Assembly (NCBI GenBank): GCA_003971905.1
Contig: RSEE01000034.1
Coordinates: forward strand, 496,001-560,000
Length of the DNA stretch: 64,000 nt
Direction: 5' to 3'
From: Moniliella sp. 'wahieum'
Taxonomy: Eukaryota
Shown here in pieces: positions 1 to 64,000 of this stretch; the first letter of the stretch is position 1; each line of letters starts with the position of its first letter. The notes beneath the pieces are model-generated. The model did no database searches, was not told the DNA's origin, and saw only the letters and a program-made list of their open reading frames with translations. The translations under genes were made by a program, and so were the position numbers.

Positions 1-6
1 GATGGG

Positions 7-3000
7 ATGATCGCTGGTCTTGGCCGTCTCCACAGCGTCCGTGGGGTTGCGACGGGTGACGCCGGGGACGGTGAAGCGATGCCCCCGCATCTCCACACTC
101 CGCCCGCCTTTTTTTGCCCCCAACACCACCACCGCCCAAGCGTCACGCCTGCGTCGGTGCTGGCTCTCGGCATGTCATTGCCGTCCTCCGCCTCCCTCAC
201 ACCGCGCAGTCCCCCTGTCCTCCCCCACAGCCCCCCGCCCGTGTCTCCCCACCTGGCTTGCTCCTCTGCCGGCATCCCAACACGCCTGCCCCCTCCCGCC
301 CGCCCCGAGCGCCACTCGCGCCCCTGTTCACCACCATCGCCCTCTTCCGCTTCGACCCAGATTGTTTCTGCCCCTGCCTCTCCCCGCCTCGACTCCCGTC
401 ATATCCTGCCCGCTCATCTGGGTAACGCCACTGAACGGGTGTCCCCACCACCACTGTTTGGTATCCCCCTTGGAAGCTCCATCACTTGCCCGCCAAGTTT
501 CGATGTGCGCCTCAATGTCCCCCAAGCCCGTTCATCATCCATGGACATCGAGCTGATGCGTACATCAGTCGAAGCTGGATCTGAGGAACGCTCGTCCATT
601 GGGGATTCCTTCCGCTCGCCAGACTTTGATAGTAGGATGCGTGGCATTAACCACCCTCCCCCTTCATTCAACATCCCCAGCGACAAAGCGTCTTCTCTTT
701 CCCGTTCCAGGTCCCTCCCTCAACATGGCCCGCTGTTGCCGATTCCTGGTCTCTTGTCAATGAGAGGGAACGTGTTGAAAGCCCAGCGGGGGGGGTGGAG
801 AGTAGTTGGGTCACCCCTGCCCTCAATTCTCAATCCTACACGGCCCTCCATGACCATGACTCGGTTCGTTTTCATCTACGCACGTTCTAGGCAGATTGCT
901 GACGTTGCTTTGCATTCGTACTAGCAGGAGTACGGTATGGATCCCTTCTACTTAACTATCGAGGCAGCAGACGCGAGCTCCTCCCTGCACTCCTGTAACT
1001 CCCGCTCTTCCAGAAAGTCCAGTCGACACTCCGAAGACTCAGAGGATGCACCGAGTGGACAACCCAGTAACGCTTTCCCCCAGTTCCCTCTTCTTCGAAA
1101 CTTGCCTCTGGATCGGTGATGCCGCCCATGGTCGCTCTCACCAGTACTGCACCATCCAGGTCGACCTCATCAGTCACCCCCCCGATGATGTCGAGTCCTC
1201 ACGCAGCGGATCCTGGTACGCAAGCACAGGTCCAGCTACAAGAGCCTGTTGTTGCATACGAAAAGCATAGTGAGGTTGCCACTGACCCTTCTCCCCCTCT
1301 CTCTGCCATTTGGCGGCCACAGGCGATGTCTCGCCTTCGTCAGGGGAGATGGGGGCGAAGGATACGCCTCGTGGTAGTCCCCATTCTCATGACTCCGAAC
1401 AGCATACTCCGCTCGAGCAATTGGGCGATCGGCAATCGGTTGTGCCACAATCAGGTGTCGTGCAGTCGGATGCTTCAACGTCTCCGTATGCGTTTTCACA
1501 GAATTCTCGTGGGGAAGGTATTCCTCCCCCTACTCACATTGTTTCCCCTGACATTTCTGTTCTCGGAAAGGGCCCTCATTTGACTGAGCCAACGCAGTCT
1601 CATAATCCCCTTTCATCAGTCAAGACGGCCGCCTTGTCACCCCTCAACTCCAACTCAAGTGTGGCTCCATCGGGAACTACCGCCTCGTATGCCAACCTCT
1701 CATCCGGAAAGTTGGCTGGCATGACTCATGGTGTTAAGCATTCCCTTTTCTCTCGTCGCCTCCACCCGTCGAAGTCAAACGCTTCGTCCCAACACGACAC
1801 AAGCACACCCAGCACATCCTCCTCTGGTAGAAAGTTTCGCTCCGGGGGTTTCTTACCTTTCCGTCGGTCAAGTGCCCATCAAACGACCACAGAGACTCCC
1901 TCCTCCCCTCCTCTCGACTCGCTTTCCCCTACTACATCAGCCTCGTCTTCACGGCGGAAATCATGGATCAAACCAGCAGATGCACTTTTGCAGTCGCGCA
2001 GGCCTTCTTCGCCCGGATCATCAAGCAGCGCACGGCACGGCCGTTTGGAAAGAAATACCCGTCCTGCGCGCCCCGCAACCTCGCCTGCTCCAGTTCACAC
2101 CGTGACGGATCCACCACAGATGGCATCAACTAGGCGTGCTTCCTTGATGGACGATACGTTACCCGATCATCGACTTCAGCTGAAGAGCAACTCTCCCGTC
2201 CATGCTGGAAGTGCTTCTACTACTCTTGCAACTTCCGCGCCCTTTGGTGGAGGAGACGGCGAGTGCGTCACCACAACTGCTTCCGAAGCGCCTAGTGGCA
2301 ATGATGGTGTTGACCATCATTCGCTTAAGCCATCCTACCTCAAGCCTCTGGAGGGGGAAACAGCAGCCAACTATCTTGGTCGGCTGTCCGCTCAAATTGG
2401 GCGATCTCGTGTCGTTTCTTTCTTATCCACTTCGAGCGAAGAGGTGTGTATCGAAGGGCTTCAGGCCGCCCTAAATTCGGATGATTTTACCGGATGGGCT
2501 ATCGACTTTGCTTTGCGCAAGTTCTTAGCTGAGAACGAGCTCCCAAAGGAGACACAGCAGATTGATCGGGTCCTTCAGGCGTTTGCCCTGCGCTACTGCG
2601 CCTGTAACCCTCATATCCTCACTCGGGACCAAGCCTACGTTATCGCCTTTTCCCTGATCATGCTGCAAACGGACCATTTCAACACCAACAACAAGTCCCG
2701 TATGGACCTTGCCAGCTACATTCGCAACACCCAAGAGACAAGCAAACTTGCTACGGAGATCTTAATTGTTGGTACACCCTCTCTTTCATCCACATATAGT
2801 TACTAACTCTCCATCTTCCAGTACCTGTACGACAACACGACCGCCTGCGAGTTTATTTTCATCAATGGTGCCCCATCTGCAAATGGCCCGCGCAAATCAG
2901 CCGATGTGCCCAAGGTGCTCGCTCCATTTACTGCGAATACGGGACAAGGAGTAAAGAAAACACCCGATCCGTACAAGCTCATCAAGCAAGGCAGGGTCCA

Positions 3001-4330
3001 TGACTTTCATGTGGCCATCGACCAGGTTTTTCTTTCTCATCTTCAGCCCTACCTTCCGCCTCAATGCAACACCATCGACGACACGGCTATGCAACGCAAG
3101 TTTGTGGACGCACCCGTGTGCGAAGTGGTTAATACCCCACAGTTGGCCACCGTTTCTGCCGTACCAATCGTATCGCAGGCCAACCTTATTTCCAGTGTGG
3201 CAACCGATCCACAAGAAATGATTGTCCAGATTCCCTTGGTCAAAATTGGTGTCTTGCAACGGAAAGAGGACCGCAGGATCCGACGCTGGGGACTCATTAT
3301 ATCGTCCTGCCAGCTTCTCTGGTTTCGGGATACGGCGTTGTGTGAGAGGTTACAAGAGCGAATCCAATCCCCGATTCAGGCCTCGGCACAAGGTTCGGGG
3401 GAGACCTGCAATGTCGTTGCACCTCCTCTCACCGCCTTTTGCCCCGACGACATTACGTCCCTGGACGATGCGATCGCAGTCCAGGCAAGAGGACAATCGC
3501 CGACTTCCTTTTACATTGACTTTGATCACTTTGGCCAGAGACGACGATTGACGTGTGAAGCTCCCTCGCAGACGGAAATGATCGACTACATCAATACCAT
3601 CAACTACAGTGCTGCCTACAAATGGGCAGGCATTAGCAATCTCAAGGCGTTCGCAGAGGAGCAACGCACTTTGCTGGAGCGTGTCACTAACTGGCCCTCG
3701 GGCGACTTGCCGTCGATCTCCTCCCTTCATCCCGTTCCTGAAGAAAGGCCACCTAAGGTTGATACGGCTTCCCCTCCTCTTTGGGCTGCCCGCTTTTACT
3801 TGGCAGTGAGCGAGTATGACGCCGAACTCCGCGCACGCTTTGAGCGGGCGAGCGAGTCGTACGACAAGACCAAAGCCACCCTCGAGGCACAAACGCTCTT
3901 GGCTCGTCAGTTGCGCATTCTTACTCCCCTGCAACCAGAGACCCGGGACCGGATCACCGTAACTGCGACAGAGCTCGGTCGCACTCTCGCCGCCACACGA
4001 CTTGAGTGGTTACAAGCTCAACTGCGCAAACGGATCCTCGAGTACGACTTGGTTCTTGCTCGCCAGGCCGGCGTGCCAGAGTGGCTGGCAGCCAATGCTT
4101 TCCTTCGGTCGAGCGAGCGCTCCTCTGGCGCCGGCACTCTGACCGACGAAGGGCCCTCAACCCCTCCCGCCCCCACGACTTTGCCCCCTCCATCGACAAG
4201 TGCGTCTTCTTCCTTTCAAACATCACGTCAGTCTGTTCCCAGCGCCAAAAGATCAGTGGAACAGACGTCCCTCCCTCCCACCAGTCCTCCGCTCAGCACC
4301 GGACCTTTATATTGCCTCCCGCCCGGCTAA
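7..4330 (+). CDS. Sec7-domain ARF guanine-nucleotide exchange factor with PH domain (Syt1-like); 5' end uncertain and may lie outside the window
   Basis: ORF 1310..2806 has Sec7 motifs IDFALRKFL-LPKETQQIDRVLQAFA-YC-CNP and AYVIAFSLIMLQTDHFN-NNK-RM. An in-frame 54-nt intron 2768-2821 (GTTGGT...CTAAC...CAG) joins EILI|YLYDN to ORF 2906..4330, which has a PH-like segment (KIGVLQRKE..RRWGLIISSCQLLWF). A probable intron starts at 864; the N-terminal part is low-complexity and frameshifted. Confidence 0.85.
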
Positions 4331-4339
4331 GGGTTGATG

Positions 4340-4406
4340 CTCACTGATCCGAGGCTCCAGGTATTCCGCGGTGATTCCGTACCCCTTCCGTGGTATTCCG
4401 TAGTAT
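4340..4406 (+). repeat. Left terminal inverted repeat
   Basis: CTCACTGATCCGAGGCTCCAGGTATTCCGCGGTGATTCCGTACCCCTTCCGTGGTATTCCGTAGTAT; matches the reverse complement of 9220-9284. Confidence 0.93.
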
Positions 4407-4429
4407 TCCGTAGTTTGGATTCCGTGGCA

Positions 4430-4745
4430 TACCGTGCCCGTTCCGTACTTCTTCCGTACCACTTCCGTACCTCTTCCGTACCTCTTCCGTACCACTTCCG
4501 TGCCCGTTCCGTACCACTTCCGTACTTCTTCCGTACCACTTCCGTACCACTTCCGTGCCCATTTCGTACCACTTCCGTACCACTTCCGTACGCGTTCCGT
4601 ACGCGTTCCGTACCCATTTCGTACCACTTCCGTGCCCATTTCGTACCACTTCCGTACCACTTCCGTACCCGTTCCATACCCGTTCCGTACCTCTTCCGTA
4701 CCTCTTCCGTACCTCTTCCGTACCTCTTCCGTGCCCGTTCCGTGT
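4430..4745 (+). repeat. Left subterminal tandem array, 11-bp unit (C/G)TTCCGT(A/G)CC(A/T/C), about 28 copies
   Basis: Directly visible periodicity, e.g. cttccgtacca/cttccgtacct/cttccgtgccc. It explains the repetitive spurious ORFs at 4307-4923. Confidence 0.92.
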
Positions 4746-5472
4746 TCATACTGTTGTATTCTATGGGATAAGTGCGCCCCTCCATCTTGAAAAAAAAGTG
4801 AGAACGAAATCCATAGACACACCACACAGGTTAGAATTTTTTTTCAACCACGGAAACACCACAGAACTCCACGGGTTACCAAGGGTTACCACGGGTTACC
4901 ACGGAATGGAAATGGCGTCCTAGGGTTACACTAGGGTTAGCTTATAAGCCTTAGGGTTAGCTTATAATGCAATGTATCGGTACAGGGTTACATTGCTCAA
5001 TACTTTGGGGGCCTATATGCGGCCCTCACTAGCCTCATTGGCAGTTGTGTTACTTTAGATCCTTTAGATATATGGGACATCTCTGTTGGGCTAATAGTGA
5101 TTGTATTACTAAGGTGTGCTACGGGAGGCAAGCAAGGCAAGGCAATACTGGTGGAGAAGATGCAATCAGGCCTCAGGCCGTTAATCAGGGAAACGCAGCG
5201 TGAAGGCGCAACAGGAAGGGGCAGAACAGGCAGAATGGGGCCGCCTCGCGCGCAAGTTCCATCCACACAGCAATCGATCGTACCGTTGCTTGATATCACA
5301 AATGGTGGCATGCTCCCTTTGACATGCTATCGGTAATTCTCACTGCGGAAGTACGGGTTAACATACCAAGCACATCAGAGGTTGATATATGATACCAACA
5401 TGCATACCATGTAAGTCAGTGCCCAAGCATGTAAGTACCCACTTGTAGGAAGAGGTTAGTACCCAAGAAGCA

Positions 5473-5586
5473 GATCAGTACTCCCAGCAGGTCAGTACCA
5501 GCAGCAGGTCAGTACCAGCAGCAGGTCAGTATACCCAGCAGGTCAGTACACCCAACAGCAGGTCAGTACACCCCAGGTCAGTACAC
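5473..5586 (+). repeat. Imperfect tandem repeat, core CAGGTCAGTA(C), about 7 copies
   Basis: cagcaggtcagtac units with variable 2-7 nt spacers. Confidence 0.85.
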
Positions 5587-6569
5587 CTAGCAAAGACAGT
5601 ACTGGGACGATTGGTTGGTCGCCAACAGGACAGCAGGCATCAGTTGTTGAGATGCCGACAGATCTTTGGTTAGCACCTTACCCCAGTTTTGGTCTTCGGT
5701 TGGTCTGCAGGAAAGTGTGGAAATATATAGTGATAGGCATGTCGGGAAGGCGGTTGTTAGGGGGAAGAGGAGACCGGTGTGGAGGGGGGGAGGGGGGGGG
5801 GGGTATATATATCATTCAACTGTGAAAGGGGCGGTAAGAGGAGGACTGATGCAACAAGAGCAAAAGCAGTGTGGTTCTGGTGGGAAGGTGCACAGACCAG
5901 TAACGCCGACGCACGGACCCCCCACAGCTCAGCATATTAGCCCTGCGCTGTGCGTGTGGGAACAGCCCCTGGCAACCTCCGCAGCATACCCACACGCCAC
6001 CGAGCTCCGAGAGCTCCTGGCGCCTCAAAGCTCTAAACGTACCATTTATTACGTCCCAACAGTCCTGCTGAGCCACCGGGTGGCCCGTGCTTTTGCCAAC
6101 GTCCCTTCAGGTCCTCCTCAAGCCGGCCTAGGAGTTCCGTTTTGTTTCCTCCCTCCTGGTTGTCCTTGGTCCGCAGTTTTGCCCCTGGTGGCGACTCGCT
6201 GTCTGAAGCTTGATGCTCCTCTGTAGGGGTTGCTGGTTGACTTAGACCACCATCACCACCACCACCATCAGTGCGATTGTATCACCCTCGAGGACCATCC
6301 AGACTCCAGGTTTCATCAAAAGTCCACCCATCCGAGGGCCGGCACATGTACGCTCCTGTGGAGTATATACTAGCCGTGTGCGATGCGGCAAAATGAGGCC
6401 CCGGGAACGTCCGCGGAGCTCCAAAGGAGTACATATCACCCTCTGGCCCTCATGATGGTCCACTCTCCACGTCTTCGCCAGGTTTTCCCCTCGGTCCTCT
6501 CCATCATCATGTCCGCCTCCTGGTCCGCCCCCTGGTCCGCCCCCTGGAGTCGTTTACTCTTCAGACCAC

Positions 6570-8153
6570 GGTAATGTACAACATCGCTGACGCTAAAGCA
6601 CAGCAAGCACATCTATGGCAAGTGTGTCCGGCGAGCGAGCGTGCCGCCCTTGCGATATTGTTGGGCGCAAGAGGCATGGGGGTGGGGTATATTGGCCAAC
6701 GACAACATATCCCTCTGAAATTTGCCCGCTGCTGGGCGACGGAAGCGATGATATTGATACCATCCATTCTCCGTTGCGCATACCCGAAGACTGGGTCAAA
6801 CTGCAGAGTACAACGCACAAGAGCTTGAAGACCATGGGTCAGTCGCAAGCCAGAATTGTTTCAAGGCAGATACAGGATGGCCGACATTACCTCAACCTGA
6901 AAGCGCCTCTCATCATCATATGTGCCCTTCCTTTCATCCTGTTGAGCCCATGCACACCACCTTTCTCAATCTGAGAAGAACGGTCTACGTGATCCAAGAT
7001 TGCCCATACATTTGGGTGCCGCCCATGTTGACCTTTTTAACGAGTTTCAGATGAAGTGTGCGTCCTCATTCCCGAAACAGTTGTGTTTCTTATACTGATT
7101 TGAATGAGCTAACCTTGAAACACAGGTCGATTAGGTTTCTTCCTTCTTCGTTTTGTAGTGGAGTGCCTCGTTCGATTGGTTCTGCTTGTAACAGCGGCAT
7201 GCGCATGTTTGAGATTGCAGTCAATATGAGTTGCATGCTTTATCCGTTCGTCAAGTTGCATTATCTGCCTCAGCAGATACTCGATCTGGTGGGAGCGTGA
7301 TGCTTAGGCTGTTTGTCAAACGGAAAATGTATGCTGCCGACGTCGAACGTCTCCGAACAACGGCCCTGCCATTTTGTCAACGGTTTCACGACTTCACTGT
7401 TCCAAACGGTCTGAACGAAGAGATCAACCACATTCGATCTCGGTGCACAACACTCTTCATTGGGCTGACAACATGTGGAGATACGGCAATTGGCAGGCGA
7501 TATGGACCGCCCCGGCAGAATGGGAACAGGGATGGTTGGGCCGCCATATCCGTTCGTTTACCAAACCGTATCCTGTCCTTGCTAACGAGGCGAGCAGGAG
7601 GAACCAGGATAACTTGGTTGGCATTCGCATGGATTCCATGCTCCCCCAAGCTATGACCACACTTTCGGTTGGGTTGAATCACAAACGAGAAGCTATTATT
7701 GATGGGCTCGATGGTGCAAGGGGGGATGCGCGTTGCTGTGCTCGTTCAACATTGACCCTACCGCCCATTTATCGATCTGGGCAGTAGCCGAGTGGGGCCA
7801 AAAATGAGAACAGGCAACGTGTTCGAGGGCAACAGGGTCAGAATGCCTCGTCCCGTCTAGGACACTGTGTGCAACTACTCACAACAAATGCAGGCATTGT
7901 ATAGCAATTGGCGCACGATGGGCACTGTTTCATGTTGATTGACTACTACATTGGGGTGGAGACCGATGAAGCGGGCTCCGAATACTACATTGTTGGTAGA
8001 ACTCATCCGATTGATGCTGAAGGTAATGCGTCTCTACCACGCGATGAACAAGGCTTTCACAGAGCGACGTTCGCATCAGTAAACAACATTGTCGTCCCAC
8101 TTGCCGACATTGGGTGGGTCATGGGACACATACCCTTGAGAAGGAAGTTCTGA
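6570..8153 (+). pseudogene. 5'-truncated, degenerate CACTA/Tnp2-family transposase fragment
   Basis: Motifs in order across frames: IADAKA..SGERACRPC..GVYWP; PVEPMHTTFLN; LPSSF..PRSI..MRMFE..LYP; LRLFVKR..VERL..FCQRF; HSISVHNTLHWADNMWRYGNWQAIW..E. Each is collinear with the corresponding motif of the transposase at 17259-20692. Confidence 0.8.
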
Positions 8154-9047
8154 GTTCGGATGCACTAGCACGAATTGCAGCGGATGACGACGTTTCTGAC
8201 GAGGAGGTTTGGATTTACCCTCACCCATTGGGTGCCGAACTTGGTGTCTGACAAAAACACTATAAGTGTTGCGTGTGCCAAGGTACATTTTATTCCCGAG
8301 GAAAAGAGAAGGGCAAAACAATATGCGTGCTGCCTTTGTTGGGTACTGTTTTGTTGGTGAAACGAAACGGAAATCAAATGGAGATCGGCATCAGAAATGC
8401 ACAGTGGAACTGGAAGCTATCAAGCACTGGGATCGATCGAAGACGAAGGCTCACGAGCAGAAGCTGTTGGCATAGGTGCAAAAGACACGCAGAAGACTGC
8501 TATTGTAGGTGTATAAGGTGCTAAGCGCTCTTAATAGCCTTGAAAGGATTGAGTGAGAGTGCTGCTGCCCTTTTGCACTCTACCATTTTTTCTCCAAGCC
8601 CAACGCCGGGCTAACGATTCTTCTTCCGAGTGTGCTCCCAAGTCGCACGCTCGCAAGTGTCAGTGTTGGCGAAGGGGGAACGGTGGCTAAGGTGGCGAAG
8701 GTTCCACGGTGGCTACGGTGGCGACCAAGCACCAGCTGGGGCTTCGCGTCGGCCCGGTGGTCTCCTTGTGGGTGATAAAAATCCTCCAGCGTGGAACGGT
8801 GGGCCGGTGGCTACGGTGGCGAGCAAGCACCAAGCACCAAGCTGGGGCGAAGCCCCAGCTGGCCGGGCCGTAGGCCCGGTGGTCTTCTAGTGAAATTTCA
8901 TTACTTGATTGCCAGGTCGAAATTTTTGCACGCTCGCAAGTGTTGCTCTTTCTCAACATTTCATTGCAGTAATGAAATTTGATTACCGATTGCCAGGTCG
9001 AGATTTTTGAGCCTGACTCCTTGAATTTCTAGCCGCCTCGCAAAACC

Positions 9048-9240
9048 CACCACGGAACACTCCGACATACCGCGACATGGCACGACATGTCGCGGACTAC
9101 CACCACATGTCGCGGAATACCACGGAACACCACAACATACCACGGAACGAAAAAAATCAAGAACCCGATGGCCACGAAATGACACGGATTCACCACGACA
9201 TACCACGACATACCACGACATACTACGGAATACCACGGAA
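9048..9240 (+). repeat. Right subterminal repeats, ~10-bp unit TACCACG(AC/GA)A
   Basis: taccacgaca and (t/c)accacggaa repeated; CCACGGAA is the reverse complement of the left-end TTCCGTGG motif. Confidence 0.85.
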
Positions 9241-9284
9241 GGGGTACGGAATTACCGGAATACCTGGAGCCTCGGCTCAGTGAG
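9220..9284 (-). repeat. Right terminal inverted repeat
   Basis: Reverse complement reads CTCACTGAGCCGAGGCTCCAGGTATTCCGGTAATTCCGTACCCCTTCCGTGGTATTCCGTAGTAT. Confidence 0.93.
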
Positions 9285-9513
9285 GTTGATGAAACGATAC
9301 GATTTGTAGTCCTCCTTTCCCTCAATTACTGTTGGCTTGTTGTTTATACATCCTTTGATTCTAGAAGCTCCCATCGGCCATTCGCTTGGACTGTGAGCCG
9401 TCTGCATCGCTTTTCCTTCTGTACTACGGAAATGAAAAACCAAGGCGATGCGAATGTGGAAAATGGGGGATGAGCCCGTGGGCGACGATCGAGGATCGAG
9501 GTGGAGGGATGGA

Positions 9514-12500
9514 TTAGAAGTACAGACTAGCGGCAAAGACAATGTCACGCCGGATCGTGTCGCGGGCCACATCCATCTTGCGATAAAGGTCTGCATCGCC
9601 ATCACGCGGGCAGCATCGCGCACCTCGCGACAGGTCTCATCGAGGGGGTGATGCAGCGAACGATGGTCCCCTCAGCTGCGTCGGTCATGGCGATGATCTG
9701 GTCAAACGGGGTGCCTTGGGCCCAGGCATAAACCACGTGAATCAGTCCCGGACGGAACTTGGCTTCGTAGTCTTCCACATTGATCTGATGCTGGGCTTGC
9801 ACCTGGCCCACCTTGTGCGCCGTTTGCATTACGAGAGCGTACCCGTCCGCAGCTTGCGAGGGAGTTCCGGCAGATCATCGTCCCTGCCATCGTAGATAAA
9901 GGGGCTGAGAAGAGCGACGGCTTCCTCGGGCGTGAAGGAAGCAAACGCATTGTCCAAAATCAGTTCAGTCAGGACCAAATTGTCCGCCGTGTTGATCTCG
10001 CACGCCACCGGCCCTTGAGCAACACACTCTCTGACACGGCATCCACAAATCGAAGCGCCTTCAGCACCTCGACTCGCTGATGGTAGTCGGGTAGCAGCTC
10101 CAAGTTCTCGTTGCTCAGGCGCAGTTCCATGTCCATCACATCGCGCTCGAGCGTACGGCGCTGCGTTACAATGCGGTAGTCGGCCTCGAAATGCTCATCA
10201 GCCGCCACCTCGCGGAACGAAGTCGAGACAAGTTGGCTCGTGTAGTCGTTCCGCTGCCCCAGCGTCTCGTTAAAGTCGAGACGACGGAGCTTGGCCCAGG
10301 ACGCCTCGGGCAAGGGCCCTTCCTGCGCCGCACTTGCTAGTGACCTCCCAATCGGGAGCAAGAGCTGGACCGTTTGGTTCAGTGCACTCTTCCGGTGCGA
10401 GGTGACCATGCTATGGGGGAAGTCGAGGGTGAAGGAGGTGACCCACACGACCGACGCCACTCGTACCTCTCTCAAGTCGTACACCCACCCAGCCATCCTC
10501 CCTCCGTAGGGCAAAGTGGGGTGGCCACAACGGGGGCATACCATGGGTCGAAGGACGATCAAACTTGCCTGCCTTGCGCTCGGGCGAAGCAGCGGCCAAA
10601 ACTAAGAGCTCATCAACCGAGATCACCTTGACCACAACAGCCAAGCTAAAGTCAAAGTGTTCGTCCCGCAAAGTACCACACGGCCCAATTGAATCGTTCG
10701 CCGGCCGGGTAATTGCTGTTCCATAGCCATCTCGACAACTCCCTCTGGGAAAGGGTCGCAGCCCGCGCGGCATCAGAAGGCCAAAAAGGCTTCTTCCCGT
10801 TCTGGATTCTCGAGGGACGGAACAGCAGCGAGACGTTGCTGCAATCCACGGAGCCTGCGCTCGTTTTCAGGTTGCAGCTTTTGAAGTGCATTCTCAGAGA
10901 AGGAGCGCTTGATCATATCCTCCACCTTGAGTGCCTCGACACGAAGCAAGTTAAGAATCATGTTGTACGTCAGGCGGAACTGGCTGATGAGCTTATCGGG
11001 GGTACCGAGAATCATGCTGTTGATGGCAGCTTGGGTGTACTGCTTGTCCGACGCATTGATGATCACCGTACCGGTTGCGTCCAAGCCACGACGACCAGCA
11101 CGGCCGGCCATCTGGGTATACTCGCCAGGGGACAAGTCACGGAAGTTGGTGCCATCGTGCTTGCGGGTAGAAGAAAAGACGACGGCACGGGCTGGCATGT
11201 TGACACCCATGGCGAATGTCTCGGTAGCAAAGAGGACCTTGACTAGGCCTCGCTGGAATAGGATCTCCACAACCTCCTTCACCAATGGAAGAAGACCGCC
11301 GTGATGCACGCCAATCCCACGGGCGAGCAAGTCCCTCATCCGGATAATCTGGGGCAAGTTCCGGTCCTGCTCCTTGAGCCGGGTCAAGGACTTTTCAATC
11401 ATTACATGTACCTCACTCTTCTCCTTGGCAGAGTTGAGGTCCGTGTTGGGCAGACTTGAAGCGTACTCCTCGCACTTTTTCTTACTAAACACAAATACCA
11501 CCGTAGGCAGCAAGTCGCGCTTGCGCAACAAGCCCACCATATGTACCCACAAGTTCTTATCCGGCCCCGAGCGACCCGAATTGGGTCCGGAGCGAGCGGG
11601 GCCACCAAACCCACCACGGGGAACTACTGCTCCGCCGCGTCCACCTCCCCGACTTCCCCTCGGCCCCCGCGGGAAGGCGGCCCGCCACGCCCTGCTTGTC
11701 CTCCACCTCGTCCGCCACGAGCGAGCTGGGCCAAGGAGGGCAAGCCAGCCGCCTCGCGTTCCTTGTCCTGCTTGCGCTTGAGCGCCTCATCAGCATCATG
11801 CAAACCCGACGGCAGCAATTTGCCCGTCGAATCAACCACCTTGAAGATCTCCTTGCCGGCAAAAAGATAATGTTCCAACGGAACTGGACGCTTCAGTGTA
11901 CTAATCACGTAAATATCCTTTTTCTTGGTCCGGCCCACCCAATCGGAAAATTCTGCAAAAAAGGTTACTACTTTGGTGGCCAAAGGGGAGACGGGGACGC
12001 ACCTCGAGTGTTGGGCACAGTGGCAGAAAGGAGGATGAGGTTAATGTGGTGAGGAGCGAGGATGATGACTTCTTCCCACACCACACCACGTTCTTGGTCG
12101 TTAACATAGTGTACCTCGTCAAAGATGATAAATTCGACATCACGAATCAGGTCCGCGCCTCGGTAGAGCATGCTGCGCAAAATTTCAGTCGTCATGATGA
12201 GGCACGGCGCCGTCTCGTTGATCTGGACATCGCCAGTAAGAATGCCGACATTGTCCGCCCCAAACGTCTTTTTGAATTCGCGGAACTTTTGGTTGGACAA
12301 GGCTTTGATCGGAGAGGTGTAGACACAGCGTGTCATGTGCTTCATGGCCAACGCAATCGCATACTCGGCCACCACCGTCTTACCTGCCGATGTGTGGGCC
12401 GCGACAAAGACCGAGTCGCCCTGCTCCAGATGGTAGACAGCTTGCTTTTGGAACACGTCCAGCTCGAATGGATATTCGTGCGCCATCTGCGGCACCAACT

Positions 12501-13430
12501 GGGAAAAGTTGGGGAACCCAGTGGTCATGTCCACCACATGGGCCCATTCCTTGGCCTGACCACGTTGGGCCAGCGCTCGACTGCTGTAATGCATCCGTTC
12601 AGTCGGAAGAAGTTCGTCCAGCTCGGCATCCAGTCGGTCGCGCATCATCTTTCCCTCTTCGGGAGCCGAAGGAGAGGCCTGGTTGTCGGCCACCTTCTCT
12701 TCCACCAACGCAGTGGTCATCGGCACATACACAGGCTCAGGCAGCAGAGACGACGCAAAGCCTTCGATTCCCTCGTTGTCCATGTCGGCCGAATCAGAGA
12801 AGATCCCACGCACAAATCCTGGGGGAATGGACTTGAGCTGCGCACCGGCCGCAAAGGGGTCCGAGTCGGGGACAGGGGGCGCTTCAGGGGGCTTCAAGGC
12901 ATCGTCCAAGCCGCCGGGGGCAAACATGGAGTTGCCCGCTTTGCCCCGGACAAAATGGGCCTGAGAGGTCTCCTGTGCGCGCTGGAGAGAAGCACTGGCC
13001 TTTGCCCCTCCGAGAGCAGAGGCAGCATAGATGGAGCGCAGATTCCCACCGTCGCTGGTTGCTTCTTCCCGCCAGCCGACCACGTGGGCATCGAGCCCAG
13101 CGCGGAGGAAGGAAAGATGCGAGGTCTGGATGGCGGGGACGACGGACTGGGCCAAAAGCGAGTCTATGCGCGGAGGGTCCTTCCAGTAGACAGGCAGGGA
13201 GGCAAGGGGGTCGCTGGTATGGGAGGGAGGGGGCAGAAGCGAGGGAGTCGGCGTGAGGAAGTGATCGACGGCAAGCTGTTTGGCCGCGGCGGGCGTCAGA
13301 GGAGCGGCGGCGGCGGGCGCGGCGACGCGTCCAGTGGCCCGGCGCCCTCTCGGAGGGAGGCCAAGCGCGCAGCCAGGGCATCGGCGGCAGCCCAGTCGGC
13401 GTCGTCAAACAGGGCGGTGGGATCGAACAT
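9514..13430 (-). CDS. SKI2: Ski2 DExH RNA helicase of the SKI complex (frameshifted in this assembly)
   Basis: [87 protein letters not shown]-terminal [14 protein letters not shown] 50-nt intron lies at 11953-12002. The start ATG at 13430 is inferred. Confidence 0.95.
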
Positions 13431-13910
13431 GGGCAGGTGGTGGCAGCCCCCCTCGGGCCTCTCCGCGCCCGTCCAGGCCTCCCGGGCCACCCAACTTTCG
13501 CGCGGAACAGCACGCACGACGCACCCCCGCATTCCGCCCCGCTGCACGTGACCACGTGATGCGCCAGTGACAGAGTGTGGTAGGTGTGGCCGGGTGGGGC
13601 ACATGGGTATGGCTGCCGAGCGCAGACCATCGCGGCCCCGTGGTCGTACACGCTATCATTGCTCGTCCCGTTTCAGCCACAACCACCCCCCATCCCTTTC
13701 TTGCCTTCCCTTTCTTTCTCTTTCTCGCCTTGCCTTCCTTCCTTTCCCTCCTCCCTTTTCCTCCCCACCACGCTTTCGTCTTGTGGCCTGGCAACTAAGG
13801 AGCTACCCTCTCTCATTTCTTCCAATGGTCTACACCACGTACTCACCCACAATGCGACCAATGCCATGCCTGCATCGCCTCTAGAGTACCTGCCCCCCTT
13901 GTCACGCACA

Positions 13911-14215
13911 ATGAGTGACGACGCTTCCTTGGCTGATGTTGCTCCTTTGCCGACCAAGCCCCGTTCTCGGGTTCATACACTGCGTCGAACATGATGCATC
14001 AGCATCACCCAAGGCCGAGATGGGTTTCCCAACGACTCCTTCTGTATGCCATGTCCACAACGCTCAACCTTGATTCATTTGAGCTGGCCTTTCCATCGTT
14101 CACTCGGCGAAGAGATCAGGTGCCGGCAACCGCAAGTTGGCAAGCAGTCTCTCAACATACACTTCGTAGGCCAAGCTGTGTGAAGCATGGCCTGGCGGCC
14201 AAATTCGACCCCTGA
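13911..14215 (+). CDS. Possible small hypothetical protein divergent from SKI2
   Basis: A pyrimidine-rich leader (13680-13820) is followed by an ATG in an A-rich context (MSDDASLADVAP...). No recognisable domain; frames are broken. Confidence 0.2.
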
Positions 14216-14527
14216 TCGAGGATGAGTCGCTTTTCCGCGACTCCATGTGAGTACTTCGATTATAGGCGCTATGAACTGTCTATATCAGGACAATGAATGA
14301 GGTTAGACGAGACATTGGAATGCAGACTTGGGATTGCAGATGGGCAAGAACAGTAGCGAAAGACTGCTCGTGTTCAAGAACGTCAGAGAGGCAAGGGCAT
14401 GTGAGTGGGAACAGTTGACCTGGAGCACACCGCAGGGATGGCTCCAGGCTCAACCAGCGGACACGAAGGGTATAGGCCAGCCTCCAATCGTGGTTTTTTT
14501 TCGGTGTTGGTAGCCAACAGAGTGGGT

Positions 14528-15482
14528 TTAGTGCCACTTGTCAGGCAGGTGGCCAGCCAGGTCAACGGCGGTAGCAATGTCCTTGGCAACGTAGGTGGGC
14601 GTGATGGGGCGATCGGGACGGTCAAGCATGTCCTTGGAGGTGATGCCCGAGAGGACAAGGCACTGCGCAAACCCAGCGCGCTGGCCAAAGGGAATGTCCG
14701 TGTCGAGCCGGTCACCAAAGAAGATCGCGCGCTTGGGTCCACATTGTGCGCGCGCACCACACAGTCCAGAATGGGCTGGTGAGGCTTGCCAATCACAATG
14801 GGGTGGCGACCGGTCGAGTTGATAATGGGCGCCACCGTGGCACCAGCCTCGGGCCAAGGACCGCCAATGGCAGGCGTGGTGGTGTCCTCGTTGGTGAGGA
14901 TAAAGTGCACCTCGGGGTCCATCACATACTTGGCCGCCTTGGCCGTCTTGGCGTAGTTTTGGTCAATGTCGAATCCGACAATGACGGCGCCCACCTTGGG
15001 TCGATCACGCCAGGGGCGGCGAGCGCCTCAAAGGGGTGGTCCGAAGGGAGACCCGCCGAGCGGTGGTGCGGGTCTTGGGTGCCGCCAATGTGCTCCACGC
15101 CTTCCAGGTCGAGTTCGTGCTCGATGCCCTCCATGCCCAGCACATAGACCTTGTTGCGCTCCTGCTCCTTGATCTTGAGCACTTGGGAGACATACACGGC
15201 GGCAGCGTAGGCGGACGAGATCATCTCGTCTTCGTGCACCTCAATGCCGAGCTTGGCAAACTTTTTGAGGTAGGTGGCGCGCGAGACAGAGGCATTGTTG
15301 GTAACAAAGAGCACCTTCTTGCCCTGGGAGCGAAGGTAGGCCAGCGCATCGGCACTGCCCGTGATGGGCGTGTCGATGCGGTAGAGGACACCGTCGCAGT
15401 CAAAGACAAACGTGTCGTACTTGGCCAGCAGCTCGGAGGAGAAGCCGTCCTTGGAGAGGTGGAGGGTGTGGTAGGCGTCCAT
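14528..15482 (-). CDS. PHO13: HAD-superfamily IIA phosphatase (4-nitrophenylphosphatase / phosphoglycolate phosphatase, Pho13-like)
   Basis: KYDTFVFDCDGVL (motif I), FVTNNAS (motif II), AVIVGFD, FILTNED, IGKP (motif III), FFGDRLDTDIPFG and LVLSGI (motif IV), spread over three frames. Confidence 0.9.
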
Positions 15483-17185
15483 GGTGCAGAGATGTAGACG
15501 GGGGCAAAGGCACAAGGGGTGGGGGTGGGGGATGGTGGAGCAGCAGCGGGTTGGGTGGCTAGGCGGGTTATATAGAGACCGGGAGAAGCAAGCAAGAAAC
15601 GAGGGAGCTGAGTGCGCTGGGTGCGCTACTGGACCATGGGCAGCAGAACGAGCAGTGGTTAATGATTGACGTTTAACGATTAACGAGGACGGATGCTGCT
15701 GGCTAGTGCCTGACGCGCTGGGTCGCAGGAGGTCTCGGGAGGTCGCTGTCGCAACGACGCGGTTTGATAATGGGAGGGGGTGATGTCATCGATCACCGGC
15801 CATCGCATGTTGCAGCGCGACACGGCACGTGTGCCGCGACACTCGATACGCGCCACGCCTGTATGCACAACGATTCGATTCCAGCGTGTCCACGGGCAAC
15901 ACCACCGAATAACCCCAGTTTCAGCCGGCCTTGGCCATCCGTGCATCCGCGCAATGCGCCAGGCTGGAGGACCGGTGCTCTTTCAGCCGCGCAGGTAGCA
16001 GAGGTGGCCGCCGCGGGCACGCGAGCAGTGTAGGACAGTTTGACTCGTGCCACGTGTGCGATGGCTGCATGGGTCCATGGGTGGAGTGGACATGGGTCCA
16101 TGGGTGCTGTGTCCCTCCGTCCAGCGTCCAGCGCCAGGCGGCCCCATTAACCATTGGACGTGCCACGGGGCACCGTTTCGTTTGAAACTTGGCCATCGGA
16201 GATCTGAGATCTGGGGACCTGAGATCGGAAAAAACATCTGAACCAGCAGAAACACCCGCTGGCAGGCAGCATGGCACGTGCCAGCGCCAGCGACACAGTG
16301 ACTAGTGACATGTGACATGCTCTGGCCTGTCGCTGCATGCCCGGCCCCCCGGTTCAGTGCACCCGCTGCTGCCCTGGGGCTGCCCCCGTGCTCGTCGCGG
16401 TCAACATTTCATGTTCAACACGTGCAACTCCTTCCGCCAAGTACTCAGCACGTGTCAAATTTCAAATCTTGGCCTGTCTTGATTAAGATTTTGATCCCGC
16501 AGGGTCAAGCTACCCAGCTAACCTCTCCCGCCGGCCCACATCTCCACGCCTTCTGAAGCCACTGTGATGAATGATTGGCTCACTTGCCGCATCAAACACA
16601 AACTGCCCTTGGCCAGGCGCAGGTGGCGCGGTGCAGCTCCCTACGGCCTACACTACTCCCACTCGCTTTCAAGCCATCTTACCTTCTGATTGGACCACAT
16701 AGCCTTTTCCATCGACTATCGATACCAACCAGGCCGCAGGCGTGTTGACGTTCCATGCCTTGAGCAAGGCAACGGAAATAGAGATGGTGCCGAGCAATCA
16801 GGGGGAAGGCAGCCCGGAGGCGCAACGGCGCCACCTCGCCCACAGTTTCTTTGGCTTGCAACTGGCATCATCTGCATCATCGCTGATTCCATGTCATTGG
16901 CAGAGCTTAAGGCTGGGACAGGGGGAACGCTACGTCAAATCCTAACCGTTCATCTTGCGGGGGTTACTGTGTTTGCCAACGTTGTCACCAAAACCAGAGG
17001 AGAATACGGCCGGAGCACTGCACTTTGGGTGTGCCCCGTTAAACGTTGAGACGTTGAGTTATCGATTATCGATCATCAATATCAATATCACCCTTCAATC
17101 CAAACAACAAAGAGACAAGGAGAAAGCCTAGGAAAGTGCTACCGCAGCTGCCGCAACTCACTACTGACAAAGCCGAGGCAATCAA

Positions 17186-17254
17186 GATTCAGGATTCAGG
17201 ATTCATTCAGGATTCATTCAGGATTCATTCAGGATTCAGGATTCTCGATTCAGG
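17186..17254 (+). repeat. Short tandem repeat (GATTCAG / GATTCATTCAG)n just downstream of the transposase stop
   Basis: Directly visible. Confidence 0.85.
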
Positions 17255-17258
17255 CGTT

Positions 17259-20200
17259 TTACTTTTCGAATGCCCAGGCGCGTGTCCCGTCGGCGGAAGA
17301 AGAGCCGTCCGGGAGAATGGTTTCGGGCGTTTCAAACCGGCCCACGGTCGCCTCCAACTCGTCAGTCGAAACGAGCACATACCCGCTGGCAGCGTTGGAG
17401 ATACGGTAGAGCTTGGCGTCGGACTCTAACGGTAAGGCGTCATCTAGCAGTGCGTCAAACCGCTTTACCAGCACCCATTCCTTTGGCCCAGGGAGGGGAG
17501 GCTCAACCGTACTCGTATCCAGCACAACGAAGAACAGGACCTGCACGATCTGTACCGGGAGGTTGGGACCCAGAGACTTGAGTTTGGCATAGCACCTGCT
17601 TCGTCTGCAGTTCGAGTTTTGATCTTCCGCCAGCTTTCCACGGAACGAGCGAATGGTGTCCTTCACGCCCCAGATCCCAAAGTATCGTAGGCTGCACTCC
17701 TTCCAGCGCGGAACCACGACGGTGAGACAGGCTTGGAACCGCATCATATACTCGGTGGGAATGTCCGCCGGGGCCAGCTTGAGACTAAATTTGGTCTCGG
17801 ATTGTTGTTCGAAAGGCCGGTCAGTTGCCAAATCCGCGAGTAGGATGGTGTTGGCACGCTCCATGGCCGGGAGCACCGAACTGTAGGCACGTGCATCCTG
17901 GGGAGCAGTTTGCTTGGTAGGGCGCTGCGTCTTCTCCCTCCAGCCTTGCCACACGGACGTGATCGTGCCAAAGACACGGATGTGCTCCGCGACATGCAGG
18001 AGACTGTGCAGAGAGACACTGTGGTCCGGGTATAGATCAGTGGATGAGTTGGATGCAACACGATTCAAGAGGGATAGGTACGCACGGGGCTCGTTGTACC
18101 AAGTCGGGGTGGAAGTTGATGTACACGCGCTCCCACAACGTGCAGAACTGGTCAAACATCCGCTCAATCGTAGCCAGCTCTTCCTCCGACACACTGGGCT
18201 GCAACGACAGGCGCATCCCGACCAGAAAGGAGAGAAGCATTTGCAACACCTCGGATGGGGCACCGACCGCAACCAGCCCGGTGGGTAGAGGTAGTACTGA
18301 AGCACAATCAGCCACTCAAACGCGCGGAATTGGTTGTCGGCGAAATGCAGGGTAATGTTGCGAACCGACTGGGCCGAGAAAGTAGCTGGGAACAAGCCCC
18401 GATTCGTCTGAGTCAGCTTTCCAAAGGCAAAAAATTGAGCAGGCGTCAAGTAGAACTCGGACGGATGGCCCGAGCGTTCCACACGCGGGGCAACGAGGGT
18501 GAGCACAATCAACGGAGCCATCTCGAGCGCAAAGAGATGAAAGACGTCGGTGGGGAAGAATCCGAACGACCGCCAAAGAGGCAACCAGCGAACAAGAGGA
18601 GCATAGTTCGCCCCAAACGCTTTCTCGGGGCTCACGGCGTCCGTGGGCTGGCCCCCGGCTTTATAATTCCAGCGCCAATCGCGCTGTCGGTTGTGACTCT
18701 CTGGACCATGGCAATCGCAGCTTTTCAAAATCTGGTCATGTACCGCATCTGTCCGCACAGCGACAGGAGAGGGATTCACAGGTGGTACGATCCCCCAGCG
18801 ACGTAAAAAGTGTTGAAATAGGTCCCTCCCGGGGGCTGGGGCTCGATGCGCCTTAGTCGCGGAAGATACTTTCCTTGTCCCACAGCAGGATCAACTGCTG
18901 GCATAAAGCAATCTGTACAAGGCCAATCGCTGGCTGCGCCTTGGAGGCCCGAAACATTCGCAACCGCGAACCGGTCTGCGATAATAGCGACCACAAACGG
19001 TCGCACCGTAATCGTCTTGCGCACCGCGGCGCTGTACACCGGGAACGGTTGCCCGAGCTCCCAAAAAAGCGGATCGAGGAAGGATTCCAAGTTCTGGGGC
19101 TCGTGCGGTCCAGGGATGGTCAGAACATTGTGGATGTATTCATTTTTGGTTCGCGTCTCGGGTGGAAGATTGCCAATCTGCAACCTGAACGTCCATGCGC
19201 GTCCTGGCGTTGCAGTCTCCATTAAGGCGTCATCAAGGGAAACAATAAGCGCAACGTCAAGAACGTCATCAGGACCATCGACGAGGAAAAAAACCCCGGT
19301 GGTGCGCAGTGTCAACCCACTGTCCGTCCCAGATATCAGTACGCGATCCCCCAGGGCAACGTTGCTGCATCTTGCGCCGCGGATAGGCATGCATCTCCTG
19401 AGCAATGTGCTTGTTGTCCAGCAGGATCCTGATTTTGGGTTTGAGAGACAGAAACTGCACCCTTGGGCATTTACGCTCCTTGGCAAGGGGGCGCTGTTTG
19501 TGACAGTACGGACACACATCATCCGCGGCATTCATGCCATAAAAGGCCACGCATGAGTCGTCGCACATGGGCCAGTATTGGGTACCCAGGTCGGCATCGG
19601 CCCCTGGGCCTTGGTCTTGATCACGGATTCAACTTCGTCGCTGGATAGAAGAGGCACATTGAAGTGTTTCTGCATCAGCTGGGCAAGGTTGTCCACCAAT
19701 GATGCAGGTCCCTGGCCCGAGTGGGCCAGCATCATGAGTTCCATCGAGAATTCAACCTCACGCTCCACGTCCGCCCGTGGCCGGCCCTCCAACTCCACTC
19801 GCCTCTGCACCATTTCGTCATAATCGTCAATGCCCTCGTATTGTCGTGCCTCCTCCGCTTCCTGGTCCGCATGTTCCTCGGCATACATAGCCTCCGCCTC
19901 GTGGGCATCGGCCTCGTCGCGTGCCAACGTTTGGTCCTCTCTGTTTTTGGTTGAGCGGACCAAATAAGGAACCGTCTTGGTAACCACATCAGTTTCAGGT
20001 TCATCATGTCCACGCCCGAGAACTTGGTTGAGCACATCGCTCATCCTGTTAGTGAGCTCTTCCATACGAGGATCCAGATCCGGCTCTTGGTCATCCTCCA
20101 CTGGTACGCCGCCGTCAGGACGAGGAGGCGCCACAGCTTGGGGAGGAGCCACAGCACGGGGAGGTGCCACGGCTTGGGGACGCATCACAGCTTGGTTTTG

Positions 20201-20692
20201 CCTAACTTGCACGCGGCTGGCAGGACGAGGAAGCATCACAGGCGCAGGCGCACCGCTGGGTCCCGATTGGGCTGACGTGCCCTGCTGGGGAAGTGCAGAT
20301 GGTCCGACGTCTGTTCTTGGTCGGCGCGCCCGGTCCGAAGGTTCTCCGACGGACGACGGGGAGCGCGGGCGTCGAGCGCTGCCCCAGTTCCTGATACTGC
20401 TCTTGTGGATCTCGAGCATCTTGCGCCGCAGGGTATCCTGGTTCATAGGGTGGCCAAAGAGGATCACAAGTTTTTGCTGGTACGCAGCATTCAAGTTGGG
20501 TATGTTGTTGGTATGATACGCAGCCTTGCTGCCATGAACGAGCGGGATCTTGCGCTCACGCAGCGCGTCGGCTGATACACTGTCGAGACAGCGAGGACAG
20601 ATGCATACACGGAACGAGGCGGGCGCTCCTTCGGCCGTCGTGCGCTCAGCGCGCAGAGCGGCCCAGTCAGTGTCCGCGGTGAAGACCGACAT
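17259..20692 (-). CDS. CACTA/EnSpm Tnp2-family (Transposase_21-like) transposase, ~1100 aa if frameshifts are corrected; no TIRs found
   Basis: N-terminal CxCxxC..H; CDDSCVAF..CPYC..R; FLSLKPKIRILL; DIWDG.W; ALIVSLDD; IGNLPPETR.K..I..IPGPHEP..ESFLDPLFWEL; IADRFA..G..CTDC; PTDVFH; HSLLH..HIRVFG..W..RE. Confidence 0.9.
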
Positions 20693-20784
20693 GGATGGAT
20701 GCGGGTCGGAGCCAAGGCGGCGGGAGCTGGTGGTGCATCCAAGCGTGCGCCCTCTGGCTCTGCAAACATATTTTTCGTCTTGAC

Positions 20785-20798
20785 ACGTCACGTGACGT
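20785..20798. promoter_or_regulatory. Perfect 14-bp palindrome ACGTCACGTGACGT containing a Cbf1/USF-type E-box GTCACGTGAC
   Basis: Lies ~95 nt upstream of the transposase ATG (20692). The sequence is seen directly; its function is inferred. Confidence 0.55.
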
Positions 20799-21183
20799 AC
20801 CAGGCGACCCACATCACGCGTCGCGCACCAGCCGCTGCGGTCGCGGATGAATGCATCCGCGTTGCGCTTATGTCAGCCACACAGCCAATATTAAAGTCGA
20901 GAAAGCGTCGAGCCATGCCCAGTGGTGCCAGCATCACATGCACATCACACTCCAATCCACCCGAGGCCCGAGGGCTCAGCTGAGGCTCAGCGGACACAGG
21001 CTAATCGCTTGAAGCTTGAGCTGCCTCGCCTGAGTACTCACTTGAGGACTGAGTGCGCGGTACTCGTCCTACGAAGCTAGGCAAGCAATTCTCCGACCTC
21101 ATTCCCTCCCTGCAGACCACGCAATACTTGTGAGATGAGAGGCAACAAAAAAAAGTGTCCAGAGGATGATATCAAGTTGTGCG

Positions 21184-22776
21184 TTACATGGCCACCGGCA
21201 CGCTCCCCCCGCCTCCGCGGGGCGGGTAGCCACCGGGGCGGTAGGCAGCTGCATGGCCTTGGGCGTAGCCTGCTGCGTAGGACCATCCTCCTGCTCCCGG
21301 AGCAGGGGGAGGATGCGGATGCGGATGCGGATGTGCATGCGGGTCGTGCGACGCTCGCATCCACTCCGGCACCGACGACAGCGACAGCCGCATCATATCT
21401 CGTGCGCCATGGTGAAGGGAGCGGTCGCGCGGATTGTGGGTCCAGCCAGCGGGCGACAACCAGGACCGGCCTGTGGCGGTGGAAGCGTTGGCCGCCACGT
21501 CGGGCCCTGTGCCGGCCACATGGCTGGTAGAGACGGGGGTTAGGTACGACGGCGGCTCGTACGACGTCGGCAGCACCGTCCCTCCCGATCGGGCATAGGA
21601 CGGGGCCGAGTCTTTGGACCGGTGCAGCAGTTGGCTCGGCCGGGGAAAGGATGGGTGGCCCTGCTCCATGCGCTCCTCCCCGGCGGCGACATCCTTCAAG
21701 GTCTTGGCGTTGTTGTACAGGTAGAGTCCCACAAACGTGAGCGTGATTCCAGCGAGTTGGATGGGCGTGACGCGTTGGTGGAACCAGACAATGGCAACGC
21801 AAATGACAAACACGCGCTTCAGCAGGCTGGCTACCGAGTAGGTCACGGGCGACACGAGCGCCAGCACGGTAAAGGCAAAAATGTTTTGCGCAAAGTGCAC
21901 CACGCCGTTGCACCAGATCATACTGAGCACGTGGAACGTGTAGATCGACTCGCCATCGGCCCGTTGGCCCGCCCATAGGCGCGCTCCATCGTAATAGAAC
22001 ACCATCGGTACCATCAATACCGACGCACACCCGGACGAGTACAGAAGAATGTTGATCTTGTCCAACTTGCCCTCGGCCTTGGCCCCGGACGAGGAAGAGG
22101 AAGACGAAGGCGGAGGCAATGGTGCCTTTTCGTCGGGTCGCCGAGCCAAGTCGGCCGCCTTGGAGGGAGACGAATGACCATGTCCATGCCCCGTAAGCAG
22201 TTTTTTGGAGTAAATGTTTTGGGCCACAAAGATGACCGTCGATGCCAGGGCGGCCAAAAGACCGCCCTTGGACCCTGGTTGCGTCAGCAGCGCACGCCCC
22301 GTGCAGGCCATCATGACACCCAATGTAAGTGGGCACAAGGAGAGCCAGGTTCGCGGGTGGTACGTTGCGCCAAACAGCCCCGCATACGCAACCACAGTAA
22401 ACAGGGGCGACAAGGCCTTGATCGTCTGCACCGTAGCGACCGGTACGCGGGAAATGGCGAGACTGCTCAGCGCATGGCCCACAACGGTAAACACAGACAG
22501 CTGGCCCACTTCCAGGATGCGCGACCAGCGCGGCGGCGCCAGCGTAGACACCACGTGCCGCCCCAACAGCCGCTTGGAGCAGGCCAGCTGGCAAAAGAGG
22601 TGGACAAACAGGAATTGAATCCAAGTCAGAGTGACAGGTAAGGGGAAGGGAGCCACAAGGGGGCGGCCATCAGGTGCAGGGGGGCGGTGCTTGGGCGCAG
22701 AGAGGATGGCTTTGCTGGTGGTGGATGATAGGGCCGAGCTGAGGTACCAGGCCAAGCAGCAAATCAGTAGGCCCAT
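21184..22776 (-). CDS. Triose-phosphate/nucleotide-sugar transporter family protein (Sly41-like, DMT superfamily)
   Basis: CLAWYLSSALSS, FPLPVTLTWIQF, GHALSSLAISRVPVATVQTIKALSPLFTV, QNIYSKKLL, LDKINILLYSS, HFAQNIFAF.VL..VSPVTYSVASLLKRVFVI. Confidence 0.92.
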   Translation of the reverse strand: MGLLICCLAWYLSSALSSTTSKAILSAPKHRPPAPDGRPLVAPFPLPVTLTWIQFLFVHLFCQLACSKRLLGRHVVSTLAPPRWSRILEVGQLSVFTVVGHALSSLAISRVPVATVQTIKALSPLFTVVAYAGLFGATYHPRTWLSLCPLTLGVMMACTGRALLTQPGSKGGLLAALASTVIFVAQNIYSKKLLTGHGHGHSSPSKAADLARRPDEKAPLPPPSSSSSSSGAKAEGKLDKINILLYSSGCASVLMVPMVFYYDGARLWAGQRADGESIYTFHVLSMIWCNGVVHFAQNIFAFTVLALVSPVTYSVASLLKRVFVICVAIVWFHQRVTPIQLAGITLTFVGLYLYNNAKTLKDVAAGEERMEQGHPSFPRPSQLLHRSKDSAPSYARSGGTVLPTSYEPPSYLTPVSTSHVAGTGPDVAANASTATGRSWLSPAGWTHNPRDRSLHHGARDMMRLSLSSVPEWMRASHDPHAHPHPHPHPPPAPGAGGWSYAAGYAQGHAAAYRPGGYPPRGGGGSVPVAM

Positions 22777-24583
22777 GGTCGCAGCAGAGGGGTAACCTGC
22801 TGGAGCACCCGTGGGAGAGAAAGGGCAGAGCGCATGGGGAGAAGGCGAGGGGTGTGTGGTGAAAGAAAGCAGTGGTGGGAGGTGGTCGTAAGGCCAAACT
22901 AGAGAGTGGAAGTGGAGTGGGATCCACAGCAAGGAAACGGTGGTGGGGACTCTGGGAGAGGGGGCCAGGTTAGCATGCGTGCCCACCACACTCGCTCCCG
23001 GGGCAAACAGCTTGGCCACGCGGGGAGGAGAGGGGGGGGAGGGGGAGGAGGGGGAGCGGCGCACCAGAGCGACAGACGCAGGGGCATGGCACACAGGAGA
23101 GAGGTGCTGGCGAGGGCGAGGGAGCCGAGGGAGGCCGAGCGGCGGGCGGGGCAGGTGGGGGAGGGCCAAGGGACTGGTGCTGGGTGTGGGCGTGCTGGGA
23201 TGGAGGGCAGGCGCGGGAGGGGCAGTGGTGGGGGGTGGCGAGCGGCAAGGCGAGAGCGAGGCAGACAGAGGCGGACAAAAACCCGCAGCGAAGAGGCAGC
23301 CACTGGGCACATGCGGCCCCGCGACACTGCGCCGCGCCTGCGGCTGCGTGGGTGCCGTTCTTCATCACATCACACCTGCGCCTATCGGGGTGTGACATGT
23401 GATGGGTGATCTGAGATGACTTGGCGCACTGCGCTCCTGCCTGAGTACGGAGTGTCCCATCTATATCAGTGCAGCAGGCCTCAGGCTCAGGCATCACACA
23501 TCACGTGAGTGCACTGTGGCTCCAATTTCAAACTTGCCCATGCCCAACCATTAACCAATTCAAACCACGCCAGTGGAGATGCCGATGGGAGACCTCGACG
23601 AGCGATCAGCGATCGTCCTTTCACGTTACCTCTGAAATCTGGAGGACCCTATCGGTGACTTCCCTCAATGCCGTCGTAGACCTTGGGATCGCCAAGTGGT
23701 TAGACCAGCTGTCGTCCCTTCGAAGGGTCGTCCCCAACGCGCAGCATTGAAAGAATCCGACTGAGGGCAACGCACCTGCAGGACGATCATTGATGGGTGA
23801 GGACGCGGGACGCAGTAGTCGATCACTAGACGTACTAGGGAGAGCCTAAACCGTAGCAGTTTCCACTGCAAGTAGTTACACTACCAAGCTAAGGACGATT
23901 GCACTGTACAGGGCGGAGACCGTCAGAGATGGCGTCTCGTGAGCTCTTGACGCGCCGACGCTAGTCTCACCTTGAGTGCAACAGGGAGAAGAGGAAGGAG
24001 GGGAGCGAGGCGCGACGGTATCTAATCCAGAGAGAGTGCGAGTCGCGGAACGCTGTAGCTACTGGTTCCGCCTGCCAGCGATATGGGCGATCACAAGCTG
24101 CTCAAGCTATCAAGCCACGCCAAGTGGTGGTGTCACATGTCACATGCCACCACACTCTAACACCCCCTCGGCCATGGCACTGGTAAACACCCCAGAGAAA
24201 GAGAAAACGGAGGCACGAAAGAAGAGGGCGGGAACAAGCCGAGTCGAACGAAGAAAGAAAAAAAAGAAGGAAGAAGACTCGACGTCGAAAACTTGTAGAA
24301 AAAAATGGAGACGAAAGGCAAAAACAAAAGAGAGAAAGAAACCGACGGACTATGGTTTCTCTTTGCTGACGACCAGTGGCTGCTCTGCCCCGCTCCTCAC
24401 ACTGAGTACTACGGGCGGGTACTGATGACACCTGGTGCCCCACGCATCAAGGCTCCTCCCAAGCATTCTCTGTCTACTTGGGCGTACACACGCCTTCGGT
24501 TCTTTGGTCACACTGTTCGCATTTCTGTTGCGCGCCACGTCGGGAGCGAAGCAAACAGTCAGCAAGGGGGGTTCGAGGCCAAG

Positions 24584-27145
<2,562 letters not shown>

Positions 27146-27444
27146 TTAAATTGTAATCACAGAGGTCACGTGCAGTAGCCGAGATGGAGGTGCCCGCGTG
27201 GCTTCTTGCCTTGCTTGGGCCTGTCGGGACCGAGAGGTACTACTATAAGCGCCCGGGCCCATCGACCATCTACCACCTACCACCCACGCCAACCCCATTC
27301 ACAGGCCAACTCACACCACTGACGCGCAACAGCAGCGCACAACACATACAAATTTCGATGCAGGTACACCACGACAAGAACAGAACAAAACAGAACAAAA
27401 CAAGACAAATATACTTAGCACCCCCCCCCCTGAAATCGATCCCG

Positions 27445-29216
27445 CTACGCAGCCCACGCTGGCGCCGCGCCCGCCTTGCTCGCCGCTCCGCCCGGCGTCT
27501 TGGACGGCTTGGCAGGCCCATGCGCGGCGCTCCGTTGGATGGTAGTGTAAGTCCGGGTCGGGCGCGGGCGCGACCGGTGCGCATGCGACGCCGCGTCGAG
27601 CCCCGCTTGGATCAGCGGGCTGATCGGAGCGCGTGCCAGCCGGTCGGGCAAGGGCAAGGGCAAGGGCAGGGACAAGGACATGGGCAACGACTTGCCGCCC
27701 GCCCCGCTCTCCTCGGGGCCAGGAGAGCCAAGGCGGGACGAAGAACCGTCGTCCGGCTCGGCGGGACCGCGGCTGGGCGCGGGGGGCGCGTGCACGACAA
27801 ACTGCGGTGGCGCGGGGCAGGTGGCCACCACGGGGGTTGGTCGCACGAGACGAGGTAGCGAGGGGACCTGCTTGAACGGATTGAGCGCTTGCACCGACCC
27901 AATCACCACATCCAGTGGCGATGGATCGGGTTTGACCAGAGGCCGAGGCGCTTGCGGCACCATGGGCGGAGGAAGCAGGTCCCATCCCCAACTCGGCTCG
28001 GCACGAGATCGGTCCGGGTCGGTTTCGTGCGCGGGACGCGAGTAGGGGCGCTCCCGCTCCCGCTCCCGCTCCCATCGCCCCGAGGCTGTGGAAGAGGGCA
28101 GCGGATACACTGGAGTTGGGTCCACAATGTGCGTCGTGGGCGGCGCCATGGGCGGAGATGGCAGATGCGGGGGCGAAGCGAGGAAAGGATTGGTACAGTT
28201 CCGTGGGAGCGGAGGAACGTCAGGTTCCTTGCTGGGCCCAGGCGGCGCTCCCAACCCAACGTGCGACCGAGACGCTTTCCTTGCCTTGGGCTTGACCAGT
28301 TTCGCCGTCGTTACCCCGGCGTGCCGACTGGAGCGGCCGGTCGGAACGGGAAGAGATACATTGCGATTGCCTTTGTGGGAGGCAGGGTCGATTGGTTTGA
28401 GCAGATTGGATGCATCAGGATGCTTGCCTCGGTTGCCCTGCATCGTAGCCCGAGCCGAGGTAGCAGTGTGTCTTCGATTGGACCCGGACGTGGCACCAAC
28501 AAAGGTTTGGGCAGGAATAGCTGTGAAAAGAGTTAGTACCTGGTGTCTAGTTCTTTTTGGGGGGATGGCGAACGTACTTTGGGAAAAGAGGAGCGTCTTG
28601 GACGGTTGATGGCCCTGTTGGACCCACGAGATGAGTCGAAGCCAAGCATAAAAGTGGCCTGGCTTGATCCCCAGCGGGGTTCGCTCAAACAGAGCCAAAA
28701 TCCGCGCCTCGTCACGCAGCTGCAATTTGCATGTGATTCGCAGATACGCAAGCGCCGACAACTCGTCATACAAGCCCTCCAAGCCCGACGCGGCCGGACT
28801 CAAACTGAGCAGCGCAGGCAGGTACGCAGCATACTCCTTTGGCGACAAGGCCGATTCGTCCAAGCACGTTGCGCGCAGGCGGTCGCCAGCCGCAGCGACG
28901 GCCAGGTTGGACATGGGCTTGGCCGTGAACTTTTCCCCGCCCGAAACCGATAGAGACGGTACCTTGTTCACCGGACTCGAGGGGGCAGGATCGGAGCTGC
29001 CAAGGCCCGCCATCCCAAGAGGATCCTTGTGTGGTGAGAAGGCAGGATGGGGATACGATTGGGTCGGGGCATGGGACGAGACAGGCGCCTCGCCAAACGA
29101 CGCGGCAGGCGCAGGCTCCAGTAACGAGTCGCTCAGCACGCCGGTGGGGGGCAACGCTGGTGGCGGCGTGGGGGGGCCAGCCGGCGTGGGGGCGAGGGGG
29201 AGACGCTCTCCATCAT
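27445..29216 (-). CDS. Hypothetical proline-rich protein with an EH-like/helical segment
   Basis: 569-aa ORF with a globular stretch (EARILALFE..GIKPGHFYAWLRLISWVQQG) and an in-frame GTACGT...CTAAC...CAG intron near 28523-28577. The start is uncertain. Confidence 0.6.
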
Positions 29217-32200
29217 GGGAGCACAGTAGTCGGGTGCAAGCCCGGAGCTGCTAAAGGGGAGGGGCGCAGGCGAAGGGGCGTGCGAAGCAAGGACAGGCGG
29301 TGGCGGCTGGGCTCCGTAAGGTTGGGAGCGGTGGCGTGAATGGATCAAGCGAAAGGAGGAGCGTGGCGAGGAGGGTGCAAAGGACGTCTGCTTCGGCGGG
29401 GGGAAGCCGTACCCCAAGCCCGTCGCCCCCGACGGTGGGTCGAGATGCGACGGGGGGGTGGAGGAGACACGATGGGCAATGGGCGAGACGAGCATACTGG
29501 CTGCTGCAGGCACACAGACCCACGAGGGAGATGGTAGAAGAGATGGGAACAAACAGAGCCACCGGGGGGATCAGGTGATCCGGCAGCACTCTCTCCCAAC
29601 TCGGGCGTGCCTCGGAGAGGGGGGTGACGGTGTGTTTGCACACGCTGTGAGCCTGCACCGTCCCGTGTTTACTCAGGGTGAGGGCGTGTCACAGGCTGGT
29701 GGCGCGTTGCTCGGACGAGGCGGGACGTGACTGGTGAGGAGTGCAAGTCGGTGTGAAGGCAAGTGGCCGACGGAAGCAAGCGGTGGGAGCAGAGGCAAGA
29801 AAATCGGCCAACAGCTGGCGCAGAGCAGGGGGGCAGGAGGAGGATAGCCAGGGAGGAGCCGGCACGGGAGGAGCGCTGAGGAGCGTGTTCTGGTGCGTGG
29901 ATTTGGCGAGGGAGGGATTGATGCGGATGCTGGCGTGGTGCGGGCGGGGGTGTCGCTGGCGCAGAGGGAGTGGCTGCTTTGTGTCTGTGCTGTGCGCTGA
30001 GGCGAGGCGGGCCAGGTGATGGGGGTGATGCGGTCGCCGGTGAGGTCTCAGGGGGGCAGAGGGCACTGGGCCAGTTGAGCGATGGCGCTGATCGTTGGTT
30101 CTTGGACAGCTGAGTGCGTGAATGGGGGGCATTGGATATTGAACGTTGAGGCTGAGGAGGACGAGCACTAGCGCAGGCAGTGCACTGGCACTACGCTCCC
30201 CCGGCAGCCTCCATGGGCCTCTCGGGCGTCTTCGCATCCTGTCTGCCTCGAGGCTCCTCGGACTCGCACTCCGTACTCAGTTACTCTCGCAATCTCAATA
30301 TTCATATTCATCGATCATCGATCATCTTCCGTCGTTGCAGCCACCGCTCAGACACGCCTTGCACTGCCCCCGGCACCATCCATGCCGCTCATCGATCACC
30401 CATCCACCGTCGGTGTTCAATCCCTCCGTTCAATCTGTGCAATTCATTCGAATCGCCGTGCTAACGCTGGGCACTACTTGTGCGAATGACGTCTGGAAAG
30501 CGCTAAATACCGTCTTTTTTACCAAGTTTGTTTTGCTCGTCCTTCGCCCTCTTCAAGCTTCAAGCTTCAACGCTTCAACTCAGGAACTCAGGCAGCGATC
30601 GCACAACGCCGCTGTTGTTGCTATATCAGTCACAGTCCTTAGTCACTCGGTACTAGTGACTAGCCACGCGGCCACGAGATCACTTGTCTCGGCCACTAGG
30701 CTGTATTTAGTACGCACTGTACTCAAGCAGGACTCAGGTACTTACTCTGTAACGCATTCAGTACGTACTCAGTACACAGTACTGCGCCGCTGAGCTGGGT
30801 ATCTCCATGAGCGGTGACCAGTGACCGGTGACCATGACCTCATAGAGCGGTCCGAAGGGCGCTCTGCCTTACGTCATTTTCCTACCTGTGCCATCAACAC
30901 ATGGATCGGGAACAATCGGGGCTTGATTAATGAGTACCCAGCGCAGCTTGGCGACGCAGGCACTTCTCCAATACTTGGGCGCGGCGGTCCCGTTCCGCCG
31001 CTGTTCCGCCCCTCCTTGTTGCGCCTCCGGGCTGCCTCGCCGTGGTTGCATCCCCACCACTTCTGCCTGCCTTGCTCGCCTGCCACTGCCGCAATGCTAC
31101 GGTAGCGTCGCCAGGGACTAGGAATGCCCAACAGAGTCTGCTAGGTATGAGTAAGTTTTGCGGGCCAGGCTTAGGGATGGGCTGGCGTAGCGTGCAAGGA
31201 TATGCATTGGGCAACCCCGCACCGTCCTCGAGGCCGGAGGATCATCTGCTGGCTCTCCTGCCTCAAGCCGAGGCCTGAGCCCCTCACAGTTGAAAGAGGT
31301 CCTTTTCTTCCACGGGGGGGAGATGCCCATGTGTATGTATACTTTACCGCTGCCCCCCGGCTTTGGGCCACCAGACTCATACCCGCACCTTCTTCGATAT
31401 GCCACTACCGGCTACCATTTATTGGATGCGTTTGCCAAGTGACTAGTGACTAGTGACTAGTCGACTGTGGGTCTAGTGACTAGTGGCGATAGAGTGGCTG
31501 CCCAACCGGTCTGTCGATCCTGCCTTGGAAATGATCTGCCACGCAACCAAAACTACCATTGGCTACTCGTGCGAAGACACGGCCCAGGTTCGGGAAGACC
31601 TGCCGAGACACTCACAAACTCGCGCGTGTTCCCCTCTGACCTGCGCCTTCTCCATCTCACATCTCACCGCAGCCGAGATGGAGGTGCAAATGAATGGGAA
31701 CAACACAACGTTCCGCTTTCAGATTGTGCTCGGGACAGTAGAGAGAGCAAGAGGACGTATCCAGCATGAGCGCTGAGCTGTAACAGTGTGGACGGGCACA
31801 AGAGGTAGTGCATTTCAGGCGTTGTGTCCCACCCACCTCATTGCTCCGAATCGGCCCGACGTGCTGAACATGCTGCGGGTCTGGTTAGTGGTGGATGCGG
31901 GGAAACGGCGATGATTACATCGCTCCATGGAAACCACGGCGACCGCACCGTGCCGTTCAACCTGCCGTGGGACACGCCCGCGTTCGGTTAGCACTTTTAC
32001 CCTAGCGTTCCAGTGCCGCCCCGTGCCGATTCACAAGAACTTTGAGGGCGCAGGGGAGAGAGACACTGTGCCCCAAAGCGCCCATATATCCCTCTGACGA
32101 GCCCATCTGCCGGCAACCCGGAAAAGAGACACCCGAGTCTTGCTCCCTCCATCCTCGTCTTGATCTCAGCGGTGGTTGCCCTCGCAACGGGCATCGCACG

Positions 32201-32757
32201 TGTTGGGCATCTATGCCTGCCATGCATTTCCACACGGGGGCTCCAACAACGGAGCATATGGTACCTGTACCAGTACCGCTATTATAATAGTGAATTACTG
32301 GTGAATGCCATGCAGCTACAGCCCACCAGGAACACGGATGGAAAAGGGGGTTCAATTGAAAGATACTGGGTCGCGGTCCGCCGGGTACAGGAGACGGGTA
32401 TCCAGTAAAAGACGGGTGGGGGACCAAGACGGAGAATCGATGGGGGTGGCCCACAGGGGGGGCTGGGGGCAGACCGTCTACGAGCACGTCGAGCCATGGG
32501 CCGCGGGGCCCGTAAAAAGAAGTGACACGAGCGGGACGCACGGCGAGAAGGAGGGTGAGACGCGCGAAAAATTCGGACGGGGAAATGTTTGAAAAGAAGG
32601 GCCAGGAGATATATGGCGGGGCACAGCTCGGACCTGGCCAGGCGTGGCCTGCTTTAACTGGCAAAAGCCTAAAAGGTTTGGAGCCGGAGCAGGGATGGAT
32701 CAGTGCCAGTGGCTCCTCCGAATAGCAGAGAAGGCAAGCGGAGGCAGCCTCTTGCCA

Positions 32758-33140
32758 TTAACACAGCAACTCGTCCAGCGCACAGCACGCCAAGCACGCC
32801 ACGCAGCAGGCACAGCACCCGCCAGGCCCATCGTTCTTTTGCTCGGGCTGCTGCACGTACACAGTTTGCGGCGGGGGCTGCTGCGGGTAGTACCCGCCCT
32901 GCGGGGGGGGGGCACCGTACGCCTGTTGCGGCGGGGGCTGCTGCGGGTAGTACCCGCCCTGCGGGGGGGGGGCACCGTACGCCTGTTGCGGGGGAGGGGG
33001 GTAGTACCCGCCCTGCGGGGGAGGGCCGCCGCCACCGCCGTAGTACTGCGAGGCGCGCAAGGGTCAGTTGGGGAGGCGGGCCACGAGAAGCGCCGAGCGA
33101 GGCGGAAGAGAGGGGAGGGACGTACGTCTTGGGCCGACAT
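32758..33140 (-). CDS. CYSTM-family cysteine-rich tail-anchored membrane protein with a Pro/Gln/Gly/Tyr-rich N-terminus
   Basis: MSAQD|YYGGG after an 80-nt intron (33046-33125, GTACGT..CTGAC..CAG); 60-bp coding tandem repeat; C-terminus QTVYVQQP..GCCACCVACLACCALDELLC*. Confidence 0.9.
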
Positions 33141-35381
33141 TATGGTCTGGTTGGAAGAGGAGGCGAGGGGGGAATGAGAGCGGCGCGCCGGCGGGGGAGG
33201 CGGGGCGGTGGTGGTGGTGTGGTGGTGGAGGAAGCGAACAGAGGGCGTGGGACGCAGCACCAAGGAGGGCTGGACGGGCAAGAGGGGAGCAATATTATAC
33301 AAAGCTAATAACGCCTCCGCTCCCAGCCGCTGACACAGGCGCTGTGGCGGTGCTGGAGGCGGTGGAGGCTGTCGCGCCGCGCCGCTGCCGGCCTGTGCCG
33401 TCGGCCGCCAGACAGTGCTCTCGGACAGGACACTGGCGCCATGCCAGCGGTGGGCGGTGCGCTGGGCTGCCGGTTGGGACGGCGCCAGTGTCTGCAGTGC
33501 CGAGCCGCACACAAAGGAGCACAGCCCCATCGCCTGGGGGGCAGGGCGGCAGCATGGGGCCTGTGCTCTGTATCTGCGTCCACACAGGATCTGCACTCGC
33601 GCTGCCTGCTAATGCATAATGGCTACCAACTTCAAGCGTCAAGCTTCGTCCAAAGGGGAGGCTGTTGATGCTGCTGCTGGTGCGGATGTTCCTGCGGCAG
33701 ATGCGTGACGCCCGATGCGGGTGACCAATTCCGCCACCGACGCACCCAGTGCCCAGGCAACACGCGCGCAACACTCCCGCGGAATGATGAATGTGAATGG
33801 TTGGCCAATCCGGCCCCCAAGCAACCAGGACAGCCAATTCAGTGTCGAACAAAGGAGGGTCATCCACCCTCTTGCACCGTCTCCCTCACGCCCATCCAGT
33901 AGGCTCCCACACGCCTTCCACCCACCTTCCCCGCACGACTTTCCACCGCTCAACCACCTCGTCTCCCCAGCCCTGGCGCTCCTCCCGACATGCGCCCAGA
34001 GGGTTCACCCTTGTCCGCGCCCTCACGCTCTCCGTTCCTGAGTCGTCGGTAATCACCTTTGAGAGCGTGTTCTATTGCACGTATACGTCTCGACCATGAA
34101 GCTTGAAGGCCACATAGACCAGGTCGCCGGCCGGCCCGGGGCCTGCGGACTGGGCATTTTGGGCCCGTGGGCACGGCGGTGCGCTATTCTATCTCAGCCG
34201 AGCGCGCGGTGGGAAAAGGGGAGAGGGCGCTGGATATGCAGCTATCATGTATCACCCGCCTGTCCTGATGCCCCGCAATATGGGCCACCATATATAAGCC
34301 GTTCGCGACACTGGGCCTGCCACTGGCCTTGGAAGCAAACGACGAGCAGCTGGTTGCCCCCTATTCGTCATCGCCAAAGCAACCGTAGGACAGTGCGGCC
34401 GAGTTTCTTTGGCCCAAAAGAAGATCAGCAAGATGCGAATCAGGGCCCCACTACCTCCCCCCCATCCTTGCCCAATGCTAGTAGGTCCTCAGGGGGGAGG
34501 AAAATCGAGGGTGATGACAACCAGCGGATGGGGTTGTGGACCGAGCGGCGTCGCTCACCCAGGTGACGGACGCGTATTCCATCGCACGAGAGGTGACCCC
34601 GGGGAAGCCTCAGGGAAACTCCACATCCGTGGGGGAGAAGAAGCCTCCTCTCTGGTCCTTCTGGCCATCGACATGCGGGTGCTCGTGATCGAATGCCGAG
34701 AGAGAAAGGGGCTCCATGTGCGCGAAGGGGTGGGGGCAGTGTCTATAAGGGAAACGGGCAGCGGAGGGGGGGTTAGGGGGCTAGGGCCTAGTTGCGTTCA
34801 ATGTACTCCAGCCCTCTTCCTCCCTTCGCTATTAACTCACGAGGAAGTGCTATCGGATGACATTCTTAGTGCCTTCGCAGCCTGCGCTTGCTTCTGTTGG
34901 AGGGTAGTGCTGGGGTTCCCTTGCACGGCCCTCGGTGGATCGCGGAAGAGTTCTGCTCGCAGGGCGCGCGCGCCCTGCTCGCTTCATTTCCCTTCTCTCT
35001 CTCCTGTCTCCTTCCCTTCAACTCGATGTTGCCTGAAGACTTGTGGTTCTAGCAGCCTCATCTGCTTCGCTCTGTCAACATCTATGCCAGCGTGATGGGG
35101 CTTAGAGATGAGGAGGGGGTTACCAAAAAGGGGTCAACCAATAGTCAGCATCATCGATCAGTGGGAATCCTTTATCCCACCTTCCGTTCTCGCATGTCCA
35201 ACTCCTGAACGTTTCCAGCCAATTGATTCAGTAATACAGGCAACCTTTCGTCTCCACTTGGCTGCATCATCTTCATCATCCAACCTCCTCCTCCAGCTTT
35301 CCATCTGCCCAGTCGCGCGAGCCTTCCATCAGCCGCGTCGGTTCCCCGTACCACAGCATGTCGCGTGGGTTCCTTTCACAG

Positions 35382-35738
35382 TCACTGCCATGCCTCAGCC
35401 CTGGCAGTGTCTGTCCGCTCCACTGCATCTACCCGTCTCTGAGCCCCGGAGGTTTCAGACACGTTCCTACCCTCCAGCCGGCGTATACGCGGCCTTGCCA
35501 CGCGTGCAGCCGCCTCGGCTCCACGCCCAAAGGCTTCTCTTCCTCGCTCGGATCCACCAGGTAGCCCGTGAGTCGCAATTGCTTGTTTCAACTTGCTACA
35601 CCGCTCCGCGGCAGCCTTGTGGCCAGGTCGACGGCAGTGGGGGCACAACCGTGGGCGTGGATTGAAGGGGCACCGTGTGCGAGTGTGGGCGTCGGTGTCG
35701 CAATGGGGGCACCGGCGGGGAGTACGGGTAGGGGGCAT
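35382..35738 (-). CDS. Small basic protein with two N-terminal CCHC zinc knuckles; the C-terminus may extend to ~35170 across a frameshift
   Basis: CPHCDTDAHTRTRC = CX2CX4HX4C and CPHCRRPGHKAAAERC = CX2CX4HX6C. ATG is in an AAAATG context, with CCAAT (35789-35793) and GTCACGTG (35812-35819) upstream. Confidence 0.6.
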   Translation of the reverse strand: MPPTRTPRRCPHCDTDAHTRTRCPFNPRPRLCPHCRRPGHKAAAERCSKLKQAIATHGLPGGSERGREAFGRGAEAAARVARPRIRRLEGRNVSETSGAQRRVDAVERTDTARAEAWQ

Positions 35739-36608
35739 TTTAAGTGGGTGGAGGGACGCGTCGACGCGACTCTGTCATATGCCCGATGATTGGCGCAGCC
35801 AGCCCCCAGCCGTCACGTGCAGGTGGGGGGGGTGCAGTAGGGTTGCACATTTTCTTTGCACCCTCCGATATGGAACTTAGAGATTCAGTCAGTAGGGGCT
35901 ACCTGAGTTCGTGAACACGGGATCACCCGGGTCACATGTCACAGGCGACAAATGTACCCAGGGGAGCGTCTCTCGCCAACAGGGTTTAGCGTGACCCAGC
36001 TCGACGCACACAATACAGTAATACACTGGTTCATTCGCGACTACAGGCGGACGCAAAGCCAGAGTGAGATCCGCCCCCCCCCCCCCCCGCCTGGCGCCAC
36101 GAACGTTACGTTGAACACTCATTCGGGTGGGTATAACACACATACAAGTACATGCCCGCGCGCTGTGCCGCCGTGCCGGTCCCATGCTTAAATAGATGTC
36201 ACGCCCAGCGCACGCAACCTGCTCACTGTTGCCGCTTGGAGCGGCGCTAGAAAATGCAGCCGAATGGTGGGGAGGAGAGTCGTGTCCTGCTCGCTCCGCG
36301 GGCTCACCACCAAGTCGGCGCCGACGGGCCCATCGGCATCTTGCTCTGTCTCTGCCTCTGCCTCGTCGCTCGTCTCGAGAGGGGGAAGCGACCGTGCCAT
36401 GCCACACGCATGGAGCACCTCGGACCACATGCACTCCAGCCCTTCCATCCGCGGCCCTGGCACAGAGAGGCAGACGCAGTCCAGGTCAGTGCATGCGTAG
36501 GCGCGCATCTGCCGCTCCCATCGAGCTAGGTTCCACTGCGGTGTGAACTGCAGGCAAGACAAGCCAAGACAAACAAAACAAGATAGGGCACCACAAGGCC
36601 AGACATGG

Positions 36609-38294
36609 TCAGAATGGGTCCAGAAACGCGCAAAGAGCCAATACCATCACCACGTACCCAACCCATCGCCATCTTTCGCACCAGCGCCCCTTGCCACCCC
36701 GCAGACGCGTCCGCTGGCAACATAGACAGATTGTCTTGCTCGGTCGGATCGCGAGGCCAGCCCGGGTCCGTTGCTGGGTCCGATCCCTGGGTCGGAGCCA
36801 AAGCGCGGCAATCCGTCGCGAGCGCCGCGCCACTGCCTGAGCCAAGCACTTCCTCCAACTCGGGTTGGAACGAAACGGGACGGCGGTTTCCTGCTGCCAT
36901 GCCGAGGGGGCGGAAGCTGCAGCTGGGGAAGCATCGCTGCACCTTGTGCCCCGAGCCGGACTGGACCGCGCACGGCCGGGCACAGCAGGCGAGGGCGAAT
37001 CGCCTCCCTCCTCGCAGCCGACAGACGACGACGACGACGCTGCATCGTCCCTAGATCGCCCGTCGTGCATCACGGGGCAGGGGCGAGAGGAAGGCCCAAA
37101 GGCACCAAGCACGGCCCAGCGAGCTGCTTCTTCCAGGCCCGAACGGGAAGGCTCATTGGCATGAGCGGGAAGAAGTTGGTACGCAAGGATCTGGCCTGGG
37201 AGCACCTCACGCGGCACAAAGGGTAAGGGTAGCCCGTCCTGTTGCTGGGTGGCGTGCGGGGCGCGCGCAAGCTCGCGCACAGGCTCCGCTGCGCCGCTAC
37301 TACCTTCGGTCAACGACGAAGGCACAAAACAAAGCGGGCGGAACGGACCAGCGGGCTGGTGGGACGGGCGCTTGGCGCGGCTAGGCCCGCGTGGGCGGGC
37401 CTCGGTCGTTGGGAGAGGGAGAGCGGGAGGAGGAGGAGGGGGAGGAGACGAAGAAGGGTGCGCCTGCACCTGTCGGGCGGACGAAACGGAAGGGGGTACA
37501 AGAGCTGGTGCCGTGGCCGTGGCCGTGGCCGTGGCCATGGCCATGGGCACGGGACGATGGTGTGCTGGGCCACACCTCAATCGACTCGGGCAACGTGGCG
37601 TCGCTATCGGGCTGGACCGTGTCGTCGGCGTACGCGGCGTTGGTCGCGCTGGGCCAGGCGGGGGGTCGGGGTAGATCGGTCGCCAGGTTGAGTGGTGAGA
37701 CCCATGGTGCCTGTGGGCCCGAGAGAAAGGTGAGGGGTACCCCGACACACTCATCGTCCTCCCCGCGTCGCGCGCAGACCTGGCCTTCTCCGCCGGCGTG
37801 GCTCGGGGCCGGTGTGGCGAGGACCGAGGGCCGCGGGGAGGTGAGCGCGGGATGGCAAGGTGCAGCCGCCGATCCGGGCCGGGCGCAGGCGGAAGAGGAG
37901 GCGCTATGGTAGGCGCACTGGACTGGAACATGAGCGGTGCACTGGCTTGGGTGCTGGAGCCGCTGCCGGCGGGCGTGCGTCTGGGTCGGGGGCGGAGCGG
38001 GCGGGCGTCGGAGGCGGGTGGGCGGGAGTGCGATGGCGGGAGGTGTACTTGCGTGCCGATGCGCGTCGGCGCATCGGGCCGCTCGGGGAAGGGAAGGGAG
38101 CCAGCGGGGGCGGGGGGCGAGGGAGGCGCACGGCGGACGGGTGGAGGTGTCTCTGGGGCGGCTAGCTCTGTCGCCAAAACTTTGTCGTCCAGGAGAAAGT
38201 GGTGTCGTTCCACCCGAGCGGGGGAGGCGACGCTGGGGGTCAGGTGACCGCGGTGACCGATGGGGCTCACCCTTGAAGGTGCTGAACGTTTCAA
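36609..38294 (-). CDS. Hypothetical low-complexity Pro/Ser/Arg-rich protein
   Basis: 561-codon ORF without a recognisable domain; boundaries uncertain. Confidence 0.35.
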   Translation of the reverse strand: MKRSAPSRVSPIGHRGHLTPSVASPARVERHHFLLDDKVLATELAAPETPPPVRRAPPSPPAPAGSLPFPERPDAPTRIGTQVHLPPSHSRPPASDARPLRPRPRRTPAGSGSSTQASAPLMFQSSAPTIAPPLPPAPGPDRRLHLAIPRSPPRGPRSSPHRPRATPAEKARSARDAGRTMSVSGYPSPFSRAHRHHGSHHSTWRPIYPDPPPGPARPTPRTPTTRSSPIATPRCPSRLRCGPAHHRPVPMAMATATATATAPALVPPSVSSARQVQAHPSSSPPPPPPPALPLPTTEARPRGPSRAKRPSHQPAGPFRPLCFVPSSLTEGSSGAAEPVRELARAPHATQQQDGLPLPFVPREVLPGQILAYQLLPAHANEPSRSGLEEAARWAVLGAFGPSSRPCPVMHDGRSRDDAASSSSSVGCEEGGDSPSPAVPGRARSSPARGTRCSDASPAAASAPSAWQQETAVPFRSNPSWRKCLAQAVARRSRRIAALWLRPRDRTQQRTRAGLAIRPSKTICLCCQRTRLRGGKGRWCERWRWVGYVVMVLALCAFLDPF

Positions 38295-38484
38295 TCCGTT
38301 TCCGTTGTTTCTCTATTACGCCGTTGGTTCCCTCTGGACCCTATTCTTTTTCCCTGTGCAATCCACGCCGAGCCTACCCTCACCCAGCCACCAATAGCAA
38401 CGACGGGGGATAATCAATGTACTGGTACGGAGAACGACACGGCGCAAAACGAACGAAAGAGAAGCCGAAGCAGGAAAGAGCGGG

Positions 38485-39985
38485 CTACAATTCAAAGCGG
38501 GACTTGTGGTCGCCGTACAAGTCTCGGTAAAAGCTACGCAGCCTTGCCGAGGCCGGAACCGCCTTGCTCCCGCCCCCAATCTCGTCGTTCATCGCGAGAA
38601 ACTTGAGGCCGGCAGCAATGCGCTCCCGCACAGTGTTTAATGTTTTCGTTCACCTCCGGTTTGGTCCACTTTTGCAGCAGCGTCGCCTTGGTGATCACAC
38701 TCGATGGCACCACGGCAAAACTCAACGGCGCCTCTTCCTTGCCTGGCGGACGAAGGCCCTTGGGCATGCTGCCTTCCAGCGCGGTATAGGCATGAACAAG
38801 TAGGGGCGTGATCACGTCCTCATAGTGGCGGAAACGGTGGGAGAGCGTCCTGTTCACCTCGGCTCCAAACTTGAGCGCAGCGCCTTGCAATGCGGTGCGC
38901 GTATAGACAAACGGTGCATTCACATACCGTGGCGGGAACGTAAGCCCACTGGCGGGCCCTACGCCTTTTCAATCACGTCCAGCGTGTGAAAGGTGCTGAA
39001 GCGCCATACGTTTGTGTGCAGGAACCAACTGGTCATAGTCTGCTGGTTTGCGGACTTGGGAGTTTTCGAGAAATTGGAGCACCCCAGGCGCCGGTCCCCG
39101 GCCATGGTAGCCATTCTTGCTCCAGAGCACACCCGGTAAGACACTCGGTCCCCCACCGAGGGTGAAAAGTCACGGGGTGCAAGGGAGAAGGGAACGTGTA
39201 GTCGTCATTGCAGTGGATAATCCACTCACTGTCTGGAAAATGGCTCCCGGGCGGCGGAGAGGCGGAAGCTTGTGCAGGAAGGCTTCGACAATGTTGGAGC
39301 TAAATGTAGGCTGGGCTTCCTTGGGGACCAATACGTTCTGGTCGATCCACTCGATGCGTCCTTCGGGATCCACTTGGCCCGTCCGGGCGGCGAGGGAAGG
39401 ATGCGGGACAGGCTTCCCGCTCGCATCTACCGGGGGGTGGGCAAGACGAGCAAAGGATGGCGGCGAGAAGAGAAACGACGACGATCCGTCCAGTGTGCCA
39501 AGGAAGGTGAAGCGCAAGTGTACGCAGGCTGAACTTGAGGTCGTCGTTGTCACGATCCCGGTCACCGCCCACGGCAAAGTGGCCACCATATTGCTGCCTT
39601 AGGCGGCGATTTTCGGGATCGCTGCCATTGACCCACGTATAGACAATGGTCGCGTTGCGCGCCCATTCCCACTCGGGTTCCAGCGGCGCAGGCGCGGCCA
39701 GAAGAGCCGCCGACGGAGTAGCAACCGCTGCCAAGGAGGACGCATGGGTCGGGGAAGAGCCCAGGCTTGCGAACAGCTGGGTGACTTGCGGATTGGCAGG
39801 GTGGGCACTATTACTAGGATCCATGGTACCAGCCATGACGAGGATCAGAATAAGGGCAAGAGCGGTGAGGGCAGTGAAGACACGAGAAGCGAGCGCCTCG
39901 GATCGCGGCCGCTCGGACCTGGCGAGCGGCGCCCATCCTCGCTGGCGGGGACACGCTGATAGCGAGGGAGCGCGCCCGTGCCCAT
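38485..39985 (-). CDS. Stealth-family sugar-1-phosphate phosphotransferase (type II membrane protein; XPT1/GNPTAB-related)
   Basis: N-terminal TM segment (ALTALALILILVMAG); CR1 IVYTWVNGSDP; CR2 RDRDNDDLKFSLRT...LPWHTGRIVVV and PTFSSNIVEAFLHKLP; NAPFVY..HRFRH; CR4 KFLAMNDE...FYRDLY..KSRFEL*. Confidence 0.88.
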
Positions 39986-40926
39986 GGGGTGCGGAGGGGG
40001 AGAAGTGGGGGCTGAAGATGGGCGCAGGGAAGAGAGGTGGAGAGCAGGGTGGGGACGCCTGCACACAGCAGCACCTGGTCGGCGGACGCAACAGGGGCAG
40101 GAGCAGGGGAGGGGTAGGAAGAGGGAGGCGAGCACGGCGGGTGAGCACTCAACTGAGTAACGGAGTGCGCAGTCGGGAGCGACACGCCAAAAGAGGAGCG
40201 CCGGGAGGCTGCTGCCGTGCACGGCCAGGCATGGCCGCTTGAAAGTGTCTCGGACGGCGTGGCGCGGACCAGGCACGAGGCGAGCGAAAGATGCTTGGCA
40301 GCCGTGCGATCGCAAGAGCCGCGCCCTGCTCCGCTTGCTCGGCCACTGGGCCAGTCTGCGCGTGTGCTCCCGCCGCAGTCAGTAGCGCTGTGGCTCGGCA
40401 GCCCGTGCTCAGCACTCGGCCGCTGAGTCTGCAGCGCTCCGTGGCTTCAACACCTCATCATCTGCATCACATGCATCATGCATCATGCATCACACATCAT
40501 ACATCATCGATCATCGATCATCCCTCTATCCACCCGGCTCTCTCGAGCCTCCATTCTCCATCCTCCATCGATCTCATCTCCCTCGGCTGTCCATGTCAGC
40601 CTTCCTGGAGAGGTCACCGCTCACCGTGCCCCATCTCTGCATTCCGAACCGCATGCTGTCCGCCCCCAACACCTGGCTCACCGGCCAAGCTAAGCTCAAG
40701 GTTATCGATTATCGATCGGTTATCGAGATCATCGATTATCATGCATGTCATGGACCTCGTGGTACAAAACCGGTTTGCTATCTACAGTGCTAGTGCCTCC
40801 CGCCAGCCTTTTGCGTGCCTTATCGCATCCCCCCTACACGCCAATCTCAGATCCGATGAACAACACCGTGCTCCGCCATCCCCACGGGAAGCTTATTGAC
40901 GTGTTGACGCTTCAAGCTTCAAACCG

Positions 40927-42261
40927 CTAGTCTTGCCGCTCCTCAAACGACCAAACCACATTCTTGATGCCCTTGCGAGCCGCCACCGCCAGACACGCCT
41001 CCGACGCTTGTTCCATTGGATAATTGTCGGTCACCAGCTCGTCCAGGTCGACCCGCTTCTGCGCCAACAGCTCCAGCGCATCCTCAAAGCAAAACACATT
41101 GTACCGCAGCAGTCCCACCAGCGTCAGTTCCCGCGACGTGATCTTGAGGAGCGGGAAAAGACCCAGCGGCTGTCCCAGGCCCACCTGACAGTACGTCCCA
41201 CCAAAGTCCAGCATGTGTAGGCCTTGAACCGACGCTGCCTCGGCTGCACATGCCTCAATCACCACGTCCACTCCATGCGGTAGCCCAGCCTCTGCGAGCC
41301 ACTGCGTCGCATCCTGTGCGCCCGCCTGCAGCTTCTCCTCCCGCGAGAGCGGTTCCCATTGCGGCTTGTCCCACTGGCTGAGGAAGACGTGGTCAGGACG
41401 ACTGTGTTTCTTGTTGCGCGTCCACTCCACCCGCTGTGCGTCGACGTCGATCCGATCACCTTGGACGCTCCATAGGCCTTGGCAACCGACATGGCAATTT
41501 GCCCAATCGGGCCACACCCAAACACGGCCACCGTTTGGAACGGCTGCAAGCGCGCGCGACGGGCAATCTGGACGCCAATCGCCAGGGGCTGCACGCAGGC
41601 TGCTGCTTTCCACGTTGTACCCTCAGGCACACGCAGCAACGCATCCTGCCGAGCCAAAAAGTACTGGCACATGGCGCCATGGGTCGGAGGCAGAGCAAAG
41701 TAGGCCTCGTCTCACACCGGTTCTCAAACCCACGCCGGCACTGTCGACACTTGCCGCACGGAATCGCAGGTTTCACCACCACACGTTCCCCCACCTGGAA
41801 CGGCGGCCCGCCATCGGGACTGGCCGTGTGCGCATCCTCGGGCGGAACCGCATGCACTTCCCCGGCGGTCTCGTGGCCCAACACTAATGGTTCGTTTACG
41901 TCCCGTCCGGCAATCGTACCCTGCACCCACGTCCCCACACCAATCGCGTTAGCCTTTGCGCACCTGTACCCCCCCCTCCCCTTCACGGAACAAAACGCAC
42001 CTTCACCATCGCGCTCACATCGGACCCGCACAGACCCGACACGATCACCTTGACCAGCACCTCCCCCGGCCCAGGAACGGGAACTGGTCGATTTTCGATG
42101 CGCAGGTCGCGTGCGCCGTACAGGACCGCTGACGCATTAGTGGCCTCTGCAATGGGACGCTCTTGCAACAGTTTGGCCGAGGCGGTTGCCAGGCCGGCCG
42201 AGGGCGGGTGGGGGCACAGGCACAGGGTGGCGTCGCTGGAATGCGTAGGGATGGGAGCCAT
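40927..42261 (-). CDS. Zinc-binding medium-chain polyol dehydrogenase (sorbitol/xylitol dehydrogenase-like)
   Basis: SAVLYGARDLRIE, EVLVKV..SGLCGSD, PLVLGHETAG, VGERVVVKP.IPCGKCRQCRRG..N.C, VAVFGCGPIG, GVDVVIEA, RELTLVGLLRY. A probable intron lies near 41925-42018. Confidence 0.9.
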
Positions 42262-43699
42262 GCTGGGTGGAAGGACGGTGGTGCAAGTGGGGGAAGGAAA
42301 AGGGGGCCCAAGACAAGGGGGAAGGGCAGAGATGTCGGACGAGCGTCGAGCGGCGCAAATGACAGCTACGGCGTGTGTATTTATGTAGGAGTAGGAGGAC
42401 GGCGGGGGCGGGGCGGGAGAATTGGGTGCGAGGGTGCCGAATGGCAAGCGAAGCACGTCATGCAGCACAGCGGCAGTGCTGCCAGGGCCGCTGGCTTTTT
42501 TTCTGGTGAATATCCCGACGCCAACGGGGGCATGGGCAACGCACATATCGACGCCCAGCAGTGACTCGTCCGTCGCTTGTTGTCAGATCTCAGATAGCCA
42601 GCACCGGGGGCAGCGCCAGTCCCGCCCCCCGGGCCGTCCGTCCGAGCGTTCGGCGGTTACCGCCGGGGCACCTCCCTCTGCCGTCCGCTTCCCCCCCCTT
42701 GTCCCCCAGACAACCACCAGCTTTGCCCGGCAGGCAGGTTGGGCTCAACTGAGCAGCGCGGAAGCTGAGCGTGAGTCAGCTCAAGCTTCCTATTTCAAAT
42801 TTCCATCAGGCGGCAGTGCAATGGGAGAAGATGCAGGTCATGTGACCGGTGACCCGTGACCCATCACGCGTCACGTGCCATGAACGGGAAACCATGCAAA
42901 ATGAAATTTGGTCGGAGTGAGGTGGTTGGCACCACCAGGAGTGGACGCGAGCCAACCCTAGCCGCAGTGCCTCAGTGGGCCAGTGGCCGGCCTGCGCCTC
43001 GTCACAGTGACGGGCGGCCGAGAGCGGCGTGGTGCGGGGCGGGCGCCCCCCGTTGTGCGGGGCAGGGCTGGGCAATGCATGTGCCCAGAAGCTTGTTGGG
43101 TGAATACAGACGGGGGGCGTGAGACGGAGCATATGCCATCTCCTCGTCTCCATCCTCGGCTGAGGCTCAGGCCCCTGCCTGAGGGTGGCAGTGCGACCGA
43201 GGCGATCTGCTCGGACGAGATGGCCGTCAGCGCATTCTCCTTCCGCCTCCTCTTCCCACCAGGCACCAAACCAACCTGTGTGGCGGCCGATGGAACACCT
43301 CCCGGCTCAACACCAACAGCTCGCCCACAGTCTACTGTTGGAGTGTACGTCATGTGTGCCGTAGGGCGTGCGGGGCGCCGTGGGGGTTGAACGTTGAGGG
43401 GGCGATAAGCACTGATGCATGATGTGCTTCTCCACCTGGTGCTCCACATTTGGCCACATGCCGCCCACCGCCTCCTCCTTCTGCTCGGCCCAGCTGGGCG
43501 GGAGGACATGTGGTGTGGCTGAGGGCAGGCGAGAGAGAGGGGGTGTGTCTGCGAGGCCAAGTATACATAGCCAGCGCCTGTTCCGTGCGCATGGCGTCGC
43601 GTACTCCCACCACACATTGGGCGTGGGCGCCTCAGCTATCGGCCTTTGCCTTGCTCATGTCCAGCCCTTCTGGGCGCCTGCCCCTGACGGCCACAGGCC

Positions 43700-44674
43700 A
43701 TGCCGACAAAGACGTACACCACTTCTCTGTCGCTGCCGTCGGGTGCACCATGTCCCCGCCCCCAGCCGGAAGATGCTGAGCAGGACAAGGCACCTGCCGC
43801 CACAAGGGGAGGAGCAGTGGTCACCAGTCCACCCCTGCGCTCGTCGCAGTACGCAATCCTCAATCCCCCTCTCCCGGCGCCAAGCAAGTGCTCTGTTACC
43901 CAGGACAGCTGAGTCGAGCCTGTGTCCTCGCACGCGGATCCGCTCACCGACCACCCTCACCCCACCTTTTCCCAGCGTTGGCGGGCTTGCGTTGCACCCC
44001 CGACCCGGGCCGCCTCTGGCCAAGAATACCGAGGCGCTCGACCAGCTTCCTTCCCTCCTCTGCCTCCGCCCCCGCGTCCCGGGCGCGAGATGTGGGAGGC
44101 AACGCAGCCGCCTTGGCTCCCCGCAAGGGCGTGCGCCCTGCGCCGAGTCGGATCGCGATCCAAACCGAGCGCGCTCGCCAGCGCAACCCGTTTCTTTCCC
44201 CCACGCTACACGTCCCAAGGCCAGTTTATTCGCATCGACGGTTCCTCCGGCCGGGCGTCGATGATGCGTGGCCCCCAGTCCCACTCGTCGGTACGAACGG
44301 TGGTAGGCACCATGCCCTACTATCGTCCGCCTTATCCTCGCTTGTCTCACTGGCGTATGGGCCACGCTAGCCAACCGAGCACGCCTGCCCCCCTACCGGG
44401 GGGCACTGTGCTGCACGTGGCCAACCCAGACGAACGCCTCTCGGTTTCGGCAGCTGGGCAAGCGTCGTTATTACCACAAGGGATCCGTGGTGCGCACCCT
44501 CCTCCGTCGGAAGGGACAGCAAGCAGTTCGCTCAGTTCTGCCGACTCGTCGTCGCCTCATCTGTCTGTTCCTTCTCCCAACTTGAACGGCTGGTCCGTCT
44601 ATTCGTTTGATCCTGCCTCTCATGTCTCGTCTCCTCAACAAGACCTTCCCGTCGAAATGAACATTCCTAATTGA
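43700..44674 (+). CDS. Possible hypothetical Ser/Pro-rich protein (frameshifted)
   Basis: Overlapping + strand ORFs from MPTKTYTTS... to ...PVEMNIPN*; no domain recognised. Confidence 0.25.
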
Positions 44675-45434
44675 GGATCCCTTGTAAAAACATGTGCTTC
44701 CCAGCAGGGCCATTCAGCAACAGCACCGAGTCCATGCTACAGTTAAGCCGCTTTACTCGTCGCGCGCGGTCGCAACCAACGCTTTTGGCCTACCATCACG
44801 CTCGCTCCTCTGTCGTGTTGGCAGTCATTGCTAGCGCTGAATATTATACGCGATTCCTGGTGGGCATGGGGGCAATAGTGCCAGCAGTTCGTAGTACTGA
44901 TACACATGCGAGACGAGAGGAACAGCCGACGGAGGGTGCCGAAGATCGAGTTGCTAAAAGTCAATCGAGATAAGTTACTAGTTTGTCGGTAGTACTATAC
45001 GTTCGAGTGGCAGCATACGATGCATGCGTTCTCATTTATAGCAACCGTATAGTAGCTTGCTCAATGAGCTTGATGGCTACCCTATACCTTTTCGGAAAAC
45101 GCGCATCTCATGTCGGATGGGTATGGCTAGGGTGTGATGGGCACTTATTAGTTGACTGATGGTCGTGTTCGACCGTGCTTTCTCTTTTGGTGGTGGGCCC
45201 AATCGTATTTCTTTCCCATCAGGATAAAGTGCCCCCGCCCTCCTCTGCATCGCCCCCATAAGGATGCAATTCAGCCCCAGGAGCAACGAACAACCGACTG
45301 CTACGAAGCACCGCACCTGGTACTAAATGCCCCCGGGCAAGGGGTTCTTTACAGCGGGAAATGGGTCAAAAAATGCATGTCACGAGGAGCTTAGCGATCG
45401 CTAGCAAAAGCAGCCAGACAGAGGGAACGGGCGG

Positions 45435-48400
45435 TTAAGCAAAGAATCCGCGCGTCCATGCGTAAAGTCGAGAACTTCTTGCAATTGTTCGTGCGTAAAG
45501 CGCTTCTGGTCTTCCTGCCACGTATCCTGGTGGGTCCGACGGAAATCCGCCGCACACTTGCGCACCGTCTTGGCCACGGGTTGGGATCGTCCGTGTGCGG
45601 CGCAATCGTCTCCACCAATAGCTCGGGCATCCAGGCAGGTATGTCGTACGGGAACGCCGTCACCAGCGCGCATGCACCCAACAGAGCCGAGTGCAAGCGC
45701 GCCAGCTGGGCCGAGAAGCCGGGGTCGGAACGAGGCGGCAACGCCGCATTGGCCGCGACTTGCGTCTCAAACTGCCTCCGCAGCCGGCTCAATAGCTCCC
45801 CCTGGCTGCAGCGCACAATCCCGCTCAGCGGTTGTCGCCGCCATCTCGGCCACTTCGGGCTGGGGGTCGGAGAGCGCGGCGAGAATTTGGTCAATCATCT
45901 GCTCCACCGAGCGCGGTGGCAGGTTATACAGGTTGAGGAAGAAGTAGATCACCTGCAGGCTGGCGAGCGGTACCGCCGCAGACGCCAGCTGGCCGTCGAC
46001 GGATCACAGTGAGAACGACGCGTGACGAGGTGCTCGACGCGTGCGCTAGAGTGGTAGGCAGTGTTGCAAATCCCAGCATGTCCTGGGCCCTCGTGGCGAT
46101 CATGTCATTGTCGTGGATTCGCTCATCTCGACCAAGTCGGGAATAAAGTCGATAATCGCATCTTCCAGCCCACGGTTGACAACGCTGATCCCCTGCTCGC
46201 CCATCCAAAACAGCGTTGCACCCGCCAAGTGATCATACTCGCTCTGACCCTGCGACGTGGGAATGCGAAGGGGGCGAAGGGCGACAAGCTTGTGGTGGAT
46301 CTCGCTGAGGTACTTGCGTGGCCGTCAGGCGCCCACACGAGGCTCCCCGTGCCCGTTTGGGCGCAGCAAGCAGCTGGTGAATGCTGCCAAACGAGGGGAA
46401 GGACATCTCGTCCGTGGCAGGTTCAAGTTGCTGGCCACCAGTTCTCGGATCTTGGTCGAATCACGCGAAAAGTTGGCCAAGGACAACGATGCAATGGAAT
46501 CAAGAACGGGACGGAGCATGATGGCTTCGCCTACCAGCGCTGCCGAGAGGTTGCCCAGCGCCTCCACTGTCGGCATGGTAGAGGCTTCATCCTCCATTTC
46601 GCTCTGGTTCTTCGAATAAACATCCAAGCCGCGCTGGACGATGGCTTGCCAACGGCGCGTTGCGGCGAGGGTCATTGTTGCCCAACACATACTCTAGCGC
46701 AAAGAGCCAATGGTCGCGACAGTCAAGCGCCGTGTTGACCAAGAACTGAGGGAACAGGGGGGTAAGCCAGGCATACAGTGATCCCGTGCCTCAATGGACC
46801 AGTGCTTCGATCCTCGCAGGATACCAGCCAAAAGTTCAGACGCCGCCGTTGCTTGTCGGCATCGTCCCGGGCCGCAAGAAGCGACTCAAACACAGGCTTA
46901 ACCGGCTCCAAGAGCTGGACGCCATATACCTGTAAAAGAGCACGTTAGTTTACAATCCAAGCATCAAGATCAGGAGGGACGCACAATGAAGAGCGACTTG
47001 ATTAGTATCGTCGACTGATAGCTGTTTATCTGCTGACTTTTCTTGGGACCAGAGTTCCGAGAGGCGGACCCACCACGAAGGATCTTTGACCACGCGACCC
47101 ACCGCCTCAATTGCAGCCATGGCAGATTTGTCCCAATCAAACGGGTAGCCTGTGCCTGTGGCAGGGACAGTGTAGTAGGCATTGTTTTTGGGCCAAATAA
47201 GCCAGCGGCGGCGTACATGGCGAGCCAACTGGGACTCCGGTGTCAAGGCTTGGGAGAATTGAGCAAAGTAGCGTTCCTTTTCTTCCTCGGGCACAGGATC
47301 GGGCAAAGAATCAACATGGCGAAGCGGATTGTGCGTCTTCATGAGCAAGACATCGAGGGGCGAGTGAGCCATGGTGAGGACCTTGGCATAGTACAACACC
47401 TTGCTCAGCCCCGCAACAGCAGAAACAGACAATTGCTCCCCCTCCGACGTGGGGACTCGGGCGGCAAAGTAGGCCGCCACCCGCGGGTCCAGGGGCATGT
47501 CGCGACGGACGAGCATGTTGAGCAGCTGATGGGCAGCCAGTTTGTAGAACCAATGGATTTCGGATGCATTGGCAAACTCCAACACTGCATCAATGACCTT
47601 GGGATAGAGTTCGTCAACCTTTTGGAGCGCAAAAGACACAGGTCGTGCATCCGCTTCAGGACAGTCGCATCGGCCAACCGGTCCGCAGGGCCCAGACTTT
47701 CCTCGGCAATCTTTGCCGCCGCCACCAGCTCAGAGGAAAGGGGAATCAATCGACGGACCGTCGCCCATTCGGGGAAGCCCTCGGCATAATCATCAATATT
47801 GAGCCGGGCCGCTTCTTGGATTTGAGGGTCGGATTGCCGTTGGGCTTCAAAGTGGAGAACAATGTAGTCCAGCACAAAGCGGGTGTCGAACCAAGCTTGA
47901 TTGCGGAACTCGCTAGTACCAAGGATGATCAATGCGCCCTTGAGCGCCTCGTCGGACGAAGGGTTGCGCAGAACATTGAACAACCGCGGCATCAAGAGCA
48001 CGGTCACTCCATCAAACCGAGCAATCGTTGCTGCCAGCACATCCAACGCGGCCGAACGGACATTCTCGTACCCATCCAGCGCTTGGTCGGCTACAAACTC
48101 AATGAAGAGATCGTCCGTGGGTGTTCGGTTGCGTAGGAAAGCGTTGTTGCGTTGACGCATGCCATGGTAGAGCTCGGCACGGGCCACCCAGTACGCCCGA
48201 GGATAGGCCTTGTCGTGTGGGTAAACGTGCGAGTAATCCCGCACCATCTTGGTACGAGAGAGCAGTTGCCGGTCCACATACCGTTCCGTTCCATAGGCGA
48301 CCAAGTATGATTCAACGGCAAGTAAGGTCCAACCAATCGTGTCGACTTGCATTTGGTCTTGGTGAGCTCGAATAAACTCAACGACCTTGACAAAGGCATC

Positions 48401-51400
48401 GCGAATGGAGTGTTTGACCGCAAGCGCGCGAACATACCGCGGATCATGCGGGTCGGTAAGGATAAACCCACTCTTAAGATGGGGGGGATATGCAATAAAG
48501 TCCTGGTCGACGTAAGGGTAGGTCTCCGCCTTCTTTCCTCCGCCATCTTGCGGGATCTCAAGGAAAGACGACAAGGACGCGTTCATATACGCCAGGTATG
48601 CAAGCAGGCGACACAGGTCGCTCGACCAGGCCAGGGCAAGACTGGGCGGGCCGACTGGGGTCGAAGTGCCGGAAGGGGCGAGATGCTTGGCCACCTGCAC
48701 CCCAAGCGATGGGGCCGACAGAGACGCAGTCTGACGCCCATGCACAGGGGTGCTGGTCCTTGGCGTGCCCCCCGGACGAGGGGTGCCTACCCTGGAACCC
48801 GTGGCGGTGGAGGCAAAGACGGGGTTGTTCAACAGTTTTTCAACCCCCTCCACTGCCGGCCGCCCGACTTGATCCAACACATCAAGGGCAAACTCGATCT
48901 CAGACGGTGAGGGAACGTGCCAGTCAATTTTAACGTCCTTCAGCTTGTATGCCTTGCCCCAGAAGTCTGACGATGTAGCTTGAACAAGGGGATCGTCCCA
49001 CTGGTCGCGGTTGAGGAAATGCTCTTCCAGAGGGTAAGTGGCAATCAGACTGGAAATCACGCGCGAGACCAGCGACGCCCCCAAGAAGTACGTTGTCTCG
49101 CTCCGGGCACGGGGAATGAGGCGGGTGAGGAAGCGAAGCAACACGTCCTTGTACTTCAAGAGGTGAACCCCGGAGCGTCTCGTCGCACCAAGCAGGAGCG
49201 AGAGGTGCCAATTGACCATTGTATCCCCTTGGATTTCGCGGCTCGTCTTGGTAGTAGCGATACTTGCTGCTCCCGATGCTAGTTCTGACTCGACAGCATC
49301 AATGGAGCGCTGCACCAAGGCCCCGAGCACCATTTCGGGGTCCGCGGCGGCAAAGTGGCCGACGAGCGAGGCGTACGGGTCGCGCTTGAGAGAGGGATTC
49401 TGAGTGATGTACTCCAATAGAACTTCGAAGCAGTTCTTGCGCACCCGAGGGGCCATGCTCTGCACCGCCACCCCATACGCTGAGCACAGAACGTTGACCA
49501 ATTGGTTCTCTGACTTGTCTTGCCAGCTCACTTCAGCACCGGACGCCGTGTCGTCGGGCAAACTCTCAAAGACCGACAGGATGCGGCGCAAGAACTCGAT
49601 TGCCCACACTTCCAAATCGGCGGTCGCTTCGCGCGCCCAGCGGTTTTGCGCAAGGCGATAGGCCTTCCTCTGATCATCGGATGCATCTGGTCCAGGCGGA
49701 GTATCGTTGGGCGTCCCATCGTCGTTGACATCGACCATTGCCAGCAGCTCCAACGCAGAATCCTCGGCTTTGGCGCGGAGCTCGTCGTAGTCAGGATGGG
49801 TCATGTCATCAATCCGGATGCCCAGACAAATGGTGAAGAAAAGCATGGCAGTCGAGATGGTCTTACTCGAGTCGTTCGGATCAATCCCAGGTAAGCACAA
49901 TGCCAGAAGAGATGGTAGGTGCTTCGCCCCCGCCGGATACACGTCCCGACTCAAGATAACCGGAGAAAGGTCGACCAAGGTGGTCAAGATTGCTTTAGTG
50001 CGTGCCGTGGTCTCCAACGCCTCAAGAGAAGAGATGGAACGCTGGAGAATATCAGGTACAATGAGGTCGGGGCGCAGAGCTGCAAGGCTACGGATGGCCA
50101 GACGCGCATTAGCCTGGCCCTTACGGTCCTTAGAGAACATGGAAAGGAGGCACACGGGCTTGAGAACTCGCACCACTGCCTCAATCGCTTCATCGGTAAG
50201 CCGATAGCGAGGCAAGACCTTGGATTTGGAACTGCGTTCGTAGAAAACGCGCTGGAGGAAGGTAGAAGCCAGCTGGGGGATAAACCGCATCAGCTGTACT
50301 TGCCAGTGACCCGTATTGAGTGGGTGGAAGAACGTCTCGGTGGCCAAGATGAAGGTAGCTAGATGTTCGATCGCCTTACTTCCGCCAAGGTAGGTCCGAG
50401 TTGCCCCCGCCCCTTCGGTCTCGGAAGAAGGGGGGTGCTGCTCATATGTATGAGCCGGGCCATCAGGAGCAATAGAGTAGATAATGATCCGGGCAACCGA
50501 TTGCCACTCGTTGCGCGGGAGCTTGTACCCCGACACTAGCTCATCCAAGCGTCCATCGTCGCCCACCAGCGCCAACGAAGATTGTGTTTGCAGCTGAAGA
50601 TTGTCTGACGTGTTTGTCCCGACCGGGGCCCCAATCAGTCTCAAGGCTTTGGCCATCACATGGCGGAACTGGTCCTCGGTGAAGATGCCAATATCTTTCC
50701 ACATGCTTGCTCGCGCGTTGGGATCCAAGAGGGGATTCGCATCAGGCTCCTCGTCTTCGCCCGCCATTTCGGTATCTTCGTCGTTGGAAGCAGGATTGAC
50801 CGAATCCGTTGTTCGCCGACTGGGCAGCCCCTCGACTGGGTCAGCATAGCGCCCCACATCTTGTTTCAAGTTGGCTGCCTCGGTGCTCTGGGGGTTGCGA
50901 AGCACTTCTTTGGATATGTCGGCAAGAAGATGAAGGATTTGGGAATCGACATGGGTCGATCGGAAGGTATCCCAGAGGCGGTAGACAAGGGGGAGGTAAA
51001 TGTTGGGTGCGCCATAATGGACTGGCAAGAAATGAACGAGAAGCGAGTGGGTAAGGGAGATATGGTCAATGCTCATCCCATCCAGGTTGCGGACAACGTG
51101 GTCTAGTGTGTCAATGACCACCGTCTCTTCTGGGTTAAAGAAGCGGCGCGCGACAATGGCCAAGTTGAGGCGGTTAACGACCACCCCGCTTGGGGGTTGG
51201 CGACGCTCCCTGACCAAGAGCTCGTCCTTAATCGAGTCCCAGAGCGGGCGGACGGGGAGCACAAGGTGCCGAATGTCTATCCGGTTCTGGCTGTCGATCA
51301 GGCGGGTCAAAAGCCCCACCAGGCTTTTGAGCATGGAGGAAGGCATGGCCAACTCGACCGCGGCGTGGTAGACCAGTCTGCCCAACCGAGCACGGGTGGA

Positions 51401-51777
51401 GCGGCGCAGCGGGTAGTTGAGTGCCAACAGGTTCTCAGTGTACCGGACCCAGATGTAGAGCCCGAGGCTAAAGCTGAGGGAAAGAGGTTAGCAGGGGCAG
51501 TGGGGGCGAGAGAAGGGGGAACGTACTCCCGGATTTGGATCGAGTCGATGATGCGGCGGATGCATTGGTCGAGGCGCTGGTCGAACTCGGCGAGCGACTC
51601 GCACGGGTAGGGCAGGAGCGAGGGCCAAAGATGGCGTTTGTTGCGGCGCTCGGCGCGGATCTCGGCATTGGGGCTCGAGTGCGGGGTGGCGTGTTCAGGC
51701 TGGTCGGGGAGCTGGTTGTCGTCGTCGAGGAGCGAGAGCGCCATGGACACGGCGTCGTCTTCGGACAGGTCGCTCAT
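45435..51777 (-). CDS. BLM10: Proteasome activator Blm10/PA200
   Basis: N-terminal LLPYPCES; ETFFHPLNTGHW; LEALETTART; LPGIDPNDSSKT; IDWHVPS; YPRAYWVARA; C-terminal HSALLGACALVTAFPYDIPAWMP and VRKCAADFRRTHQDTWQEDQKRFT. Introns lie at 51474-51526 and near 46930-46997. Confidence 0.93.
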
Positions 51778-52250
51778 GGTGGGCGGAAGCGACCGAGGAA
51801 GGAGCAATGGATGTGCGGGTTATGTACCGACGGCGACGGTGGCGGTTGGGGGGTGAATGCGCCAACCGGACGCAGCGGCGGATGGTCGGGCGTGATACTC
51901 AGGGTCCTCCACCTGGCCCGCACTTGAGCTCCCAGCAAGCCGCGCGTCGTCGGTGCAACTCGCCCCCCTAAAGCGTATAGGGGGCATTACGTACACGTGC
52001 CAGGGGCCACCTTACGTACGCGGGGACCGCTGGACATGCCACATGCCACATGCCGTAACACTGCGCCTGGGAAATGCCCTCCCCCACCTCCACCAGGAGA
52101 GAGGCCGCCGTCGCCTCATGCCCCAGGCGGCGGTGTGACTCACAGCGCAGGTCACTAGTCACACCACCTGCCCTGTCACATGCCAGGCGCATCCGGCGGG
52201 CAGCCGCCGCCGCCGCCGCGCCCCCCTCCCTCTCTGCCCCACCAGCCGCC

Positions 52251-54386
52251 ATGTCGGGCAAGCCAGTCTTGCGCCGCACCCTCACCGAGCCCGTCGACTC
52301 GTCCCCCCCGCGCTCCCGCTCCCACCGCTTTTCCTCGTTTCTCCACCACCGCCCCAGCTACGGCATTGCCAGTGCCCTCGCCCCCGTCCGCGCCGTCGCC
52401 GAGAGCGCGGCGAGCCCCTTTGTGGTCGGCGCTCTGGGCGAAGATGGGCGCCGCAAGAGCTTTCATCGCCACCCAGAGGAACGCGACCCCGAGCTGGACC
52501 AGGAGTCGGATCCCCAGCCCCCCTCACGCGGCCGTTCAACCAACGTGGGTTCGTCCCTGTCTCGGCGGCGGAGCCTGTTGGGCCTGCGCCACCACCGCTC
52601 CTACTCCCTCACCTCGCGCCCCACGGAAGCGCCACCAGACCGTTCCAGCATCGAGATTGGACGTGTAGAGGAGCGTGGCGCCCCTCGCACTTCCGTTGAC
52701 TCGACTCGTCCCGGTTCAGCCGCTTCGGTTGGCTCCAGCGCCAGCTCCAGCTCCGCAGACGACGGCTTGGACCCACTCGACTCGGGCGTTCCATCTACCC
52801 CTACCCCCGAACAACTGGGAGATACTAGTGGTGACGCTGTGAGGAAGGATTCAGAAGAGAGCCAGATTCAGCCCGAACTCATCGACTCTGGCCGCGACAA
52901 GGCGAACGACGAGGCAAAATACGAAATCAGTGACGATTCGGATGACGAGGACGAATGGGAAATAGATCCCATTCTTCTTGACAACACGATCTACAATGCC
53001 AACTATCTTGAGCTCCCGCCAGATGATCCGCGCAACCAACAGGACCTTATCGATGCGGGCGATGACGACCATGCGGGGCGCCCAATGTGGTCATGAGAGA
53101 CTTTTGTTCCCAAACAGACCACTTGCAGCACTCTACCACCGACAACCCAGGTCAGCTCGGCTGCAACAAGCTTCACGTGTCCAACCCCATCTTTGAGCGC
53201 AACCGGTGCACTATTACCATTACCTCTGGCAACTGGAACGAGGCACAGGGGAAGCGTACCCGGCCCAAGAGATATGTCGTTCCCTCGGATGGGAGCGAGG
53301 AGGCGGCATATGCGGCCGAATGGACGATCGGTACGGTTTTGCGCGACGGAGACGAAGTGCTGGTGGTCAACGTGATGGAGACAGACGTCAAGTTTGACGA
53401 GATGGATCGCAAGAGCGATACGAGCGTCGCCCGTGCTCAGCATCAAAGCATCCGTGCCGCCGAGGCACGAGTGCTCGTTGCACATTGTACTCGCCTGTTG
53501 GAACGGACTCGCTTGTCGGTCAAGGTCGTGACCCAAGCTTTGCACGCCAAGAATGCACGACACATGTTGCTTGATCTGATTGATTTTTCGAGCCGACCAT
53601 GGTGATCGTCGGGAGCCGCGGCCGGAGTAGTCTCAAAGGCATTCTACTGGGCTCGACAAGTCATTACTTGGTCCAAAGGTCGAGCATGCCGGTCATGATC
53701 GTGCGCAAACGCTTGACGCTTCCTCCTTTGCCCAAGGCCAAGGCGGATGTGGTGGCCGAGGTGAAGGCGCGGCATCGCGAGCTGCGTGATGCAGCCATCG
53801 AAAAGGAGTCGAACGTGACGGACCAGAACCCCGAGCTGGTAGAAGTGGAGGAGCAAGAGATCAAGGATGCAGCGCTCAAGGACAACAAGCCTTCCGACAA
53901 TGCGAGCGGTCCTCGCATGCCCCATGTGCCAGGAATTGGAGGGAAGAAGGCAGCGGTGGCGGCCGAAGAGCGGATTCATGCCGAAGTGGACAAGGTCCGC
54001 GAGAAGGAGGTCCAGCGAGAGCTGGAGCGGGAGAAGCAACGCGTAGTTGCTCGCTCTGCCGAGGAAGAGCGGGAGAGAGTACGGGCGGAGCAAGCCGAGC
54101 GGGCGCTGAAGCGGGCCAGGGCTGCAGGCCGTGCGGACGCGGCGGCATGCATCCCACAAAAGGAAGCCACGGAACACATTGGCCTAAACGAGACGGTGGA
54201 AGAAGGGGCCCCATCGTCACACGTGCGTTCCTCGTCTTCACCCCTGTCGTCTACGCAGGCATCGGGCCTCGCAGGAAGGAAGAATCTCCAAGTTTGGCTG
54301 GGTCCCAGATCCACGCCAACCATGGGCCATCTTTGACCTCTGCTGCTTCGGCTGGGTCGAAGGAAGAGGCAGATGAGGCCAGTTGA
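52251..54386 (+). CDS. Universal stress protein (Usp/adenine nucleotide alpha hydrolase-like) domain protein
   Basis: KRYVV.SDGSEEAAYAAEWTIGTVLRDGDEVLVV, HAKNARHMLLDLID, MVIVGSRGRSSLKGILLGSTSHYLVQRSSMPVMIVR. The 3' end is uncertain. Confidence 0.88.
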
Positions 54387-55288
54387 TGTACTTGGCTGGA
54401 GAGGAATATGTATGGGTTCTGGTTATGTATACGATACTTTAAACGAGGCGTGATGGTGCACCTAGGCTTGTTCCAGGCGCCGACAGCGGACCATGTAAGA
54501 CTACATAGAGTACAGGAGCGTAGGGGGGTTGGCGTACCTGCTTTATGGAGAAGTGCTCTGCATCCACGGCGCGTCACTCACTACCTGGGTGTAACGTGAA
54601 CCGTTTCCTCAGGCGTAAAAGCAAGCAAAAAAGTCAGGTCCCAACATGTTACCCTAGTTGCGGGCCCAGCTGCAGCGTGCGCCGCAACAGCAACAACTCG
54701 GCATTTTCCCACATCAGCGGCGGCCTCACTGTGTCCTCGGGGTACCCGTGTTTACTTTCCAATGCGGATCGTTCACTGACGCCTTGCGTTTTATTCTCCG
54801 CCTACTAACTGCTGAGCCTATATGGCCCACAACCGTTTGTGCCCTGCACATCACTTACTGAGTGTTATTGAGGGGATAACTGGCTATCGTCACCAGGGGG
54901 TAGAGAGTAGCCACCCAACGTGGCCACAGCCCCAGCGCTCTGTGGGGGGGTGTCGGGGGAACCCATAGGCATGGAAAGAATGGGTAGCATGCCCGTGCTG
55001 CTGCTCGACGACCCGACTTGTCCGTTTCGCGCTTACACCTTTATTCAGGCTGGCTGCGTCGGACCGCGTCAAGCAACATTCAGTGAGTGCGAAGGGGTAA
55101 ACAATAGGGTTGGCCGCAGCAGCATCAAACCGCAAATTGGCACTGTGGTCTCCTGCTCTCATCTCCTGGGCAGCACAGGGCCAGCTAGCTTGCGTAACCC
55201 TACCGGATTCCCCTGCGGCGGCCAACCACCGGCTGTATCGCAAAACGTACCCTTGCTTCGGTCCCACCCCACCAAGAACTCATTCAAG

Positions 55289-55857
55289 ATGGCGCCCAAG
55301 GCTGACCCCTCCATCCCCGTCACCGTTATCCTCCGCGCCACTGGTGGTGTGAGGTCGGTGCCTCCTCGGCTCTGGCCCCCAAGATCGGTCCTCTTGGTCT
55401 GGTGAGTACCCCCGTTGCGCCTTGTCGAAACCGGAAAGATTGACTGACGGCTGTTCTTCCTGCTCTCTAGTCGCCCAAGAAGATTGGTGAGGACATTGCC
55501 AAGGCCACTGGTGAGTGGAAGGGCCTGCGCGTGACGGTGAAGCTGGTTGTCCAGAACCGTCAGGCGGCAGTGTCGGTTGTGCCCTCGGCTTCGTCGCTGG
55601 TCATCCGCGCGCTGAAGGAGCCCCCCCGTGACCGCAAGAAGGAGAAGAACATCAAGCACGGCGGCAACATTCCCTTTGACGAGATTGTTGAGATTGCGCG
55701 CACCATGCGTCCGCGCTCGTTTGCCAAGGACCTTTCGGGTGTGGTGAAGGAGATCCTCGGCACGGCTCAGTCGGTCGGCTGCCGCGTGGACCGCCGTCCG
55801 CCTCACGACATTATTGACGCCATCAACGAGGGCGAGATTGAGGTTCCCCAGGAGTAA
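55289..55857 (+). CDS. RPL12: 60S ribosomal protein L12 (uL11)
   Basis: MAPKADP..LRATGG(E)[16 protein letters not shown], intron 55402-55470, then [65 protein letters not shown]. Confidence 0.98.
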
Positions 55858-56465
55858 AGTGTCCTGCTGGCCTGTCTCGCGTTGATGTCCCGTCTGCTCG
55901 TCCGATCGCTGGTTGCTGTGCCCGGTTCCCACCTGTGCTGCCGAGCATGGCGGCGGGCGCCTTTGGCCGCCCTGTATGGTAAGCATGCTACCCGTGCCGA
56001 GCGCTCACCGTGCGGTGGTCATGAGGGTGCTCTGTTTTCCCTCGCTTTGCCTGTGCCGGGCTTTCTTCCTATCTGCATGCATCTCACAGCTATGGCGCGC
56101 GCATGACCATCGTCTGCTGCAACAGCTTGCTTGGGGGGGGGGGGGGGGTGTTTGGGACACATAGCAGGCTGGGTGTAGTTCGCATGTGGCCTGGGATGGG
56201 CTTGGAAGAGAGGTGTAAGTGGAGCGGGTGCTGGCTAAGGCGTGGCGTGAAGCGGGGGGGGGGAGGGTGGGGTTACTGGTACGGACTATGAGACTGCAAG
56301 TAGCAATTGGCAAGGTGCTTACGTCAGGTGCGAATGGGCGGCATATTTCAATGTGGCAGACAAACATCAACATCTATGTCCTGCCCAGCGCAAGCGAGGG
56401 CAGGCGAGGCAAGCGGGCGGTGCACCAACACACGCGCCCTCCCACCCTCCACCTCTCCCAGCGCC

Positions 56466-59400
56466 ATGGAGTCCAGCATATCTGTCGCCGTGCGTGTGCG
56501 GCCGTTCAACGACAAGGAGCTTCCGCTCCTCGCTCCGCCCACGGACGACGACCCCTTCATGGGCGACGGCGCCTTCTCGGCCATGACCACCACCAGCGCC
56601 GCCGCCAAGCACAAGCGCCTCCGCTCCATCATCAGCGTCCTCAGCGACCGCGTGCTGGTCTTCGACCCACCCGATCGCGAAGCGCTCAAGCGCCTGCGCA
56701 AAACCAACCCCGGCATCTGCCAAGGCACCCGCCCCAACAAGGATGTCCGCTATGCCTTTGACAGCGTCTGGACCGACACTTCCACCCAGCAGCAAATTTA
56801 TACCGGTACCGTCGAGCCTTTGCTGGAAGGCGTCATGACAGGGTACAACGCCACTGTGTTTGCCTACGGGGTGCGTAGTGCTCGACTGCATTGCTTGGTT
56901 CGGTGCTGACTGACTGACCTCGCTTGTACAGGCTACCGGATGCGGCAAAACCCACACCATCTCGGGCACCCCCGAAGACCCTGGACTGATCTTTCTGACC
57001 ATGCGCGATTTTCCAGCGGGCCCAGGACGATGCAGATGACAAGCAGATCGTCATCAAGCTCTCCTACCTCGAGATCTACAACGAGAAGATTCGCGATCTT
57101 CTCTCCCCGGAGCCCACGCCCCCAGGGCAGGGCCTCCTCCTCCGCGATGCCGTCGGGGAAAGCAAAGAATTAGTGTGGTGGGCCTGACCGAACACACTCC
57201 TGGCACGCCTGAGGAGGTTCTGTCCATGATTACCGATGGAAATCGACGGCGTACCATGAGCCCAACCGAGGCCAATGCGGTTTCCAGCCGAAGTCATGCC
57301 GTGTTGCAGGTGAACGTGATGCAGCGGCCCAAGGGGACCGGCTTGACCGAGGAGTGTACCTCGGCCAGTCTAAATATCATTGACCTGGCTGGGTCAGAGC
57401 GCGCCTCCGCCACAAGGAACCGAGGCCAACGAATGATGGAAGGTGCCAACATTAACCGGTCTCTCTTGGCCTTGGCCAACTGTATCAATGCACTCTGCCG
57501 CCCCGCCGCAGCTCATGGCCAGATCCACATTCCCTACCGCGACTCCAAGTTGACCCGGCTGCTCAAGTTTTCTCTTGGTGGCAATTGTCGTACCGTGATG
57601 ATTGTCTGTTTCCCCTTCCTCGGCCCACTTTGAAGAAACGCAGAAGACACTCAAATATGCTGCGTCTGCCAAGACAATTCGAACCAAGGTGAGCCAGAAC
57701 TTGATCAATGTTGATCGGCACGTCGAGTCGTACGCCAAAGCATCCTCGAGCTCCAAGCTCAGAACCAGAGACTCAAGAAGTTGCTAGAGGAGGGAGCATC
57801 TCTTCATTCGGGTGTGGAGCAGCGCAAAAAGGCAGAATTGGCCGAACTCGCGCGGCAAGCCAAGGCGGGAATGCAAGAGGCAGCCGACGCTTATTTCACC
57901 ATCGTCAGGGAAAAGGCGGTATATGAGGCCCAGATGGACGCTGCCCGGGGGCAGATTTCCTCCCTCCGCGCGCAAATTGCCGAATGCCGAACCCACACTT
58001 CAGCGGCGCATGATAGCGAGATGGCGGTTCTCTCAGCTGCTCTTTCTCACCAAGAGAAGCGTCTGGCCGATCCTGGACTCGCATCTGAGCTACGGCAACT
58101 CCAGGGCGCGCTCACCCAGTTTACCTCCTCTTTGTCGGCTGCCTCGCAAACGCACGTTTCGACGCCGAGGCGCGAGAATGTTGCAAAGCACTTCGTCCAA
58201 GCTTCAAGCCCAAGGGGAATCAATTCGTGCCAAGGTAAAATACGACGCATTGCTGGGTTTAATGAGCCAACAAACAACCAGTTTATTGTCTAGAGGTGCG
58301 TTGGCCACCGGGGCCCTGCGCGATGCAGCGCAAGGGGTGGAACAACAGGCAGTGGCTACTCCTTCGGCTGCCTTGGCGTGTCTGGCCGGACCCTTGCGCA
58401 CTCTTGCGGAACAAAATGATACGGCATTGGCCACCCTCGCCGGACAAGCTCACCCCATCTCTGTACCCTCCCAGCGTCCCGTTGCCTCTCTCCGTGGTGG
58501 AGGAAATCGAGCCGGGTCATCCTTTCCCTCGACCTCTGCCCCATGCAGCCCCGGCCGCAGCTGCCTCCGCTAAACCTTCATACCGGAGCCGCGCGGACCG
58601 CATGTCTATTAGTGGCACGAGGGTGGTGGCATCGATGGGCCGTAACCGGCCTTCGACCACTCGACGGGTGTCCACAGGAGCGTCTGCCCTCGTCGCCCAA
58701 GCGAGCATCGTATGCAGCCGCAACCGCCGCCAGTCGAACCAAACGAGTTGGACTGGCAGTGGAGAGTCCCCGTGCTACAGCGCGGGAGAAGCAGCGGAAA
58801 CCCCCGTGGGCGACCGTCCAAAGAGGCGGTGCATAAGAAACGGGTCAGTGCGGCGCATGCAGCCCAGCGCATACCTTCTACCGTGGTCAAGAGTATGACG
58901 GCTATACAGAGAAGCGCAAGGTTTCCCTCCGATGGAAAGACTTGGCGGGAGAAGGTGAATGGAGGAGCGGTTTTCCCCCGAGCAATCCGTGGCAACGCAG
59001 CCGGCCACACCAGAAGTGGAGATGGCTCTGTCACCCCAGCCCACAGGTCACCAAGCATACCTTGGACTTGTCTCCTGCCAAAGTGCGCCGCCAAGCGGTT
59101 GCGGCCACAGCCGAAACCTGCTACATCCTCGGTTTCCAATCGAGCAACAATGACGTTCGTATGGAAGAGAGCGAACTCCCACCACCTCTCTTCTCTCCCT
59201 GATCGGCCCTCTTCGTTGCTCCACGGACTAGTTTTCCCCCTCCCTCCGCATGCAGCCACCTGGAGTCTCGCCCTACGTTGCGCACCTTGGGAGGGGCCCC
59301 GCAGGCCACTATCTCGCCTTCACTGGCATCCTGTTCAAGACGGGGAGAACACGCCCCGCCTCCGGTCGTTGGTGGAGGGAGCATCTTTGCTACGCTGGCC

Positions 59401-59541
59401 AAGGAACGAGATGCGCTGGCCACATCAGCAAGTTCTGGGCCGGGCAAGCTGTCGACGACCACCATCGTTCGTGCCCCGCCTGGCAACGCGGCGGCACGGG
59501 CTTCGCTCCGAGCCGCCTCCCACAACCTGTCTCGCAGCTAG
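56466..59541 (+). CDS. Kinesin-8 family motor (Kip3/Klp5-6-like)
   Basis: SISVAVRVRP, YAFD, GYNATVFAYG, intron 56871-56931, ATGCGKTHT (P-loop), SYLEIYNE, TEANAVSSRSHAVLQV, IIDLAGSERA, EGANINRSLLAL.NCINAL, HIPYRDSKLTRLLKFSLGGNCRTVMI. The tail is frameshifted and the 3' end is approximate. Confidence 0.92.
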
Positions 59542-60175
59542 CTCCTCTGGAACTTCTTTTGCCGCGGCCCTTTTCCCCTTCTCTTCCCTCTCTACTAGTC
59601 CCTTTTTGCCCCCTTTGTCTTCTCCCAGCCGGTTGTGGCTGCTCTCTTGCCCAGCTCGAAAATTTTAATTGTAACATACCCTTTTCGCGTCACTTTCTGT
59701 GGGTCGTTGGTGGCGACTCCAGTGTTTATACGTGCAGCGGTATTGGACCCTCTGATCGTGAGTCGTTGTGGCGCAGAACGTGATCTTGCCAAGACTGACC
59801 TAAGTAGCTCGATAGCAGGGGGAAAGAAGGGATCAGAAAGAAGAGAAGACTCAATATGAAAATAGGCATCAAAATCACCTTTTCCTGCCCGAATGCGATC
59901 TTCGTTTCAGCCTTTGGAGATTCGTGCGATACTTTACGAACTCTCTCCCTGACTTTAGTCTTCTCGTATCGTTTCCAAAAATATACTCAGTGCAGTGGAA
60001 GAAGATCTATGCTATTGAAGCTCCACAGTCAGCCAAATGACCGCAACTGTGGGAGGTTGGTGATCATGTATCATGGTATAGTGGCATCAAAAGCCCGCTG
60101 TGGGGACGAGAAATGTCGACACGCTTGGAGAGAAAACGCATAGTTACTGTGTACCCTCGATCAGGCCATTGCACC

Positions 60176-62280
60176 TCACATACGAGACAAGTCCCGCCCC
60201 CAAATCCCTCGCTTGATGTAGTCCACCAGTAGGAGGAGACGAGTGCGAGAATCAACCTGCTCGGATAGATAAAAGGAGCGCCAGACATACATGGCCAGCA
60301 CTCCACCCGCAAACTGTCCTACACTTTCCGGAAGGAAAGGAATATCAAACGCTGCCGCATTGCCAATGTAGGCCAGTCGTCCCAAATTGCGGAACTTGAA
60401 CGGAGGGTAGTTCTCATCTTCCCACCGTTCCGGTTGGGTCACGGGATTGGTCTTCCCTTGTTGGGCCGCATCCACTTGGTCGGCTGCCAAGCGTTCGTCG
60501 CGTGCGATGGCGAGATGGTTCAACATACGGCCCAAGTACTTCCCTTGTTGGGCTGCGGCCTGAGCCGTGGCAGGGTACGCCGTCACATTGCTCTGCAGAC
60601 CAAGGAGGAGGGAAGCCAACTCGTTGATAGAGAGTTTGTTATCCCCATCCTCGTCGTATGCTTGGAAGAGGCGGTCCAGTTTCTCCAAGTGCCGGGTGGC
60701 TAAGGGATAATGCTTGTTGATCTCGGTTACAATCTGGACAAACTCCTTGTAGGATAAAAGTCCGTTGCTGTTCCCATCATACCGGTCGACCCACTCGTAG
60801 ACGTGGTCGATCAACCTGTTATCAATGGTTGCAGCATCCCCAATGGCATACATGGTGCCCGGGATGCTCCCCTTGACACGGAGATACGAGTCGACCATGA
60901 GAGCCTTGAGGTGGAATTGGTTAGGGAGTACTTCGGACATACGCCGAGTGAAAGGATTCATAGCGATCCCTGTCGACCACAGCGTAAATCCCGAGGGAAT
61001 CTCAAACTCCTGGACAGAGTTGTCATCCATGCGCACAGTGTAGACGATTTTGTCAGGCGAGACCGACTTGACTCGTGAGTTGGTGATCAGTTGAACTCCA
61101 TCGCGGGCGAATTTGTGCTCAGCGTACTGCGAGATTTTCTCGGCATATGTGTTGAGGATGTGCTCGCGGGATTGAATGACAGACACCTTGACTTGGGAAG
61201 GGACGATTTTGGGGTACAGCCGCACCACATCCTCCTTTACCATATCAAAGATCTCCGCTGCCGTCTCGACACCCGTGGGGCCTCCTCCACATATGACAAA
61301 ACTCAGCAGTCTGCTTCTCTCCTCGGGCGATATGGTGGGGAGAGAAGCAAGCTCGAGATTGTTGACGATTTTGGCACGAATGGCACGAACTTGAGGGATG
61401 GTCTTAAGCTGGAAGCAGTGCTCCAACCCAGGCACACCATGCGTGCTGGTCACGCTCCCGCATGCAATGACAAGTTTGTCATAAGGAACATAAACGTGCT
61501 TTGTCATATTGCCCTCTGCGCTCTCTCCATGGGGTCTCCGTCGATCACGGCGACTTCGAGCAAGTGCGAGTACTGCCGACGCTCGCTGGGAGGTTCAAGC
61601 TGGGAAGGGATCGCCACGTCGACAGCTTTGCCTTGGACGTAATGGCCGTCGAGCCGCTTGATAATTCTCCGCAAGCCCTCGACCAGTGAACGAGGCTCGA
61701 CCGTGCCCACGGCCGCCGAGGGAAGAAGGGGTGTGAAGAGGAAGTAATTGGTAGGCGACACAACTGTCACGTGGTACCTCTCTGGGTCCAGCGATTGCAT
61801 AAGGGCAACCGCCCCCCACCCGCCCCCGACAATCACGAGGTGTTCTTTGCCGGCCAAGCGGGAAGAACGCTCGTTATCGGCATCGTCCACCTGGATAGAA
61901 GAATGGGGAGTTTCTTTGGGCCCCCGACTTCCGGCCGGAGTGCCAAGTCCGGGAGAGTTACCTCCTCGATGGCTACATCCGAGTAGAGTAGGTGTCATGT
62001 CGTACAGGAGGATGATCGCAACGGTTGCTGACACCCCAAACACCATGCTTCCCGCTCCAAGCAAGGACCACTTCAACACCGGATGCCGTGCCAGAACGCC
62101 GGGGCGGGGTGGCAGAGGAGGAGGCACAGCGTTGTTGGCTCCCCGCCCCGAGGTACTACTGAATGCCCGACAGAGCGAGGCGCGCAGTCCTGGGCGGGGA
62201 TGTGGTGTATAGAGCGGAAAACGCGAGCCGAGAGCAAAGGCAGCATGCCTGCGAAGTACCGGAAGGCCTGTTGTTCGCAT
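60176..62280 (-). CDS. Mitochondrial type II (alternative, external-type) NAD(P)H dehydrogenase with an EF-hand insertion
   Basis: Arg-rich presequence; LVIVGGGWG; VVSPTNYFLFTPLLPSAAVGTVE; YDKLVIACGS; FVICGGGPTGVE; LWSTG; YAIGD; EF-hand-like DGNSNGLLSYKEF and DEDGDNKLSINEL; PATAQ.A.QQG.YL; WGRDLS. Confidence 0.95.
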
Positions 62281-64000
62281 GTCGGGGAGAGGATGAATGG
62301 GAGATGAGAAGGGTTACAGGGGCAGGTCCAGGTGCATAAAACCTAAAAGGGCGCGCGGTCAATCCCAACCATGCAACCTCTCCTCCATGATCACTTGTCA
62401 GGATCCCTGCAGATTCCAGAGCCTTCAGGCAGGCCCCACGCCCGCCTACAGGAGGCCTCAGGCCTCATCGACCTCTCACTCTCAGATCTCATCGAGGATC
62501 CACCACAAAAGCAACACAAACTGTTCCACAGCTGCAATCTCGCCACGTATACACACGTTGGACGAGTTTTAGTAAACACGTTAAGCACGCTTTGGTCACA
62601 ATAATATAGCTAGTACTTATTCGTCGTCACTAACAACCACGTGTCTCCCCGCACGGCCGCACCCTGCCACACCCCTTGCTTGCAACCTCCTGCGGGCCAC
62701 CTGCACGCTCACGCCATCACTAGTCACTCGTTCTAACGTTCCCGGATCGCACCAAGCGCTTACCTATACTCCTAGGCGCACCAAGTAGTGCTCAGTTACC
62801 AGTCACTAATCATTAATCACTAGCGACGAAGTCACGCTAGTACCATACTACCACTGACTCAGTATATAGGCCACACCGGATACGGTCGCCACAAAGCAAA
62901 AGGCCCTGTGGGAGTAATTAGTAACGAGTAAAAATCAATACCGCGGCCCTTCTCCAACAGATCTCACACAGATGGTTTCAGATCCCCGACCAGGTCCCGT
63001 TTTTGGCCCCTCCTCTCCGGTCTCTGTCCCCTTCTTCGCCTCGGTATGCGCGCAATGTGCGTAACGCGTAACGGCACTTGCCGAGTGGGAGCGCACGATA
63101 TAGGAGCGTGGGGAGGTGTACTTTGTTTTAGTCTGTACTAAAATGCGCCGAGTTGGTTACGACGTATATAGTACGTGTGTGGGGGTCCTGCGCCCAGGAC
63201 TCACAGCAGTAGACGTCCAGCAGTCCTTCCAACCGCGCGCGCGTCGCTCAGCCGCTCAGCCGCTAAGAGCGTAATCAATCATCGACGACCACTGTACATG
63301 AGTATTTTAGTGTGGAGAGAGGTCACATCACAACCGCAGTAAATATACAATGCGGGTGCGGGGGTGCCTTCGAGAGATCTTTGCCTTAGGCCGATGTTGT
63401 TGGCCGATCGAGGGGGACAGCCTGCTACAGCAAGCATGGAAAGGCGCATGCAACAGGCTTTTGGGGCCAGTAGTATGGGATCTGAAACTGTCTTCGCTAC
63501 CAGGGTGTGTGTGGGGGGGGGGGTCTAGGACGTCTATAGGTCCATCTTCATATTAGTGCGTGCCAACACACTACGTGTGCACTACGTTTTCACACTTTCC
63601 ACCTCCACGTAATCCAGAGCTCCATTGCAAAACCGGGCGTTTGTGCATCGCGCTCGGACACAGAGAGAGAGGCCATGTGGCTGCATGCACCGCACGAGGC
63701 GGCAGTCAATTTGGTCAAACGCGCCTTTATGTGGAGCATCGGGCCATTGGCCACAACGCGCAATCCAGCGTCTCTCCACGATCTGAGATCTCTCAGAGCT
63801 CGTTTCTCTTTATAATCATCCGATCTCGTCACGGTGCGGCCGGCGAGGCGACTGGATGATCTGGAGAGAGGCGGAATGAGAGAGGCTCCGGCCCTTCAGG
63901 CCTGTGAGGGCCTGAGGGGCCTGCGAGGCTGATGTTTAAACTGCAGTCTCGCGAGGGAAGATCGGGGTGACGCAGTAACTCGTCAGCGTGTCAGCCTAGG

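What the first reader, a model, noticed from the sequence alone, without database searches (positions are those of the whole stretch)
4333..9291. CACTA-type transposon with non-canonical CTCACTG ends and a 7(-8)-bp target-site duplication
Seen: ~66-bp TIRs, and GTTGATG immediately outside both ends. GGTTGATG (8 bp) is also possible if the right end is one base shorter. Tnp2 transposase motifs lie inside. Established: CACTA/CMC-EnSpm elements usually end in CACT(A/G) and make 2-3 bp TSDs. If the ends are taken at CACTG..CAGTG (4342-9282), the flanks (CT/AG, GCT/AGG) are not duplicated. Inference: this may be a fungal CMC-related lineage with two extra terminal bases and a longer staggered cut.
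Basis: partly seen in the sequence, partly recalled or inferred. Interest (0 to 1): 0.8.

Follow-up and report, generated by a model that had tools for sequence, protein, structure and literature searches.

The report
Defective fungal transposon with 7-bp duplication
This is one decayed copy of a cut-and-paste DNA transposon with long inverted ends and a 7-base duplication of its insertion site; it may be a relative of CACTA elements with an unusually long duplication, but one copy cannot settle that.

Summary
The structure is real. A 4,945-bp element (4340-9284) has terminal inverted repeats of about 67 nt that start with CTCACTG. It carries arrays of a TTCCGT-core repeat next to both ends, and an exact GTTGATG lies immediately outside each end. 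The chance of that 7-mer match is about 8e-5.

The claimed "Tnp2 motifs" did not pass any statistical test. Pfam found nothing in any ORF of at least 35 aa. A phmmer search of 1.84 billion proteins gave only one spurious hit. Three word-based protein searches found nothing.

Two weak leads remain. A protein-language-model search placed the piece 7308-7784(+) next to fungal "DUF4218" clusters, although the tool's own checks flag this as weak. A recalled CACTA-type motif occurs once in the window, at 7446-7520.

All three + frames of the interior hold 21-23 stops, so the copy is defective. No second copy, empty site or intact transposase could be reached.

My best reading, at about 0.4, is a non-autonomous CMC/CACTA-like element with a 7(-8)-bp target-site duplication. 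That is outside the 2-5 bp reported for this clade. A defective member of a family that normally makes 7-8-bp duplications (KDZ, hAT7/hAT) is nearly as likely.

The parts
4333..4339 (.). Left copy of the flanking direct repeat GTTGATG (putative target-site duplication). It becomes 4332-4339 GGTTGATG under the 8-bp reading.
4340..4406 (+). Left terminal inverted repeat, about 67 nt, starting CTCACTG
4375..4743 (+). Left subterminal repeat array. The TTCCGT core occurs 29 times, including 27.5 tandem copies of the 11-bp unit TTCCGTACCAC at 4441-4743. These are presumed binding sites for an element-encoded protein.
4849..4909 (.). Copies of the same core in the opposite orientation (CACGGAA at 4849 and 4900; 10-bp unit CCACGGGTTA x3.6)
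5900..8153 (+). Interior without an open frame (21-23 stops in each + frame over 5900-8200). Putative decayed remnant of a CMC/Tnp2-type transposase gene; the limits are approximate and set by eye.
   Evidence: stops; weak family leads; no significant homology
6574..6653 (+). By-eye match, across a frameshift, to the CMC 'second D ... C(2)C' region (..NIADAKA.. in one frame, ..ACRPC.. in the next)
   Evidence: The motif class is named in PMC12730594. This is inference.
7431..7544 (+). H-x3-H ... D ... G ... W..P.E motif, of the kind recalled from the DUF4218 region of CACTA-type transposases. It is the only match in the window.
9052..9251 (-). Right subterminal repeats. The core reads as ACGGAA on the + strand, 6 times, so it is inverted relative to the left array.
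9219..9284 (-). Right terminal inverted repeat, about 66 nt, ending CAGTGAG
9285..9291 (.). Right copy of the flanking direct repeat GTTGATG

Best explanation
The region is one insertion of a cut-and-paste (DDE-type) TIR DNA transposon in a eukaryotic, probably fungal, chromosome. It sits 2 bp after the TAA stop codon that ends the long ORF 2807-4330, downstream of a Sec7-domain ORF. The copy is defective: its interior is a heavily decayed remnant, most likely of a CMC/CACTA-type (Tnp2-like) transposase gene. It could therefore only have moved with a transposase supplied in trans by an intact relative elsewhere. That transposase would recognise the roughly 67-nt inverted ends and the TTCCGT-core subterminal arrays, excise the element, and insert it at staggered cuts 7 nt apart (8 under the other reading). 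Repair of those cuts made the GTTGATG duplication. Shown: the TIRs, the repeat arrays, the flanking duplication, and the absence of an open frame. Inferred: the CMC affiliation, mobilisation in trans, and that 7 bp is the family's rule and not a single event.
For: TIRs and flanking 7-mer: with a chance of about 7.7e-5 for the 7-mer. Subterminal arrays in opposite orientation at the two ends, 29 versus 6 cores; tandem structure. CACTG at bases 3-7 of both ends. No open frame, 21-23 stops in each + frame over 5900-8200. No RIP-type dinucleotide bias, so the decay looks like ordinary mutation. CMC leads: the ESM-Atlas feature search of 7308-7784(+) gave top named clusters 'DUF4218 domain-containing protein' from Basidiomycota and Mucoromycota at 0.96/0.95/0.95, sharing 189/180/177 of 256 features, with PF13960 on 13% of the members of the rank-8 cluster. 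The pattern H-x3-4-H-x2-3-[DE]-x4-7-G-x4-7-W-x2-P-x-E occurs once in all six frames of the 64-kb window, at 7446-7520(+), and in 0 of 200 shuffled windows. [quoted passage not shown]
Against: No search with an E-value supports any transposase family. Pfam gave 0 relevant hits. phmmer of 6758-7297 against 1.84 billion representatives gave 1 hit, to a repetitive protein with no transposase domain. Three word-based searches and a PDB search gave 0 hits. The Atlas call carries its own warnings: recognition was 2180, below the 2300 mark, and only 5 of the ten best hits with a family agreed, which the tool reads as 'that family is probably wrong'. A second piece, 6758-7051, gave no usable hit. I recalled the motif pattern and set its tolerances after seeing the sequence, so the 0/200 figure overstates its weight. 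The stop density in the 'coding' strand is close to that of random sequence. Known CMC-clade elements make 2-5-bp duplications and mostly end in CA..TG (PMC12730594). The fungal examples CNIRT6 (CACTG ends, 3 bp) and CNEST (TA) fit that rule (bioRxiv 10.1101/2025.05.19.654958, passages). Here the duplication is 7-8 bp and the outermost bases are CT..AG. Only one copy was seen.
Confidence: 0.4

Rival explanations
1. The element is a defective or non-autonomous member of a superfamily that normally makes 7-8-bp duplications. In fungi these are KDZ (Kyakuja 7 bp; Zisupton and Dileera 8 bp, with long TIRs in Cryptococcus) and hAT/hAT7 (8 or 7 bp); MULE or P are less likely. Under this reading the CACTG near the ends and the DUF4218-like trace are coincidences.
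For: The duplication length of 7 or 8 bp matches Kyakuja (7), hAT7 (7) and Zisupton/Dileera (8) as described in PMC12730594. It also matches KDZ1-3 of Cryptococcus: 8 or 4-8 bp, with TIRs of 139-241 bp (PMC11343200; bioRxiv 10.1101/2025.05.19.654958). No significant CMC homology was found. Subterminal repeat arrays are also known in hAT elements (my recall).
Against: No Pfam hit to a KDZ, CxC, hAT or MULE family either. Kyakuja is described as having CA..TG termini and no TIRs, unlike this element. The ends do not fit the hAT terminal consensus as I recall it. The only family-level leads point to CACTA-type proteins.
Confidence: 0.33
2. The element is composite. The TIRs, repeat arrays and 7-bp duplication belong to one family, and the CACTA-like trace in the interior comes from an unrelated element that was nested in it or captured by it.
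For: The interior is far more decayed than the ends. The duplication length conflicts with the CMC-like interior.
Against: No internal pair of TIRs or internal duplication brackets the 5900-8150 region among the repeats listed. The layout of ends, arrays and one central gene-sized interior of about 4.1 kb is that of a simple single-gene element.
Confidence: 0.1
3. The element is a canonical CACTA element ending in CACTG..CAGTG with a 2-3-bp duplication that has since mutated, and the GTTGATG pair is chance or pre-existing sequence.
For: CACTG/CAGTG lie at 4342 and 9282. Fungal CACTA elements with CACTG ends and 3-bp duplications exist.
Against: The inverted repeat runs two bases beyond CACTG on both sides (CT/AG), and the 7-mers abut it exactly. 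The chance of that match is about 7.7e-5. The flanks CT/AG and GCT/AGG are not duplicated.
Confidence: 0.03

Closest known systems
CACTA/EnSpm elements of the CMC clade, e.g. CNIRT6 of Cryptococcus neoformans (bioRxiv 10.1101/2025.05.19.654958)
   Same: CACTG close to both ends. Arrays of short subterminal repeats in opposite orientation at the two ends. A central region with a weak trace of the H(3)H..E/DUF4218-type motif.
   Different: The outermost bases are CT..AG, with CACTG starting at base 3. The TIRs are about 67 nt long. The flanking duplication is 7-8 bp instead of 2-3 bp (2-5 bp for the whole clade, PMC12730594). No significant transposase homology was found, and no second (TnpA-like) gene is recognisable.
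KDZ transposons: Kyakuja, Dileera, Zisupton; KDZ1-3 of Cryptococcus
   Same: A 7-bp (Kyakuja) or 8-bp (Zisupton, Dileera, KDZ1) duplication. Long TIRs in the Cryptococcus elements. A basidiomycete-type host is plausible.
   Different: No trace of a KDZ transposase or CxC domain. Kyakuja has no TIRs. The KDZ elements described are 6-11 kb, against 4.9 kb here.
hAT / hAT7 (7-bp duplication, rust fungi; PMC12730594)
   Same: A 7- or 8-bp duplication; subterminal repeat arrays are common in hAT (my recall).
   Different: No hAT domain was detected. The TIRs are much longer than is typical, and the terminal bases do not fit the hAT consensus (my recall).
Plavaka (PlavakaA: TGT..ACA, 2 bp; PlavakaB: CATCA..TGATG, 2-3 bp; PMC12730594)
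   Same: A fungal, CMC-related transposase type. One lower-ranked Atlas cluster carried PF20722 (DUF6830) on 31% of its members.
   Different: Neither the termini nor the duplication length matches. The TGATG inside the duplicated 7-mer lies outside the inverted repeat and is direct, not inverted.

Membership tests
CACTA/EnSpm (CMC clade) | Termini 5'-CACT(A/G)...(C/T)AGTG-3' (clade-wide CA..TG) at the very ends | tested here: not met
   CACTG/CAGTG are present but begin at base 3; the inverted repeat extends two more bases (CT..AG) up to the duplicated 7-mer.
CACTA/EnSpm (CMC clade) | Target-site duplication of 2-3 bp (2-5 bp for the wider CMCT clade, PMC12730594) | tested here: not met
   The flanking direct repeat is 7 bp, or 8 bp under the other reading; no 2-5-bp duplication fits at either candidate boundary. 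One copy only.
CACTA/EnSpm (CMC clade) | Arrays of short subterminal repeats near both ends | tested here: met
   TTCCGT core x29 at 4375-4738 (+) and x6 in the inverse orientation at 9052-9246.
CACTA/EnSpm (CMC clade) | DDE transposase of the Tnp2/Transposase_21 type with C(2)C and H(3-4)H motifs | tested here: inconclusive
   No Pfam, phmmer or word-search hit. Weak leads only: Atlas 'DUF4218' clusters at 0.96, with the tool's own warnings, and one motif match, unique in the window.
KDZ (Kyakuja/Dileera/Zisupton) | 7-bp (Kyakuja) or 8-bp (Zisupton/Dileera) duplication | tested here: met
   7 or 8 bp; literature values from PMC12730594 and PMC11343200.
KDZ (Kyakuja/Dileera/Zisupton) | KDZ transposase domain with a CxC zinc-chelating domain | tested here: not met
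   No such Pfam hit in any ORF piece. The interior is decayed, so absence is weak evidence.
Kyakuja | CA..TG termini without TIRs (PMC12730594) | tested here: not met
   TIRs of about 67 nt and CT..AG outermost bases.
hAT / hAT7 | hAT transposase (dimerisation domain) and short TIRs with the hAT terminal consensus | tested here: not met
   No hAT family hit. The terminal consensus was compared from my recall only.
Plavaka | Termini TGT..ACA or CATCA..TGATG with 2-3-bp duplications (PMC12730594) | tested here: not met
   The ends are CTCACTG..CAGTGAG and the duplication is 7-8 bp.

The most novel reading that the evidence does not exclude
This copy represents a fungal lineage of CMC/CACTA-related transposons whose transposase cuts the target with a 7-nt stagger and whose ends carry two extra bases before CACTG. 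That would push the duplication range of the CMC/Transib/RAG-related clade beyond the 2-5 bp reported so far.
Probability: 0.3. Interest if true: 0.55.

Novelty: new member of a known kind. Interest (0 to 1): 0.35.

Why it matters
Duplication length is used as a near-diagnostic trait of DNA-transposon superfamilies, because it reflects the geometry of the transposase-target complex. A CMC-type enzyme making 7-nt staggered cuts would show that this geometry is more plastic in the clade that also gave rise to RAG1 than current catalogues say (2-5 bp). It would also warn against classifying fungal elements by duplication length alone. If the element instead belongs to KDZ or hAT7, it is an ordinary unannotated defective copy. 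Either way, the copy is a useful marker for finding the intact partner in the full genome.

Tried and rejected
- **Earlier findings of this scan:** nothing by place, sequence, relatives or words.
- **Sequencing runs:** only one study of food metagenomes was offered. Run X1 held 0.12 of the sampled words; X2 and X3 held next to none.
- **Laid contigs:** 12 short X1 contigs lay on 1500-12500. Four matched at 99-100% inside the element (4816-4997, 5876-6088 with a 2-base insertion, 7125-7278, 7522-7721). No joint spanned the element, and nothing at high identity lay on the flanks. This gives no information on an empty site, and I draw no conclusion from the uncovered parts.
- **Metagenome scan with the 20-nt TIR pattern:** 4 loci, all without similarity beyond the pattern, so chance matches.
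- **Genome contigs and viral contigs with a 26-nt pattern:** 0 matches each.
- **blastn/tblastx of the element against the rest of the window:** only a 65-bp, 78% match (5195-5257 vs 30973-31035) and noise.
- **Pfam on ORFs and pieces:** no relevant family.
- **phmmer of 6758-7297 (TGA read as X) against 1.84 billion representatives:** 1 hit, E = 1.5e-4, to a repetitive protein (P0001) without any transposase domain. I rejected it as spurious.
- **Word-based protein searches with 7308-7784 (longer, near) and 5651-6223 (longer):** none at E<=10.
- **Other protein searches:** PDB sequence search found none. The Atlas search of 6758-7051 gave no usable hit.
- **RNA searches:** Rfam and tRNA scans of the window found none.
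- **Text search for the terminal and repeat strings:** in papers, only unrelated primer hits among the 10 of 96 papers listed. In the one held supplement of PMC12730594, none.
- **Family search through a locus handle:** not possible.
- **Considered and rejected:** a PlavakaB reading based on TGATG inside the duplicated 7-mer (it is direct and lies outside the inverted repeat); a 9-bp duplication around CACTG ends (the two 9-mers are out of register); and RIP as the cause of the decay (indices do not differ from the flanks).
Full report
**Observation.**
The left junction reads ...GGCTAAGG GTTGATG | CTCACTGATCCGAGGCTCCAGG... and the right junction reads ...CCTGGAGCCTCGGCTCAGTGAG | GTTGATG AAACGATAC....
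- The repeat finder joined the ends as two inverted blocks: 29 nt at 97% and 49 nt at 90%.
- Alignments of the arms give 63 matches, 2 mismatches and one 2-nt gap over the first 67 nt. After that the arms dissolve into related repeat units.
- With up to 3 mismatches, the 22-nt end occurs only at 4340 (+) and 9284 (-) in the window, and in none of 100 shuffles.
- The bases just outside the arms are not complementary, so the inverted repeat ends exactly at 4340 and 9284.
- GTTGATG abuts both ends. The chance of that 7-mer match at fixed positions is about 7.7e-5.
- The G at 4332 and the G at 9284 leave an 8-bp reading open. One copy cannot decide between 7 and 8.
- With ends placed at CACTG/CAGTG, no 2- or 3-bp duplication exists.

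**Anatomy.**
- Next to the left end, the core TTCCGT occurs 29 times on the + strand between 4375 and 4738. This includes 27.5 tandem copies of the 11-bp unit TTCCGTACCAC at 4441-4743.
- The same core in reverse orientation (ACGGAA) occurs 6 times between 9052 and 9246, and twice at 4850 and 4901.
- Such asymmetric, oppositely oriented arrays are the usual binding platforms of CACTA and hAT-type elements; that statement is my recall.
- The interior (about 4920-9040) has no open frame. The longest stop-to-stop ORF is 191 aa, and each + frame holds 21-23 stops in 766-767 codons over 5900-8200.
- The dinucleotide indices are not those of RIP and resemble the flanks.
- The element has 52% G+C, against 57-60% around it.

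**Context.**
- The window is eukaryotic, with long exons. Pfam finds Sec7, Sec23/24, a proteasome activator PSME4-type HEAT region, an MTR4-like helicase and an NDH2-type oxidoreductase.
- The element lies 2 bp after the TAA (4328-4330) that closes the 507-aa ORF 2807-4330. That ORF follows a Sec7-domain ORF in the same frame.
- The window holds no second copy or fragment of the element.

**Is there a Tnp2 transposase inside?**
- No test that returns an E-value says so. Pfam found no transposase family in 27 ORFs of at least 70 aa, in 85 of the 97 ORFs of at least 35 aa (the 12 omitted lie in the terminal repeat arrays), or in 13 chosen pieces at E<=10.
- phmmer of the 180-aa reading 6758-7297 against 1.84 billion cluster representatives returned one hit (E = 1.5e-4). 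It is a repetitive protein with no transposase domain, which I reject as spurious.
- Word-based searches with 7308-7784 (longer and near lengths) and 5651-6223 returned nothing at E<=10. The PDB sequence search also returned nothing.
- Two weak leads remain.
  - The ESM-Atlas feature search of 7308-7784(+) put it next to fungal clusters automatically named 'DUF4218 domain-containing protein' (0.96, 0.95, 0.95; 189, 180, 177 shared features). PF13960 was on 13% of the members of the rank-8 cluster, and PF20722 on 31% of the rank-18 cluster.
  - The same output warns that recognition (2180) is below its 2300 mark. It also warns that only 5 of the ten best family-bearing hits agree, which it reads as 'probably wrong'. 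A second piece gave no usable hit.
  - The pattern H-x3-4-H-x2-3-[DE]-x4-7-G-x4-7-W-x2-P-x-E is what I recall from the region after the Tnp2 domain in CACTA-type transposases. It occurs once in all six frames of the window, at 7446-7520(+), and in 0 of 200 shuffles. I set its tolerances after seeing the sequence, so this figure is generous.
- By eye, a D-x-K-A...C(2)C stretch lies about 265 codons upstream across a frameshift (6574-6653). The order and spacing fit the C(2)C and H(3-4)H hallmarks that PMC12730594 names for the CMC/Transib clade.
- I read this as a probable but unproven relic, with odds of about 0.6. It needs at least three frameshifts and several stops to read through.

**What the literature says (passages read, not whole papers).**
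- Kojima 2025 (PMC12730594) gives these values:

| Lineage | Duplication | Termini |
|---|---|---|
| CMCT clade | 2-5 bp | mostly CA..TG |
| Fungal EnSpm | 3 bp | CAC..GTG |
| PlavakaA | 2 bp | TGT..ACA |
| PlavakaB | 2-3 bp | CATCA..TGATG |
| Kyakuja | 7 bp | CA..TG, no TIRs |
| Zisupton and Dileera | 8 bp | not stated in the passages read |
| hAT7 (rust fungi) | 7 bp | not stated in the passages read |

- Two Cryptococcus studies add further values (PMC11343200; bioRxiv 10.1101/2025.05.19.654958):
  - KDZ1-3 have 139-241-bp TIRs and 8-bp or 4-8-bp duplications.
  - CNIRT6 is a CACTA element with CACTG ends and a 3-bp duplication.
  - CNEST is CMC-related with CACGG ends and a TA duplication.
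- No passage I read reports a CMC-type element with a 7- or 8-bp duplication.
- I did not run a dedicated text search for such a report. My searches used 'Plavaka', CACTA/fungi/TSD/Tnp2, Zisupton/TIR/TSD, 'Lanisha', the terminal and repeat strings and Kyakuja/CACTA.
- Repbase and most subscription journals were not searchable. The figures and most supplements of these papers were not seen.

**Explanation.**
- The insertion is a genuine cut-and-paste event of a defective element that must have been mobilised in trans.
- Its family cannot be settled from this copy. The end motif, the arrays and the weak protein trace point to a CMC/CACTA-like lineage. The duplication length and the outermost bases argue against canonical membership.
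- I put about 0.4 on a CMC-like element with a 7(-8)-bp duplication. I put about 0.33 on a defective member of a family that normally makes 7-8-bp duplications (KDZ, hAT7/hAT, less likely MULE or P), about 0.1 on a composite, and about 0.03 on a canonical CACTA with a chance flank. The remainder is unassigned.

**What could not be done.**
- No genome is held for the window.
- The only sequencing runs offered were food metagenomes, whose short contigs match parts of the interior but bridge nothing.
- The collection scans found only chance matches or nothing.
They are the decisive next steps.

**Verdict.** The structural observation is sound and the element is a previously unannotated defective TIR transposon. 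The attractive reading, a CACTA relative with a long stagger, is neither excluded nor established. Interest is moderate (0.35). It would rise to about 0.55 if other copies confirm both the 7-bp rule and a CMC-type transposase.

Noticed in passing
window 5453-5592: Inside the element there is a 17-bp tandem repeat (consensus AGCAGGTCAGTACACCC, about 7 copies; also reported with a 34-bp period).
   Followed up: no
window 8732-8862 and 8888-8985: Two internal palindromic regions lie near the right end of the element (28-nt arms at 82% and 33-nt arms at 73%), beside direct repeats at 8681-8832 and 8907-9009. Their function is unknown.
   Followed up: no
window 5780-5802 and 6245-6270: There is a G-run of about 20 nt and a (CAC)n run that reads as a histidine stretch. 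Both look like slippage products in the decayed interior.
   Followed up: no
window 1286-4330: Two long ORFs in the same frame (1286-2806 with a Sec7 domain; 2807-4330 without any Pfam family) are separated by a single in-frame stop. This may be a short intron or a real gene end. The transposon lies 2 bp after the second ORF's stop codon.
   Followed up: partly
window 5195-5257 vs 30973-31035: A 65-bp stretch of the element matches a distant place in the window at 78% identity on the opposite strand. A contig of run X2 also touched 5195-5228. It may be a short shared or low-complexity motif.
   Followed up: no
window 4557 and 6028 (run X1): Contigs of a food-metagenome run match parts of the element's interior at 99-100% but differ by G>A at 4557 and a 2-base insertion after 6028. 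One contig shares only 47 nt (6070-6116) and then runs on unlike the window. This could be a strain difference or another copy; it cannot be told from short contigs.
   Followed up: partly
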